64,000 nt of DNA from an uncultured Chloroflexia bacterium (GTDB lineage: Bacteria; Chloroflexota; Anaerolineae; CG2-30-64-16), in the NCBI GenBank assembly GCA_963810095.1, contig CAWEMM010000007.1, positions 256,001 to 320,000 of the forward strand. Direction: 5' to 3'. A model generated the notes under the pieces. It did no database searches. It was not told where the DNA came from and was given only the letters and a program-made list of their open reading frames with translations. Every line of letters starts with the position of its first letter. Position 1 is the first letter of the stretch. Position numbers and translations under genes: made by a program. This document shows positions 1-64,000 of the stretch, piece after piece.

Positions 1-1
1 G

Positions 2-1157
2 GCGCGGCGCTGGGGCTCGCTGGCGTTCGTACTCGCACTCGCCTTCGGGTTCGCACTCGTCCTCGGGCTGATTGGGCTGGCAACCAGAGCCGAAGCGCTC
101 CCGGTTGACCCAGCGGCGCTCGACGGCATCGAAGCGCCGCCGGTGCTCGGCCATACTTTCTACGGCACAGTCAAGAACTCCCAGGGAACCTCGCTCCCCA
201 ACGGCACGACCGTCATGGCCAAGGCAGCCAGCGGAGCGTGGACGGGCAGCGTGAGCACGAAGGTCGGACCGCCAGACGCCAACTCGGGCTATTTCGTCGT
301 GACCGTTCCTGCCGATGATCCCGACACGGGCGCTGTAGACGGCGCGACCGCAGGAACGCCGATTATCTTCTACGTTGCCGGCGTTAAGGCGAAGATCTAT
401 GATGTCGCGCAAGCCAAGTTCGTAGACAGCTATCCCTGGAAGTCGGGTGACTCGACGAACCTGAACCTCCAGGCCGACGTGAACTACACGATCACGGCCT
501 CGGCCGGGGCCGGCGGAACGATTGACCCATCGGGCAGCGTCTCGGTGCCTCTCGGAGGCAGCAGGACGTTCACAATTTCCGCCAACGACAGCTATGCCAT
601 CGCGGACGTGGTCGTCGATGGGACGTCCAAAGGCGCTGTGGGTACGTACACGTTCAGCAACGTCACATCAAACCACGCCATCGCGGCCTCGTTCGCCGCG
701 GACGACGGGTGACCTCGCCGGTTACGTCTTCCTGGACGGCAACGGGAACGGCGTCCGTGACGCGGGAGAAGAAGCCGGGCTGGTGGGCGTGACGATCACG
801 TTGCTCTTGCCAGGGGGCGGCACGCAGACCACCTTGACGACCGGTGCAGAGGGTGGCTACCTGTTCGGCGGCCTTGCCCCGGGCCAGTACACCGTGCAGC
901 AGACGCAGCCGCCCGGATACGCCAGCACCAGCCCGGATTCGGTGGTTGTGGCGATAACGGCCGGCAGCCAGGCGCAGGTGAACTTCGGCGAGCGGGCCTG
1001 GACCCCGACGCCTTCGCCTACGTCCACGGGCACGCCGACCGGGACGCCGACGTCAACCCCAACCGTCACGCCGACGGCGACTGCGACGGCCACGGCCGAG
1101 CCGAGCAAGCAGATCAGAGTCTACCTACCGATTGTGATACTACCGCCGGCCCAGTAG
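2..1157 (+). CDS. Secreted surface protein, 5'-truncated: signal peptide, N-terminal beta domain, divergent InlB-B-type repeat, SdrD-B-like domain, PT linker, C-terminal VYLPIV tail. Frameshift near 705-712.
   Basis: Frame +2 from nt 2 reads a hydrophobic signal (WGSLAFVLALAFGFALVLGLIGLA) into ORF 143..712 (YTITASAGAGGTIDPSGSVSV...NHAIAASF). ORF 522..1157 continues with GYVFLDGNGNGVRDAGE...GYLFGGLAPGQYTV, PTPSPT repeats and RVYLPIVI. Confidence 0.7.
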
Positions 1158-1249
1158 GCAGGGTCGGGGCAGGCATGCCGCGTGCACAAACTGGGCCACC
1201 GCGGTATGCCTGCCGTGTGCGTCCGTCACATCCGTGTCGGGAGGACACC

Positions 1250-2237
1250 ATGAGGCCACTGCATTTAGTCATCATCGTCGGAACCTGCAGCCTCCTGTGG
1301 GCGGCCGGCGCAACCGGCGTGGCCGCGCAACCTCCCTCTCCTCCACATGCCTTCTTCGGGGCAGTCACGATTGATGGCCAGCCGGCGCCGGCCGGGACGG
1401 TGATCGAGAGTCGTGCGGAGGGCGTTCTTACCGGCATCCCGGGCAATCCGATCACGACGACCGAGTTGGGGCGGTATGGCGGACCGATGGTGCAGGAGCA
1501 AAAGCTGATCGTGCAAGGGCAGGTTGCGGATGGGGTGGTGTTGGTGTTCTATGTCAACGGGAGCCCCGCTCGCTGCGCGGCGCCCGGCGGCGACTGGCAG
1601 GACAGCTATCCGTTCCAGTCGGGCGGTGTGACTCCACTCAGTCTGAACACGGGGCGAGCGCCTGCAAATCAGCCTTCCGCTTCTCCCACTGAGACGCCAG
1701 ACGCAGCGCCGCCAGGCACAGGTGCCGGCAGCTCGCCGACCGCAACGCCCCGGTCCCCTCGCGCGGGACCGGAAGCTCCCGCGGCGACCGCAACCCCTGC
1801 CCGGCCCGAGCCGCGGGTACAAGCGTCCGCAGCCCCCACCATCCGCCAGGACCCCACAGTCGAGCCTCCTTCAGGCTCGGGCGCGAGCGTGCCGGCCGTC
1901 AGCCCTGCGCCCGCCCGCCCATCTGTAACAGCGGGTTCGCCGGCGCGAACCGCAGAACCCGTGGCGGTCAACGACCCAGCGACTCCGCTTGGCGACGCAC
2001 AAATTGCCGGCGGTACGCCCGCAGCCGCAGTGCAGGTTGCCGCGGTGGTTCGTCCGACGAGCACACCTTTGCTGCAGGCCGGGCGCGTCACCTCCGCGTA
2101 CGGCGACGCCTGTGGCATCATCATCCGGGTCGCTCGGGGTCGTCCGCCACCTACCCACCCTGGCAGCGGCCTCGTTCCTCGGCGCAGCGATTGCGCTCGT
2201 CGTGTTAGCCGTGCGGCGACTTCGGCCGGGCGGGTGA
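1250..2237 (+). CDS. Secreted Pro/Ala-rich protein with a domain paralogous to the upstream gene and a C-terminal TM anchor. Frameshift near 2090.
   Basis: GGAGG RBS then ATG 1250; signal peptide; PPSPPHAFFGAVTIDG...FYVNG...SYPFQSG. C-terminal TM plus basic tail (LAAASFLGAAIALVVLAVRRLR) lies in ORF 1989..2237. Confidence 0.6.
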
Positions 2238-2409
2238 CGCCCGAGCCGTCCTGCTGCCCAGCGACCGCACGCAGCTCCTCCGCCTCGTCCCGCCTCGACC
2301 GGCGCGGCCTGCACCCCGGCGGGTGCTCCCCGCGCGCAGGCCGGTCGGCCCCTTGGCAGCGGGTAGCGGCTGGTCTATAATGGCGCGACCCTGGCCCACG
2401 AGGACTGCC

Positions 2410-3156
2410 ATGACCGCTCTCGTTCGTCCCTACCAACCGGCAGACCGCGCTGCCATCCTCGCGATTTCAGCCGATACGGCCTATTTCGGCGATCCGGTGG
2501 AAGCCTACCTCGAGGATCGCCGTCTTGCGCAGGATTTCTTCGTCTCCTACTACCTGGACCACGAGCCCGAGCACGCGTGGACGGCTGAAGCGGACGGCGT
2601 GGTCGTGGGTTACCTGACGGGCAGCGTCGGTGGGGCGAGCGCCTCGCAGTTGAAGACCAAGACGGTGCTGCGCGCGGGGGTCCGGCTGGCCACGTTCCAG
2701 TACCGTCTCGGTCCGCTCTCTCGCCGCTACGCGCTGCGGGCTGCCCGGGCCGCGCTGCTTGGCGAGTTCCCAAACGTGGACCTGAAGCAGTATCCGGCCG
2801 AGCTGCACATCAACCTGTCCGCGGCCGCCCGGGGCCTCGGCCTGGGGAAGAAGCTGCTGTATGCCTGTCTCGACCAGATGACTGCGCTGGGTATGCCGGG
2901 GATCCATCTCAACACGACCTCGCGCAACGGGGCGGCGCTGCGTCTCTACGAGAAGGCCGGGTTTGAGCTGCTGGGCCGGCACGTATCAACGCTGTGGGAG
3001 CCGTGGCTGCCGGGCGAGGCGGTGGAGAACCTGGTGTACGGGAAGCTGCTCTGCGCGGGCGAGGCGCCCAGCGGTGTGCCCGCCGCGAAAGATTCCACGG
3101 AGGAGGCAGGCGCGCTGCCTGTCTCGACCGGCCCGGACAAACAGGGACGCCCGTGA
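2410..3156 (+). CDS. GNAT family N-acetyltransferase
   Basis: VRPYQPADR start; ELHINL...ARGLGLGKKL acetyl-CoA motif; N..ALRLYEKAGF. Confidence 0.85.
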   Translation: MTALVRPYQPADRAAILAISADTAYFGDPVEAYLEDRRLAQDFFVSYYLDHEPEHAWTAEADGVVVGYLTGSVGGASASQLKTKTVLRAGVRLATFQYRLGPLSRRYALRAARAALLGEFPNVDLKQYPAELHINLSAAARGLGLGKKLLYACLDQMTALGMPGIHLNTTSRNGAALRLYEKAGFELLGRHVSTLWEPWLPGEAVENLVYGKLLCAGEAPSGVPAAKDSTEEAGALPVSTGPDKQGRP

Positions 3157-3184
3157 TCGAGCTTGCGCTTCGCCGTGCCGCTCG

Positions 3185-4456
3185 TCACGGCACGTTCTGG
3201 ATTTCCTGGAGCTTCAGGATCGCGCCCGCGTAATCCTTCCGGTCGATCGCAGCCTTGGCGTCGGCCGCGAGCGCCTCGATGCGCTGCTGGCGCAGTTGTT
3301 CCTTGGTCGGCAGGTCAAAGATGCGGCCGTCGTCGGCGCGCATGAAGAGCACGGGCGTGCCCCATTCGGTCGGGCTGCTGGTGAACAGCTTGTTTCGTGT
3401 ATCGGTCAACGCGCGGTCGACCGCATAGCCCCGCGCCAGCCTCTCGTAGAAGGTGGAGGCGAACAAGACCGCGGCTTTGTCGGTGATCCTGAACTGCATG
3501 GCAACCGCCGCAGGGATGCCTCCCCGCACCAACTGCTGCGCCATGCCGGCAAACGGATCGCGCGTGCCCGCCTCGGCCCCGTCGCACGAGTTCAACACGG
3601 CCAGGCGGAGCTTGTCGCAGCGCAGCAGCTGTGAGAGCAGCAGGTCGCCGCCGATCTCCTCCCGGCCGCCCGCGTCGTCTTCGAAATACAACACACCTTC
3701 ATCCTCACCGGGGGTGGCTCCCGCAACCAGGCCACCATGCCCGATGTAGTGGAAGATGTGATAGACGTTGGGTTCGTCCAGGTGCTCGGCCAGCTCGTCG
3801 AGCGTGCCCTTTTCGATGATATCGACCTCGGCCAGGTTCTCCGCCTTGAGGTCGGCGAAGGCATTCTGGATGTTGCGCGCCTCGGTTTCGCTGTCCAGGC
3901 CGGTCAAGCCGCTCGGATTGGCCATCATCACCAGCACCCGGATCGGCAGCGGCGTGGTCACCGACAGGACACGCTGTGGGATCTCCATGAAGCGCACGAC
4001 CGGGGTCTCCTTGAAGATGGAGAGGTGGCGCGAGGCGGTCCGGTTGTAGAGGTACTCCCAAGGGACCTCCGCCACTTCCGGCGCATCCTGTAACCGCAAG
4101 CGAATCCGTAGACCCGAGGGTCTGTTGCTGTCCGCTTGGACCGCGTTCACACTGCTTTCAAAAACGCTTCTGACGTTGCCTACAAAGACGGCATCGAACA
4201 AGCGCTCGCCGAAGAGCCGCACCTTCGACCGGTAATCTGGCTTGGACCCGCCGATCATTTGGCCCGGCCGCCGCGCGTCGCGGGCCGGCCCCTCGACGAG
4301 GGCGCGCAGCTCGGCGATTTCCGTCGCCGTGAAGGGCCACTCCACGTTCGCCTTGCCTTGACCGCCCTTCCCATCCGCCGAAATGGAGTATCCCGCCCCG
4401 CCGTCAGTGCGTGGGGAGATGGTCAGATCGAAGTTCCAGTAATCTGACTCGGCCAT
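3185..4456 (-). CDS. CHAT domain protease (caspase/HetF clan CD) with short C-terminal helical TPR-like segment
   Basis: LRIRLRL...EVPWEYL, RVLVMMANPSGL, HIFHYIGHG (catalytic His), LAVLNSCDGA (catalytic Cys), GIPAAVAMQF, EWGTPVLF. RBS AAGGAGG precedes ATG 4456. Confidence 0.9.
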   Translation of the reverse strand: MAESDYWNFDLTISPRTDGGAGYSISADGKGGQGKANVEWPFTATEIAELRALVEGPARDARRPGQMIGGSKPDYRSKVRLFGERLFDAVFVGNVRSVFESSVNAVQADSNRPSGLRIRLRLQDAPEVAEVPWEYLYNRTASRHLSIFKETPVVRFMEIPQRVLSVTTPLPIRVLVMMANPSGLTGLDSETEARNIQNAFADLKAENLAEVDIIEKGTLDELAEHLDEPNVYHIFHYIGHGGLVAGATPGEDEGVLYFEDDAGGREEIGGDLLLSQLLRCDKLRLAVLNSCDGAEAGTRDPFAGMAQQLVRGGIPAAVAMQFRITDKAAVLFASTFYERLARGYAVDRALTDTRNKLFTSSPTEWGTPVLFMRADDGRIFDLPTKEQLRQQRIEALAADAKAAIDRKDYAGAILKLQEIQNVP

Positions 4457-4466
4457 GGAAGCCTCC

Positions 4467-6503
4467 TTAGCGCTTTCGGCGGAGCTCAAACGCCCGATCG
4501 ACCGCCAGCCACTCCTGCTCGGGCGGGAGTTGTACGGGCTTGAGTTCGCGCCGGCCAACGCCGGTGAGCGCCATGTCGAGCAGTTGCCACAGCGCGGTGC
4601 CCTCACCCTGGCTGCTGTAGATGCCGCGACCCCCTTCCTGCAGCACCAGCCGGCCCAGGTCGGTCGGGTACACGGTGGCGAAGAGCTTCAGCGTTTCGAC
4701 GCCACCCACCTCCTGATCGTCGTCCGCGGCGCCATCGCGATGGAACTCGTCGGGCAGAACGAGCTGCATCTCGAGGCCCGGCTCGGCCCACAGCCGCACG
4801 GTGCCGTTGGGCGGAATCTGCTCGGATGCACCTTCGCTCGGATAGACCATCGACACGCTCGAGAAGAAACCAAAGTCGAGGACGCCGACCCATATCGGCG
4901 CCGAGTGCTTGTTGACGATCTCCAGCGCGACTTTGTCGTCCTCATGAAAGACCGGGATGCCGTCCTGGCGATCGGCCTCGGCCCGGGTCCAACGGCCGTC
5001 GGCGCGCTTTCGCATCACCGAGAATTGCACTTTACCGGCCAGGACGCTGTCGGGATTCGGGTTACGCAGCCCCAGAATGTTGCGGTAACGCGACAGGCTT
5101 TCGAGTTGATCCCGCACCTCGTACGCGCTGCCCGAGCCGGCCGAGGAGACGGGCGCCATGACGAGACGGGCCGTGCGGTCGACGAGGACCCACGTCGGCT
5201 CGGCGATGGCGCTCAGTTGGGGCGCAGGATCGTCGGGCGCCGGCGCGCCCCGCGGAAGCAGCAGGTGGACCGTGACGTCGGGCACATCTGCGTCGGGTTG
5301 CCCTTCCGCGAGCCGGAGGAGGTCTGAGCCGAGCACAAGTTTCGTGAGCTCGTCGCCGGGCCACGGCAGGTCGGGCGGGGTTTCGATGCGTACACTCAGC
5401 TTCATCTCGCCAAAGAAGTGGGCCTCCTCCAGGGCAATCGCGGCCGGCTGAATGCTCGCACGGGCGGATTCCGAAAGCACCCTGGCATCGGCCTCGGTAG
5501 CCCGTACGCCCGTGATCTCCACCAGACCAAGCCGCGGCGTGTCGGGCGAGACGGCCAATGCTTCGGGAGGATAGATGGCCCATTGCGACCTGACCGTCGC
5601 ACCCTGGGCCGCGCCCACCCCCAGCACGACGCGATCTTCCACACGCTGCCTGACGGTGACGCTGCGCGCTGAAGCGGCTTCGCCGGTGGTGAACAGCGGC
5701 GCGTCCGCATCGCCGATCACCTGGGGGTGCTGGTAGGGGATGCGTGACGCCACCAGAACGCTCGCCCGGGTCCACACGTCCCGGTATGTTTCGCCGGGCT
5801 TGGCTTCCGTCAGCGCCTGCGCCACGTAGTAGGTCAGCGCACCCTGGTAGACGCCCGATGCGACCAGGAACTCCTCACAAATCTCGTCGGCCCGGCTGGC
5901 GCTGATGGCCACGAGGCTCCCCGCCGATTGTGGGCTTGCCTCGAGCAGGCCGCCAGAGTAGGGCGCGTCAAAAATGAGCACGAGGTTGCGATCGACAGCA
6001 CGGGCGGCCCAAGCCATGATCTCGTCCCCCAGCAGCAGGTTTGCTGCCTTCGGGTCCCAATCGGACGACAACAAGGCGCTGAGCATCTCGTCCGGCGGGT
6101 TTTCGCGGGGCGTCGTCTTTGCCTGGACGTAGCTGCCGGGCGGGACAAAGGACTTCCTCCCCGGGTAACCGTCGCGGATTGGCGAGGCCCAGGGCACGAC
6201 GATGCGTGCCGGGTCGGAGGTCCCCTTGGGCGCCCGCGCACCCCAGCCCGAGAAATGGACGACGACCACTTCGCCGGGGTCGCTCACCGCCAGCAGGCGA
6301 TCGAGGCTCGCGAGGATCGCCTCGCGGGTTGCGTCCGCGTCCACTAACCGGCGAATGTTCGCGCTGGAGAAGCCGAAGCGCGGCAGCACGCTGGCCATGA
6401 GTTGGACGTCGTTGACACAGCCCCGCAGCGGCGGGGCGGAAGCATACCTGTCAATGCCGATTAACAGGGCGTGGCCGCTGGTGCTTCCCGCTATCGTGGG
6501 CAT
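4467..6503 (-). CDS. Caspase-family (peptidase C14 fold) protein with degenerate catalytic dyad and long C-terminal extension (DUF4384-like region)
   Basis: HALLIGIDRY...LRGCVNDV...ATREAIL...VVVHFSGWG...LIFDAPYSGG...AISAS.ADE..EE...GALTYY...QHPQ is a metacaspase/orthocaspase scaffold. RBS GAGGAG precedes ATG 6503. Confidence 0.85.
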   Translation of the reverse strand: MPTIAGSTSGHALLIGIDRYASAPPLRGCVNDVQLMASVLPRFGFSSANIRRLVDADATREAILASLDRLLAVSDPGEVVVVHFSGWGARAPKGTSDPARIVVPWASPIRDGYPGRKSFVPPGSYVQAKTTPRENPPDEMLSALLSSDWDPKAANLLLGDEIMAWAARAVDRNLVLIFDAPYSGGLLEASPQSAGSLVAISASRADEICEEFLVASGVYQGALTYYVAQALTEAKPGETYRDVWTRASVLVASRIPYQHPQVIGDADAPLFTTGEAASARSVTVRQRVEDRVVLGVGAAQGATVRSQWAIYPPEALAVSPDTPRLGLVEITGVRATEADARVLSESARASIQPAAIALEEAHFFGEMKLSVRIETPPDLPWPGDELTKLVLGSDLLRLAEGQPDADVPDVTVHLLLPRGAPAPDDPAPQLSAIAEPTWVLVDRTARLVMAPVSSAGSGSAYEVRDQLESLSRYRNILGLRNPNPDSVLAGKVQFSVMRKRADGRWTRAEADRQDGIPVFHEDDKVALEIVNKHSAPIWVGVLDFGFFSSVSMVYPSEGASEQIPPNGTVRLWAEPGLEMQLVLPDEFHRDGAADDDQEVGGVETLKLFATVYPTDLGRLVLQEGGRGIYSSQGEGTALWQLLDMALTGVGRRELKPVQLPPEQEWLAVDRAFELRRKR

Positions 6504-6641
6504 GGATGACTCCTCGTTATAACGCTGCGCTCCGCCTGCTGCCGTAACGAGAAACAAGCGGCAGAACTATTCTACACCCATCGGGGCGCCTTTGCGACAG
6601 GCGTTTTTTGGAGGTTACGTCGACGGCAAGCGCCTTAACGC

Positions 6642-6675
6642 AAAGGCACGTCAACACAATCGTGTTCACGTGCCT
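6642..6675 (-). terminator. Probable intrinsic terminator of dedA
   Basis: Hairpin AGGCACGTGAACAC/GTGTTGACGTGCCT followed by a short T run on the minus strand. Confidence 0.45.
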
Positions 6676-6712
6676 GATCGTCCTGATTGATCTGCGGTCG
6701 GGCGCGTCCGCC

Positions 6713-7408
6713 CTAGTCCGAGAGGGCTGCCGGGTCGTCCTCGAGCGCGACTTCGGCCGGAGCGGGCGCCTGGTGGCCCTTGCGGCGTGAGCGTAATGCC
6801 TCAATGCCGATCGGCACGACCGAAATGAGGATGATCGCGACGATGACCCACTCGAAGTGCTCCTTGACGAAGGGAAGGTTGCCAAAGAAGAAGCCCAGCG
6901 CGGTGAAAATGGCGACCCACGTGATGCCGCCGATCAGGTTCCAGCGAATAAAGAAGCCGTAGGACATCTGGCTCGAGCCCGCGACGAAGGGTGCGAAGGT
7001 GCGGACGATGGGCACAAACCGCGCCAGGAAGATCGTCTTGCCGCCATGCTTCTCAAAGAAGGCATGCGTCCGTTCCATGTAGTCTTTGCGGATCCACCTG
7101 ACCTCGCCCCGGTATGCCTTCGCGCCGACCTTGTGCCCGATCCAGTAGTTGACCGTGTCGCCCAGGACCGCGGCCACAGACAGCGTGACAAACACGATCA
7201 AGGCTTTGGACAGGTCGGGCGCGACCAGTGCGCCGGCCGCGAAGAGGAGCGAATCGCCGGGCAGGAAGGGGGTCACGACCAGCCCGGTTTCCATGAAGAT
7301 GATCACGAACAGGATCGCCAAGGACCACGCGCCGTACTGCGCGACAATCTGCTCCAGGTACATGTCGATGTGAAGGACGAAATCGATCACCTGCTGGATG
7401 ATTTCCAC
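6713..7408 (-). CDS. dedA: DedA family (VTT domain) membrane protein
   Basis: IIFMETGLVVTPFLPGDSLLFAAG, FFEKHGGKTIFLARFVPIVRTFAPFVAG. GGAGG precedes GTG 7408. Confidence 0.92.
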   Translation of the reverse strand: MEIIQQVIDFVLHIDMYLEQIVAQYGAWSLAILFVIIFMETGLVVTPFLPGDSLLFAAGALVAPDLSKALIVFVTLSVAAVLGDTVNYWIGHKVGAKAYRGEVRWIRKDYMERTHAFFEKHGGKTIFLARFVPIVRTFAPFVAGSSQMSYGFFIRWNLIGGITWVAIFTALGFFFGNLPFVKEHFEWVIVAIILISVVPIGIEALRSRRKGHQAPAPAEVALEDDPAALSD

Positions 7409-7708
7409 GAACGGTTGCCTCCAGGATCCACGCCTACTTGTCGTGCGCGGATATTTGTCGCTCGCGCGGCGGGCGACATCCGAACGAGTATCCTCTGAAC
7501 CGCCCGCTTCGTCAAGAAAGCTGCCTACCTCTTGCGCAACGGGGTACTTGCCGCGGCGCAACGGACCACCCCGGCGCGCTGAAGCGCTGGAACCCTCGAG
7601 CAGCCGGGCACGTCAGACGAGTACGGGCCGGTGCAGGTGTCGGGCCGGAGGCAATAAGCCTCCCGCAGCTGCAGGGGCCGAAAAATGTATCGAGAGGGAA
7701 GACAGCTG

Positions 7709-8152
7709 ATGATTCGATCGACATTGTTTGTACTTGCGGCCCTGGTGGCCGTGTTGTTGGTGGGGTGCGGTGCGCCTGCATCCAGCGCACCTGCCGTTGC
7801 CACGCCGTCTTCAAGCGGAGCGGAAACCCCGTTGGCCACGCCGGCTGCGGGCCAGTCGCCCGTCGCCACCCCCGCCGCGGGGCAGGCGGGCGCACTCGAT
7901 CCGGCGGTTGCCGATGCGAGCCTCGCCTGGTTGGCGGGGCAAGTGAACGTTCCTGCGGGGGACCTCCGCCTCGTCCAGGCGGAAGCGGCCGAGTGGACCG
8001 ACTCGTGCTTCGGGCTGGGCGGCCCGGCCAAGTCGTGCCTTCAAGCCATCACGCCCGGCTGGCGTATCACCTTCGAGGCCGGGGGCCAGCAGTACGAGGT
8101 GCGCACCGACCAGAACGGCGCCAGTTTCCGGCTCGTCCCTCAAGCAAGCTAA
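7709..8152 (+). CDS. Conserved lipoprotein of unknown function
   Basis: Lipobox LLVGC; VATP repeats; motif WTDSCFG...CLQAITPGWRI...YEVRTD. Confidence 0.75.
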   Translation: MIRSTLFVLAALVAVLLVGCGAPASSAPAVATPSSSGAETPLATPAAGQSPVATPAAGQAGALDPAVADASLAWLAGQVNVPAGDLRLVQAEAAEWTDSCFGLGGPAKSCLQAITPGWRITFEAGGQQYEVRTDQNGASFRLVPQAS

Positions 8153-8176
8153 CGCGGGGCACGCCTTGAACTGAAT

Positions 8177-8218
8177 CAAAGAGCCGGCACACGGACTCCC
8201 CGTGTGCCGGCTCTTTGT
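8177..8218. terminator. Bidirectional intrinsic terminator between convergent genes
   Basis: Perfect stem CAAAGAGCCGGCACACG / CGTGTGCCGGCTCTTTG with A and T flanks. Confidence 0.85.
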
Positions 8219-8249
8219 TGTCTCTTGATGCTCCTTTGGCGGCGAGGAA

Positions 8250-9524
8250 TCAGCCGGCGGACGGCGGGAAAGCCTCTTCGATCAAGCTCACGGCAGCGCG
8301 CACACCATCTTCGCCGCGAATCTTTTCTCCAAGCGCGGCGGCCTTCCGCCGCATTTCCGGCGACCCGACCGCCTCCTCGATGGCATGCGCCAGCGACCCC
8401 GCGTCCAGCTTGCGCCGGGGGATGGGTTTCGTGCCGACGCCCAGTCTCTCCGTGAGCTGAGCCCAGAATGGCTGGTCGCCGTGGAATGGAACAACCACGG
8501 ACGGCAGGCCTGCCCGGAATGCCGCGGCGGTCGTGCCGGCCCCGCCGTGATGGACCGCGGCCGCCATGCGCGGGAGCAGCCACGAATGCGGCACCGAGCC
8601 GACGACGAACACGTTCTCGGGTACCGGCGTCGCCCCTAGACCGGCCCAGCCAGAATGCACGACCGCACGGCGCCCGTGCGCGGCCAGCGCGTCGAGGACG
8701 ACGCGGGTGGTTTGATCGGGCTTCTCGCTGCTCATGCTGCCAAAGCCGATATAGACTGGGACGGGCCCGCCCTCGATGAACTCGACCAGTTCTCGGGGCG
8801 GAGTCCATGTTTCGGGCTCGTCGGCGTACCAGAAGCCGGTCACATGCACGTTCGCCGGCCAATCCGCGGGCCTCGGCAGGACGGCCTGGCTGAACCCGTA
8901 AAGCGTGGGAGCTCTGTTGAAGAGGGGGCTGTCGAACATACCGCGAACCGGCGCGGCGGGCAAGCCAAGCAGGTCCCTGCGCGCGGCGTTGCCCGCCGAC
9001 CGCGCCGCCTGCCAGACCATCTGCCGGGTCAGCCGGTGCGAGAGCCGGTGTGTGAGCGAGCGGGGCCAGAATGACAGCCAGGGGAACAGCGCGCCAGCAT
9101 ACTCCCGGGTGGGGGTCATCGGGACGTTGTAAGCCTGCACGAAAGACAGCCCGAGTTTCTCGGCCAGGGACGCGGCGACAAACATGCCGCCGAAACCCGC
9201 GACGATCACGTCGGCCGTGCGCGCCGCCGTGAGCCCGGCTTCGACCACGAGCCGGGTCCGGGAGGTTGCCAGCTTAGTGAGTTTGAGAAAGGACGTCAGA
9301 AGATTGCCGCCTTCGATCGCAGCGCTGGCGTCTGGCGCCTGCATGGCCGCCTGGACGTTGATGTCGACGGGGCAGACCTCCAGATCGTAGGACCTTACGA
9401 GATCTGCAAACTCGGCATTTGTCAGGAGGCGAACGCGGTGGCCGGCGCGGGCGAGTCCCTGACCCAGTGCGATATAGGGTTGGACGTCGCCTCGGCTGCC
9501 GAGAGCAATGATAAGTACATGCAT
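8250..9524 (-). CDS. GT1/GT28-type glycosyltransferase (sterol 3-beta-glucosyltransferase-like)
   Basis: ALGSRGDVQPYIALG, PVYIGFGSM, VPHSWLLPR.AAAVHHGGAGTT, VPFHGDQPFWA. Confidence 0.9.
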   Translation of the reverse strand: MHVLIIALGSRGDVQPYIALGQGLARAGHRVRLLTNAEFADLVRSYDLEVCPVDINVQAAMQAPDASAAIEGGNLLTSFLKLTKLATSRTRLVVEAGLTAARTADVIVAGFGGMFVAASLAEKLGLSFVQAYNVPMTPTREYAGALFPWLSFWPRSLTHRLSHRLTRQMVWQAARSAGNAARRDLLGLPAAPVRGMFDSPLFNRAPTLYGFSQAVLPRPADWPANVHVTGFWYADEPETWTPPRELVEFIEGGPVPVYIGFGSMSSEKPDQTTRVVLDALAAHGRRAVVHSGWAGLGATPVPENVFVVGSVPHSWLLPRMAAAVHHGGAGTTAAAFRAGLPSVVVPFHGDQPFWAQLTERLGVGTKPIPRRKLDAGSLAHAIEEAVGSPEMRRKAAALGEKIRGEDGVRAAVSLIEEAFPPSAG

Positions 9525-9586
9525 AGGACGGTGACAGAGCTCCTTATTTGCAGGACATTCGACTTTGCCGATCCTACCGCAAATAT

Positions 9587-9616
9587 TTGGAATTGTCAAA
9601 GCATTGTATTATAATG
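9587..9616 (+). promoter_or_regulatory. Sigma70-type promoter for tetR overlapping a candidate TetR operator
   Basis: TTGGAA(9587)-17 bp-TATAAT(9610). Imperfect palindrome CATTGTATTATAATG (9602-9616) in the AT-rich divergent intergenic region. Confidence 0.55.
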
Positions 9617-9645
9617 ATTACAGTATTTGGCCTGAAGGAGTGGCT

Positions 9646-10260
9646 GTGAGCAACGGGTTCGAACGCCGGAAAGAGCAGAGCAAAGAGGACATCCGCCAAG
9701 CGGCAGCCGAGTTGTTTGCGCAATTCGGGATCGAGCGGGTCAGCATGGCCGAGATCGCGAGGAAGGCCGGGGTATCTCAAGCCACGATTTACAACAACTT
9801 CGGAAGCAAGGACGCGCTCGTGCGGGAGTTCGAGAGCGCAGCGGTGGCAGGGTTAATCGAGGCGGTGGAGCAGGCGTTGGCGCCTGAAATGCCATTCGCG
9901 GAGAAAATCCGCGCGCTTACAGCGTTGATCGGCGGGATGATCGCCGGCGGCCCGCGCATGGATGCGGCAACGACGGTCTTCAACAGCAGCGTGGACTTGC
10001 AGGGCGACCCCGAAATCCGGCACATTCGCAACGCAGCTCATGAGAGGATGACCGCGGTGCTGCTCCGCCTGGCCGGCGAGGGCCGTCAGCAAGGCGAGGT
10101 CAACCCGCGCCTTTCGGACGAGGCGCTGCGGGTCTACTTCCGCGCGTTCATGGACATGTTTATCGACCCGGAACTGCACCGGCGCCTCGCAAGCAGCGGG
10201 CAGTTGAACGAGGAACTGGGGGGCCTGCTGCTCTACGGTCTGCGCGGTCCTCGCAACTAG
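9646..10260 (+). CDS. TetR/AcrR family transcriptional regulator
   Basis: AAAELFAQFGIERVSMAEIARKAGVSQATIYNNFGSKDAL helix-turn-helix. AAGGAG precedes GTG 9646. Confidence 0.92.
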   Translation: MSNGFERRKEQSKEDIRQAAAELFAQFGIERVSMAEIARKAGVSQATIYNNFGSKDALVREFESAAVAGLIEAVEQALAPEMPFAEKIRALTALIGGMIAGGPRMDAATTVFNSSVDLQGDPEIRHIRNAAHERMTAVLLRLAGEGRQQGEVNPRLSDEALRVYFRAFMDMFIDPELHRRLASSGQLNEELGGLLLYGLRGPRN

Positions 10261-10578
10261 CGAGGCCGGTCGACGCCGTACCTCGCGCCACGCCGGTCTG
10301 CATCGAAGCGAACGGAGACCGGTGGATCGGCACCTTCTTCGCCGCAGCCCTCTCCCGCCACGGCTTCGGCCGCTCACCCTTCCTTCGTGTTCGTCGACCG
10401 CTGAGTAACCCCGGTTCTCGCACACGGACCTTCGCCGAACGTACGGAAAGTGCTAGAATGAAGTACGCACCGCACTGCAGCTCCGCGCTAACACACTTCA
10501 TCGACATCGCCCCATGCGCTGAGAGGCCGACTCATTCGAGGAGGTCGAGCACCATTCACAGCCCGGGAGGGGACCGCG

Positions 10579-13500
10579 ATGGGACTAATGAGTCATCATC
10601 CTGCCGAGACCGTGTTGTGCCGGTGGCGCACGGGAATCCTAAATGGTTTTCTGATTATTGCCGCGGTGATCGCAACAGTCATGACCGTTGCGACGGCGAT
10701 GGATGCACGGTCGAGCCCCGAGTTATGGCGGGCGGTCGTCGTCTATCTGGTCCTGGCCGCGGCGTTGGCGGTGTTGGCCGTCTTGCGACAAGTCGCCTAT
10801 CCCATCCGCGCGTGGGGCCTCTTGATCGTGTGCGAGGCCGCAGGTTTGGCCGCACTGGCAACTTTTGGTCTCGGCAGTGCCGGACGGCTTTATCTGCTGG
10901 CAGTCCCCATTCTCGCGCTGATTCTGATCGGCGAGCGCCCGGGCATGATTACGTCGGCGCTCAGCGTGCTTATCCTGGTGTCATTCGACGATCATGGCCG
11001 GCACCGGTGCGCTGAGCCTGTTCCTGGTGCGGTGATCGCAACTCCCTTCTGGTGGCCGATTGGCTCGCCGAGTTCTCCGATACCCTTGGCATCCTGGGCG
11101 CCGTAATGGTGCTGCTCGTGCTCTTCTACCGTTTCCAGCAACGCATGATCGGCAGCGAGCGAGCCGCGCAGACAGAACTCGCCGACGCCCACAGACTGCT
11201 GGAAGAGCAAAACGTGATGCTGGAGCAGCAGGTACAGCAACATCTTGCGGAATTGCTGGTGATCAACGACGTCCAAAAGGCGCTTGCCTCGAAGCTGGAC
11301 GTCGACGCGATCTATGAGCTGATCGGAGAGAAGGTCCAGGAAGTCTTCAAAGTGGACGTCGTCGATATCGCCTCCTTCGATTCCGTTGCTAACTTGATCT
11401 CCATGCCCTACTCTTACGAAAAAGGCGACCGGAGTGTCATAACGTCCCGGCCTCCGTACGGTTTTCGGCTTGAAGTCATCAACACGCGCGAGCCTCTTCT
11501 GATCAACCGCGATTTCGACACGCTGGCCTTGCAGCATGGCAACCCAACCCTCAGCGGCGCGTCTCCCAAATCAGCATTGTTTGTGCCCCTGCTGGTCGAT
11601 GGCCAGGTTAAGTACATCCTCTCCATTCAGGATCTGGAAAGAGAGAACGCGTTTGGGGAGTCTGACGTTCGCACCTTGCAGACACTTGCCGTCACGATGA
11701 GCATCGCGCTGGAAAATGCGCGTCTGTTTACCCAGCTGGAACGCGAGAAAAAGCTGTCTGAAACGCTCATCCAGACCAGCCCTGTGGCCATCGTGACGCT
11801 CGACAAGGACAACAAGGTCACCACGTGGAATCCGACGGCAGAGAAGCTATTCGGCTACACCCAGACGGAGGCGCTGAGCAACAGCTTCGTCGAACTGGTG
11901 ACCCAGGGAGAGATGCGCGCAGAAGCGCTGGACGTTGCCCGCCGGATGTCACAAGGTGAGTCAGTCCACATGCTCACGCGCCGCGTGACGAAGGACTGGT
12001 CGAGAGGTCGACGTCGAGTTGTTCGCCGTCCCAGTCTTCCTGGAAGAGGACCGCGTGGGCACGTTTGCCATGTATCACGACATCACCGAGCTGATGCGGG
12101 CAAAGGCGGCCATCCAGGAGTCGGAGCGCCGGCTGGCGGACATTATCGACTTTCTGCCCGATGCGACGCTGGTGATCGACGCTGAAGGCAAGGTGATCGC
12201 CTGGAACCGTGCGATAGAGGAATTGACCGGTGTTCCTGCTCAGGAGATGGTCGGCAAGGGCAATTACGAATACGCACTTCCCTTCTTCGGCGAGCGCCGG
12301 CCGATCCTGATCGACCTCGTGCGCCTACCCCGCGATGAAATCGAGCAGAATACCTCGCGCCTGCAGTGGGTCGGGAACACGCTCACGGAGGAGTTCGATA
12401 CCCCCGCCTTAAACGATGGCGGGCGTTACCTGTACGCCACGGCCTCACAGCTCCGTACCGCGGAGGGGTATGGCGGCGCGATCGAGACGATCCGCGACAT
12501 CACGGAGCGCAGGCGTGTCGAAGACGCGCTGCGCGAGTCGAACGAAAAGCTGCGCCTGATATTCGAGAATGCGTTCGATGGGATCAGTATCTACGAAGAG
12601 ATGCCGGGCGAAGACAGGCGCGCCCTGGTGGACTGCAACGAACGATATTGCGAGATCGCGGGGCGGAGCAAGGCGGAACTGCTGGCTATCGGCGACACCC
12701 GCGTTATCCAGTGCAGCATCGAGAATGCGCCGGACGAAGTGGATGAGGCGTCCGTGCTGGCCCAGCACGCTTTCTCGGGGCTCTTCTCGTGGATCAGGCC
12801 CGACGGCAAAGACAACGTCGTCGAGTACAACGCCGCGCCGATTCGTGTGGGCGACCGGTACTACACGATCGGCCTGGATCGCGACGTCACAGAGCGCAGG
12901 CGCGTCCAAGACGCGCTGCGCGAGTCGAACGAAAAGCTGCGGCTGATATTCGAGAATGCTTTCGACGGGATCGATATCTATGAGGACCTGCCGGACGTGG
13001 TAGGAAAGCGGATCCTGGTCGACTGCAATGAGCGCTATTGCGAGATGGCCGGACGCAGCAGAGAAGAGCTCATGTCTGCCGAAAACACGACCGTCTTTCA
13101 ACAGCTTGTAACAGACGACTGGGCGACAACCAATCGCGCCTTGGTCCAGAAAGGAGAGGCCTTTCAGGGGCTCTTCTCCTGGATTCGGCCCGACGGGAAA
13201 GAGAACATCATCGAGTATCACGCTGCGGCAACCCGGCTCGGGGACCGGTTCTTCACCATCGGTCTGGACCGCGACATCACCGATCGGATTCACGCCGAAG
13301 CAGAATTGGAGAGCCGCGCGGCGATTGCCGAGCAGGCTAACCAGGCCAAGAGCGCCTTCCTGGCGAACATGAGTCACGAGCTCCGCACGCCGCTCAACGC
13401 CATCATCGGGTTCACCCGCATCGTCCGGCGCAAAGGGGAGGGTGTGCTGCCGGAGAAGCAGATTGAAAACCTCGACAAGGTGCTCGTTAGCTCGGAACAC

Positions 13501-14910
13501 CTGCTTAACCTCATCAACACGGTGCTCGACATAGCGAAGATCGAAGCCGGGCGCATGGACGTGCTGGCGGCCAACTTCAGGCTTGCGAGCCTGATCGATC
13601 TCTGCGCCAATACGGCCCAGCCACTGCTGAAGCCTGCCGTCGTCCTCGAAAAGCAGGTGGACCAAGGCCTGACGTATGTCTACTCGGACCAGGACAAGAT
13701 TCGGCAGATCGTCCTGAACTTGCTCAGCAATGCGGCCAAGTTCACTCATGAGGGAAGAATCGTCCTTGACGCAAGACAGGACGGCGATAACCTGCGCATC
13801 GCGGTCAGGGATACGGGGATCGGCATCAGCGCCGAGGCCCTGCCGCGCATCTTTAAGGAGTTCCAGCAGGCTGACAACACCACCACCCGCCAGTATGGCG
13901 GGACGGGCCTCGGCCTCTCCATCAGCCGGAACCTCGCGCGCCTACTCGGCGGAGACCTGACGGTCGACAGCGAGGTCGGGAAAGGTTCAACCTTCACCCT
14001 CGTTATCCCGACCCACTTTGAATCCAGGCTGACCGCCTCTGCCGCAGAGTGGGAGCCGGCCACTGCGCAAAAGAATGCCGCCGTTCAGCCGTCCGGTGAT
14101 TCCCTGGGGCGAACTGCTCCTCCAGAAGCACCTGCTTCACCTTCGGAGCCTGGTGCGCCGAGGCCGCGTGTCCTTGTGATCGACGACGACCCGGACGCGG
14201 TCTACTTCGTGCAGGAGAATCTTAACGCACATGAGTTCGAGATCACCGGCGCGCGGAGTGGGCGGGAGGGCATCGAGGCGGCCCGCCGTCAACGGCCGCA
14301 CGCCATCCTGCTGGACATCGTCATGCCGGGAGCAGATGGTTGGCAGGTGCTGAACGACCTGAAGGCCGATCCGGCAACGGCGAGCATTCCGGTCATCTTC
14401 CTGACCATCATCGACAAGAAAGCACTGGGGCTTAAGCTGGGCGCCGCGGACTACTTGCTCAAGCCGCTTGACCCGGTTGCGGTCCGGGGCACGCTGCACC
14501 GTGTCATCCACGACAGCCTGCCCCCTCCAAAACGGGTGCTGGTCGTGGACGACGATCCCAACAGTGCGGACTTGCTCCGCCAGTTCCTGCCGGAGTCCGA
14601 TTTCATCCTGGAGACCGCCATGGATGGGGTGGCTGGATTGAAGGCGATCGAGCAAAACTGTCCCGACATTCTGCTGCTGGACCTCATCATGCCCCGCCTC
14701 GACGGGTTCGGCGTCATTGAGCGCCTACGCGCAGATCCCCGGACGCAGGGCCTGCCTATCGTCGTGATCAGTGCGAAGGATTTGACGGAGTCCGAGGCCG
14801 TCCGGCTGAAGGAAACAGTGAAGGTCGTCATGCGGAAACAGGGTTTCGAAGGGGAAAAGCTGGTCCAAGAAATCAAGAGCGCGTTGAACCAAGAGAGGAT
14901 CGCGTCATGA
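10579..14910 (+). CDS. Hybrid sensor histidine kinase (multi-TM, GAF, several PAS, HisKA, HATPase, 2x REC). Frameshifts near 10990-11050 and 12000.
   Basis: ORFs 10579..11106 (TM helices), 11052..12185 (GAF, PAS) and 12019..14910 (PAS, AKSAFLANMSHELRTPLN, NLLSNAAKFT, DTGIGI, GGTGLGL, two LLD.MP receiver domains) join end to end. Confidence 0.85.
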
Positions 14911-15272
14911 AATCCATCTTGATCGTCGAGGACATCGAGCTCAACATCGACCTGCTGACCCAGATTCTTGAGGACGATTACCGCATTGTGGTGGCGCGGG
15001 ACGGCGCACAAGGCGTGGCTATGGCAGAGCGGGAACGTCCGGACCTGGTGCTGATGGATATTTCGCTTCCCGTTATGGATGGCTACGAGGCGACCGGCCA
15101 TATCCGCAAGGCACTCCCGACGTTGCCCATCATCGGCTTATCCGCGCATGCGATGCAGGGCGACGACGAAAGGGCCCGGGCAGCGGGGTGCACCGATTAC
15201 CTGACCAAGCCGGTGGACGAGGATAAGTTGATCGAGACCCTGAAGCGGTATCTGGGGGAGAGCCATGACTAG
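14907..15272 (+). CDS. Single-domain response regulator (DivK/CheY-like)
   Basis: ILIVEDIELN, DLVLMDISLPVMDG, YLTKPVD; ATGA overlap with the kinase. Confidence 0.92.
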   Translation: MKSILIVEDIELNIDLLTQILEDDYRIVVARDGAQGVAMAERERPDLVLMDISLPVMDGYEATGHIRKALPTLPIIGLSAHAMQGDDERARAAGCTDYLTKPVDEDKLIETLKRYLGESHD

Positions 15273-16430
15273 CTCGCGGATCCTGATTGTCGACGATGAG
15301 CCATTCAACGTGGATTACCTCGAGCAGGAACTCGCCGACCTGGGCTACGAGACGATTGCGGCCGAGAACGGAGCGGCTGCCCTCGACAGAGTGCGCTCCG
15401 AAGCCCCCGACTTGATTCTCCTCGACATAATGATGCCAGTGATGGACGGTTTCGAGGTCCTCGCGCGCCTCAAGGCTGTGCCCGCGACACGTGACATTCC
15501 GGTCATCGTTATCTCGGCGGCCAGCGACTTGAATAGCACGGTCAAGGGAATCCAGTTGGGCGCGGAAGACTATCTGCCCAAGCCGTTCGAACCTACCTTG
15601 CTGCATGCCCGCATCACATCCAGCCTGGAAAAGAAGCGTCTGCGCGATCTCGAGCAACTCTACCTCAAGGGCATGGAGCGTGAACTCGAAATCGGTCGGG
15701 AGATTCAGAAGGGGTTCTTGCCAGCCGAATTGCCTCAAGTCGACGGGTGGGAAATCGCGGTGTACTTCGCCGCTGCGCGCGAAGTCGCGGGTGACTTCTA
15801 CGACGCGTTCCGCCTGGGACCCGAGCAGCAAATCTGTCTCGTGGTTGCCGACGTCTGCGATAAGGGGGTCGGCGCGGCCCTGTTCATGACCCTGTTTCGT
15901 AGTTTGCTGCGCTTCACCATGGGCGCGGCCGAGCTCTTCGGCGTGTCGTCCCCCGTGGAAAAACTCGAGCGCGCCGTTGCCTTGACGAATCGACTACATT
16001 GCCAATACCCACGGCCACACGAGCATGTTCGCCACGGTCTTCATCGGGCTGCTCGATCCGAAGGACGGCAAACTAACGTATATCAATGCCGGGCACGAAC
16101 CTCCCGTGGTCATGGGCTCAGGGGAGATGCCCGTCAGGCTGCACGCGTACGGGCCCCGCGGTCGGGCTCTTCCCAGAGGCCGCATTCGGGCTGCAGGAAA
16201 CATGGCTGCGCCCCGGCGATCTATTCTTCGCCTACACGGATGGTGCTACCGATGCGCTCGACCCCCAGGGCGAATGCTTCGGTGAAGAACGCCTGGTCTC
16301 GTTGCTGAACAACGAGGTCAGCGCGGATGCTTTCTTGGGCGGCATCGCTGATGAGCTCAATGGTCACATTGGGGCCGCCAGGCAGTATGACGATGTGACG
16401 ATGCTTGCCGTTCGCAGGCTGGTGAGTTGA
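15265..16430 (+). CDS. REC + SpoIIE/PP2C phosphatase (RsbU-like). Frameshifts near 15990 and 16150.
   Basis: ILIVDDEPFN...IQKGFLP...AREVAGDFYD...VADVCDKGVGAAL; then MFATVF...YINAGHEPP; then YTDGATDA...FGEERL...DDVTML across three frames. Confidence 0.88.
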
Positions 16431-16495
16431 GCGGGCAAGCCAACCTGGTCGCGGTCGCAGGGCGCTGTGGCGAGGAGAGGTGCGGTCGACTGGCC

Positions 16496-16533
16496 GAAAA
16501 GAAAACGGCTAACTGATTTCTGTCAGTTAGCCG
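16496..16533 (-). terminator. Intrinsic terminator downstream of tRNA-Gln
   Basis: Stem CGGCTAACTGA/TCAGTTAGCCG followed by TTTTCTTTT on the minus strand. Confidence 0.85.
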
Positions 16534-16540
16534 CCGCAGG

Positions 16541-16610
16541 CTCGGGGACAGGGATTCGAACCCCAAATTTCTGATCCAGAGTCAGATGTTTTACCATTAA
16601 CTATCCCCGA
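16541..16610 (-). tRNA. tRNA-Gln (CTG)
   Basis: Minus strand reads TCGGGGA-TA-GTTAATGGTAAAAC-A-TCTGA-CT CTG GA-TCAGA-AATT-TGGGG TTCGAAT CCCTG-TCCCCGA-G. CCA is not encoded. The D-stem appears one T short (possible homopolymer error). Confidence 0.93.
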
Positions 16611-16677
16611 CCGATGGGTGCATATTACCACACAGCCCTGCTGGCAACAAATTCGCGCCCGACGCTCCTTGCGTCGC

Positions 16678-17250
16678 TTATCCCTCGAACGACACCCGGA
16701 ACGTCACAAACGAGTAGCTTTGGCTGGCGAGCAGCGCCGCGTGCGCATGCAGCGGGTTGTTCCCCTCACGCAGCCACGGCGGATAGAAGATGCGCGCCAA
16801 CACCCGGTCCGGCTCCCGGTTGGCGGTTTCTTCCTCGATCTCCCGGGTCCACTCGCACAAGAACAGAGGCTTGAGCCCGCCGCGCAGCTCGGGCAGACTG
16901 CCCTTTTCATGGGGCCAGAAGCCCGCGTCCGGCACCTCGCCGTGCTGGTGCAGCACGGTCGTGTGGGGCATCAGGGCATCCAGCTCGTCCGTGCTCGGCA
17001 GGCGGCACGCTCGGCCCGACCGGCGACAGACCCATTCGCAGTAGGCCGCGGCGTCGACCTGTGTCACGCCCACCACCGGCTCGGGTGCGCCCGGCGCATT
17101 GCCCGGCGACCGCTTCACCCCGGGCGGCACATCGCGACCGGACTCTTCGAGGAATGCCTGAAACTCGGTCCAGGTCACCGGGCGCGCGGACACGTGGACC
17201 GTGTGGTAACCGGCGGTGACTTCGATGAAGCCGCCCGAACCGTCACTCAT
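16678..17250 (-). CDS. Short FGE-sulfatase (SUMF1)-like domain protein
   Basis: PVTWTEFQAFL, EPVVGVTQVDAAAYCEW...RLPSTDE, LCEWT, C-terminal TFRV. Confidence 0.7.
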   Translation of the reverse strand: MSDGSGGFIEVTAGYHTVHVSARPVTWTEFQAFLEESGRDVPPGVKRSPGNAPGAPEPVVGVTQVDAAAYCEWVCRRSGRACRLPSTDELDALMPHTTVLHQHGEVPDAGFWPHEKGSLPELRGGLKPLFLCEWTREIEEETANREPDRVLARIFYPPWLREGNNPLHAHAALLASQSYSFVTFRVSFEG

Positions 17251-17278
17251 TCGACTGCTCCCGCGCCCGCCCCAGCGC

Positions 17279-18072
17279 TCACTGGGGACGGAAAGACTGT
17301 GCGCTCGTCTCGAACACACCCGCCAGGGCGCCCTCGGCGCCCGGCGTGGTGGCGAAGCTCAAGATCCACAAGTCCGTTTCTGTTGCCAGGATGATTTGCC
17401 GCCCGCGCACTTCGAACGGCTGGCCACCCTGGCTGTTGATGCTCAGCGTGTACGTCACCCGAGCCGCCGGCCACCCATTAACGCGCAGCGCGGCGTCGGA
17501 CGACGTTACCGTCAGTCCCATTTTCTCGTATTCCGGGAGCAGGACGTCGATGACTTCCTGCATGTCCGTCACGCCGTTTGCCCCGAGTGGTGAGCGGCGA
17601 ATGTTGAGATTGTCGACAAATTCCCCTCCGGCAGGCCCAAACGCCCAGAACGCCGCCCCGGTCAGCGCATCCGGCCCGCCGATGATGCCGGCGAGTTGCG
17701 GATCGTTTTTCTGCAGTCCCTGGAAAGCGGCCTGCGCGTCCGTTCCGCTCAGGTCGATTACCCGCCAGCCCGGCGGTATCGCGATGGACAGCTGGTCGGT
17801 CGCCTCCCGCTGCCAGCCGGACGGCAGCCGGCCTGTATCATTTTCAGGTGTGGAGGTCGCGACGACTGCCTCGGTCGGTTGAGCGGCAGCCGTCGCGGAC
17901 GCGGGCAGGGGTATCGGTGGCCGCGACGGTGGGCAAAGGCGTGGCGGTGGGCGGGGGTATGGTCGCGCGCCGGCTGCGGCGCGGGCGCAGGCCGGCACCC
18001 GCCTAGCGCCACGCCGGACACCAGGAGCGCCGACGCCAACGCAAACGCCAAGCCTCGGGAGCGTGCCGTCAT
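17279..18072 (-). CDS. Lipoprotein with PT linker and PsbP/DcrB-like domain. Frameshift near 17960.
   Basis: Lipobox ALGGC in ORF 17758..18072; LSIAIPPGWRVI...LWILSFAT...FETSAQSFRP in ORF 17279..18130. Overlaps the rodA stop. Confidence 0.65.
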
Positions 18073-19172
18073 GTGTCGAACCCGATCTTTTTATGCCGGA
18101 TCGCCACGCTTTCGACCAAGCCGATCGCAATCAGCATCGTCCACAGCGAGCTGCCGCCGTAACTGATGAAGGGGAGTGGGATGCCCGTCACCGGCATGAT
18201 CGACAGGTTCATGCCGATGTTGATCAGCACCTGGAAGAACAGCATCGCGGTCACGCCGGTCACGATCAACATGCCGAACGTATCCCGTGCCTGGCTGGCA
18301 ATGTGGACCAGGCGCAGCATGAGCAACGTGAGGAGGAGTATCAGCACGACCGCGCCGATGAAGCCCAGTTCTTCCGCCGTCACGGTGAAGATGAAGTCCG
18401 TGTGGCGCACGCGCAGGAAGTGCAGCTGGCTCTGTGAGCCGCGGAACAGCCCGCGCCCCAGCCAGCCGCCCGAACCGATGCCGATCATGGCCTGGTTCAC
18501 GTTGTACAGATCCTCGGCTTTGGCGGTCGTCGGATTGACCAGCATGAGGATGCGGTCCTTCATATAGTCCTTCAGCAGGTAACGCCAGGCGAGGACGCCC
18601 GCGGCTGCGGCCACGGCTGCGAAGAAGGCGGCATGGCGCCAGCGAAGGCCCGCGACCAGGATCATGATCGCACCAATGGCTACGACGACCAGCGCGGTGC
18701 CCAGGTTTGGCTGCCAGAAGATCAGGGCGACCGCGGGCATGATGATCCCAAACGCCAGGATCGGGGTGAAGATGCTCTCCATCTTCTCCTCGCGGGAGGA
18801 GAGGAAATGTGCGAGTGCGAGGATCAGTGCGATCTTGGTCAACTCGGACGGCTGCAGAAAGAACTCGCCCACGGTCAACCAGCGCTGCGCGCCGCCGGCC
18901 ACCGTCCCGATCACCTTAATGACGACCAGCGCGGCCAGGAAGAACAGGTAGATGGGATAGGCCAGGGTCGTCAGCAGCCGGTAGTCGAGCGCGGCAGCCA
19001 CGAACATCAGCACGATCCCGACGCCCAGGAAGAGCGCCTGGCGCCACGGGTAATCCTTGTAGATCTCGTTGCCCGATAGCGCGCTGGCAACCATGACAAT
19101 GCCAAAGACCCCCAACACCAGCGCAAGGGCGAGCAGCGTCCAGTCAAAGCGGCGAGCGACGGCAGTTCTCAC
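18069..19172 (-). CDS. rodA: Rod shape-determining protein RodA (SEDS family)
   Basis: GAQRWL, LQPSELTK, QPNLGT, HTDFIF...EELGF, PVTGIPLPFISYGGSS; downstream of mrdA. Confidence 0.95.
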   Translation of the reverse strand: MRTAVARRFDWTLLALALVLGVFGIVMVASALSGNEIYKDYPWRQALFLGVGIVLMFVAAALDYRLLTTLAYPIYLFFLAALVVIKVIGTVAGGAQRWLTVGEFFLQPSELTKIALILALAHFLSSREEKMESIFTPILAFGIIMPAVALIFWQPNLGTALVVVAIGAIMILVAGLRWRHAAFFAAVAAAAGVLAWRYLLKDYMKDRILMLVNPTTAKAEDLYNVNQAMIGIGSGGWLGRGLFRGSQSQLHFLRVRHTDFIFTVTAEELGFIGAVVLILLLTLLMLRLVHIASQARDTFGMLIVTGVTAMLFFQVLINIGMNLSIMPVTGIPLPFISYGGSSLWTMLIAIGLVESVAIRHKKIGFDT

Positions 19173-19185
19173 GTCCGAGGTCCTC

Positions 19186-21447
19186 TCATTGCGTTGCAGC
19201 CGGCGTCGCGGTCAGACCGCCATCCGGCGCAACCGCAGTGACCGCGGGCGTCGCCGTCGGCGCGACCTGTTCAGGTTTGGGCAGGTCGGCCGGTGCTTGC
19301 CCCGCCGTTCCCTCCACGACAGTCCCTTGTTCCGCAGCCCCCAGCGCGTCCGCATTCTTGGCCGCAAAGTACGCCAGCAGCACTTCGTTGGCGACCGGCG
19401 CGGCCACGCCCGAGCCCTTCGCCGCCGTTCGCGATGAACACCGTCACCACGATTTCGGGATCGACGTAGGGCGCAAACGATGTGAACCAGGCATGTGTGG
19501 GCAGGTTGTCCTTGTCGTCCCGGTCGGGCTTGCCGTCCTTGTTCCAGTCGCGGAAGAACTCGGCCGTGCCCGTTTTCCCGGCCAGGAGCACGCCCGGCAC
19601 CTTGACGCGCGTTGCCGTCCCGTATGGGAAGTTGATCGCGCCGTACATGCCCTCACGCACCGCGTCCAAGTTCTTCGGATCGACCGGCACGGTCCGCAGC
19701 ACCTTCGGCTCGAACGGCCGCACCACCTCGCCCTTGTCGTCGGTCAGGTGGTCGACCAACTGCGGCTGGTACAACGTGCCGCGGTTTGCGATCGCCGCCG
19801 TTGCATTCGCCATCTGCAGCGGTGTCGACAGTACGTAGCCCTGCCCGATGCTCATGTTGTACGTGTCGCCCGTCAGCCAGCTCTCCGCGTAGTTCACGCG
19901 CTTCCATTTCGAGGTCGGCACCAGCCCCGACGACTCGCCGAGCAGCTCGATGCCGGTCGGCGCGCCCAGGCCGAACGATTTGGCGTACTCCCCGATGCGT
20001 TTCGAGCCCAGCCCCTGGAAGATGTCGCGGTAGCCGCCGCCGAGTTCGTAGAAGAAAATGTCGTCGGAGACGGAGAGCGCATGCTTCACGTTATTCAGGC
20101 CGTGGCCGTAACCGTACTTGTGCGTCCACGAGTAGAAGGGCTGCGCCAGGGATTGATCCCAGGGCGCAAAGTCGTTGGGGACCCAGATGATGCCGTCGTT
20201 CGCGCCATCCCATCCATCGCCGAGCTTCGTATTGGCGTTGATGACGCCTTCTTGCAGCCCGCCCGATGCCATGATGATTTTGAACGTCGATCCGGGCGGA
20301 TACATACCGGCAATTGTCTGGTCATACATGGGCAGGAGCGGGTCCTTCAGCAGGGCGCTGTAGGCCTCGTCGGTGATGCCTTTGGCAAACAGGTTGTTGT
20401 CGTAGCTGGGCAGGCTGACCAGCGCCAAGACCTTTCCATTGCGCGGGTCGAGCGCGATGACGGAGCCCTGGTTCGCCTTCGTGAAGCCGGACGACCTGTC
20501 GAACGCGGCCTGCAATGCCTTGGTCGCCGCCTCCTGCAGGCGCAAGTCGAGGCTCAGAACAAGGTTGCTGCCGGGGATGGCGGCCTTCGGCTCGCCCACG
20601 GTGCGCACCTTCCGTCCGTTGACGTCGACCTCGATGGTCTGCTGGCTGGGCGTGCCGCGCATCTCGTTCTCAAAACCCAACTCCAGCGCGGTCAGGCCCA
20701 CCTGGTCGTTCTGTGCATACCCGCGCGACTCGTAGTCAGGCAGTTGATCCTCCGGGATGTGACCCATGTAGCCCACGATGTGCGCGGTCAGGCTGCCGGA
20801 AGGGTAGTCGCGAATCGGCTCGAGCACGAGCTGCACGCCGGGCAGGTTGACCGAGTCTTCGGCGATCAGGAAGGCGGTTTCCTCGTTGATGTAGCGGGCC
20901 ATCGTGATGGGGCGATAGGCCCCGCCGAGCCGGCCGTTGGCGATCTTCTCCTCGATTTCCGCGCGGCATGACCCAAGGGTCTCGCTCTTTGATGACGGAC
21001 GCCGGGTTGGGCGTCGGCGCGGGCGTGGCTTTGCCCTTAGCAGGTTTGGGAGTTGGCGACGGAGTCGGGGTGGGCGAGCCGCTCGGCCGAGAGCGGAACG
21101 CCGGTCACCGGCCGCGCAAGGATCGCCAGCAGGCGGTCGAGGACCTCGGCGTCGCCGCTGCCTGCCGGTTCGCCGGGCTCGTCCTCCGGCAGGTCGCCGG
21201 GCACCACTTCGACGGTGAAGCTCGGCCGGTTGCGCGCCAGGATTTCGCCATTGCGGTCGTAGATGACCCCACGTGGCGCGGGCACGTCGACGTCGCGCAG
21301 GCGGTTGGCGTCTGCGAGCAGCCGGTACTTCTCCCCGGTCACCATCTGCAGCTGCCACAGCCGGCCGATCAGGATCGCCGCGAGCGCGACGATCAGCAGG
21401 CGCAGCAACAGCAAACGGGTGAACTTCGGGTCGCGTATACGTTCCAA
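19186..21447 (-). CDS. mrdA: Penicillin-binding protein 2. Frameshifts near 21070-20960 and 19420.
   Basis: RLWQLQ...APRGVIYDRNG, RDYPSG, YPPGSTFK (SxxK), SDD, IGQG, AGKTGTAE, HAWF. Confidence 0.92.
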
Positions 21448-21462
21448 CCAGGCGCTCCTTGG

Positions 21463-21984
21463 TTACGTCGTGGCCTCAGCCCGGCCCCAGCCGCCGAAAC
21501 GCCGCATGAAGCGCACGACGACGATCGTCAAGACCACATTCAGCGCCAGTGACGGCAGGATGATCCGGCTTGTTGCGCCGGCCCAGTCGACCGGCACGCC
21601 GTGCAATTGGCGCAGGAACAGCATGATCCACCCTTCGACGAGCGTGGCGAGTGCGACCAGCAGCACGGGCAGCCAAACGTTGTTCGCATAAATCGAGTGC
21701 CGTCCGATCACAGCCAGAAAGCAGACCGGCATCAATGCCAGCGGCGTCGTCCCGAGCGGCAGCCCCGCCACGACGTCGATCGCCAATCCGGCCACGAAAG
21801 CAAAAACCAATCCCTCGCTGACCCCGTACATCAGGCTCCAGCACACGACAAGCACCAGCAGCAGGTCGGGCTGTGCGCCGAAGAAACGGAGGCGGGGGAG
21901 CAGCGTGGCCTGCACCAGGACGACCAATGCCAGCGCCAGCAAGACGGCGTAGATGCCGCCGCCGCGGAAGGAATGCCGGTTCAT
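21463..21984 (-). CDS. mreD: Rod shape-determining protein MreD
   Basis: Hydrophobic protein with QPDLLLVLVV; lies between mreC and mrdA. Confidence 0.88.
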   Translation of the reverse strand: MNRHSFRGGGIYAVLLALALVVLVQATLLPRLRFFGAQPDLLLVLVVCWSLMYGVSEGLVFAFVAGLAIDVVAGLPLGTTPLALMPVCFLAVIGRHSIYANNVWLPVLLVALATLVEGWIMLFLRQLHGVPVDWAGATSRIILPSLALNVVLTIVVVRFMRRFGGWGRAEATT

Positions 21985-22002
21985 GCGTCGTGCCCCACTG
22001 GC

Positions 22003-22884
22003 TCACCCAACGCTTTCCATCTCGGGCGGCTGGCCGGGCAGGGGCTTGAAATTGGTGATCACCAGGACAAACTCGAGCCGGTTAAAGTCGACGGTGGGCC
22101 GCACGACGGCCTGCTGGTACATGTCGAAGTCGCGCTTCTTGACCTCGATCACCTGGCCGATGGTCAGCCCTTTCGGGAAATTGCCGCCCAACCCCGACGT
22201 CTCCACCTCGTCGCCGACCGCGACGTCGGCCTCCTGCGCGATGTAGTCCATCACAGGCTGCGCGCCGGCCTGGCCGTTGACCACGCCCACGGCCCGGCTG
22301 TTCTCGCGCTTGATCATGGATTGGACGCCGCTGGAAGGGTCGGTAATCAGGAGCACCGTGGCCGTGGTCGGCCCCACCTTCTGGATGCGCCCGACCAGCC
22401 CGCGCTCTGTGACCACCGGCATCCCCTCGGCAATGCCCTGGTCGCTCCCCAGGTCGATCGAAAGGGCCGACAGGTAGTTCGTCGGGCCACGCGAGATGAC
22501 CCGTGCGATCACCTGGCCGCCGCGGAAGTCATAATAGGGGTTGAGCTGGCGGAAACGGAGCAGCTCGCGGAGCTGCTGGTTTTCCGTCTGGACCTCTGCC
22601 AGGCGCGCGTTATCGATGGTGAGAGTATCTACCAGGGAGGTGAGGCGGCGGTTCTCGGTGCGCATCGTCGACAGATCGCGCACGGTGGCGGCGACGTTGT
22701 CGACCTGGCGGCCGATATCGTTAAATGCGGTGAGGAAGGGCCGGGCAACTGCGCCCATGGCGCCCTCGACCGGTCCCATGCGGCCAGTGGATGACAGCAC
22801 CAGGAGCACGACGCTCACCGACGCCAGCACCAAAAACAGGATGCTGCTGCCGGAAAGACGGCGAGTTGAAAAGGTCCGCTTCAC
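22003..22884 (-). CDS. mreC: Rod shape-determining protein MreC
   Basis: N-terminal TM, coiled coil (ENQQLRELL), IDLGSDQGI..GMPVV..GLVGRI, TSGLGGNFPKG. Confidence 0.93.
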   Translation of the reverse strand: MKRTFSTRRLSGSSILFLVLASVSVVLLVLSSTGRMGPVEGAMGAVARPFLTAFNDIGRQVDNVAATVRDLSTMRTENRRLTSLVDTLTIDNARLAEVQTENQQLRELLRFRQLNPYYDFRGGQVIARVISRGPTNYLSALSIDLGSDQGIAEGMPVVTERGLVGRIQKVGPTTATVLLITDPSSGVQSMIKRENSRAVGVVNGQAGAQPVMDYIAQEADVAVGDEVETSGLGGNFPKGLTIGQVIEVKKRDFDMYQQAVVRPTVDFNRLEFVLVITNFKPLPGQPPEMESVG

Positions 22885-22959
22885 TTCAGACTCATAATCG
22901 TATGGGGCGACCGCGCGCTTCCTTGGGAAGCAAAGTCGCCCCATACGAGTTCGATTTTG

Positions 22960-24021
22960 CTAGTGCAACGTGCTGCCGCGCTGCATGCTGGCCAGGGTCT
23001 TCTGGAGCAGCGGGAAGTCCTCGAGCACCATGCCCGACCCGCGGGCGACGCAGCTCAGCGGGTCTTCGGCGACATACACCTTCATGCGGGTTTCGTCAGT
23101 CAGCCGCTGGGCCAGCCCCTTGAGGAGCGCACCGCCGCCTGCGAGCGCGATGCCGTGCTCCATCAGGTCGGCAATCAGTTCGGGCGGCGTCTGGTCGATC
23201 GCCTGGCGAATGGTGTCGATGATGATCGACACGGAATTACGCAGCGCCTCGCGCAGCTCCACGCTGCTGATCTCGACCGCCTCGGGCAGCCCGGTGATCA
23301 GGTTGCGCCCCCGCAACTCGACCGTCATCTCGGGATCCAGCGGATAGGCCGAGCCCGCTTCGATTTTGACTCGCTCGGCCATCTGCTCGCCGATCAGAAG
23401 GTTGTACTTCTGGCGGGCGTAGGCGATGATGTCTTCGTTCATTTCGTCGCCTGCGACGCGGATGGACCCCGCGACGACGATCCCGCCCAATGACGTCACC
23501 GCGACTTCGGTTGTTCCACCGCCGATGTCCACGATCATGCTGCCGAGCGCCTCGGCCACGGGCAGGCTCGCACCGATGGCCGCGGCCATCGGTTCCTCGA
23601 TGAGGAAGGCCTCGCGCGCGCCCGCGCTGATCGTGGCGTCGTAAACCGCACGCTTCTCAACCTCGGTCACGCCGCTCGGAATACCGACGACCACCCGCGG
23701 GCGCGGCACGCGCAGGACCATCCGCTCGTGCACCTTGCGGATGAAGTAATCGAGCATTTTCTCGGTCACGTCGAAATCCGAGATGACGCCGTCGCGCAGC
23801 GGGCGAATGGCCACGATGTTGCCCGGCGTCCGGCCGACCATCTCCTTGGCCTCGCTGCCGATCGCCAGTACTTTCTTCGTTCTCTTGTCGATTGCTACGA
23901 CAGACGGCTCGTTGATCATGATGCCGCGATGACGGACATAGACGAGGGTATTAGCAGTGCCCAAGTCGATGCCGATGTCGAGGGAAAACAGGCCAAGCAG
24001 CCAGTTAAGCGGGCTAAACAC
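22960..24021 (-). CDS. mreB: Cell shape protein MreB
   Basis: DIGIDLGTANTLVY, RPLRDGVISDF, IEEPMAAAIGA, VDIGGGTTEVA, LAGGGALL. AGGAG precedes GTG 24021. Confidence 0.97.
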   Translation of the reverse strand: MFSPLNWLLGLFSLDIGIDLGTANTLVYVRHRGIMINEPSVVAIDKRTKKVLAIGSEAKEMVGRTPGNIVAIRPLRDGVISDFDVTEKMLDYFIRKVHERMVLRVPRPRVVVGIPSGVTEVEKRAVYDATISAGAREAFLIEEPMAAAIGASLPVAEALGSMIVDIGGGTTEVAVTSLGGIVVAGSIRVAGDEMNEDIIAYARQKYNLLIGEQMAERVKIEAGSAYPLDPEMTVELRGRNLITGLPEAVEISSVELREALRNSVSIIIDTIRQAIDQTPPELIADLMEHGIALAGGGALLKGLAQRLTDETRMKVYVAEDPLSCVARGSGMVLEDFPLLQKTLASMQRGSTLH

Positions 24022-24203
24022 GCGAGATGCGCTCCTGGTGGTGGTAACGCACGCGACCGGTCTCGGAGGCGGGCGTAGCAAGGCGTTCGTACGCAGAAAT
24101 AGATTATAGCACCTCGTGGAGAGATGCCCAAAAGAAGCGTCATGCGGGGCGAATTGGCGGGCGGCGGTTCGGGCCTCGATTCTTGCAGCCTATCCAAATA
24201 ACC

Positions 24204-24234
24204 GCTGGGGGCTCGGTCGGAGACCGGCCCCAGC
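24204..24234. repeat. REP-like palindrome, second copy at 55487-55513
   Basis: GCTGGGGGCTCGGTCGGAGACCGGCCCCAGC; shares CGGTCrGAGACCGGCCCCAGC with 55493-55513. Confidence 0.6.
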
Positions 24235-24270
24235 GTCTGCCAGATAGGTGCCTAGCATACTTGTTCTGGT

Positions 24271-24299
24271 TTGGCCCTGAGTCTTGTACGTGCTATCAT
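24271..24299 (+). promoter_or_regulatory. tilS promoter, probably leaderless
   Basis: TTGGCC-17-TATCAT with extended TG; ATG follows 6 nt later with no SD. Confidence 0.55.
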
Positions 24300-24305
24300 T
24301 TCGTT

Positions 24306-25793
24306 ATGTCTCAACTCGCCGCACGGGTCGCAGCCTATATCGGACAGTACGAGCTCCTTGCCGGCGCGCGGCTGCTCGTGGTGGGCGTGTCGGGTGGGGC
24401 CGATTCTCTCTGCCTGCTGCACGTGCTCCGCGAGCTCGCGCCGCGGCTCGGCATCGGGCTTCATCTGGCACACCTCGACCACGGCTTGCGCGGCGCCGAG
24501 TCGGACGCGGATGCAGAGGCGGTCCGAGCCATCGCCGGCGAGTGGGACCTCCCCGTGACGATTGGCAGGGAGGACGTGGCCGGTTACGCCCGGGCGCACC
24601 GCCTTGCGCTCGAAGAAGCGGCCCGCCAGCTTCGATATGCCTTCCTGGCCGCCACCGCGGCCGGCGCTGGTGCGTCGCACATCGCCGTCGGACATCATGC
24701 CGACGATCAGGCCGAGACGGTCCTCATGCACTTCCTGCGCGGCAGCGGCCCGGGAGGCCTGCGCGGGATGCTCCCTATCATGCCCCTGACCGAATACCGG
24801 GCGCTGGTCGCTCGGTCGGGCGCTTCCGACGCCGATTTGCTGCTGATCCGTCCTTTGCTTGCGGAACGCCGGGCGGACATCGACGCGTATTGTGCCGCGC
24901 ACGGGCTTGCGCCCCGCGTCGACACCAGCAACGCGGACACCCGCCTGTACCGCAACCGGTTGCGTCACGAGCTCCTGCCCATCCTGCGCACGTATAATCC
25001 GGGCATCGACGAGGTGCTCTCGCACACCGCGCTCGTGATGGCCCGCGACTCTGAAGTGCTGCAGGATGCGACGGCGAGGGCGTTGAGCGCGGTCGAGGTG
25101 CCCGCGCCGCCGGACCAGGCGCCCGCCATCGTCAGCTTTGACCGCCGCCTGTGGCGCGCGCTGCCCGCGGGCCTCCAGGCCGCGACGCTGCGGGCGGCAG
25201 TGGTTCGCTTGCGCCGTACGCTGCGCAACATCAACTGGGAACATGTCGAGCATGCGGTCCGGGTGGGCCAGACCGGCGCGACGGGCGACTCGGCGACGAT
25301 CGCGGCGGGGCTGGAACTGAGGGTGGACTACGACCGCCTGCACGTTGGCCCCGAAGGTGGGCGGGCGGTGACAGATGCACCGCAGGTGGCGGGGGTCGTC
25401 CCGCTCGCTGCGCCGGGCGAGACGGAAATCGGCCGGGGTTGGCGCGTCGGGGTACGGCTGCTCTCCGGTGCCGGGCTGCCCGTGGAGTACGCGGCAAACG
25501 ACGATCGCTGGACCGCGTACCTGGATGCGGACGCCACGGGTAGGGAGCTCGCGCTGCGGCCGCGGCGGCCCGGCGACCGTTTTCACCCGCTCGGGCTGGG
25601 CGGTCATGCCGTGCGCCTCAACGAATACATGATCAATGTGAAAGTGCCTGCGGCGGAGCGGGGGGGCTGGCCCGTGCTCGATGCCGGGTGCGGCATTGCA
25701 TGGGTGTGCGGCCTGCGGGTGGATCAACGTGCGGCCATTGGGTCCGGCACGGAGCGGGTTTGGGAAGTGAGGTTCGAGCGATGGGCGGAGTAG
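24306..25793 (+). CDS. tilS: tRNA(Ile)-lysidine synthetase
   Basis: VGVSGGADS, HLDHGLRG, EEAARQLRY, GHHADDQAET, RPLL, DTSN...RNRLR. Confidence 0.96.
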   Translation: MSQLAARVAAYIGQYELLAGARLLVVGVSGGADSLCLLHVLRELAPRLGIGLHLAHLDHGLRGAESDADAEAVRAIAGEWDLPVTIGREDVAGYARAHRLALEEAARQLRYAFLAATAAGAGASHIAVGHHADDQAETVLMHFLRGSGPGGLRGMLPIMPLTEYRALVARSGASDADLLLIRPLLAERRADIDAYCAAHGLAPRVDTSNADTRLYRNRLRHELLPILRTYNPGIDEVLSHTALVMARDSEVLQDATARALSAVEVPAPPDQAPAIVSFDRRLWRALPAGLQAATLRAAVVRLRRTLRNINWEHVEHAVRVGQTGATGDSATIAAGLELRVDYDRLHVGPEGGRAVTDAPQVAGVVPLAAPGETEIGRGWRVGVRLLSGAGLPVEYAANDDRWTAYLDADATGRELALRPRRPGDRFHPLGLGGHAVRLNEYMINVKVPAAERGGWPVLDAGCGIAWVCGLRVDQRAAIGSGTERVWEVRFERWAE

Positions 25794-26980
25794 TCCAGCT
25801 GGCAAGCGGCAAGGACAAGCCGGTGCGGCAGCGGCACCCGTGGGTGTTCTCGGGCGCGATCCGGGAGACGCGCGGCAACCCCGCGCCTGGCGACGTCGTG
25901 GACGTCGTCGACGACCGCCGGAACTGGCTCGCCCGGGGGTACTACAATGCGAAGTCGCAGATCGTCGTTCGGATCCTTACCTGGGACGAGGCCGAGCCTA
26001 TCGACGAGGCGTTCTGGGTGCGACGGCTGACAGCCGCGGCCGGTTTGCGGTCGGCGCTCGGCCTCACGTCCAGCAAAGACACCACCGGCTACCGCCTGGC
26101 GTTCGCGGAGAGCGACCTGCTGCCCGGCCTGATCGTGGACCGGTACGATGACTGGCTCAGCGTCCAGTTCCTCACACTCGGCGTCGACGTCCGCCGCGAG
26201 CTCCTGACCCGCCTCTTGATGGAGCTATTCAAGCCGGCCGGGATCGTGGACCGCTCGGACCCGATCGCCCGGCGGCAGGAGGGGCTGCGGACTGATCCTG
26301 GCCTGGCAGCCGGGCGCGAGCCCCCGCCTGAGCTCACGATTGCCGAGTATGGGCTGCGCTTTCCGGTCGATCTGCTCGGCGGGCAGAAGACCGGATTCTA
26401 CCTGGACCAGCGCGAGAACCGGCGGATGGTCGCCGCCTTTGCCGCGGACAAGCGGGTGCTGAACGCGTTCAGCTTCACCGGTGCGTTTGCCGTGCATGCG
26501 CTCAAGCAGGGCGCGGCGCATGTGACCAACGTCGACACTTCGCTGGAGGCGCTGGAGGGTGCGGAGGCCGCACTGCGGTATAACGGGTTCGATCCCGACA
26601 CGCAGGCGGATGCGATCCAGGGCGACGTGTTCCAGGTGCTCCGCGGCTTCCGCGACGAGGGGCGGCAGTTCGACCTCGTGATCCTCGATCCCCCAAAGTT
26701 CGCCAGAAGCAAGGGCGAACTTGATGGCGCGCTGCGGGGGTACAAGGACATCAACCTGCTGGCGATGCGCCTGCTCAAGCCGGGGGGCTTCCTGGCGACC
26801 TTCTCGTGCAGCGGCCTGGTGACGCCCGACCTGTTCCAGAAGGTCGTCTTTGGCGCGAGCATCGACGCGGGGCGGACCATGCAGGTCGTCGCGCACCTGA
26901 CCCAGGCGCCCGACCACCCGCTCCTGCTGACCTTCCCGGAGGGCGAATACCTGAAGGGATTGTTGGCGCGGGCAGCTTGA
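25781..26980 (+). CDS. rlmI: 23S rRNA m5C1962 methyltransferase (RlmI/RlmK family)
   Basis: RHPWVFSG PUA domain, ESDLLPGLIVDRY, GQKTGFYLDQRENR, FDLVILDPPKF, TFSCSG, PEGEYLKG. Confidence 0.92.
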   Translation: MGGVVQLASGKDKPVRQRHPWVFSGAIRETRGNPAPGDVVDVVDDRRNWLARGYYNAKSQIVVRILTWDEAEPIDEAFWVRRLTAAAGLRSALGLTSSKDTTGYRLAFAESDLLPGLIVDRYDDWLSVQFLTLGVDVRRELLTRLLMELFKPAGIVDRSDPIARRQEGLRTDPGLAAGREPPPELTIAEYGLRFPVDLLGGQKTGFYLDQRENRRMVAAFAADKRVLNAFSFTGAFAVHALKQGAAHVTNVDTSLEALEGAEAALRYNGFDPDTQADAIQGDVFQVLRGFRDEGRQFDLVILDPPKFARSKGELDGALRGYKDINLLAMRLLKPGGFLATFSCSGLVTPDLFQKVVFGASIDAGRTMQVVAHLTQAPDHPLLLTFPEGEYLKGLLARAA

Positions 26981-26989
26981 GAGCCATCT

Positions 26990-27105
26990 AACACAAAGGC
27001 ACAAAGGCATAACGGAAAGGTCTTTGTGTCATGGCGTCGTCTCAGGCGTGAAGGACTTCTTGGGCGCGGCAGAAATCGGGTTTCTCGCCGAAACCTGGTT
27101 TCTTC
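26990..27105. repeat. Cluster of short palindromic elements (octamer ACACAAAG type and AGAAACCGGGTTTCT type)
   Basis: AACACAAAG-GCACAAAG...CTTTGTGT at 26990-27029; AGAAATCGGGTTTCT (27071-27085) and GAAACCTGGTTTCT (27090-27103). Confidence 0.55.
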
Positions 27106-27126
27106 GGTGCCTGGAAATGGATTGAC

Positions 27127-27726
27127 ATGACAGCATTGTATCAACGGCAGCCGGAGGATTGGGACAAGGATCTCGACGACCGCAGGTTTGAGGAGCAGGT
27201 CAAGGCCGCGCTGAGCCTCATGCGTTGGCAGTTCCAGGATTTCACGAGCAGCCATGACCTGCCTGACCTCGTGCTCCTGCACCGGGTGGGCGAGCAGCGT
27301 GTCAACGTGGCGCTCGAGCTCAAGGAGAAACGCCAGCGCTACCGGCAGCGGTGGGAGCAGTTGGCGCAGCTGCCCGAGCGGGACGTCCTGGCGTTGGACG
27401 AGGTCGCCGCACGCAAGCTGCTCGCGTTCGCGCCCTACGCGTTTCTGCTGTATCATGACGAGACGGGACGGGGTAGACCTTACGTCCTGTATTCGATCCT
27501 CGACCTGATGTGTGCTCCCAAGGTGCGCGTGCAGCGGCCCATTAACCTTCACGGCGAGCGTCTCAAAGGGAAGTGGCTGTTAAACCGGCGACACGGTCGC
27601 GCGTTCGGCGGGTTGAACGACGTGCTGCTCGATCTGCGGGCGTACGTCGATCACGATCTGGCAGGCGATCTGCACGGCTTGGGCACACACGGCAGGTATG
27701 AAGGGGAAATCGTGGAGACCCTTTGA
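27127..27726 (+). CDS. Hypothetical protein with PD-(D/E)XK nuclease-like motif
   Basis: FEEQV helix, then LPDLVLL...VALELKEK; stop overlaps the next start. Confidence 0.6.
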   Translation: MTALYQRQPEDWDKDLDDRRFEEQVKAALSLMRWQFQDFTSSHDLPDLVLLHRVGEQRVNVALELKEKRQRYRQRWEQLAQLPERDVLALDEVAARKLLAFAPYAFLLYHDETGRGRPYVLYSILDLMCAPKVRVQRPINLHGERLKGKWLLNRRHGRAFGGLNDVLLDLRAYVDHDLAGDLHGLGTHGRYEGEIVETL

Positions 27727-28936
27727 CGCCCCATCCCGACTCGCCCTCACGCCTTCGCTTTACCCGTTCACTCGCCGCGCTGTTTGCGCTGGCCCTCTTC
27801 CTTTCGTTCTTGCCCGTACACACCCGTCCGGCCGCGGCCGCACCCGAGCGCCTGGTGCTCGCGTTCTACTACACCTGGTTTGACGAAGCCAGCTGGGCCC
27901 CCGGCCGCGTTCCAGACGTGCCGCTGCAGCCCTACATCTCGCGTGATCGCGGCGTCATGGGCCGGCACATCGACCAGGCGAAAGCCGCGGGAATCGATGC
28001 GTTCGTTGTGTCGTGGTACGGGCCGCGGGTGGAGAACAACCAGACCGAGACGAACTTGCGAGCGCTTCTCGACGAGGCCGCTGCCAGGGGCTTTCGCATC
28101 GCGGTAGACTTCGAGGTCGGCAGCCCCTTCTTCCGGGGCGCGGGCGACGTCCAGGCCGCGCTCGGTGCATTACTCGCCACGCACGCCCAGCATCCCGCGT
28201 ATCTGCGTTCTGAGGGGAAGCCCGTGGTTTTCTTCTGGCGGCAACAAAGGTACAATGTGGGCGTCTGGAAGGGGATTCGCGACGCGGTGGACCCCGGTCG
28301 CGGGAGCCTGTGGATCGAGGAGGGCGTCGACGTCTCGCCGCTCTCGGTCTTCGACGGGCACCACCTCTACAGTGTGACGTGGAACCCGCAGACAGACATG
28401 GCGGCGACGGCGCGCAAGTTCAGCCAGCGCACTCGGGCCGCCGCGGCGAAGCTCGGGGCGCCCAAGGTCTATGTGGCGACGGTCATGCCGGGTTACGATG
28501 ACCGCAAGACCGGCCGGGGCAATGCCTTCGCGGTGGGCCGCGAGGACGGGGCCTACTACGAACGTTCCTGGCAGGCGGCGATCGGCAGCGCGCCCGACTG
28601 GATCATCATTACGAGCTTCAACGAGTGGCCCGAGGGCACCTATATCGAGCCAAGCCAGGCGTTCGGGACGAAGTATCTCGACATGACGGGACAATGGGCG
28701 GCGGCGTTCCGCACCGCGGCGCCACCTCCGCCGAGCGTGGCACACCTGCGGCGCCTGCACCGCTCTGCGTCAAGGCGGCCCCGGCGTCCGCCCCGCGGCC
28801 CAAGGTCACGGTTGCGCCGGCGAAGAAGAAGCCGGTCGCCACGCCAAAGCCACCGGCCTCGGCACAGTTAAAGCCCACACCTTCGCCCACCCGAGAGCCG
28901 GTTTACAGGGTTCCAGGGGGGCCCGGGCGTTTTTAG
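27723..28936 (+). CDS. Secreted glycoside hydrolase (GH99/GH71-like) with Pro/Lys-rich tail. Frameshift near 28740.
   Basis: Signal peptide, LVLAFYYTWF, HIDQAKAAGIDAFVVSW, VATVMPGYDD, IITSFNEWPEGTYIEPS. Confidence 0.85.
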
Positions 28937-28954
28937 CAACAGGAGTCTGCCGCC

Positions 28955-29497
28955 ATGATCGACCCGTCCTATATCGCCGAAATCCTGATCCCCTCGGACA
29001 AGCTGCAGGCGCGCGTGTGTGAGCTGGGCGCCGAGATCGACCGCGACTACATGGGCCAGGACTTGCTCCTGCTTGCGGTGCTGAAGGGCAGCGTGCTCTT
29101 CCTCACCGACCTGATGCGCTGCATCAGCACGCCCCATAGCATCGACTTCATGGCAACCTCATCGTACGGCAACGCCATGGAATCGTCGGGCGTCGTGCGC
29201 ATCCTCAAGGACCTGGACCAGTCCATCGAAGGCCGCAACGTGCTGATCGTCGAAGACATCATCGACACCGGGCGCACGCTTGAATACCTGGTCCGCATCC
29301 TGCGCGCCCGCCAGCCCAAGTCGCTCGAGATCTGCACCTTACTGAACAAGCCTGCCCGCCGCGAGGCGCAGGTGCCGGTGAAGTACGTCGGTTTTGATAT
29401 CCCCGACAAGTTCGTGCTGGGGTACGGATTGGATTTCGTTGAGAAATATCGGAACCTCCCCTATATCGCCGTCCTGGCGCCCGAGCTTTACAGCTAA
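28955..29497 (+). CDS. hpt: Hypoxanthine phosphoribosyltransferase
   Basis: VLKGSVLF..DL, SSYG, VLIVEDIIDTGRTL, FVLGYGLD...YRNLPYI. Confidence 0.97.
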   Translation: MIDPSYIAEILIPSDKLQARVCELGAEIDRDYMGQDLLLLAVLKGSVLFLTDLMRCISTPHSIDFMATSSYGNAMESSGVVRILKDLDQSIEGRNVLIVEDIIDTGRTLEYLVRILRARQPKSLEICTLLNKPARREAQVPVKYVGFDIPDKFVLGYGLDFVEKYRNLPYIAVLAPELYS

Positions 29498-29498
29498 C

Positions 29499-30479
29499 GT
29501 TCACCCGCGGCTGGCATTCGGCCTCGCGCTCGCGTGCCTTGTCTTCTGCGCCTGGCTGAGCGGCGCGCGGCCGGCACACGCGGACGACCTCGTGATCGAC
29601 CTGCGGCCGCATCCACCGTCGTTTGTCGAGCACGACGACGGCCGAGACCCGCGCGCCCCTGCCACACCCGTCGCCTCGTACCGTGCCACCGGCCCCGCAA
29701 CCATTCAGCGCGTGCAGCTGTCGCCGTGGCCGCCGGTGCAGGGACAGACCCTCGTCGTGACGCTGCAGGCCGGCCGGCCGGTCACCTTCTCGCTCACGTT
29801 CTCGGGCCGGCCAGTTCCCGTCGTGGGCGGCAAGACGGGTGGGTGGGCCCTGGCGCCCGTGCCTGCGCTGCAAAAGGCCGGCTTCACCCCGCTGACGGTG
29901 CGCGCAGGCGACCAGGAGCTCACCGTCAATGTGCCGGTGAGGGCGGGGGTCTTTGAAACCATCAATATCCCGGCTGCCACCGCGGCCCCCATCCTCTCGA
30001 ACACGGCCAAGGTGAGCGCCGAGACGGCCCGCATGACCCGGCTCTTTGCCGGAACGGACCCCGGTGCCTGGACGCCCCGCACCCGCTTCGCCGCTCCGCT
30101 GCACGGAAAGTTCAGCCACACCTCGCCTTTCGGCTCGCGGCGCACGTATGGTAAGGACCCCGCACTGACCACGCACGCGGGGGAGGACTACAGCGCGATT
30201 GCCGGCACCCCGGTATACGCCCCGTCAGCCGGCACCGTCGTCCTCGCCGAGCAGATGTTCGTGCGCGGCAACGCCGTCGTGCTGGATCACGGCAACGGCG
30301 TCTTCACCGGCTACTGGCATCTCTCGGAGATCGACGTCAAGCCCGGCGACAAGGTGAAGCCCGGTCAGCTGATGGGCAAGGTGGGTAGCACCGGCCTGAG
30401 CACCGGCGCGCATTTGCACTGGGAGATGCGCGTGAACGGGATGGCGGTAGACCCGCTACAGTGGTTAGTGGGGAAGTAG
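29499..30479 (+). CDS. Secreted M23 family metallopeptidase (start codon uncertain)
   Basis: Signal-like segment, TSPFGSRR, HAGED, GNAVVLDHG, YWHL, STGAHLHWE. Confidence 0.85.
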   Translation, partial: VHPRLAFGLALACLVFCAWLSGARPAHADDLVIDLRPHPPSFVEHDDGRDPRAPATPVASYRATGPATIQRVQLSPWPPVQGQTLVVTLQAGRPVTFSLTFSGRPVPVVGGKTGGWALAPVPALQKAGFTPLTVRAGDQELTVNVPVRAGVFETINIPAATAAPILSNTAKVSAETARMTRLFAGTDPGAWTPRTRFAAPLHGKFSHTSPFGSRRTYGKDPALTTHAGEDYSAIAGTPVYAPSAGTVVLAEQMFVRGNAVVLDHGNGVFTGYWHLSEIDVKPGDKVKPGQLMGKVGSTGLSTGAHLHWEMRVNGMAVDPLQWLVGK

Positions 30480-30484
30480 ACCAT

Positions 30485-30520
30485 AAAACAGCAGCGCCGA
30501 GGCTATGCCTCGGCGCTGTT
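30485..30520. terminator. Terminator between the convergent M23 gene and rplY
   Basis: Stem CAGCGCCGAGGC/GCCTCGGCGCTG with AAAA on the left side. Confidence 0.75.
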
Positions 30521-30546
30521 CAATACCGGACCCGGGAAGCGAAGCG

Positions 30547-31200
30547 TTACGCTTCGTCCTCGTCCTTCTTGCCCTTCTTGACGACTTCCACCTCGTCCGC
30601 ACCCGGTGCTTCTTCGGTGGCGTCCTCAACCGCTGCCGCACGGGACGGCGTGATCGCGAAGAGAACCTGCTCGCCGTCCGTCAGCACCTTGATGCCGGCC
30701 GGCACGCGCAGTTGCTTGACGAGAACTTCGTCGTGCACGCCTGCGAGGGTCGAGAGATCGGCCAGGAGGCGCTCGGGGATATCGCCCGGGAGGCACTCGA
30801 TCTCGACGCTGTCCAGGTTGCGGACCAGCACCAGGTCGGCGTTGTTGGCCGTGGCCGGAGCAGTGCCCTCGGCGACGACCGATACGCTGAGGCGGACCTT
30901 CTCGGTCATCGACACGGACATGAAGTCGATGTGGAGGATCGAGTGCTTCGTGGGATGGCGCTGAACCTCGCGCGTCAAGACGTGCAGCAGCGGTTCGCCG
31001 GGCAGCGTCATCTCGATCGTGCGGCCACCCGCCTTGTGCAGCGCGATGCCGAGCAGCTTGCGGTCCATCGACACGGCCAGCGCTTCCTGACCCTTACCAT
31101 ACACCACGCCGGGAACGCGGCCGGCGTCGCGAAGTTCACGATTACTATGGCGACCGGCCGCGCGGGGCGTCGCTTCCAGGGTGGTTTTATCCATGCTCAT
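30547..31200 (-). CDS. rplY: 50S ribosomal protein L25 / Ctc
   Basis: LRDAGRVPGVVYG, REVQRHP...ILHIDF, IECLPGDIPE, EVEVVKKGKK. Confidence 0.95.
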   Translation of the reverse strand: MSMDKTTLEATPRAAGRHSNRELRDAGRVPGVVYGKGQEALAVSMDRKLLGIALHKAGGRTIEMTLPGEPLLHVLTREVQRHPTKHSILHIDFMSVSMTEKVRLSVSVVAEGTAPATANNADLVLVRNLDSVEIECLPGDIPERLLADLSTLAGVHDEVLVKQLRVPAGIKVLTDGEQVLFAITPSRAAAVEDATEEAPGADEVEVVKKGKKDEDEA

Positions 31201-31364
31201 GTTCTCCTTGATGAATGCAACACTTTATTCTATCCAAAGTGGCGGCATCCGTCAAAAGCGGGGGGTCATCATCCGCGGATGACGCTCAAGCTGCCTCCGC
31301 AACAATAGAAAAACCCTGTTTCTGATTGTCGGGGCCTGCCAGGTTGTGGTAGCATGCCCGGGAG

Positions 31365-34300
31365 ATGTCCGCCTCCCGCTTGTCCCGCCTGCTGATTCTC
31401 GCGTGCCTTATCCTCCTGCTGCTGTGGGGGGCTGCGCTTGGCGTGCTCCTGCTCGGCCAAAGCCAGAACGAGTTTCCGACAGGCGCGGCCGTCGACGCCC
31501 GATTCTCGGCCCGCCCCGGCGTGAACCTGACGCCCGCCGACCTGGCGCCCGGTCGCCTGGACGCCGTCCTGGCGGACCTCGCCGGGCAAGGGCATCGGCT
31601 ACGCGCGCTTCACCTTGCCGTGGGACCAGGTCGAACCTGCCAAAGGGCAGTTTGCCTGGGACTCGTGGGACGCGGTCGCGGACTCGTTCGCGCGCCAACC
31701 GGGCGTGCAGCCCGTGGTCGTCCTCGACCGGTCGCCGGCGTGGGCCCGCGCTGCGGTCGATGCGAGCAATCCCGCAGCGCCCCCGCACGATCGCCGTGAC
31801 TTCGGCGCATTCGCAGCAGCAGTGGCGCAGCGCTACGGCGACCGGTTCACGTATTACCAGGTCTGGGATGAGCCAAACATCGCGCCGCATTGGGGCGCGC
31901 AGCCGGCCGACCCCGCGGACTACCTGGGTTTGCTGCGCGAGGCAGCCGTCAATCTCCGGGCCGCCGATCCCGACGCGGCCATCGTCGGCGCCGCGCTCGC
32001 GCCCACGACTGAAGGCGGCGGCGCGAATCTCAGCGATATCGCCTTCCTCGACCGGCTCTACGCGCTGGGGGGCCGCGCCTGGTTCGACTATCCAGCGGGC
32101 CAGCCTTATGGCTTTTCGGAGCCGCCCGACGCCGCCCCGAATCCCGACCACCTCGACTTTGGCCGCATCGCCCTCCTGCGCGGCGTCATGGAGCGCCACG
32201 GCGACGCAGAGACGCCGCTGTGGGCGACCGCCTTTGGCTGGAACGCCGGGGCTGACGGCACCGGCGCGGAATGGGGCGGCGTGTCAGAGGGGGAGCAAGC
32301 GACCTACACGGCAGCCGCATTTGCACGGGCGCGGCGCGAGTGGCCGTGGCTGGGACCGCTCTTGTGGACGGACAAGTTCGACATGGCCCCAACCACGGCC
32401 GGTGTGCTCGCCGAGGCTGCAGCGCCCGCAAAGGTCCTGGGACCGGGCCGGCACGCGGTCGACAACGCCGCGCTGAGTTACCAGGGCTGGCGCGTGACTC
32501 CATCTGGCGGCCGACCCCAGCGCGGACGGCGACACGCTAACGTTCGACTTCACGGGCACGGGCGCAGCGCTCCAGGTTCAGGGCGGGCCTTACTGGGCTT
32601 ACCTCACCGCCTCCGTCGACGGCGGCCCCGCGAACCGGCTGCCGCGGGACGAGTCCGGTGCGAGCAACCTGGTCCTCTATGATCCGGGCGGCGCCACTCG
32701 CACGGTCCCGCTGGCCTCCGGCCTGGCGCCCGGACTGCATACGGTGCAACTGACAGCGCACGGCGGCTGGGGACAGTGGCCGCTGCGGGCGGTGGTCGTT
32801 GCAGGCGACACGGCGGTGGGCCGGGCAGGACGCCTCGGCCTCGGCCTGCTGGCGCTGGCACTGGTCGCAACATTCGTCACGGCCGGCCTGGCCTTCTTCT
32901 TGTGGCGAAGGCGGCGCCCGGCCCACGCGGAGCAAGTCCGACCCGTTTTTGAGGCAACCGCCGAGGAAGAGCGGCCGCGTTCTCGCTCTGAGCGCGTCGC
33001 GAGCGCCGCCACCTGGATACTGGCGGGTGGGCTGTGCGTCCTGTTCCTGCTCTCCAACTCGGGCGTCGTCAACTTCGCGCTGCTCGGCCTGCTTGGGCTC
33101 CTCTTCCTGGCGCGGCCCGAGCTTGCCCCGCCTCTCATTGCGGCGAGCTTGCCCTTCTGGCAGCGCACGCAGCCCGTCCTGCGCTGGCAGTTTGGCCTGT
33201 TCGAGGCGCTCGCCTGGATCGCGCTCCTGGCGTGGATGGCCCGGGGCGTGCTGGCCTGGGTCCTGACCGGCGCGGGCCCGGGCCTCGCCCGCCGTGCGGC
33301 CCTCACAGCAAACCGGGGCAGGTTGGCGCTCTTGCTTGACATAAGCGCAGTTGCGCTGTTTGCCTCAGGGCTGCTTGCAACCGTGCTGGCGGCAGAGCAG
33401 GGCGTCGCGTGGCGCGAGTTTCGCATCGTGTTCCTCTTCGGCCTCGTGCTGTACCTCCTGATCACCAGGTCAGGGCGCGGGACGTTTCGCAGTCGTGCCG
33501 GCCCGCTCGTCTTGGGCCTGCTCGCCGGCGCGACCGTGGCCAGCCTCGCCGGGCTGTGGCAGTTCGTGTCGGGGCAGGGCCGGGTGAATGTCGAGGGCGT
33601 GGGCCGCATCGCGGGCTTTTACGGGTCACCGAACAACCTCGCCCTGATCCTGGACCGGGCCGTCCCGCTGGCCGCTGCGCTGGCGCTGTTTGGCGTCGTC
33701 TTCTGGCGTCCAGGCGGAAGCGCAGCTCGGACCATGCGCTGGGTGTTTGCCGTGGTGGCTGCGATCACGCTGGCGGCTGCCGTCGCTACGTTTAGCAAGG
33801 GCGCGCTGCTGTTGGGCTTGCCCGTCGGGCTGGCTGTCGTGCTGGTGGGCGGCGCGTGGCGCAGCCGGCGGCGCTGGCCACTCCTGGTGCTGTTGATCCT
33901 CCTGGTCGCCGGCGGACTGGTGTTGGCGGTCCTCTTCCGCACGCCCCGCTTCGCCGATTTGTTCAACTTTGCCGGGGGCACCAGTTTCTTCCGCCTTAAG
34001 CTGTGGCGGGGCGCGCTCAACATGGGTCTCGACCACCCCCTGCTGGGCGTGGGCCCCGATAACTTCCTGTACGCCTATCGCACGCGCTACGTCTTGCCCT
34101 CCGGCTGGCAGGAGCTCAACCTGAGCCACCCACACAACTTGGTGCTTGATCTCTGGACGCGGTTGGGTCTGGTGGGGGTGGTCGCGGGGCTTTTCAGCCT
34201 GGCCGTGGCCTTCGCGGCCGGGTGGCGGGGGTTCGTCGGCGGGCGGGGGTTGGAGCGCGAAGACCGCGAGGGTCGGGACAAGGGCCCGCGGGCTACACTC

Positions 34301-34504
34301 TGGCCGCTGATGCTGGGGCTGCTCGGCGGGTTGGCGGCCGCGGTCGCGCACGGCTTGATCGACAACTCCCTCTTCCTGCCCGACTTGATGGGCTGGTTCG
34401 TCGCGGCCCAAGCCATCTTCTGGCTCTATGCCGCGGAGGAAGGGCCGTCGTTCGGCCCACCTCCGAATCGTGAGCATCCCGGTCAGAATCGAGGTCAGGC
34501 ATGA
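31365..34504 (+). CDS. Membrane protein: GH39/GH5-like (beta/alpha)8 domain, beta-sandwich, and O-antigen ligase (Wzy_C)-like domain. Frameshifts near 31590 and 32505.
   Basis: [33 protein letters not shown] (ORF 31615..). [50 protein letters not shown] (ORF 32744..34504). Confidence 0.75.
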
Positions 34505-35430
34505 GAGTACTGGTGACAGGCGGCGCGGGCTTCATTGGGTCGCACCTGTGCGAGCGGCTGCTGGGCGACGGACATGATGTGGTCGCGATGGACAACCTCA
34601 TTACGGGGTCGACCGATAACATCACGCACCTTGCCGGCGAGCGGCGCTTCCGGTTCATCCACCACGATGTGACCGACTACATTTACATCCCGGGCGATCT
34701 CGACGCCGTCATGCACCTGGCCTCGCCCGCCAGCCCCGTCGACTTCGCGCGCATCCCGATCCAGATCCTCAAAGTGGGGTCGCTGGGCACGCACAACGCG
34801 CTCGGGCTCGCGCTGGCCAAGGGTGCACGCTTTCTCCTGGCCTCCACCTCCGAGGTCTACGGCGATCCGTTGGTGCACCCCCAGCCCGAAAGCTACTGGG
34901 GCAACGTCAACCCTATCGGCGTCCGCGGGGTGTACGACGAGGCCAAGCGCTTTGCCGAGGCCATCACCATGGCCTATCACCGCATCCACGGCGTCGACAC
35001 CCGCATCATCCGCATCTTCAACACCTACGGCCCGCGGATGCGCCTGGACGACGGCCGGGTGGTGCCCAATTTCATCACCCAGGCGCTGCGCCGCGAGCCG
35101 ATTACCGTGTACGGCGACGGTTCGCAAACCCGTTCGTTCTGCTACGTTTCCGACCTGGTCGACGGCATGGTCCGCCTGCTGCTCTCAGGCGAGCTCAACC
35201 CGGTCAATGTGGGGAATCCGACGGAGACCTCGGTGCTGACCTTTGCGGAGACGGTCAACCGGCTGACGGGCAGCGCGGCCGGCATCGAGTTCCGCCCACT
35301 GCCTGAGGACGACCCCAAGCAGCGGCGGCCCGACATCACCCGGGCGCGCGCCATTCTCGCCTGGGAGCCGCAGGTCAGCCTGGACGACGGGCTCTCACGC
35401 ACCATTTACGACTTCGAGCAGCGGGTTTGA
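34501..35430 (+). CDS. UDP-glucuronate decarboxylase family NAD-dependent epimerase/dehydratase
   Basis: [52 protein letters not shown]. Confidence 0.93.
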
Positions 35431-35449
35431 ACAACGCATGGGCATGGGG

Positions 35450-37553
35450 CTAATCCACGATCACCGGCAGGTACAGCCGCGTCCCGCCCGGCTCGGCGGG
35501 CACGGGCGTCCAGGTTGCCGCCGGCTCCGGCGTGTTCGTCGCGGTGGGTGTGACAGACGGTGCAGGCGTCGCGGTTGGCGTTCCGGTTGCGACGAGCGGC
35601 CGGGCGTAGCTCACGACCAGCCGGGCGGCGAACTGCGGATCTGCATCGAAGGCGGCCCACGTCGTATAGTTCGCCGAAACGGGGTCAAGGAAGAGCGCCA
35701 GGTTGTTCCCCGGCCACCATCCAGGCGTGTCGACGATCTCCTGGATCACCCCGGCAATGTCGGGCGACGCAACCCACCCGTACTCGGGCTTTGCGATCTC
35801 CCATTGCCGGCTCGCCTGGGTGCGCGGCCGGCTGTTGATGTCGGCACTGCCCGGCCCGAAGTCGTCCGCCTGGTGGCCGGCCTCCCCTCGGATGGTGAGG
35901 GTCACGGGGCCGGCCTGATATTTCTGGACGAGCTCCAGGTGCGCGGCCGTGATCTCGGCCTCTCGCGGCAGCGCTACGTGCCGGAACAAGAACCCACCGC
36001 TGTAGCGCGACGCGCCGTCCGCGCTCGCCCCCGTCGTTACGGTGTCTGAGCTCGGATACATCTTCCCCGGCTCGACGAGCTCGTACGCGTCGTCGACCCC
36101 GCGGCCGACCGCGCTCCGCACGATCTCGACCGTTGCGGCCCGGCCGGCGAAGAGAAACACGGCGCCTTCGTTGCTCTCGGGGTGGTCGTACAAGTAGGCT
36201 CCCACCAGCACGTCGTCGTAGCCATCGCCGTTCACATCCCCCGCTCTGTTCACATAACCGAACTCCGCGCCCGCCTGGTCCCCGTACGCGCTCCACGACG
36301 GTGACTTCGCCAGCCCGGCCGGCGAACCCAGATACAGGAATGCAGCGCCCGCATCGTAACCCGCGTCCGAGTCGTAGCTGCTGGCGCCCACGACGACATC
36401 ATCATATCCATCGCCGTTGACGTCCCCTGCAGTCCCGTTTGTCAAGCCGAACCACGCGCCCGGCCAGCCGCCCTCGACGTCCCAACTCGGTTGCGCGGGC
36501 AAGCCCGCTCGGCTGCCGTAGAACACCAGGCTGCGGCCCTGATCGGGCAGCCAGGCGTGCCACCGGTTGACGTCCATGATGAGGTCATCGAACCCGTCGC
36601 CGTTCACGTCGCCGGCCGTGCCCACGCTCATGCCCGCCGACGCATAGGGCTGGCCCGACAGGTAGGTCCAGGCCGGCTCCCGTTGCAGCCCCTCGGCGGC
36701 GCCCAAGAACAGCGAAACCTTGCCCTGGTAGAAGATACCGCCGCTGTACCAGCGCTCGCCGGCCGCGAGGTCATCATAGCCGTCGCCATTAACGTCGCCG
36801 GCCGTCCCCGCGACCGTCCCAAAGCGGGAGTCGGTCTCCGCGCCGAATGCGGTCCAGCTTGGCTCTGCGGCCGCGCCCGCCGGCGAGCCATAATACACGA
36901 AGAGCGCAGACTGGTTTGGCAGCGCAGCATCGTAGAGCAGCGCACCGACGAACGCATCCTCATAGCCGTCGCCGTTCACGTCGCCGGCCGTGCCCACCGA
37001 CTGGCCGAACAGCGCGACGTCCTGGTCGATCTCCGCGGTCCAGCCCGGCTCGGCCGCCGGCCCCGCGGCCCCGCCGTAGTAGATCCAGGCGCGACCCTCG
37101 TCGACCTTGTCGCCGTCGTAGTAGCTTGCGCCGACGATGACGTCGGAGTAACCGTCCGCGTTGAAGTCGCCTGCACCCAGGCTCTGCCACCGGCCGCCGA
37201 AGCGGGCGCCCGCCTGGTTGCCCTCCGCGTGCCAGCCCGGGTCCCGGCTCAGCCCCTGTGCCGAGCCGTAGTACACGAACACCGCGCCTTCTTCTGCCTC
37301 CGGGTTCGAGTACCGGTCTGCGCCGATCGCGACGTCGGCATACCCGTCGCCGTTGAAATCGCCTGCGGCCGAGTAGCCCGCGCGGCGCGTCCGCCTGGCC
37401 GCCTTCCGCCGACCAAACGGGCGCAGACGAGAGGGGTTGAAACGGCGCCGGGGTGACGACTTGCCGAGCGGGCCCGGCGGTCACCCCTGGAGCGAGAGCG
37501 AGGAGCCCGGCCACGAGGACGACTGCGAGAAGGGGGACGAGTTTCGTCGACAT
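35450..37553 (-). CDS. Secreted integrin-alpha-like FG-GAP beta-propeller protein with C-terminal beta domain, PT linker and LYLPVI tail. Frameshift near 37375.
   Basis: Seven (A)GDxNGDG(Y/F)xD repeats; signal peptide MSTKLVPLLAVVLVAG; ends RLYLPVIVD. Confidence 0.88.
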
Positions 37554-37784
37554 CGACGCACTCCCATTTTGCGCATCGGCGTTGTTGCAGCCGCATTCAC
37601 GAATACCCGTGCACCACGTGTATCACGCCGATATGAACATCCCGTGAAAAGTGCGGCCGAGATTCATGACAGTCGGGGCTCACGAGCCTCGTGCACAGGT
37701 AAAAACTCGAGCCGCACCCCCTACATTGACCGTGGCCGCGTCAGGGGGTGTAGAATAGCGGGACCCTGCTTCTTACGGAGCTCC

Positions 37785-39103
37785 ATGGTCGCCGAAACAC
37801 CCTCGCTCACGCTGCGGTCCGTCGTCCGCACGTGGTGGCCCCTGGCTGCCAGCTGGCTGCTCATGGGCGCGGAAGGCCCGGCCATCAGCGCCGTCATCGC
37901 GCGCCTGAGCCAACCCACGTATCAACCTGGCCGCCTACGGCGGCGTGGTCTTTCCGCTCGCGCTCATCATCGAGTCGCCCATCATCATGCTGCTGTCGGC
38001 CTCGGTGGCGCTGAGCAAGGATTGGGCTTCGTACCGCCTGGTCCGCACCTACATGATGGTCGCGGGCGCGTCGCTGACCGCGCTGCACACGCTCATCGTG
38101 TTCACGCCGCTGTACTACGTCGTCGTGCGTGGCATCCTGGGCGCACCCGAGGCGATCGTCGAGCCGGCGCGCATCGGCCTCGCGATCATGCTCCCCTGGA
38201 CCTGGACGATCGCGTACCGCCGCTTCAACCAGGGCGTGCTGATCCGCTTCGGGCATTCACGGGCGGTGGGCGCGGGCACGATCGTGCGCCTCAGTGCCGA
38301 CCTCATCGTGCTCGCGGCCGGGCTCGCCATCGGCACGGTGCCCGGCATCGTCGTGGCCACGCTCGCCGTGGCCAGCGGCGTGACGAGCGAGGCCATCTTC
38401 GCGGGCATCAGGGTGCAGCCGGTGCTCCGAAACGAACTGGCCGTCGCACCGGTCGTGAAGCCGCCGCTGACCTGGCCCGCGTTCTTTGTCTTCTACTTCC
38501 CGCTCGTCCTCACGTCGCTGCTCGGCTTGATCGCTCAGCCCATGGGCAGCGCCGCGCTGAGCCGCATGCCCGACCCGCTGTCGTCGCTCGCGGTGTGGCC
38601 GGTCGTGACAGGGCTCGTCTTCATGGTGCGCGGGCTCGGCATTGCGTTCAACGAGGTCGTGGTCGCGCTGTTGGACGAGCCCGGCGCCCGCCCCGTCTTG
38701 CGCCGGTTCACGCTGCATCCTCAGCGTGGCAACGACCGCGATCCTCCTCCTGCTGGCTGCAACGCCTCTCAGCTACTGGTGGTTTGCCGTCGTGTCGGCC
38801 CTGCCGGCCGACCTCGTCGCTATGGCAGTCGTGGCAATCTGGCTGGCGCTGCCCATGCCGGCGCTCAGCACCTTGTTAAGCTGGTTCCAGGGCCAACTGC
38901 TGCACAGCCGCCGCACGCGCGGCATCACCGAGTCGGTCGTCATCTTTCTCGCTCTGAGCATCGCAATCCTGGTCGGGGGCGTCGCGTCCGGGGCGTTCAC
39001 CGGTCTGTACGTCGGGATCGTCGCGCTGGTGCTGGCGACGGCGGGCCAAACCGTGTGGCTGTGGGTGCGGGCGCGGGGCGCGGCCAGGCCTGAACCGATC
39101 TGA
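37785..39103 (+). CDS. MATE-like multi-pass membrane protein. Frameshifts near 37920 and 38715.
   Basis: WWPLAASWLLMGAEGP, ESPIIMLL..SVAL, RRFNQGVLIR, FYFPL, WFQG.L; two internal repeats typical of the MATE/ANKH-like fold. Confidence 0.7.
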
Positions 39104-39199
39104 AATGGGACACTGATGCAACTGATCGAACTGATCGGCGCTGTCCTATGGGTAAAGAACCGTGATAGTCAGTCCGATCCGTTCAATCAGTGTCCTATT
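39104..39199. repeat. Palindromic intergenic element (CTGATTGAACTGAT family)
   Basis: 31-bp inverted repeat with 5 mismatches (39104-39134 / 39169-39199) between convergent genes. Confidence 0.75.
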
Positions 39200-39216
39200 C
39201 CTTCCGCTGAGGCGAG

Positions 39217-40475
39217 CTACGCCCAGCGTTTGATAAGTAGTGCAGCGTTCTGGCCCCCGAAGCCGAATGCGTTGGCCATGGCATACCGCACGTCTGCTTC
39301 CCGTGCGGTGTTGGGGACGTAGTCGAGGTCGCACTGGGGATCGGGGTTGGCGTAGTTGATGGTCGGTGGAATGATGCTCGTTCGCGTAGCCAGCACCGAC
39401 GCAATGACCGACAGCGCGCCGGCCGCGCCGAGCATGTGCCCCAGGCCGCCCTTGATCGAACTGGCCGGCAATCGGTAAGCATCTTCGCCGAAGAGGCGCT
39501 TGATCGCCACCGTCTCCGCAAGGTCATTGAGCTGCGTACCGGTGCCGTGCGCGCAGATCCAGCCCAGGTCTGCCGCCGCGAGCCCCTCGCCGGCCAGTGC
39601 GAGGCGCATGGCCGCGGCCGCACCCTTGCCTTCCGGATCGGGCGCCGCCAGGTGATAGGCGTCCGACGTCAGCCCGTAGCCGGCGATCTCGGCCAGGATC
39701 TCGGCGCCGCGGGCCTGGGCGTGCTGCAGCGTCTCGAGCACCACGACGCCGGCACCTTCGCCCACGACGGTTCCGTCCCGGTCCGCCGAAAACGGCGCGC
39801 ACGCCTTCTCGGGCGCGTCGTTCTTCGCCGAGAGCGCGCCCAGTCGGCCAAACCCGACGATCGCCAAGGGCGTGAGGATGCTGTCGGCCCCCCCGGCAAG
39901 CATGATGTCGGCCTCGCCGTGCACGCAGCCGCCGGTACGCCTCGCCGATGGCAACCACACCCGTTGCACACGCAGCCACGGGCACGCTGAGCGGACCGTG
40001 CAGCCCGTACCGGATCGCGATCGCGCTCGCGCCCGAGTTGATAAGAATCGCCGTGATCAGGCTGGGGTTGACCGCCCGGGGCCCGCGCTTGTCGAGCACG
40101 AGCCGCTGTTCTTCGATCAGTTCCGCGCCGCCCGAGCGCGCTGCCCACTTCGACGCCGCACCGCGCCGTGTCCTCCCGGGTGAAGTCGAGCCCAGACTGC
40201 CTCACCGCCTGGGTCGCCGCCGCGACGCCGTACTGGATGAACCGGGAAAGCCGCCTTGCTTCCTTCGGGTCCAGGTATTCGCCCGGATCGAAGCCCTGCA
40301 CGTTCGCCGCGATACGGGTGCTCAGTGCGCTGGCGTCGAACGCGGTGATGGGCCGCACGCCCGAACGCCCTGCGACCAACCCCTGCCACGTGCGCTCGAC
40401 GTCGTTGCCCAGCGGCGTGATCGCGCCCAGCCCCGTTACGACAACCCACGTTCGTCCATCGCCTGTCTGCATCAT
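39217..40475 (-). CDS. fabF: Beta-ketoacyl-ACP synthase II. Frameshifts near 40130 and 39925.
   Basis: VVVTGLGAITPLGN, AACATG (catalytic Cys), GEGAGVVVLE, DAYH, AHGTGT..ND, GHMLGAAG, NAFGFGGQN. Confidence 0.93.
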
Positions 40476-40500
40476 TCACCGTCCTGGTATGGATAAGCCT

Positions 40501-40575
40501 CACCACAAAGACACGAAGTCACTAAGAAATGCGATGTGACCGCCGTGGCGAGTCGTGTCTTTGCGCCTTTGTGGT
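40501..40575. repeat. Palindromic element built from octamer RCRCRAAG units
   Basis: ACCACAAAG-ACACGAAG-TCACTAAG ... CGTGT-CTTTGCGC-CTTTGTGGT. Confidence 0.65.
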
Positions 40576-40662
40576 TCATTGCTATTCCCGCGTGCGCCGT
40601 TCCTTGTGGTAACATGCGTCTGTTCGTCAGACCCGCCGCTGCTTCAAAGAAGAGGAGCACCC

Positions 40663-41865
40663 ATGTCCCAACGACCCTTCCCCTGGGCCCGCACGTTCAT
40701 CCTTGGTTTCGGCTTCTTCGGCATCAGCATCATCTGGCCGCTGTTCAACAGCCTCATCCCGCCCATGCTCAAGGAACTCGGCCTGACCGCGGGCGTGATC
40801 GGGTTTATCCTCACGTGGGACAATCTGATCAACATGTTCTTCCAGCCCTGGGTCGGCAGTCGCTCGGACCGCACGCAGACCCGTTTCGGCAGGCGCAAGC
40901 CGTGGTTGATGGTCGGCGCGCCCCTGGCCGCCCTCTTCTTCATCCTGGTGCCGTTCGTGCGCGATAACTTCATTCTGATCGCGCTTGCGATCCTGGGCAC
41001 TAATATCGGCATGGCGCTTTTTCGCTCCCCGACCATCGCCTACCTCGGCGATCTCTTCGAGCCGGGCGAGCGCAGCAAGGCCAACGGTGTGATCAACCTG
41101 ATGGGCGGCGTGGGCGGCGCCATCGCCCTCTTCGCCGGCGGCGCGCTCTACAAGATCGGCGTGCCCCTGCCGTTCATCGTCGGCGCCGGCGTCATGCTGA
41201 TCGCCATCGCCGTCGTCGTGGCCTTGGTCAAGGAGCCGCCCACGTCGCCCGCGGCCATCGAGAAAGAACCGGGCCTGTGGGAGAATGTGCGGCAGGTTGT
41301 CCGGAACCAGGACCGCAGCGGCCTGTTTTTGCTGGCCGCGATCTTTGCCTGGTTCGTGGGCTGGAACGCCACCGAGGCTTTCTTCACGCTCTACGCCAAC
41401 GAGATCCTCGGCGTTAGCGTCGGCACAGGCACACAGATGCTCACAGCCTTTGCCGGGGCATTGATCATCTTCGCCATCCCGTCCGGCCTGATCGCCACGA
41501 AGGTCGGGCGCAAGCCGACCATCATCACCGGGCTTATCGGCATGACTGCCGGCGTGCTGGTTGCGGCCACCATGCGGAATCCGACGATCCTGCTCGGCGT
41601 GCTGGCGGTCATGGGCGCGTTCTGGGCCCTGGTGAACATCAACTCGCTGCCGATGGTGTACGATCTGGCGAAAGGCGGCGCGATCGGCTCGTACACTGGC
41701 CTCTACTATTTCGCCTCGTCTGCCGCGGCCATCACCGGGCCCATCGTCGCCGGCTGGTTGATCGACCGCACGACTTACGCCGCCATCTGGCCGTTCACCG
41801 CGGTGTTCCTCGTGCTGGCAGTCGTCTTCATGCTGTTGGTGAAGCCGAGTAGAACGCAGAGCTAG
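40663..41865 (+). CDS. MFS transporter (SLC45/MalT-like sugar permease)
   Basis: GFGFFGISIIWPLFN, GSRSDRTQTRFGRRKPW, RSKANGVINLMGG, NINSLPMV, GSYTGLYY. Confidence 0.9.
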   Translation: MSQRPFPWARTFILGFGFFGISIIWPLFNSLIPPMLKELGLTAGVIGFILTWDNLINMFFQPWVGSRSDRTQTRFGRRKPWLMVGAPLAALFFILVPFVRDNFILIALAILGTNIGMALFRSPTIAYLGDLFEPGERSKANGVINLMGGVGGAIALFAGGALYKIGVPLPFIVGAGVMLIAIAVVVALVKEPPTSPAAIEKEPGLWENVRQVVRNQDRSGLFLLAAIFAWFVGWNATEAFFTLYANEILGVSVGTGTQMLTAFAGALIIFAIPSGLIATKVGRKPTIITGLIGMTAGVLVAATMRNPTILLGVLAVMGAFWALVNINSLPMVYDLAKGGAIGSYTGLYYFASSAAAITGPIVAGWLIDRTTYAAIWPFTAVFLVLAVVFMLLVKPSRTQS

Positions 41866-41867
41866 TC

Positions 41868-41914
41868 GATTGAGCTGATCGGCATGATCTGCCTAGTCAT
41901 CCGATCAGCTAATC
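41868..41914. repeat. Palindromic element (CTGAT family) overlapping the lysA-dapF stop
   Basis: GATTGAGCTGATCGG ... CCGATCAGCTAATC. Confidence 0.6.
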
Positions 41915-44134
41915 AGGCCGATCCGTGTCCCATTCTCCCGTGCAGACGCGCGCGACGTCGCCCGTCAGGCGCGCGCTCCAGTTCGCGTCGATCTCGACCA
42001 GCATCTCGCCGCCGGGCATCCGCACCGTGACCGGGCTCTTGCACCGGCCCGTGCGGATCGCCGCGGCCGCAACCGCACAGCTCGAGGTGCCGGAGGCGAG
42101 CGTGTAGCCCGCGCCCCGCTCCCAGATCGCAATCTCGACCGTGTGCTTGTTCACCACCCGCGCAAACTGCACGTTGGTCCGCTCGGGATACAGCGGCAGG
42201 TGCTCAAAGCCCGGGCCGAGCGTCTGCGCCAGCGCGGTCAGCGCCTCGGCATCCTCGGGCGCTTTGCCGTCGACCTCGAAGATCACAAAGTGCGGGTTGC
42301 CCATACTCACCGCGGTGGCCGTGACTTTCCGGCCCCGGTAATCGATCTCCGCTTCCACGACTTCGTCATGATCCGTGAGCAGGCGGAGCGCCGCCGCATC
42401 AAACGAAGCGGAGCCCATGTCCATCGCGATCCTGCCGGCCGTGTCGTCCAGCATGTGCGCCGTCACGACGCCGACCGGCGTGCGGATGTCGAAGTCCCGG
42501 CTGCTTGGCAGGCCCTGGTCCCACAGGTAGCGGGCGAAAATGCGCAAGCCGTTGCCGCTCTTCTCGAACTCGCTGCCGTCGGGGTTGAAGAGGCGCAGGC
42601 TGAAGGGATCGCGTCCCACCGGCCCCCACAGCACCCCGTCCGCGCCAACACCCGCGTGCCGGTCGCACAGGCGCCGGACGGTCCGGCTATCCGGCGCGTC
42701 AGGCCAGTCGATCGGGTCGAGCACCAGGTAGTCGTTGCCGAGCGCGTCGTACTTGGCGAAGGCGCGCGTGCCAGTGAAACCCGTCTTCCGCGCCGTGGAA
42801 CCTGGTTTCTCGAGGGGCGCATCCCGTCGCACGAGATCCGCGTAGGTCTCGCGGCGCTGAATGACCTGGCTGGTCCCCTCGCGCACGAGTACGACGGCGG
42901 GCCGCCGGCTGAGGTTATAGTTGCTCGCCATGGCCAGCGTGTATGCGCCGGCCATCGGGATCGCGACCAGGTCGCCTTCGTCCAGTTCGGGCAAGGCAAT
43001 GTCGCGAATCAGGATGTCGCCGGATTCGCAGTACTTTCCAGCCAGTGTGACCGTTTCGAGACGGCGGCCCTGGCCGCCCATCACCCTGGCGGCGGTGTAT
43101 TGTGCCGAGTAGAGGGCCGGCCGGATGTTGTCGGCCATCCCGCCGTCTACGGCGACGTAGCGCCGCACCCCCGGCACCGTCTTGGACGACCCGACTTTGT
43201 ACACCGCGACGCCCGCCCGCGCCACAAGTGAACGCCCGGGCTCGATCACCAGGTGGGGCAGTTCCAGCCCGTGCTGGCGGCACGACTGGGTCACGGCCGC
43301 GCACAGGGATGCGAGGTACGGCTCTACGGGCGCGGCCGGGTCGCCTTCGACCATCGGGACGCCCCACCCGCCGCCGGGGCTCAGCTCCAGGAGCTCGAAC
43401 CCATGCGCCGCGTGCATGCTGGCCGCAAAGCTGATGAGGCGCTCGGCTGCTTCGGCCAGCGACTCGGGTTCGTAGATCTGCGACCCGATGTGCGCGTGCA
43501 GCCCGACGAGGTGGACCCCCCGCGAACGCAGCGCCTCCACTACCGCCGCTTCGGCATCGCTCACGGCGCCCTGCGCCGGCGTCATGGAGAACCCGAACTT
43601 GGTGTCTTCTTGCCCGGTCTGGATGTGGCTGTGGGTGTGGGCCTGCACGCCGGGCGCCAGCCGCAGCCAAATGGAGGCCACTGTGCCGCGTCCTTGCGCC
43701 AGGGCGTCGACCAGGGCCAGCTCGTGGAAATTGTCGACCACGATCCGGCCGACGCCTGCCGCAAGCGCCTCGTCCAGCTCGTCCACCGACTTGTTGTTGC
43801 CGTGGAAGTGGATGCGGCCCGCGGGGAAGCCGGCTCGGAGCGCGACGAACAGCTCGCCGCCCGACACCACGTCCAGGTCGAGCCCCTCTTGCTCGAAGAG
43901 CTGCGCCAGCGCGGTCGACAGATACGCCTTGGACGCGTAGGCCGCCTGGCTGGCGCCTGGGTATGCGGCGCTCAGCCCCCGGCGGTACGCCGCGGCCTGT
44001 GCCCTCAGGGTGGCTTCGTCAAAGATGTAGAGCGGCGTTCCCAGCCGCCGCGCCAACTCCTCGACGGCGAGGGCGCCGATGCGCAGGCCCTCGGGCGTCG
44101 CAAACTCTGTCGTGTCTGGCCAAAGGTGTTCCAA
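41909..44134 (-). CDS. lysA: Fusion of diaminopimelate decarboxylase (N-terminal) and DapF-like epimerase (C-terminal)
   Basis: YASKAY, DVVSGGEL, FHGNNKS, HAHIGSQI, IEPGRSLV, GKYCESGD, MASNYN; then FAKYDALGNDY, GVGADG, NPDGSEFEKSGNG, SMGNPH, TNVQF, WERGAGYTLASGTS. One uninterrupted 741-aa ORF. Confidence 0.93.
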   Translation of the reverse strand: MEHLWPDTTEFATPEGLRIGALAVEELARRLGTPLYIFDEATLRAQAAAYRRGLSAAYPGASQAAYASKAYLSTALAQLFEQEGLDLDVVSGGELFVALRAGFPAGRIHFHGNNKSVDELDEALAAGVGRIVVDNFHELALVDALAQGRGTVASIWLRLAPGVQAHTHSHIQTGQEDTKFGFSMTPAQGAVSDAEAAVVEALRSRGVHLVGLHAHIGSQIYEPESLAEAAERLISFAASMHAAHGFELLELSPGGGWGVPMVEGDPAAPVEPYLASLCAAVTQSCRQHGLELPHLVIEPGRSLVARAGVAVYKVGSSKTVPGVRRYVAVDGGMADNIRPALYSAQYTAARVMGGQGRRLETVTLAGKYCESGDILIRDIALPELDEGDLVAIPMAGAYTLAMASNYNLSRRPAVVLVREGTSQVIQRRETYADLVRRDAPLEKPGSTARKTGFTGTRAFAKYDALGNDYLVLDPIDWPDAPDSRTVRRLCDRHAGVGADGVLWGPVGRDPFSLRLFNPDGSEFEKSGNGLRIFARYLWDQGLPSSRDFDIRTPVGVVTAHMLDDTAGRIAMDMGSASFDAAALRLLTDHDEVVEAEIDYRGRKVTATAVSMGNPHFVIFEVDGKAPEDAEALTALAQTLGPGFEHLPLYPERTNVQFARVVNKHTVEIAIWERGAGYTLASGTSSCAVAAAAIRTGRCKSPVTVRMPGGEMLVEIDANWSARLTGDVARVCTGEWDTDRPD

Positions 44135-44329
44135 AGGACTCGCTCCGGAGTGACTGAGGGTGTCGCGACGTGCGCGGCCGGGAAAAGACGGCGGAAGGAG
44201 TATAGCGGCCGGGAACCGCTTGCGTCAAACTGCGCAGAACGCGGCCGGCGTATGGCTTTGGCACGGTTGGCGTTGTGCGCTCACCTGGGCTATCATGCGG
44301 AGCGAACTGTGTTGGGAAGGGAGTACCGC

Positions 44330-45698
44330 ATGACGCTCACGAAAGTGGCCTGGAAGAGTGGCCCGACCGAGGCGCCACTTCCCCCGAAGGTGCCCGGCCT
44401 GCCCGTGCTCGGCAACGCGCTCGAGCATGACGGGCGACACCCTGGCGTTTCTCGTCGAGTCGTTCCGACGCTATGGGCCGATTTTTCGGCTGAAGGCACT
44501 CGGCCGCGCGATCACCGTGATGGCCGGGATCGAAGCAAACAACTTCCTCGCCAAAGAGGGCGAAGAACACTTCGGCAGCGAGCTGCTCTTCGGCGGCTTT
44601 GCCGAGGAGATGGGAACACGCACGTTCATGGTGGCGATGGACGGCGAACCCCATCGCCGCCTGCGCAAGCTGATGCGCCGGGGGTTCTCGAAGGAGGCCA
44701 TCGGCGCCGGGATGGACCAGGTGGTCTCCGAAGCGGTCACCGAGCTACGCCGCTGGACACCGGGCGAGGAAATACCGGTCCTGCGCAAGATGCAGGTGCT
44801 CGTCGCCTCGCAGCTTGGGCTCATCACCGTGGGCAGGCGCCCGGAAGACGATTTCGACGACCTCACCCGTTTTCTCAACACCAACATGCGCGCCACGGTG
44901 CTTCGCTCGTCCCCGCGGCTCATGCTGAGCTCTCCGGCCTACAAAAAGAGCAAGGCGCGCGTCGAAGCGGTTGCCGACGAAGTGCTTGACTGGCACCTGC
45001 AGAATCCGGCCGGCGATGGCCGTGCCCCTGACTTGGTCGACGACATGCTGCAGGCGCGGACGGAGGACGGCCAGCCCTACGATCGGAACACGCTCCGGGT
45101 GTGGGCCGTCGGACCCTTCTTCGCCGGGATCGACACGGTGGCCAACACGCTCACTTTCATGATGTACGCTGCCTACAAACATCCGGCCATCCTGGAGCGC
45201 GTGCGAGCCGAAGCCAAAGCACTGCTCGGTGCGCCGCTAACAAACGTCTACGCACTGAAGGAGTGCCGGGCGCTCTATGGCCTGGTGTTGGAGACGCTGC
45301 GCCGCTATCCGGTCGCAGCCTTCACCCCGCGGATCGCCGTAAAGCCGTTCGAGTTCGGCGGCTGCCGTGTCGACCAGGGCACAGAGGTGCTGGTGGCGAA
45401 CGGCGTCACCCACATGCTGCCCGAGTTCTTCCCCAACCCCGAGGCGTTCGATATCGAGCGCTACACCGAGCCCCGCAACGAGCACCGCCAGCCGAACGTG
45501 TTTGCGCCGTACACCCTCGGCGCGCACACCTGCCTGGGCGCCGGCATGGCCGAGATCGAGATGCTGCTCACCATCGCGGCAGTCGTCAACACGCTCGACC
45601 TCGAGCTGGTGCCCCCCGACTACAGTGCACAGGTCAAGCTCGCGCCCCTGCCCAGCCTCGGCGCCGGCTTCAGAATGAAGGTCGTGCGGCAATTGTAG
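44330..45698 (+). CDS. Cytochrome P450. Frameshift near 44425.
   Basis: PPKVPGLPVLGN, AGIDT (I-helix), ETLRRYP, FDIER, PYTLGAHTCLG heme-Cys motif. Confidence 0.92.
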
Positions 45699-45740
45699 GC
45701 TGATTGGGCCGTTCATCAGGAGGGGGCGCGCTCGCGGCTG

Positions 45741-46544
45741 CTATTCGCCGAGTGCGTCCCCCACAAGCGTGACCAGCAGCACCGTCAACGTGATTGCCAG
45801 GCCCGGCGCGACGCTTGTCCACGGTGCGGTCGTAAGATAGCCGCGCCCCTCATACAGCATCAGCCCCCACTCCGCTTGTGGCGGAGCAGCCCCCAGCCCC
45901 AGGTATCCGAGCGCGGCCACGCTGATGATCGCGCGCCCGAAGTCGACCGGCGCCAGCGAGAGGACCGGCCTGCTAACGTTCCGCACCAGGTGGTGGGCCA
46001 GGATGTCCGCCCGTCCGGCGCCCAGGCTGCGGGCGGCCTCCACGAACGCCGCGCTCCGCAGCGTAAGCGTGAGGTTGCGGGTCAGCCGGCCATATCCTGG
46101 GATGCCGGCTATGCCGACGGCAGCAGCCAGCGCAGGAAGCCCGGGCCCAAGCACCGCCACGATCAGCAGCGCCAGGAGCAGCGGCGGGAAAGCTAACATG
46201 AGGTCGAACAGGCCGACCCAGATTTGACCTCCCCATCCGTCGGTTAATCCTGCCACCAAGCCCGCCGCGCTTCCAAGCGTCAGCGAGACGACGACCGCGA
46301 CCGCGGCCACTGCCAGCGTGGCACGGGCACCCCACAGCATCCGGCTCAGCACGTCGCGGCCGTAGAAGTCCGTGCCGAGAGGGTGGAGCCGGGAGGGGGG
46401 CATGAGCTGGTTCGCCAGGTCGGTCGCATCCGCAGCATACGGCGCAAGCACGGGCCCGGCGAGGGCGACGGCGAGGAGAAGACCCGCCAGCACGGCAAGC
46501 AGCGTGCGTTGTGCTCTTCGCCCTGAACGCCCCTGTGCGGTCAT
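45741..46544 (-). CDS. dppC: Peptide/nickel ABC transporter permease (DppC/OppC)
   Basis: HPLGTDFYGRDVLSR, FVEAARSLGA, LGYLGLG..PPQAEWG. Confidence 0.9.
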   Translation of the reverse strand: MTAQGRSGRRAQRTLLAVLAGLLLAVALAGPVLAPYAADATDLANQLMPPSRLHPLGTDFYGRDVLSRMLWGARATLAVAAVAVVVSLTLGSAAGLVAGLTDGWGGQIWVGLFDLMLAFPPLLLALLIVAVLGPGLPALAAAVGIAGIPGYGRLTRNLTLTLRSAAFVEAARSLGAGRADILAHHLVRNVSRPVLSLAPVDFGRAIISVAALGYLGLGAAPPQAEWGLMLYEGRGYLTTAPWTSVAPGLAITLTVLLVTLVGDALGE

Positions 46545-47485
46545 CCGCGCCATCCGGTGCGCGGATCGAGGGCCGACGCCAGCAGGTCGGCGACGAGGTT
46601 GACCAGTACGTAGGTCAGGGCCAGCACGAGCGCGACCCCTTGCACCAGCGGCAGGTCGCGCCACAAGATGCCATCCACCAGCAGCCGGCCCAACCCGGGC
46701 CGGTTAAACACGGTTTCCGTCACGACCGCACCGCCCAGAAGGAACCCAAGCTGGAGTGCGGCGACGATGATGATCGGGCCGGCCGCATTTCGGGCCGCAT
46801 GCCGCCACATGACCCGCCGCTGGGGCACCCCGCGCGCCCGGGCGGCCATGATGTAGGGCTGGTCGAGGACCTCCTGTAGCCTCGCCCGGGTCAGTCGAGC
46901 AATCGGGCCCGCGGCAGCGTACCCGAGCACCAGCCCGGGAAGGAGCGCACTCGCGGGCGTGCCGCTGGGCGGCGGCAGCCAGCCGAACCCCACGCTGAGC
47001 AGCCAGATCAGCAAAAGCCCAGACCAATACACGGGCACCGCCACGCCCCCGACCGACACGACGCTTGCAAGGCGATCCGCCCAGCGGCCCGGGTAGGCTG
47101 CGCTGACTGCGCCGAGCGCGACGCCGAGCAACGTGGCGATGACGAACGCGACTGCCGCCAGGATTGCGGTTGCACGCCACTGTTCCGCGATCAGCTCACG
47201 CACCGGCCGGTTGTTCAGCAGGCTGCGCCCGAGGTCGCCCCGGGCGGCCCGGCCCAGCCAGTCCACGTATTGGATTGGCAGCGGCCGGTCGAGCCCAAGT
47301 TCGCCGCGCAGCGCGGCCACAGCCGCGGGCCCGGCGCCTGCGCGCGCCAGCATCGTCTCGGCCGGGTCGCCGGGCAGCAGGCGGACCAGCGCGAAGATGA
47401 CCGTCGCCACGCCCAGCACGGTGAGCAACCCGACGAGCGCGCGCCGGCCCACCACAGGCAGGAAGCCGTTTTTTGTTTCGTCCAC
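46541..47485 (-). CDS. dppB: Peptide/nickel ABC transporter permease (DppB/OppB)
   Basis: RLLPGDPA, LGLDRPLPIQY, GDLGRS, ARARGV, GAVVTETVFNRPGLG, DLPLVQG. Confidence 0.9.
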   Translation of the reverse strand: MDETKNGFLPVVGRRALVGLLTVLGVATVIFALVRLLPGDPAETMLARAGAGPAAVAALRGELGLDRPLPIQYVDWLGRAARGDLGRSLLNNRPVRELIAEQWRATAILAAVAFVIATLLGVALGAVSAAYPGRWADRLASVVSVGGVAVPVYWSGLLLIWLLSVGFGWLPPPSGTPASALLPGLVLGYAAAGPIARLTRARLQEVLDQPYIMAARARGVPQRRVMWRHAARNAAGPIIIVAALQLGFLLGGAVVTETVFNRPGLGRLLVDGILWRDLPLVQGVALVLALTYVLVNLVADLLASALDPRTGWRG

Positions 47486-47682
47486 GGCTGCGATTATAGT
47501 GTCAGGCACGAAAAGGCGGAAGCGGTGCCCGGGCGCGTCGCGCTTGCGGCGGCGAAGGGACCGCGTGAAGCGACCCGCTATGGTTTCGGAGACAGCCGGT
47601 AGGCTGGCAAAAGGCCAACCCGCCGCGCCTATGATATACTGGCGCCATCCATCCCGGTCTTCACCCAAGGACTGCCGTCGAC

Positions 47683-49444
47683 ATGGACCCACTCGAACGC
47701 ACCCGAGACATCTACGAAGTCGTACCCGCCTATCCACCCGCGCCCCAGCCGCCGCTGCCGGCGTATGGCGACTACAGCACCCTGGAGACGATGGGCCTTC
47801 GGCTCACCGGCTTCTCGCGGGCGGCGATGAGCAGCGCGATGGCCATCACGGGCTTCAAGCCGTTTTGGCGGGCGTTGCCCGACAACATCGAGCATTTGCA
47901 GCGCACCATCAACCTGCGCGGCCCCGCGCTATATGCGCAGGCCGTTTCGGCCACGCTCGCCCTTGTCGACGATCCCCGCCCGCTCACGCCCTTCCAGCGG
48001 GCTGCCGCGCTCGTCTGGGGCCTGGTGAGCCTGCACGACGACTACTTTGCCGGGCGCCTCGCCCCCGACGCGGTTCGCGGCGAGCCGGCCGAGATGGGGC
48101 AGTACGGCAACCTCTTCGCGACCAGCGTCGTGTTCGAGGGCCGCCGGCCGCGGCTGTACAAGAGCGCGGTCGTCGACAAGATCGCTGTGCTGGTCCGCGG
48201 CCGTTTCTTCATCGTCGACATCGGGCGCTCCAGGGCCGGCGCGGCCACCGACCTGGCCGCCACGCTCGAAGCCTGTGCAGACCTGGCCGCGGAAGCGGAG
48301 GCGGAGGGACACGAGCCGACCGTCGCACTCCTGACGGCCGCGTCCGACATGACGCAGCACCGTATCATGCCCGTCCTCGCCGAGCGCCCGGCCAACGCCG
48401 AATCGCTGGCCGCGCTGCGCGACACTCTCGTCACGGTCTGCCTCGACCTCGACACGCAGCCGGGCGATCCCGGCGAGGCCGCGCTGCTGGCGCACCGGGA
48501 TAACCTCGAGAACCGCTGGTGGTATGCGAGCCTGCAGTTGGTCGTATTCGGCAACGGGCGGGCGGCAGGGGTATGCAGCTTCAGCGCGTACCTGGACGGC
48601 AACATCATGATGCGCGGCGCGGCCGAGATGGTGCGCCGGGCGGCCGGCGTGCCGGTAGAGGGCGGGGGCACGGTTGCTGCCATCCGAGAGCTGCACTGGA
48701 CGGTGGGCGAGCCCGCGATGGAGGCGGCCCAGCGCGACATCGCGCTGCTGCGCGATCCTCAGCCGCGGGCGACGTACGACTTCGAGGGATACGGTCAGCG
48801 TTTCTTCGAGACGGTCGGGCTCGATCCGGTGCCGGGTTTCGTCCTCGCGCTTGAACTGGCCACCCGCCGCCTCATCGGCAGGACGCCCCTGATGACCCAG
48901 TTCCTGGCGATGTCACGCTACCGCTGCACCGACCTGGTGACGGCGATGGTGACGACGCCCGAAGTTGAGGCGTTTGTCGAGTGCGCGGCAGGCGAAGGCT
49001 CAGACCCGGCCCGGGCGCGCGAGCTGCTGGCCGCGGCGATCGAAGGACAGAAGGCTGTCATGCCGCGAGGCCCGCAAGTCCCTCAGCTTGCAGGTCGTGT
49101 TCCGTCTTTTCATCAACTCAGACCTGTCCAAGCGCACCTTCCGGGGAGTCACGAAGCGGACGACGACCTCGCTGCTCCACAAGGCGGGGCTCTTCCGGCC
49201 CAAGCCGCGGGAAATCGTCATCTCATTTCCCGCGATCTACCCGGAGGTGCCCGTGGTGGGCCGGCCGGGTACGCGCCTGCCCTACACGAAGTACTTCGGG
49301 CTCCATTACCAGATCTGGGATGATAAGACCGTCGTGACGTTCATGCCGGGGACGCAGTGGCAGACGTCGAACGACGAGCTGGCCGCGGAGATCAAGAAGG
49401 CGTTCGCGAGGATCGGAACGATTGCAGAATCTGCCGGCAATTAG
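47683..49444 (+). CDS. Choline/carnitine O-acyltransferase-fold protein lacking the canonical catalytic His. Frameshift near 49060.
   Basis: MGQY.NLFATS, IAVLVRGRFF, VALLT, TVCLD, NRWWYASLQLVVFGNG, FEGYGQ...VLALELA, T.PEVEAFV match the Carn_acyltransf layout. Confidence 0.72.
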
Positions 49445-49453
49445 GATAGAATG

Positions 49454-49541
49454 GCCCGCTGATTGAACTGATGCGACGGATCAGCCTGATCCTAGCATAG
49501 TAAGATCATATTAATCAGTGGCATCAGTTCAATCAGCGGGC
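49454..49541. repeat. Palindromic element (CTGATTGAACTGAT family)
   Basis: Perfect 21-bp inverted repeat GCCCGCTGATTGAACTGATGC / GCATCAGTTCAATCAGCGGGC. Confidence 0.85.
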
Positions 49542-49547
49542 GATGTC

Positions 49548-51219
49548 TCACCGGGTTATCCACACGTCGTACAGGATCGGGTTCCAGCCCTGCACGTCAT
49601 AGTTGAGCCCCTGGACCCGGCTCGTCGCCGCGTTCAGATTCACCTGGTCGCGGATCGGGAGGGTCCAGGCCTGGTCCATCACCCGGCGCTGTACCGACAT
49701 GTACCGGCTCATCCGTTCCTCGGGCTTGCTCAGCTCCTGCGCTTCGTCCAGCCACTGGTTCACCTGCGGGTCGTTCACGCGCGACCAGTTAAACGCGCCG
49801 ATGTTCTCCCCGTGGAAAAAGGTGCGCAAGGAGCTCGGGTCGGTGCCCGAGTTGCTAAACGGCACCATGTGGTGCGTCCCCTCGCGGCCCGCTTCCAGCG
49901 CGGCAGGGTAGGGCATCTGCTCCAGGTCGAGTTGAATACCTGCCGCCTTCCATTGCGACTGCAGGATCGTGCCGATGGCCGGCAGCTCGCCCCAACTCAT
50001 CAGCACGCCCTTGATCACCAGCTTCTGCCCGTCCTTGTCCAACACACCGTCGCCGTCCGAGTCGGTCCAGCCGGCCTCGGCCAGCAGCGCCTTGCCTTTA
50101 CCGGGGTCGTAAGGGAAATAGGGCGCACTCAGAATCGGGCCCATCGCCCACTTTGACACGGCAGCCAACGGCCCTGTCGCGACCGGCGACCACTCTCCGA
50201 AGATCGCCTTGACCAGGCTCGGCCGGTCCGTCAGGGTCAGCAGCGCCTGGCGCACCTTAACGTCGTCGAGCGGCGCGAGCTGCGTGTTGAGGTAGAACTG
50301 CACAGACTCGCCCGGCACCGCGACCGGGTGCAGCTCGAACCGCTGCGAGTTCGGCCCGCTGCTGATCTGCTGCGCATCGGTCGTCGGCAACTCGCCCATG
50401 ACGTCGGCCTGGTTCGCCAGCAGGGCAGGGAGACGGGTGGCTGCGTCCGCGTAGAAGCGGAACTCGATCCGGTCGAGGTAGGCCGGCCCCTGGTGGCCCC
50501 GGATTTCCGGCGCCCAGTTGTAGTCCGGGTTTTTCTCCAGTACGAGGGTCTGCCGCTCCTGGTAGCTCACGAACTTGAACGGCCCGGTGCCCACCTGGTG
50601 CAGCTGGTACTGGTCGCCCCATTGCTCGAGCGCCGCGGGCGAGGCCATGCCGAGGTACACCTGGCTCAGCCCATCGAGCAAGGGGGCATACGGCTCCTTG
50701 AGCCGGATGCGCACGGTGTACTCGTCCACCACGTCGCTGCCTGCGTAGGGACCGAGCAGGAAGACCGCCTTCTGCGACTTCGTGGCCGGGTCCGCGACGC
50801 GGTTCAGGTTGGCGACGACTGCAGCGGCGTTGAAGGGGGTCCCGTCGTGGAACTTCACGTCCTTGCGCAGGGTGAATGTATAGCTCTTGCCGTCCGGGCT
50901 CACTTCCCACTTTTCGGCCAGCGACGGGCGGAAGGCGCCGTCTTTGTCTTGCACCACGAGGGTGTCGTAGACGCTGCTCGAGCGCGATGCCTAGCTCCGA
51001 GTTGGCGTGGATGTGCGGATCGATGCCCGAGACGGGCAGCGTCAGGCCGTAACGCAGCGTGCCGCCGCTCACCGGCATGGAGGGCTGCGGCCCAGCCGTA
51101 CCGGCGCCCGCGGGCGGCGTCGTGGTGCCGAGTGGCACGCACCCGGCAATCGTGAGGGCCACGGCCAGCGCCAGGGCTGCCGGCGCGATCCGCTTCGCAA
51201 ATGCAATTGTAAGTTTCAT
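49548..51219 (-). CDS. dppA: Peptide ABC transporter substrate-binding lipoprotein (family 5). Frameshift near 50980.
   Basis: Lipobox IAGC; SLAEKWEVSPDGKSYTFTLRKDVKFHDGTPFNA, VGTGPFKF, KVRQAL. Confidence 0.9.
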
Positions 51220-51273
51220 TCCTTCATCCTGCTTGTTTTGGCGCTCGGGCCCTTCTCGGCTATACTGGCGGGC

Positions 51274-52356
51274 GTGACCAAATTGCGCACCCTGGTGGCG
51301 AGGGGCTTGCTGGCATGGTTCGTCCTCACGTTGCTCCCCTCGCTGCTGCTCGCTTCCGTCAGCCTGGATTCAGCCCTCGTCCTGCCTGCTCGCGCCAGTG
51401 GCCCTGGCGGCCACGGCTGCAAAGAGGGCAACCTGGTTCCCAACTGCAACATGGACAACTTCGTTCCGGTCGCGCAGGGCCAGGCGCCTTCGGGCTGGAC
51501 CCCCTATGTACTCCGCGGCAGCCTGGCGATGGACCCTAGCCCCGACACCTACTGGGGCGCGCCCAGCGTGCGGATGTGGTCGGACGGCGACACCTTCACG
51601 GCCGGCCTGTACACCCAGGTCGGCGGCTTGACCCCCGGCGCCACGTACTACGCCTCCATGGGGTGGGGCGGACCGACGCCCCCGGAAGACTCGTGGGGCC
51701 GCCGTCTCGGCATCGATCCAACGGGGGGCACCGATCCCAATTCGCCCAACATCGTCTGGGGCCCTATGCAGCGCGGTCCGGGCAAGGTGCTGAACGACAG
51801 CAATCCGGGCTACCCGAACATCGATGTGAGCGCAGTTGCCCGCGGTGCGACGGCCACGGTCTTTATCTGGGTCGACCACAACTACTCGACCGGTGCGAAC
51901 GAGATCTTTATCGACGCGGTCGGGCTGTATCAGAGCGCGGCGCCTGTGGTCGCGGTTGCGACGGCCACGCCGCCGCCCGCCCCGACTGCACCGCCGGCCA
52001 CCGCTGCACCGGCCAAGCCCAAGGCTACGGCGACAAAACGCCCGCCCACAGCCACAACCGTCCCGTCGCGCACCCCGACGCCGGCCGACACGGCGACTGC
52101 CGCACCCACCGACACCCCGTCGCCCACCAACACGCCGACGGTCACCCCTACGGCGACCGAGACGCTCACGCCATCCGTGACGCCGTCGTCGACCCTACCG
52201 GCACGGCCCCGGGCCACGGTCGCGCCCGCCGCCACACAGGTGGCGTCTGTCACCGAGGCCCCTGCGCAGGGTCTCCTGTTTGGCGGCATCGCCGCGCTCG
52301 CTGCGGCCGGGCTGCTGGGCGTGGTCATGTTGGGCACGCGCAGTCGTAAAGACTAG
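51274..52356 (+). CDS. Secreted, membrane-anchored protein with CBM-like jelly-roll domain, PT-rich stalk and C-terminal TM
   Basis: NLVPN..MD, AGLYTQVGGLTPGATY, RLGIDPTGGTDPNSPNIVW, IFIDAV; terminal LLFGGIAALAAAGLLGVVML-RSRK. Confidence 0.75.
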   Translation: MTKLRTLVARGLLAWFVLTLLPSLLLASVSLDSALVLPARASGPGGHGCKEGNLVPNCNMDNFVPVAQGQAPSGWTPYVLRGSLAMDPSPDTYWGAPSVRMWSDGDTFTAGLYTQVGGLTPGATYYASMGWGGPTPPEDSWGRRLGIDPTGGTDPNSPNIVWGPMQRGPGKVLNDSNPGYPNIDVSAVARGATATVFIWVDHNYSTGANEIFIDAVGLYQSAAPVVAVATATPPPAPTAPPATAAPAKPKATATKRPPTATTVPSRTPTPADTATAAPTDTPSPTNTPTVTPTATETLTPSVTPSSTLPARPRATVAPAATQVASVTEAPAQGLLFGGIAALAAAGLLGVVMLGTRSRKD

Positions 52357-52399
52357 CGAACTTCAGGAACCACGAGGGTGGCTCCGCGCTCTTGCGCAT

Positions 52400-52577
52400 C
52401 GCGCTCTTTATGCACCTTCGCGCCTTCGCGTTCCGAATGCCGCTTCGCGCGCTTTGCGTTCGCGCCCTTCATGCACCTTCGCGCCTTCGCGTTCCGAGTG
52501 CCGCTTCGCGCCCTTCGCGTTTCGCGCCCTTCATGCACCTTCGCGCCTTCGCGTTCCGAATGCCGCTTCGCGCTTCC
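52400..52577. repeat. Tandem repeat, about 61-62 bp x3, between convergent genes
   Basis: Units start at 52400, 52461 and 52523; core TATGCACCTTCGCGCCTTCGCGTTCCGARTGCCGCTTCGCG (CATG in units 2 and 3). Confidence 0.9.
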
Positions 52578-53485
52578 TAACCTTCGCCCACCATCGCGTC
52601 TTCGCGTTCCAACTCCGCCGCCGCTTCCCGCTCGCGCGCTTCCCGTTCGGCCATCGCCAACTTGCCCCGGTACGCGCGGCGTTTCTTGTCGGGCATCCAG
52701 GTGAGCGACTCGTCGCCCGGCTCGATCTTCCGCGCAAAGATCAGAAACGCGCTGTGTGCGATCATCCGGTCCTCGGGGCGCAGGCGATTTGGCACGGGCT
52801 TCCACGCCCGTTCGTAGATCTCCTCGACGAAAATATCGCCAAACGGGCGCGCCTGCAGCCCGGCAATGAGCTCGGACGCCTGGTTCACCGTTGGCACGAG
52901 CGCGCCGAAGAAACCACTGCCCTTGAGGCAGTCCCATGCACTGTCGAGGAAAAGGTGGGGCTCGCGCAGGTCGAGGAAGACCGCGTCCACGTCGCGCTCG
53001 TGAAAGCCGCCCGCGATGTCCTCGTTGTAGAGCGTGACATAAGGCAGCAGGCCCAGCGCGTCGAGATTGTCCTTCGCCATCTCGAAGGAGTCCTGCCGGG
53101 TCTCATAGCTGTACACCCGGCCTGTCGGCATGACGGCGCGTGCCAGCACGAGCGTCAGCCCTGCGCTGCCGGTGCCCGCCTCGACGATCGTGCGTCCCGG
53201 GTACAGGCTGAGCCGGAGCGCGATCTGCGCCGCGTCCTTCGAGTAGATGATCTGGGAGGCGCGCGGCACTTCGTGGATCAGGTCGTGCGTCGAGGGTTCG
53301 AGCGCCAGGTAGCCCGCGCCGCTATGGGTGTACAGGGTGCGCCCGAGCGGCTTGCCGATGATCTCGTCGTGATGGATGTTGCCCTTGTGCGACGACCACA
53401 TATCGCCGGGCTTTAGCCGGATGAGATAGTGCTTGCGATCGGGGCTGACGAGGAGGACGAGATCGCCTGCTTGCGCTAATGACAT
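52577..53485 (-). CDS. trmI: tRNA (adenine58-N1)-methyltransferase
   Basis: SQIIYSKDA, VEAGTGSAGLT, VYSYE, DAVFLDLREP, RPEDRMIAHSAFL. Confidence 0.93.
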   Translation of the reverse strand: MSLAQAGDLVLLVSPDRKHYLIRLKPGDMWSSHKGNIHHDEIIGKPLGRTLYTHSGAGYLALEPSTHDLIHEVPRASQIIYSKDAAQIALRLSLYPGRTIVEAGTGSAGLTLVLARAVMPTGRVYSYETRQDSFEMAKDNLDALGLLPYVTLYNEDIAGGFHERDVDAVFLDLREPHLFLDSAWDCLKGSGFFGALVPTVNQASELIAGLQARPFGDIFVEEIYERAWKPVPNRLRPEDRMIAHSAFLIFARKIEPGDESLTWMPDKKRRAYRGKLAMAEREAREREAAAELEREDAMVGEG

Positions 53486-53694
53486 AAGATGATACCGCCT
53501 GCGTGAGATTCGAGTCATTATACGCGCTTTCTCCGTGATGCATCATTTTTGCCTGGCGCGCCCCGCGTGGGGTCCCGCCGCACGGTTCGTTTGCCGGCGC
53601 GTTGACTCCCACATGGAAGATCGATTCCGTTGACAGGCCCTCTTATCGCTGCTATAGTCGCGGCGTCGACGCCTCATTTTCACAAGGAGTGGCA

Positions 53695-54166
53695 ATGAAT
53701 CAGCCCTGGCTGCGCGTGGGCCTCATCGGGGCGGGCACCCTGATTGTCGTCAATTTGCTGGGCCTGGTGATCGGGTTCGGACTTCTTTCGCTTTTACTGC
53801 TGATTGCACTGGCGGGCGCGGGCGCGCTCGGCGGCGTCCTTTATCGCACCCCCACGGACTGTGGGCCGCGGCGCGGGTCAGGGCGCGCTCGCGGGTCTTA
53901 TGTCGGGGCTGGCCGGCGGCATCACCTACTCGGTCATGTTCGGCGCCGGCATTTCGGCAGCGGGGGGTGTCCAGCAGTTGGTCGATCAGCTGCCGGCCCA
54001 GCTGCTCGACCAATACCGCCAGATGGGCGTCGATCCCGCGACCGTGCTCAGCAGCGGCGTCCTCACCATTTTCCTGGTGCTCTGCTGCCTGCCGACCTTT
54101 GTGGGACTGGGTGCGCTTCTCGGTGCGCTGGGCGGCGCCATGTTCGCCGGGGTCAAGCCCGAATAG
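53695..54166 (+). CDS. Small membrane protein. Frameshift near 53845.
   Basis: AAGGAG then ATG 53695; Gly-rich TM helices; CCLP...GALLGALGG. Confidence 0.6.
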
Positions 54167-54243
54167 CCGCCCGCGAGGTCACAGAGCGCGCCGAGGGCCT
54201 GCAAGACCGGCTAGCGCTCTGATTTGTCCCTGGCAAGAGTCGT

Positions 54244-55439
54244 ATGGCATCTCGTTCGATCATTCATATTGATCTCGATGCGTTCTTCGTCGCAGTAGAG
54301 CGCCTCGACGACCCGCGCCTGGCCGGCGTGCCGGTGATCGTCGGAGGGCGGGCCGAGGTGCGCGGGGTGGTGGCCTCTGCCTCCTACGAGGCGCGCAAGT
54401 TCGGCGTGCATTCGGCCATGCCCACGGCAATGGCGCTGCGTCTGTGTCCTCAGGCGATCCTCATCTCCGGTCACCGCGGGCGCTACTCCGAGATGTCCGA
54501 CAAGGTCATGGCCATCCTTGCGGAATACACGCCTCTTCTGGAGCCCATCTCCATCGACGAGGCCTTTCTCGACGTCACGGGTACGGAGGCCCACTATGGC
54601 CCGGCCGAGCGCCTTGCACGCGCCTTGCAGGACCGCATCGAGCGCGAGCTGCGGCTGTCTGCCTCCCTGGGCGTCGCGAGCAATAAGCTCATCGCCAAGA
54701 TCGCGAGCGACTTTCGCAAGCCGCATGGGATCACGGTCGTGCCGCCCGGCGAGGAAGCGGCCTTCTTGGCGCCGATGGCAATTCGCAAGCTGTGGGGCGT
54801 CGGCGAGGTGATGGGGCGTGAGCTGGCGCGGCTGGGAATCGAGACGATCGGAGACCTTGCCCGATGGCCGCAAGAGGAGCTGGTCGGCCGCTTCGGCGTC
54901 GCCTCAGGCGAAGGACTCTACCGCGCCAGCCACGGGATCGACGACAGCCCGGTTACGCCCGAGCACGAGGCGAAATCGCTCAGCCGCGAAGAGACGTTCG
55001 CCCGAGACATCCGCGATGGGCAGGTGCTGCGGCGCGAGCTCCTGCGGCTGAGCGACGAGGTGGCCTGGCGCCTGCGCAGGCACGGGCTGACTGCCCGCAC
55101 CGTGAACCTCAAGCTCCGCTATGGCGACTTCTCCACGCTCACCCGGCAGGTGACGCTCCCCGATGCGACGGACAGTGGCCCGGTCCTCTATAGCCACGCG
55201 CTCGCCCTGTTCGAGAAGGCCTGGGACCGCCGCCCGCTACGCCTCGTCGGCGTGGAGGGACGAACCTCGAGCAGGGCGGCCGGCAGCTGCGCCTGTTCGA
55301 GCAGGAAGACCGCCGCCAGGCACAGCTCGACGCGGCCCTTGACCGGATCAAAGCCAAGTACGGCGAATCCGCCATCCGCCGGGCCTCACTCATGGATGAG
55401 CCGGACGAGCCCTGGGTATCACGATCCCGGGAAGACTGA
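54244..55439 (+). CDS. dinB: DNA polymerase IV (Y family). Frameshift near 55257.
   Basis: IIHIDLDAFFVAVE, RGVVASASYEARKFGVHSAMP, SIDEAFLD, NKLIAKIAS..KPHG, KSLSREETF. The shifted frame gives clamp motif QLRLF and IKAKYGE..IRRA, with stop at 55437-55439. Confidence 0.95.
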
Positions 55440-55486
55440 GCATCTTTCTGGACAGTGCTCCGGCCGGCCTTCGAGCCTGCCAGCAC

Positions 55487-55657
55487 GGGGCACGGTCAGA
55501 GACCGGCCCCAGCTGAGTACAAGCACTTTTATTCTGTCGGGTCGCATCCTTCGACTGCGGCACGCCAGCTGCGCTGGCCCCTCCGCTCGGGATGCTTCAA
55601 GCGCTGGCACCCTGAGCGGATGAGCGTCCCGAAGGGACGCACGCAGTCGAAGGGTGC
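55487..55657. repeat. Composite palindromic element (REP-like)
   Basis: GAGACCGGCCCCAGC copy plus nested inverted repeats 55544-55559/55642-55657 (15/16) and 55582-55595/55607-55620, and hairpin GCGTCCCGAAGGGACGC. Confidence 0.7.
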
Positions 55658-55712
55658 CGAGCGTCATCGTGCAACAGATTCACTGTGGTTACCAGCCCTC
55701 TCGCCGGGGCCG

Positions 55713-56162
55713 TCACTGGATCGAGTACCAGAGCGCCTTCAGATGCCCCTCGACATCGTGCTCTTCCAGCCACTGGTGTGCGCCCATGCGGTACCCATGC
55801 TCGTTGACCCACTTGTCCAGCCGCTGCCACGCCTCCGGGATGTCGATCCAGGGGTCGGTGAGCACGCGGGCAGGCATGCTGGCGTAGCGTCCGCCCGTCA
55901 ATTCTTCGATCGTGATCCCTTCTGCGGCCCGCGCCTCTGGCCCCACGGTCACGTTGAACTCGTAGCCGTGATTAGGCGTGCCCTCGGCGGGGTCCGGGTT
56001 GTTGTATCCGAAGATACGGGCGCCGGACGTGAACGCATGCGCCTGGGCCGCCCACTGTGCTAAGTTCCGCCACGCCACTTCCTCGGGGTTTTCTCCATAG
56101 GCCCATGCCCGCGCCACCCGCATGGCGGGCAAGGTGATGATTTCTACTCGTGCATCTTCCAT
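55713..56162 (-). CDS. GyrI-like small-molecule-binding protein
   Basis: VEIITLPAMRVA, RIFGYNNPDP...HGYE, GGRYA, IPEAWQRL..WV, QWLEE. Confidence 0.8.
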   Translation of the reverse strand: MEDARVEIITLPAMRVARAWAYGENPEEVAWRNLAQWAAQAHAFTSGARIFGYNNPDPAEGTPNHGYEFNVTVGPEARAAEGITIEELTGGRYASMPARVLTDPWIDIPEAWQRLDKWVNEHGYRMGAHQWLEEHDVEGHLKALWYSIQ

Positions 56163-56226
56163 TTTGTTCTCCCTTGCGATCGATTGCCGGACCTATCTCT
56201 GATTCCTCCTCACTATACGCGTGATT

Positions 56227-56245
56227 CCTGACACCCTGTGTCAGG
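56227..56245. promoter_or_regulatory. Candidate WYL-regulator operator CCTGACA-N5-TGTCAGG
   Basis: Perfect 7-bp inverted repeat centred between the divergent gyrI-like and WYL genes. Confidence 0.7.
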
Positions 56246-56305
56246 TTCGGGCGTATACTGGATGACGAAGCGCGGACGAATCGCCGGGGAATGTTGGGAG
56301 GCGGG

Positions 56306-57286
56306 ATGCGGGCGGATCGGGTGCTGTCACTGCTGATGCTGCTTCAGTCGCGTGGGCGCTTGAGCGCGCACCGGCTCGCGGAGGAGTTGGAGGTTTCCGA
56401 GCGGACCATTTATCGCGACGTCGACGCGCTGAGTGCCGCCGGGGTCCCGATCTATGCGGAGCGCGGGCCCGACGGCGGCTTTGCGCTGCTCGACAGCTAC
56501 CGGACCGACCTGACGGGCTTAACCGACGGGGAAATGCGCGCCATGTTCCTGCTCACCATCCCCAGTGCGCTGGCGGATCTTGGCTTGCAGCAGGATTCGG
56601 CCCGCGCGCTCCGCAAGCTGCTGGCCGCCGTGCCGCTCGGCCGCCGGGGCGACGAGGCGCGAGTCCGCCGGTGCTTCTACGTCGATCCGGAGCCGTGGGA
56701 GGTGGGCGGAGGGGGCAACTTGCACCTGCGGGCACTGCAAGACGCGGTCTGGCGTGATCGCTGCGTGGAAATAGCCTATGCGCTGCCGTCGGGGGCTTCC
56801 GTCGAGCAGCGCGTGATGCCGCTCGGGCTCGTCGCCAAGGCGGGCTCGTGGTACGTGCTGCACCGGTCGGAAGGACGAACACAGGCGCTGCGGGTGGGCG
56901 ACTTGGTGGCGGTGCGACCCACCGGCGATATCTTCGAGCGGCCCGACGACTTCGACCTGGTGCACGAGTGGGAGGCGTGGTGCCAGGGCGCGAAGGCCAG
57001 GCAGTCCTACACGATGGAACTCCGGGTCTCGCCCCAGCTGGCGCGGCGCCTGCCACGCTACGGGATCGAGGCTGCTGCTTGCCTGGAGCACGAAGCCGGC
57101 CACGACGGCCGCGTCACCGTCCGGGCCGCGTGCGAGTCTTTCGAGGCTGCCCGGGCCAGGGTGCTGGCACTGGGTGGCTCGGTCGAGGTCGTCGCACCGC
57201 CGGCCCTGCGGCGGAGCGTGGTCGACTACGCGGAGCAGATCGCCCGGCGCTACCAGGAGGCGCCGGATCGCCAGAACGCCTGCTAA
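56306..57286 (+). CDS. HTH-WYL-WCX transcriptional regulator (YafY/PafB/DriD-like)
   Basis: MRADRVLSLLMLLQ...LAEELEVSERTIYRDVDAL..AGVPIYAERG..GG; PLGLVAKAGSWY; VEVVAPPALR. Confidence 0.93.
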   Translation: MRADRVLSLLMLLQSRGRLSAHRLAEELEVSERTIYRDVDALSAAGVPIYAERGPDGGFALLDSYRTDLTGLTDGEMRAMFLLTIPSALADLGLQQDSARALRKLLAAVPLGRRGDEARVRRCFYVDPEPWEVGGGGNLHLRALQDAVWRDRCVEIAYALPSGASVEQRVMPLGLVAKAGSWYVLHRSEGRTQALRVGDLVAVRPTGDIFERPDDFDLVHEWEAWCQGAKARQSYTMELRVSPQLARRLPRYGIEAAACLEHEAGHDGRVTVRAACESFEAARARVLALGGSVEVVAPPALRRSVVDYAEQIARRYQEAPDRQNAC

Positions 57287-57289
57287 AGG

Positions 57290-57425
57290 GCCCAGCGCCG
57301 CGTCGAGGTCCTCCGCTCGAGTGAACCGCACGACGGTGTTGAGAAGGTCGGGGAGGCTGGCGAGGCGGAGTCGCAGCGCGCGCAGCTTGCCGCCGGTGCG
57401 GTTCGTCGCGCCCCTGCCGACCGCT
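57290..57425 (-). pseudogene. Orphan diverged copy of the 3' end of the 59020..60330 gene
   Basis: Reads AVGRGATNRTGGKLRALRLRLASLPDLLNTVVRFTRAEDLDAAL, versus AVGSGATDPIGGKLRALRLRLASLPDFLDTVSRFTRAEDLDAAL in the intact gene. 57347-57394 is identical to 59083-59130. Confidence 0.88.
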
Positions 57426-57542
57426 TATACTGCAGGCGCGCCCGATCGAATCGCTCCGATGACGCCACGGGCTGTGGCAGACAAAGGTTCGTTCGTCCGA
57501 TCAGGCGAGAACGGGCGCGCTCAGGGATCCGAGCAGCAGTGG

Positions 57543-58794
57543 CTAGTACTCCTGGCGCAGTGGCCCGCCCCGCGGCGTCGCTCGCGGGTTCTCGATACGC
57601 GCCTAGGTCCGGGTTCGAGCCTGGAGGGTCGGGGCGCCGGCTCCCCTGAACGTCTATCTTGGGCGCGCCATCGGCCTTTCCTGCGCCGATCGCAGGACTT
57701 CTGTCGCCCAGCCTGTAGTCGCCCAAGGCCGCGCTTACAAATCGCGGCGGCGCGACAAGGTTGCCCTCTTGCCAGTAGACCGGCCCCAGGTCGTTGGTCA
57801 CAATGCCTGCTTCACCACCCTGGACATCGGAATGGTCCACCGTGATCGCCTCGCCGAACCAATCGGGATCGAAGTAGACCTGTTCCGGCCGGTTGCCCCA
57901 GACAATCGAGTTGACGAGTGTGGGTCCGCTCATGTAGGAGATGTTCAGGCCTCCGCCGTGCCCCGTCGTCCGGTTGCCGGCGATGGTGACGTTGACGAAT
58001 GTCGGGCTGCAGCCGTCGAAACCTAGCCCGCCGCCTTTGCCGCCGCCGAAGTTATCCGCGATCAGCGCATTCCGGACCGTGCCGTCGGCATGATAGAAGA
58101 ACATGCCCGAGCCGCCCGATGCACCCGCGTTGCCCACCACGACCAGGTTCTCGGCGTCGATGCTGCCGTAAGAATAGCGCATCCCACCCCCATCGGCACC
58201 CGCTCGATTGTAGGCCACGAAAACATCGCGGACCACCGGCGCGCAGTGAGCGAAGAAGAGCCCGCCGCCCTCGCCCGCCGCCTCGTTGCCGATCACGCGC
58301 AGGTGGGCGAGCCTCGGGCTCCCCGATTCCCAACAGAGGATGCCGCCGCCACGCTCGTCGGCCGGGCTTGCTCCCGTTGCATAGCCGTTGGTTATCGTGA
58401 AGCCGATCAACTGAGGTGCGATCTCGCCGCTTGCGAACGTCACGACATGGCCACGTCGGCCACCATCAATGACAGTCTCAGAAATGTAGTATTCGTCGCC
58501 CGTGCTGAGGAAGCGCGAGGCAACGGTGAGGTCCTTGCCCTTGAAGTCAACGTTTTCGCCATAGACGCCCGGCTGTACGAGCACCGCATCGCCGGCTCGC
58601 GCTGCGTCGATCGCATGTTGGATTGTGGCGTACGGGTTCGCCCTCGAACCGTCGCCGGTCGTGTCGGAGCCGGTCGTCGCGACATGCCACGTGGTTGCCG
58701 CGGCTGATGCATCGCGCAATTCTGGAAACCCAGCAGCGAGCAGAAATGCGACGAGGATTACCAAGCCACATCTGCGGAACAAGGTGCCGTCCAT
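57543..58794 (-). CDS. Secreted right-handed parallel beta-helix protein (DUF1565-type N-terminus); C-terminus damaged
   Basis: GGAGG RBS; signal peptide; WHVATTGSD..GDGS..NPYATIQHAI..GDAVLVQPGVY.EN; GGG repeats; NSIVWGN; DYRL...SPAIGAG; PDLGAY. A shifted frame ends ...QEY*PLLL. Confidence 0.8.
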
Positions 58795-59019
58795 CGATGC
58801 CTCCCCTGTCTGCGCGCAGGCGATCACACATGCAGTCACATTGAATCACGTTAGTATGACATGAACATGAAGATCGCCGCGCGGGTTGTGAAGAGGATTA
58901 CATACTGCTGTGGCGCGATGACGCGCCGGCCTGCGAGGTCGACGACGGCACAGGGCTCGCTCCGGCGTCAATGTGTTCGCCGCCGGTGTCATGGCTCCGC
59001 GTTCGTTGCCGGCCCCGCG

Positions 59020-60330
59020 CTATGAGTTGAGCGCCGCGTCCAGGTCCTCTGCCCGAGTGAAGCGTGAAACAGTGTCGAGAAAGTCGGGGAGGCTGGCGAG
59101 GCGGAGTCGCAGCGCGCGCAGCTTGCCGCCAATCGGATCGGTTGCGCCTGAGCCCACCGCATAAGAGCCGTGGAACGCGAAGTAGGCCTGGTTCAGCTTG
59201 CGGATGACGTAGCCCCGCTTGATCAGTTCCTCCCGTCGAGACTCCATGTACGACTCGGCCTCCGCGATTTTGCCCTCTGCCAACAGCTTATCGGCCTGCA
59301 GCCGAGTCTCACGCATGAACGCGCCGTACTCGAACTCGGGCTTCACCGGCTCGGTACTCGCCCAGTCCGGCCTTGCCGTGAGCGGCGTGGGCCAAGGGGA
59401 TGGCGGGACCAGCTCGGGGTAGAACCGTTCGAGCACCATCTGGCTCACCTCGCCGCCCACCATCGAGGCAACCGTCTCGTTGATCGTCCGCATGGCCGGG
59501 CTGCTGTCATAGTTCCAACCCAGCGGCCGCAGCGCCAGGTACGTGTGCGTCCACTCGTGCGCCACCGTGTCCACCACCCAACTCAGCACGGGGTACTGGA
59601 GCACCATGGTGGGGTACGAGGAGAAGCCGCCGGTGCCTTCGACAATTGTGCTCTCGTCCAGCCCTGCCGCCACCGAGTTTTCGATCTTCTCGATATCGCT
59701 TAGCGGCATGGCCGGGTCCAGATATTCTCCGCGGTCGACCTTGATCTGATCTCGGGGCGAGAGGATCAGGTAGTTCGGGCTTTCGGTGAATTGGAAGCTG
59801 ACGGGGGGGAACACCTGGCCGAAGGTGGTGAAGCCGAGCTCGTCGAGCACACTCGCCACTTGCTTTTCGATGATCCGCTCGACCGCGGGCCGGTTTTGCT
59901 CCTGGCGCACGCGCAGGGCCTGCAACTGAGCCTCGAGACCGGCCTTCTTCTGCACCAGGTCGCCCTCGCCCATGCCGGCCGCGGCCGCCTCGACCTGGTT
60001 CGCCAGGTCGGAAACCTCGCCCACGCCCTTCATGTAGTCCACCACCAGGTCGTGTTCCTGCTGCGGCGTGAGGCCCGCGCCCGGCTTCTGCACGACGTCG
60101 CGCAGCTTTTGGCCGATGGCCTGCGCTTCCCACGCGGCCAGGTTGAACTGGCGGCCTCTCACGGCCCGGTTAATGACGAGGTCTTGTCGCGCCGCGCCCA
60201 GGTAGCCCTCGCTCGGCACAAGGAGGACCAGGATCAAGAGCAGGAGCGCGAGCCACGCGCGGCGGCGGACGGTTCCCGCCACGGAAACCCGGCGTACCGG
60301 CAGCCTTCTCGTCCCGACAGTCGTTCCCAT
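59020..60330 (-). CDS. Conserved membrane-anchored protein with HExxH motif (putative zinc metallopeptidase)
   Basis: N-terminal TM; VAHEWTH followed by downstream INETVA (zincin-like third ligand); IRKLNQAYFAFHGSY. Confidence 0.7.
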   Translation of the reverse strand: MGTTVGTRRLPVRRVSVAGTVRRRAWLALLLLILVLLVPSEGYLGAARQDLVINRAVRGRQFNLAAWEAQAIGQKLRDVVQKPGAGLTPQQEHDLVVDYMKGVGEVSDLANQVEAAAAGMGEGDLVQKKAGLEAQLQALRVRQEQNRPAVERIIEKQVASVLDELGFTTFGQVFPPVSFQFTESPNYLILSPRDQIKVDRGEYLDPAMPLSDIEKIENSVAAGLDESTIVEGTGGFSSYPTMVLQYPVLSWVVDTVAHEWTHTYLALRPLGWNYDSSPAMRTINETVASMVGGEVSQMVLERFYPELVPPSPWPTPLTARPDWASTEPVKPEFEYGAFMRETRLQADKLLAEGKIAEAESYMESRREELIKRGYVIRKLNQAYFAFHGSYAVGSGATDPIGGKLRALRLRLASLPDFLDTVSRFTRAEDLDAALNS

Positions 60331-60435
60331 AGACACGCCATTATAGACACCCCCTGGGTCAACGACAAGCGACGGGCGGCACGGACAAGCCGTTGCCTAC
60401 CGGGCGAGGGGTTCGGCCGTGCTATAATGGCCGGC

Positions 60436-61284
60436 ATGACGACCTTCAAGCTCAAGCCGGCAGGCTCCGCGTCTTTTGACGAGCGCGCAGCTTGCATGAA
60501 CGCTGCCTATGCGGACTATTTCGTGCCGCTCCACGTCAGCGGAGAGCAGCTTGCGACCATGGACGTGATCTACGACGTGGATGCGGATGACTCGGTCGTG
60601 GCCGAGTCGCACGGGCGCCTGGTGGGCATGGCGCTGCTGTCGCGCCGCGGCGACCGGGGCTGGATCAGCGCGGTGGGCACCGTGCCCGAAGCGCGCCGGC
60701 AGGGCGTGGCCCGCCAGATGATGCACGGGCTGCTTGCCAACGCGCGACGGTTGGGGTTGAGCGAGGTAACTTTGGAGGTCATCAGCGAGAACGAAAAGGC
60801 GCATATCCTCTACCGCGATCTCGGCTTTCACGACGTTCGGGAGCTTCTCATCTGGCGCCTCGCGGCCGACGCCGATCCCTTACCCATCCCCCAGGAACTG
60901 CTCACCGAGGTGACACCCGAGTCTGTCGTGGTCCACTTCGGAGAGTGGCACAAGGAGCCGCCCAGCTGGCAGCGCGAGTTGGCTACGCTCCGCAAGCTCA
61001 CGGGCCACGCCCGGGCCTACCGGCTGGACCTGGAAGGCCGTGAGGCTGCCTACGCTGTCGTTGCCGAGCGCATCGATAGCATCGGGCTGCTCGACGTGGG
61101 GATCAACCCCGAGTTCGGCGCGGTGCGGGCGGGCCGGCCGCTGCTGCAGGCGCTCTCGCGGCTCTTCCCCAACCGGGCCATGTCGATCCTCAACGTCCCG
61201 GCCGACGACACCCTCTGCCGGGCCCTCGCGGCGCTCCGCTTCAACGTCACTCTGCGGCAGTGGGAGATGGTCATCCGCCCTTAG
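60436..61284 (+). CDS. GNAT family N-acetyltransferase (tandem GNAT-like)
   Basis: GTVPEARRQGVARQMM, LEVISENEKA..LYRDLGF. Confidence 0.88.
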   Translation: MTTFKLKPAGSASFDERAACMNAAYADYFVPLHVSGEQLATMDVIYDVDADDSVVAESHGRLVGMALLSRRGDRGWISAVGTVPEARRQGVARQMMHGLLANARRLGLSEVTLEVISENEKAHILYRDLGFHDVRELLIWRLAADADPLPIPQELLTEVTPESVVVHFGEWHKEPPSWQRELATLRKLTGHARAYRLDLEGREAAYAVVAERIDSIGLLDVGINPEFGAVRAGRPLLQALSRLFPNRAMSILNVPADDTLCRALAALRFNVTLRQWEMVIRP

Positions 61285-61433
61285 CCCGCCCCCCTTGCGG
61301 ACTTCTCAATCCAGAATGTGTATTCGCTTACGAGTAATCCAGTAAAGTAGTGGTAGACGATTGTGTTGACCTTGTGAACCGGCTGTAATGTCTCCACTTC
61401 GTGCCAACTTGCCGGTGATCGCCGGAGGAGGCT

Positions 61434-62069
61434 GTGCACGACCTTAAAGAACTCCTCGATATCGCGCAATCAGACCACACGCACCTTTGCCCGCGCATCG
61501 TGCTGGGTGTACGCATCGGCCTGGCGGGCGTCGCTGCGCTCGGGCTGGAGCCGCGGCATGGCGGCAAGCGCCTGCTGGCGATCTCCGAGTGCGACGGCTG
61601 CTTCGTCGACGGCGTGACCGCGGCAACCGGCTGCACCGCCGGCCATCGCACGCTGCGGGTAGAAGACTACGGCAAGGTGGCGGCGACGTTCGTGCGGGTG
61701 GATACGGGGCAGACCGTGCGGGTTGCGCCGCTGCCAGGCGTGCGTGCTCTGGCCAGCGCCTGGGCGCCCGAGCCCCGCGGGCACTACTTCGCCCAGCTTC
61801 GAGCCTACCAATCCATGCCCGACAGCCACCTGCTGAGCTTGACGGCCGTCGAGCTGGCAGTCCCGGTTCGCGAGCTCATTTCGCGTCCGGGCGTGCGCGT
61901 CAGCTGTGAGCAATGCGGCGAGGAAATCATCAACGAGCGCGAGCTCTGTGTGAACGGGCGCCGGCTGTGCCGGGCGTGTGGCGGCGGAGCCTATTACCGG
62001 GCTGCGCAGGCGCCGAAGCAGGCGCTAGAAACCGGATGTTGCGATGTCAACAGACAATCTCTCGACTGA
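61434..62069 (+). CDS. FmdE-family protein with C-terminal C4 zinc finger
   Basis: HTHLCPRIVLGVRIG, ECDGCFVDG, GC.AG..TL..EDYGK.AATF, CEQCGE...CRAC. GGAGG precedes GTG. Confidence 0.88.
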   Translation: MHDLKELLDIAQSDHTHLCPRIVLGVRIGLAGVAALGLEPRHGGKRLLAISECDGCFVDGVTAATGCTAGHRTLRVEDYGKVAATFVRVDTGQTVRVAPLPGVRALASAWAPEPRGHYFAQLRAYQSMPDSHLLSLTAVELAVPVRELISRPGVRVSCEQCGEEIINERELCVNGRRLCRACGGGAYYRAAQAPKQALETGCCDVNRQSLD

Positions 62070-64000
62070 ACGAATATCGGGCTACTGTGCCCTCTGCACC
62101 TCACGGTGCGGCTCGATTGCAGTGGTGGATAACGGGCGCTTCACTGCCCTCGAGCCCGACCCGACGCATCCGACGGGGAAGGCGCTTTGCGCCAAGGGAC
62201 GCGCCGCGCCCGAACTGGTCTACCATCCCGACAGGCTGCTCTATCCGCTCAAGCGCACCCGGCCGAAGGGGGAGCCCGATCCGGGATGGCAGCGCATCAG
62301 CTGGGACGAAGCACTCGACCTGACCGCGGCCAACCTGCGCCGCATGGCCGAGGAACACGGCCCCGAAAGCGTGGTCTTCAGCTGTGCGTCGCCTTCGACG
62401 TCCGCGGCCGACGACTCGACTGTCTGGATTGCCCGGTTGATGAACGCCTTCGGGACCCCGAACCTGTGCTCCTCCATGGAGTTGTGCGGGTGGGGGAGAC
62501 AACAGGCGACGCAGTACACGTTCGGGGCAGCTGTGCCCGGCGCGTACATGCCCGACATCGAGCATGCCCGCTGCATTCTGTTCTGGGGCTATAACCCGAA
62601 CCTCGCGCGCCTGAGCCACGCCACCGCCACCTTGGAGGCGCTCAAGCGCGGGGCGCGCCTGATCGTGGTCGACCCCCGGCTGACCGGCATCGCCAAGAAG
62701 GCGGACGTCTGGCTACAGGTGCGGCCGGGCACGGACGCGGCGCTGGCGCTCGGGATCACCCACGTGATGATCGAACGGGGGTGGTACGATCGGGACTTCG
62801 TCGGCCGCTGGACGAACGGGCCGCTGTTGGTGCGAGCGGACGACGGCCGGCTGCTGACAGAAGCAGACGTGTCGGTGGGGGGCAGCACGCGGAGATACGC
62901 GGCCTGGCGTGAGGCGCAGGGCCGCCCGGTCATCTACGACCCGGGCACGCGGACCTACGAGGGGGGCGATGCGGGGCTCGCCCTGTTCGGCGCCTTCGAG
63001 GTCGAGACCACGCAGGGCCCGCTCCTGTGCCGCACGGCTTTTCAATTGACTGCGGATCATTGCGGGCAGTACTCAGCGGCCCGCGTAGAAGCGATCTGCG
63101 GGATTCCTGCGACGCAAGTCGAGGCCGCGGCGCGGCTGCTGTGGGAGGCGCGGCCGGTTGCATACTACGCGTGGAGCGGCGTCGAGATGCAGACGAACTC
63201 GACCCAGATCGCGCGGGCCATCGCCCAGTTGTACGCGTTAACCGGCAGCTTCGACTCGCGCGGCGGCAACGTCCTGTTTGCCGCGCCCCAGTCCGCGCCG
63301 GCGGCCGGTTTCGAGCTTCTCTCACCCGAGCAGCGCGCAAAGGCGCTGGGACTTCCCGAGCGGCCGCTTGGACCGTCCCGTTGGGGCTTCGTTACCACAG
63401 ACGAAGTGTACCGCGCGATCCTGGAGCACCAGCCGTACGGCGTCCACGGCCTGGTCGGCTTCGGGGCGAACTTGCTGCTGGCACATGCAGACCCGCTACG
63501 GGGCCGGGAAGCACTCAAGCAGCTGGATTTCTACGTCCATGCGGACCTCTTTATGAACCCGACGGCCGAGCTGGCCGACATCGTGCTGCCGGTGGCAACG
63601 CCGTTCGAGCGCGACGCGCTCAAGCTGGGGTTCGAGATCAGCGCGGAGGCACAGTCACTCGTCCAGCTGCGCCGGCCCGTGGTCGCCGCGCAAGGGGAGG
63701 CCCGGTCAGACACGCAGATTGTCTTTGACCTGGCGAGCCGCCTCGGCCTGGGCGACCACTTCTGGCAGGGCGACCGGTGGGCCGCGTACCGCTACCAGCT
63801 GGGTCCCTCCGGCCTCGATCTCGAAACGCTGGCGGAGCATCCGAACGGGGTGCACGCGGCGGTCCAGACGCGCTATCGCAAGTACGCGGAGGAACATGAC
63901 GGCGTCGCCCGGGGCTTCAACACTCCGACAGGCAAGGCGGAACTCTACTCCGAGACGATGCTGAGCCATGGTTACTCGCCCTTGCCCCAGTACGAGGCGC
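62044..64000 (+). CDS. Molybdopterin-dependent oxidoreductase (DMSO reductase family), 3'-truncated by the window
   Basis: ATG 62044: GYCALCTSRCG...LCAKG [4Fe-4S] motif, RLLYPLKR, WQRISWDEAL, IVVDPR, VRPGTDAAL, DLFMNPTAELADIVLP. Absent from the ORF track because no stop lies in the window. Confidence 0.92.
   Translation, partial: MSTDNLSTERISGYCALCTSRCGSIAVVDNGRFTALEPDPTHPTGKALCAKGRAAPELVYHPDRLLYPLKRTRPKGEPDPGWQRISWDEALDLTAANLRRMAEEHGPESVVFSCASPSTSAADDSTVWIARLMNAFGTPNLCSSMELCGWGRQQATQYTFGAAVPGAYMPDIEHARCILFWGYNPNLARLSHATATLEALKRGARLIVVDPRLTGIAKKADVWLQVRPGTDAALALGITHVMIERGWYDRDFVGRWTNGPLLVRADDGRLLTEADVSVGGSTRRYAAWREAQGRPVIYDPGTRTYEGGDAGLALFGAFEVETTQGPLLCRTAFQLTADHCGQYSAARVEAICGIPATQVEAAARLLWEARPVAYYAWSGVEMQTNSTQIARAIAQLYALTGSFDSRGGNVLFAAPQSAPAAGFELLSPEQRAKALGLPERPLGPSRWGFVTTDEVYRAILEHQPYGVHGLVGFGANLLLAHADPLRGREALKQLDFYVHADLFMNPTAELADIVLPVATPFERDALKLGFEISAEAQSLVQLRRPVVAAQGEARSDTQIVFDLASRLGLGDHFWQGDRWAAYRYQLGPSGLDLETLAEHPNGVHAAVQTRYRKYAEEHDGVARGFNTPTGKAELYSETMLSHGYSPLPQYEA

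Follow-up and report, generated by a model that had tools for sequence, protein, structure and literature searches.

We identified a two-gene unit in which a caspase-fold protein that is predicted to be catalytically dead is encoded directly upstream of a CHAT protease with a predicted intact dyad, within a 64,000-nt stretch of DNA from an uncultured Chloroflexia bacterium (the window; Table 1). On balance, we regard this pair as a conserved, translationally coupled clan CD module in which the dead caspase most likely serves CHAT as a non-catalytic partner, acting as a gating regulator or sensor. The first-pass annotation of this DNA had placed the CHAT ORF 10 nt downstream of the caspase-fold ORF, and these coordinates were borne out by ORF calls. 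The GGAGG Shine-Dalgarno site of the CHAT gene overlaps the TAA stop of the pseudo-caspase gene, which indicates translational coupling, and a contig from another run (~86% identical) spans the same junction. A consensus scan of the upstream intergenic region found no minus-strand sigma-70 site, and the promoter was not located.

Table 1. Features of the pseudo-caspase/CHAT locus (window coordinates)
Feature	Position	Strand	Details and basis
Pseudo-orthocaspase gene	4467..6503	-	ATG at 6503, stop at 4469-4467; 678 aa; ORF and translation
Minimal CHAT protease gene	3185..4456	-	ATG at 4456; 423 aa; PF12770, E 2.5e-23
10-nt spacer between the two genes	4457..4466	-	Follows TAA stop of the pseudo-caspase gene
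Upstream intergenic region, presumed promoter region of the two-gene unit	6504..6712	-	209-nt gap to VTT/DedA-family gene
Dead caspase (p20/p10-like) domain, residues 8-275	5679..6482	-	Pfam, AF2 model, fold search
Asp32 (GCxND motif), first retained S1-pocket aspartate	6408..6410	-	Alignment
Trp87 codon TGG at catalytic His column	6243..6245	-	Motif HFSGWG; family alignment
W/P-clade-specific insertion (~40 aa) after dead His, disordered	6084..6206	-	Alignment and model
Asp179 (D of DxC), second retained S1-pocket aspartate	5967..5969	-	Alignment
Pro181 codon CCC at catalytic Cys column	5961..5963	-	Motif FDAPYSG; family alignment
Non-caspase C-terminal two-thirds, residues 281-678, DUF4384-like	4470..5663	-	Family profile matches, Atlas cluster
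EGGRG loop, residues 623-627, exposed; Arg626 family-wide	4623..4637	-	Alignment and AF2 model
GPARD motif, residues 56-60, in disordered CHAT linker	4277..4291	-	Minimal-CHAT clade alignment
CHAT catalytic His240 (YIGHGG)	3737..3739	-	Invariant in 19/19 close homologues; aligns with SAVED-CHAT His
CHAT catalytic Cys291 (LNSCDG)	3584..3586	-	Invariant in 19/19 close homologues; aligns with SAVED-CHAT Cys

Neighbouring genes within positions 1-12185 of the window encoded SdrD-like, GNAT, VTT/DedA, glycosyltransferase and TetR proteins; no cas or CBASS genes were seen in this region, and the neighbours examined included no MoxR, vWA or VMAP gene. Searches of 10 flanking ORFs with defence profiles gave nothing above noise, with one marginal HTH match. 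At the locus itself, no complete system profile set of PADLOC-DB 2.0 was found, the matches being to the generic single-protein profiles "caspase" and "SAVED_CHAT" only. The flanking ORFs that were searched thus point to no defence role and to no mobile island.

Loss of the catalytic dyad in a retained caspase fold

In the pseudo-caspase, the caspase-fold domain is accompanied by two small beta domains, a sandwich resembling DUF4384 and a C-tail that is conserved. The first domain was matched by PF00656 (E 1.8e-14, 54.5 bits against a cut-off of 21.4, residues 10-93 only) and by the PADLOC caspase profile (E 3.6e-21, residues 11-307), and the best Foldseek matches of the AF2 model (pLDDT 82.3, pTM 0.85) were metacaspases, including 8a53 at E 1.9e-10. 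The protein has a caspase-hemoglobinase fold and lacks the catalytic His (SGHG) and Cys (DxCHSG) of active C14 enzymes. Since the consensus of the family alignment is HYSGHG / DxCHSG, Trp87 and Pro181 occupy the dyad columns. This agrees with the first-pass annotation, which had described HFSGWG and DAPYSGG as multi-base substitutions at the dyad positions of an uninterrupted ORF: codon read-out confirmed TGG and CCC, three base changes are needed to convert CAY (His) to TGG and two to three to convert TGY (Cys) to CCC, and neither a frameshift nor an internal stop was found in the ORF. The profile comparison suggested there also gave matches to both PF00656 and PF12770, with the two residues at the dyad columns in the family alignment.

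Both S1-pocket aspartates were retained. The ND motif that includes Asp32 was kept in 15/15 substituted-dyad and 5/5 active rows aligned, and Asp179 was invariant in the family alignment and in all 20 rows of a second alignment. Asp32 is presumably an S1-pocket residue also on the basis of the TbMCA2 motif. A pocket role of the GCxND aspartate has been described, and acidic S1-pocket residues are retained in pseudo-orthocaspases generally (PMC6426788). That survey defines pseudo-orthocaspases by a p20 domain in which one dyad residue or both are replaced and by the lack of a metacaspase-type p10. The window protein, in which both dyad residues are substituted, falls within this definition, an assignment in which ortho- and metacaspase types are not formally told apart. 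In place of the acidic DExDGxDET motif of active members, the W/P clade has its specific insertion, so that the loop after the dead His has a length of 50 vs 12, and residues 108-137 of the model had pLDDT <50. The p20-p10 linker, the usual processing site of such enzymes, was absent from the short-linker dead sequences, which kept both S1-pocket aspartates.

C-terminal region and arginine loops

The nearest Atlas cluster to the pseudo-caspase is named DUF4384 (score 0.94). PF14326 (DUF4384) gave weak matches in 23 of 35 family members at E<=0.05 (best E 2.2e-5, below the cut-off) and no match in the window protein at E<=0.1. Residues 281-678 matched no PDB sequence at E<=1, and no functional study of DUF4384 was found in the searched literature mentioning this domain, judged by titles and abstracts.

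Arg motifs in both proteins had been put forward as exposed candidate cut sites. The exposure was supported for EGGRG (residues 623-627, within a loop, 623-629, of pLDDT <50) and for GPARDARR of CHAT (residues 56-63, within a segment, 56-71, of pLDDT <50), while VGRRE (residues 649-653) lay in a moderately confident loop. Arg626 was kept in 20/20 rows of one alignment and in the majority of 65 rows in another, and Arg652 in 20/20 rows (15 substituted-dyad and 5 active). Because both residues are also present in active members, these Arg loops are not specific to the CHAT pairing.

One interpretation of these loops, to which we give about a quarter of our belief, is that CHAT cuts the pseudo-caspase at LQEGGR-G (621-627) or in the disordered insert (100-140) and thereby frees or activates a DUF4384-like C-terminal effector module; in active relatives, the equivalent cleavage would fall to the enzyme itself or to a neighbouring TPR-CHAT protein. 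The model is otherwise compact, with its lowest confidence in loops 108-137 and 623-629; Arg626 and Arg652 are conserved as described above, and conservation along the pseudo-caspase peaks in the C-tail (identity 0.74). Active family members are found beside TPR-CHAT or caspase-repeat genes, an arrangement that resembles the SAVED-CHAT -> PCaspase cascade, and some Csx30 substrates of Csx29 have a DUF4384 C-terminal domain (10.1101/2022.08.17.504292). However, Pfam, PF14326 and PDB sequence searches revealed no recognisable toxic or pore-forming domain in residues 281-678, and cleavage would leave both the kept S1 aspartates and the evenly conserved dead domain unexplained. We favour a non-catalytic regulator or substrate trap over a cleaved substrate.

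The CHAT protease

The 423-aa partner was matched by PF12770 with 83.4 bits (cut-off 24). Pfam otherwise gave a weak C25 match only, with no SAVED domain, and the PADLOC SAVED_CHAT profile matched the CHAT part alone (residues 171-375). The AF2 model (pLDDT 83.9) shows an N-terminal beta domain, a disordered Arg linker, the CHAT core and a C-terminal helical hairpin. Its fold matches included SAVED-CHAT (8tl0), separase (5fby) and Csx29, and 8tl0 was the best PDB match by both sequence profile and fold. The His240 and Cys291 motifs are aligned to HFIGHG and NAC, respectively, in the solved 8tl0 chain, whose numbering is offset by 20 at both residues (hand count) from that of the published SAVED-CHAT dyad, H375/C422, which was mutated and found essential (bioRxiv 10.1101/2023.06.23.546230). 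The earlier reading of an intact CHAT dyad stands on two invariant residues aligned with an experimentally tested pair, and the protein is a predicted protease with an intact dyad. The description of CHAT as having almost no sensor domain was correct as to repeats, since no TPR was matched by Pfam and the model has a single C-terminal helical hairpin, but it overlooked a small N-terminal beta domain plus helix (residues 7-54). Within the linker, GPARD was well conserved among minimal CHATs (G 16/16, P 15/16, A 14/16, R 16/16, D 15/16).

Origin and maintenance of the dead lineage

The parent family is composed of ~680-aa caspase/DUF4384-like proteins and is otherwise active: among its best 150 representatives (50% identity), 138 had the H/C dyad, 9 were substituted at one or both positions and 3 were fragments. 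All 12 short-linker dead sequences fell in one clade (SH-aLRT 98), with two long-linker substituted sequences as its successive sisters and with W/P and E/S sequences grouped together (support 100), in trees that were quick searches and that included the columns of the trait itself. In this topology, the dead lineage has a single old origin nested in the active family. Its dyad replacements were WP, ES, LS, QN, HD and QG.

These replacements bear on the idea that the W/P protein is a non-canonical hydrolase using other residues, for example His83 or Cys209, so that the module would contain two live proteases. Both residues are invariant in a six-sequence W/P alignment but are not conserved in the CHAT-partnered sister dead clades (E/S, LS, QN, HD, QG). 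In addition, free drift is seen in the dyad columns throughout the lineage, as expected after loss of catalysis, and the protein has lost the linker and carries other sequence in place of the acidic motif that follows the His. We consider such an enzyme highly improbable.

The W/P state was common to 8/8 clade members at 54-61% identity. Within this clade, identity was 0.57-0.61 in the dead domain, 0.57 in the remaining protein and 0.33 in the clade-specific insertion. Natural variants in contigs from 4 runs showed 29 coding differences, of which 22 were synonymous. The pattern shows the pseudo-caspase to be a maintained pseudoenzyme under purifying selection. Close relatives retaining H/C, with relaxed selection on this copy, had been named in the first-pass annotation as a sign of simple decay; the opposite was found, the closest homologues of the window protein being W/P as well. 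A recently inactivated paralogue drifting to loss beside CHAT by coincidence is made conceivable by the 7 caspase-domain and 10 CHAT matches in this genome and by a second CHAT+caspase locus that looks frameshifted, and yet we give this explanation almost no weight. It is contradicted by the intact ORF, by W/P conservation at such divergence together with even conservation of the domains and mostly synonymous variants, by the age and monophyly of the dead lineage, and by a CHAT junction kept in a relative at 45% identity.

Conservation of the pairing

That relative, in a second genome (G015), encodes a dead caspase of the E/S type directly adjacent to CHAT, with the same TAA + 10 nt + ATG junction. 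Seven further pseudo-caspase/CHAT pairs were on contigs of identical size (13085, 7766, 19882, 5263, 11779, 19103 and 141297), which places both genes on one contig and is not proof of adjacency. Co-occurrence of substituted caspases with CHAT, for which a search had been suggested in the first-pass annotation, is seen beyond the window in one adjacent and seven shared-contig pairs. For the rest of the family, 48 listed contig sizes were compared (47 from active sequences and one from the L/S sequence P0018, all falling outside the short-linker clade), and the only size match to a CHAT contig, checked by hand, was that of G015. The 16 minimal sensor-less CHATs formed one clade (support 99), and their branching order matched that of the partner pseudo-caspase clades; the two partners appear to co-diverge, as judged from these trees. 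Among 13 pseudo-caspase clusters, 5 had no visible partner, nor had 8 of the 16 minimal CHATs; most of these were on short contigs. The module is rare: none of seven genomes of the same genus contained it, nor did any of 400 further sampled genomes of the phylum (E<=1e-40).

Active family members also tend to adjoin another clan CD protease, either TPR-CHAT (L008, L010 and L012) or caspase-repeat genes, and this second protease carries TPR or HEAT repeats.

Comparison with known systems

Klemencic et al. (2019, PMC6426788) classed 858 of 9,994 orthocaspases in bacteria as pseudo-variants, and only three were reported from green non-sulfur photosynthetic bacteria, which include Chloroflexi (PMC6426788, PMC8283722). 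Among cyanobacterial orthocaspases with DUF4384, 19 were true and 4 pseudo (PMC8283722). Like the window protein, pseudo-orthocaspases have a p20-type fold, a substituted His/Cys dyad and kept acidic S1-pocket residues. The dyads catalogued in the available text of the two surveys are YS, YN, YA, FS, QC, HA and YG, with W/P not named, and this text describes no gene neighbourhood or CHAT partner, unlike the window pair. The survey authors propose that pseudo-orthocaspases are linked to photosynthesis, whereas nothing at the window locus supports this link.

In the type III-B CRISPR system of Haliangium ochraceum, CHAT cleaves and activates a C14 caspase (Steens et al., bioRxiv 10.1101/2023.06.23.546230). 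The pairing of a CHAT gene with a C14 caspase gene is shared with the window, but the window CHAT is without SAVED, no cas/CBASS genes occur among the neighbours examined and the caspase is dead, so that a second proteolytic step of the SAVED-CHAT/PCaspase type would be impossible. Craspase (Csx29 + Csx30) likewise couples a CHAT protease to a protein partner of its own whose gene lies nearby, and DUF4384 is among the C-terminal domain types of Csx30 (10.1101/2022.08.17.504292). In contrast to Craspase, the window CHAT has no TPR array, Cas7-11 and crRNA are absent from the neighbourhood examined, and the partner is a full caspase-fold protein, whereas Csx30 is a sigma-factor binder. Chloroflexi are among the multicellular bacteria whose vWA-MoxR (VMAP) ternary conflict systems also maintain dead caspase domains (PMC7159879). 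These systems comprise three genes centred on an NTPase, and the dead domains are fused to their vWA components; no such components were seen among the window neighbours examined.

A parallel can also be drawn with cell death in animals, because in both cases a dead caspase could regulate a live clan CD protease. cFLIP and caspase-8 are close paralogues that heterodimerise via equivalent caspase domains and DEDs, whereas the window proteins belong to different clan CD families (C14 and CHAT) with no adaptor domain evident. By analogy, the resemblance would be one of logic only. Csx29 contains a pseudo-caspase (CHAT1) and an active caspase (CHAT2) in a single chain, and CHAT proteases carry their own pseudo-caspase half in cis (PMC10028731), so that a cFLIP-type heterodimer would not be needed to form the active site.

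Possible mechanism and significance

Since the dead caspase and the live CHAT are inherited together, the dead enzyme probably regulates CHAT or is cut by it. The pseudo-caspase derives from an active family by loss of dyad and linker, with fold, S1 aspartates and C-terminal domains kept. Under the preferred reading, it would be a non-catalytic, peptide-binding regulator or sensor and would hold or gate the sole live protease, CHAT. In one possible route, the vestigial Arg/Lys pocket would bind a basic exposed segment, such as the conserved GPAR-D linker of CHAT, and a trigger would then free CHAT to cleave cellular targets. The pair may thereby belong to a module for regulated proteolysis or for cell death (conflict), of a type characteristic of filamentous Chloroflexota and Cyanobacteria. 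Kaur et al. (2020, PMC7159879) proposed dominant-negative regulation or peptide binding as the role of inactive caspase domains in bacterial conflict systems. For the window pair, physical binding and its regulatory direction, a trigger and a defence role are all proposals.

In a more specific version, which is speculative and perhaps one chance among several, the dead caspase would be a substrate-trap receptor whose Asp32/Asp179 pocket clamps the CHAT GPAR-D linker, or an invader's basic peptide, without cutting it. If true, the dead caspase would act in trans as a bacterial safety catch on an executioner CHAT that has no sensor. It would also mean that an executioner caspase has become the sensor or regulator of its former activator, a role reversal in a two-protease cascade, and that cFLIP-like logic was invented independently in bacteria across two clan CD families.

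Bacterial caspase-like proteases run immune cascades, such as SAVED-CHAT -> PCaspase, Craspase and TIR-activated caspase-like proteases. The locus described here is a compact, naturally minimised case, with one live protease without sensor repeats and one dead protease, kept together and apparently co-diverging across at least six dyad-replacement states. As a two-gene system it is directly expressible and could test whether pseudo-proteases regulate clan CD enzymes in bacteria; the pair could also reveal the role of the uncharacterised caspase/DUF4384-like family. Given the tendency of this ~680-aa family to adjoin a second clan CD protease, two-protease modules may exceed the one characterised example.

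Organization of the two-gene unit

Window positions 3185-6503 are filled by two ORFs on the minus strand, coding for a pseudo-orthocaspase (gene 1) and a CHAT protease (gene 2), and good Shine-Dalgarno sites precede both start codons. Pfam searches matched gene 1 to the caspase family (PF00656, E 1.8e-14, with an alignment confined to residues 10-93) and gene 2 to the CHAT family (PF12770, E 2.5e-23). A promoter scan detected no sigma-70-like site on the minus strand upstream of 6503, and comparison of 10 flanking ORFs with defence profiles gave nothing beyond one marginal HTH match. Orthologs of the neighboring VTT/DedA-family gene were present in two genomes of the same genus (G004 and G007; 74-75% identity), one of them with an in-frame TAG. 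None of the other window genes was found beside these orthologs, and the ends of an insertion or deletion could not be placed cleanly. Because the surrounding genes differ at these sites, local synteny is poor in the genus.

Features of the pseudo-caspase/CHAT unit and of the CHAT protein
Feature	Position	Strand	Details
VTT/DedA-family gene	6713-7561		upstream neighbor
Gap	gene 1 to VTT/DedA-family gene		209 nt, intergenic
Gene 1, pseudo-caspase	ATG 6503 to stop 4469-4467	minus	678 aa, ORF
Spacer	between gene 1 and gene 2	minus	10 nt; GGAGG Shine-Dalgarno of gene 2 overlaps gene 1 TAA stop
Gene 2, CHAT	ATG 4456 to 3185	minus	423 aa, ORF
CHAT linker motif	4268-4291		GPARD in place of the Arg-rich motif of the broad family (see text)
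GNAT gene	end at 3156	convergent	closes the unit downstream
Three-stranded beta domain + helix	CHAT residues 7-54		model
Disordered linker	CHAT residues 56-71		model
CHAT core	after linker, before C-terminal hairpin		model
C-terminal helical hairpin	CHAT residues 385-420		model

Loss of the catalytic dyad in the caspase lineage

The first-pass annotation had reported substituted codons at both catalytic positions of gene 1, and both were read correctly: TGG (6245..6243) encodes Trp87 and CCC (5963..5961) encodes Pro181, which family alignment placed exactly in the dyad columns. A word-index search identified ~40 relatives of full length (about 680 aa) with the alignment consensus HYSGHG / DxCHSG. 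The motifs HFSGW[GS] and DAPY[SA]G were shared by the five nearest clusters (P0003-P0007, 54-58% identity) and by two further cluster members, P0187 and P0190. Members of this ~680-aa family occurred in Chloroflexota and Cyanobacteriota records, and the family proved much larger when 1.84 billion representatives were searched exhaustively with a profile. Among the best 150 representatives in this search, 138 had the H/C dyad, 3 were fragments and 9 had at least one dyad position substituted (residues in the His/Cys columns: W/P in P0007, E/S in P0194, Q/N in P0305 and P0323, L/S in P0331 and P0018, L/C in P0250, H/D in P0276 and Q/G in P0348).

The 12 dead sequences without the ~50-aa p20-p10 linker formed one clade (SH-aLRT 98) in a 52-row tree, and P0250 and P0018, which are substituted and have kept the linker, were its successive sisters. 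The grouping of W/P with E/S sequences had a support of 100 in a 65-row tree. Both trees were quick searches (LG+G4) that included the dyad and linker columns, a small fraction of ~690 columns. The single dead clade and the order of its sisters indicate that catalysis was lost once, long ago; after this loss, the dyad positions appear to have drifted between subclades yet stayed fixed within each of them. The p20-p10 linker is 5-14 residues long in the dead lineage compared to 45-71 in active members, and the W/P clade has a disordered insert of ~40 aa in place of the acidic DExDGxDET motif after His. Asp32 (GCxND) and Asp179 (DxC) were retained in all 15 substituted-dyad rows examined. These two Asp residues are described as forming a basic-residue S1 pocket and as being kept in pseudo-orthocaspases generally (Klemencic et al., PMC6426788).

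Simple decay of gene 1, an alternative named in the first-pass annotation, was not borne out. The closest clusters keep W/P. Among W/P sequences, identity in the dead domain (0.57-0.61) matches that in the middle domains and in the DUF4384-like domain (0.57); it is highest in the C-tail (0.74) and lowest in the clade-specific insert (0.33). None of the 20 sequencing runs listed was an RNA run. The 31 differences from the window listed from contigs of four DNA runs comprised 2 in the spacer, 22 synonymous and 7 non-synonymous changes, although these contigs are low-depth and single ones may hold errors. Even domain identity and mostly synonymous variants argue against decay and, together with the dyads fixed within subclades, led to its rejection; by these comparisons, the gene 1 caspase behaves as a maintained pseudoenzyme.

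An AlphaFold model of the gene 1 product, built with a 35-row alignment, was compact (pLDDT 82.3, pTM 0.85), with low confidence only at residues 1-7, 108-137, 191-193, 589-596 and 623-629. It matched metacaspases and MALT1 via its N-terminal domain, and the remaining 400 residues were beta-rich. Residues 281-678 were nearest to a cluster named DUF4384 in a protein-language-model atlas (0.94), and a PDB sequence search with this region found nothing at E<=1. Weak DUF4384 matches were observed in 23 of 35 family members; the window protein itself had none. Some family members of 1126-1274 aa, including P0030 and P0224, continue into a long fused region at the C-terminus, and in one case this region matched DUF7379 (PF24096, E 2.5e-52).

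A minimal CHAT protease

Gene 2 appears to code for a live and minimal CHAT protease. Its catalytic residues, H240 and C291, were invariant in all 19 close homologs, and in a profile of these homologs HFIGHG and LNsC lined up with their counterparts in SAVED-CHAT (8tl0, E 1.4e-19), whose dyad H375/C422 was confirmed by mutation (Steens et al., preprint); by our own count, the numbering of the 8tl0 PDB chain is shifted by 20 from the published one at both dyad residues. The model of gene 2 (pLDDT 83.9) had four parts, and its best fold matches were SAVED-CHAT, the separase protease domain and Csx29. Most of the 120 best CHAT homologs were greatly extended at the C-terminus, for example by TPR, TIR/SEFIR, WD40 or FGE-sulfatase domains. 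The 16 short CHATs nearest the query, which lack sensor repeats, formed a single clade (FastTree support 99).

In the linker of these minimal CHATs, the residues G-P-A-R-D were almost invariant (16, 15, 14, 16 and 15 of 16, respectively); the remaining 104 family members have another motif rich in Arg, one Arg of which occurs in 99 of these sequences. The Arg-rich linker motif of the broad family with the N-terminal beta domain is replaced by GPARD in the sensor-less clade. The motif may be a processing or regulatory site.

Conserved pairing of the dead caspase with minimal CHAT

Whether the pairing recurs elsewhere had been left open in the first-pass annotation; adjacency in a second genome, shared contigs and congruent trees all point to its conservation. 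The second genome, G015, belongs to the same family as the window genome but to a different genus. There, a 419-aa minimal CHAT comes directly after a 644-aa protein of the dead lineage (YYSGEIA / IDASHSG), and the junction has the same layout as in the window (TAA, 10 nt with GGAGG, ATG). Two active paralogs of ~690-715 aa and a 1295-aa triple-caspase TPR protein are located upstream of this pair. The latter (L035:12383-16270), situated between the active paralogs and the pair, combines TPR repeats with three caspase domains, of which the first has ACHG / DTCHS (H/C), the second GHS / DTHST and the third GAGS / DAGWT; judging from these motifs, two of the three look dead.

Candidate partners were further identified by exact matches between the longest-contig sizes of pseudo-caspases and minimal CHATs, which show a common contig rather than adjacency, and seven pairs were detected.

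Pseudo-caspases and minimal CHATs with identical longest-contig size
Pseudo-caspase (dyad)	CHAT	Contig
P0007 (WP)	P0066	13085
P0003 (WP)	P0069	7766
P0005 (WP)	P0192	19882
P0187 (WP)	P0070	5263
P0190 (WP)	P0067	11779
P0331 (LS)	P0072	19103
P0323 (QN)	P0127	141297

As a control, the 48 contig sizes listed for members of the family that do not belong to the short-linker clade (47 of them active, the other being the L/S sequence P0018) were compared by hand with the CHAT list, and the sole match, 61596, was the G015 contig itself. Partner evidence was thus available for 8 of the 13 known dead-lineage clusters (at 90% identity) and 8 of the 16 minimal CHATs, the others being on uninformative contigs. 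The orders of the two trees were congruent: CHATs of W/P partners formed one clade, that of the LS partner was in a neighboring clade, and those of the ES and QN partners grouped together further out. An unrelated run yielded a contig with ~86% identity to the window that likewise spans the junction of gene 1 and gene 2.

Distribution and related clan-CD loci

The pseudo-caspase/CHAT module is rare: it was detected in none of the seven same-genus genomes and in none of 400 other sampled genomes of the phylum (E<=1e-40). Scans of genome and metagenome contigs with the W/P alignment found no further W/P loci, yielding only active relatives of 34-40% identity (4 and 3 loci, respectively). No close relatives were found on plasmids, where only distant caspases were present (identities of 23-31% in long matches and of at most 50% in a match limited to 80 N-terminal residues), and phages gave no matches.

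Active ~680-aa caspase/DUF4384-like genes had a second clan-CD protease nearby at 8 of 10 loci with usable flanks. The neighbor was a TPR-CHAT in Microcoleus and Anaerolineales records (L008:10085-12397, L012:2308-4626 and 5362-7488, L010:76-2670), caspase-HEAT at L009 and L045, a 736-aa caspase at L046 and caspase-TPR at L014; the G015 cluster was the eighth locus. None was found at L047, the active paralog of the window genome, or at L013. These occurrences suggest that a two-protease module is widespread.

The window genome had 7 caspase and 10 CHAT matches. It also contains a second clan-CD cluster (G000:C9:550639-553400; loci L027 and L007). In this cluster, a 380-aa CHAT precedes a caspase whose SGHG and DSCHSG motifs are intact but whose sequence is split over two frames by a frameshift or assembly error. 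The third protein contains GHGSGW and DACLM motifs, of a kind typical of clostripain (C11)-type peptidases.

Possible role of the dead caspase

Any proposed function should account for a probable live protease without sensor repeats, a dead protease that has kept a basic-residue pocket, all of its domains and conserved Arg loops at exposed sites, and the tight translational coupling and co-divergence of gene 1 and gene 2. We favor a role of the dead caspase as a non-catalytic partner, a regulator or sensor that would gate CHAT and might do so by clamping an exposed basic segment, for instance the GPAR-D linker of CHAT itself. Inactive caspase domains from other conflict systems of bacteria have been proposed to act as dominant-negative regulators or to bind peptides (Kaur et al., PMC7159879). 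The main rival explanation is that the dead caspase is a CHAT substrate with its cleavage site in either the 621-627 loop or the insert, for which there are precedents in the cleavage of PCaspase by SAVED-CHAT and in the DUF4384 C-terminal domains reported for some Csx30 substrates of Csx29. Complex predictions of full-length CHAT with pseudo-caspase residues 1-285, run without controls, scored 0.00 in both runs, a result that speaks neither for nor against binding. As for the suggested likeness to cFLIP, CHAT enzymes are described as already carrying a pseudo-caspase half in cis (PMC10028731), so that their active site forms without a dead partner, which argues against a literal analogy.

Taken singly, pseudo-orthocaspases, cascades of CHAT and caspase, and dead caspase domains with regulatory roles are already known. 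Full-text literature searches found no description of the pseudo-caspase/CHAT gene pair, although supplementary tables of surveys might list W/P variants. The arrangement not found in the literature is that of a pseudo-caspase lineage within the DUF4384-like family, apparently monophyletic and without the linker, that seems to be co-inherited with a sensor-less CHAT clade, and this pair is relevant to both bacterial caspase-like immunity and pseudoenzymes.
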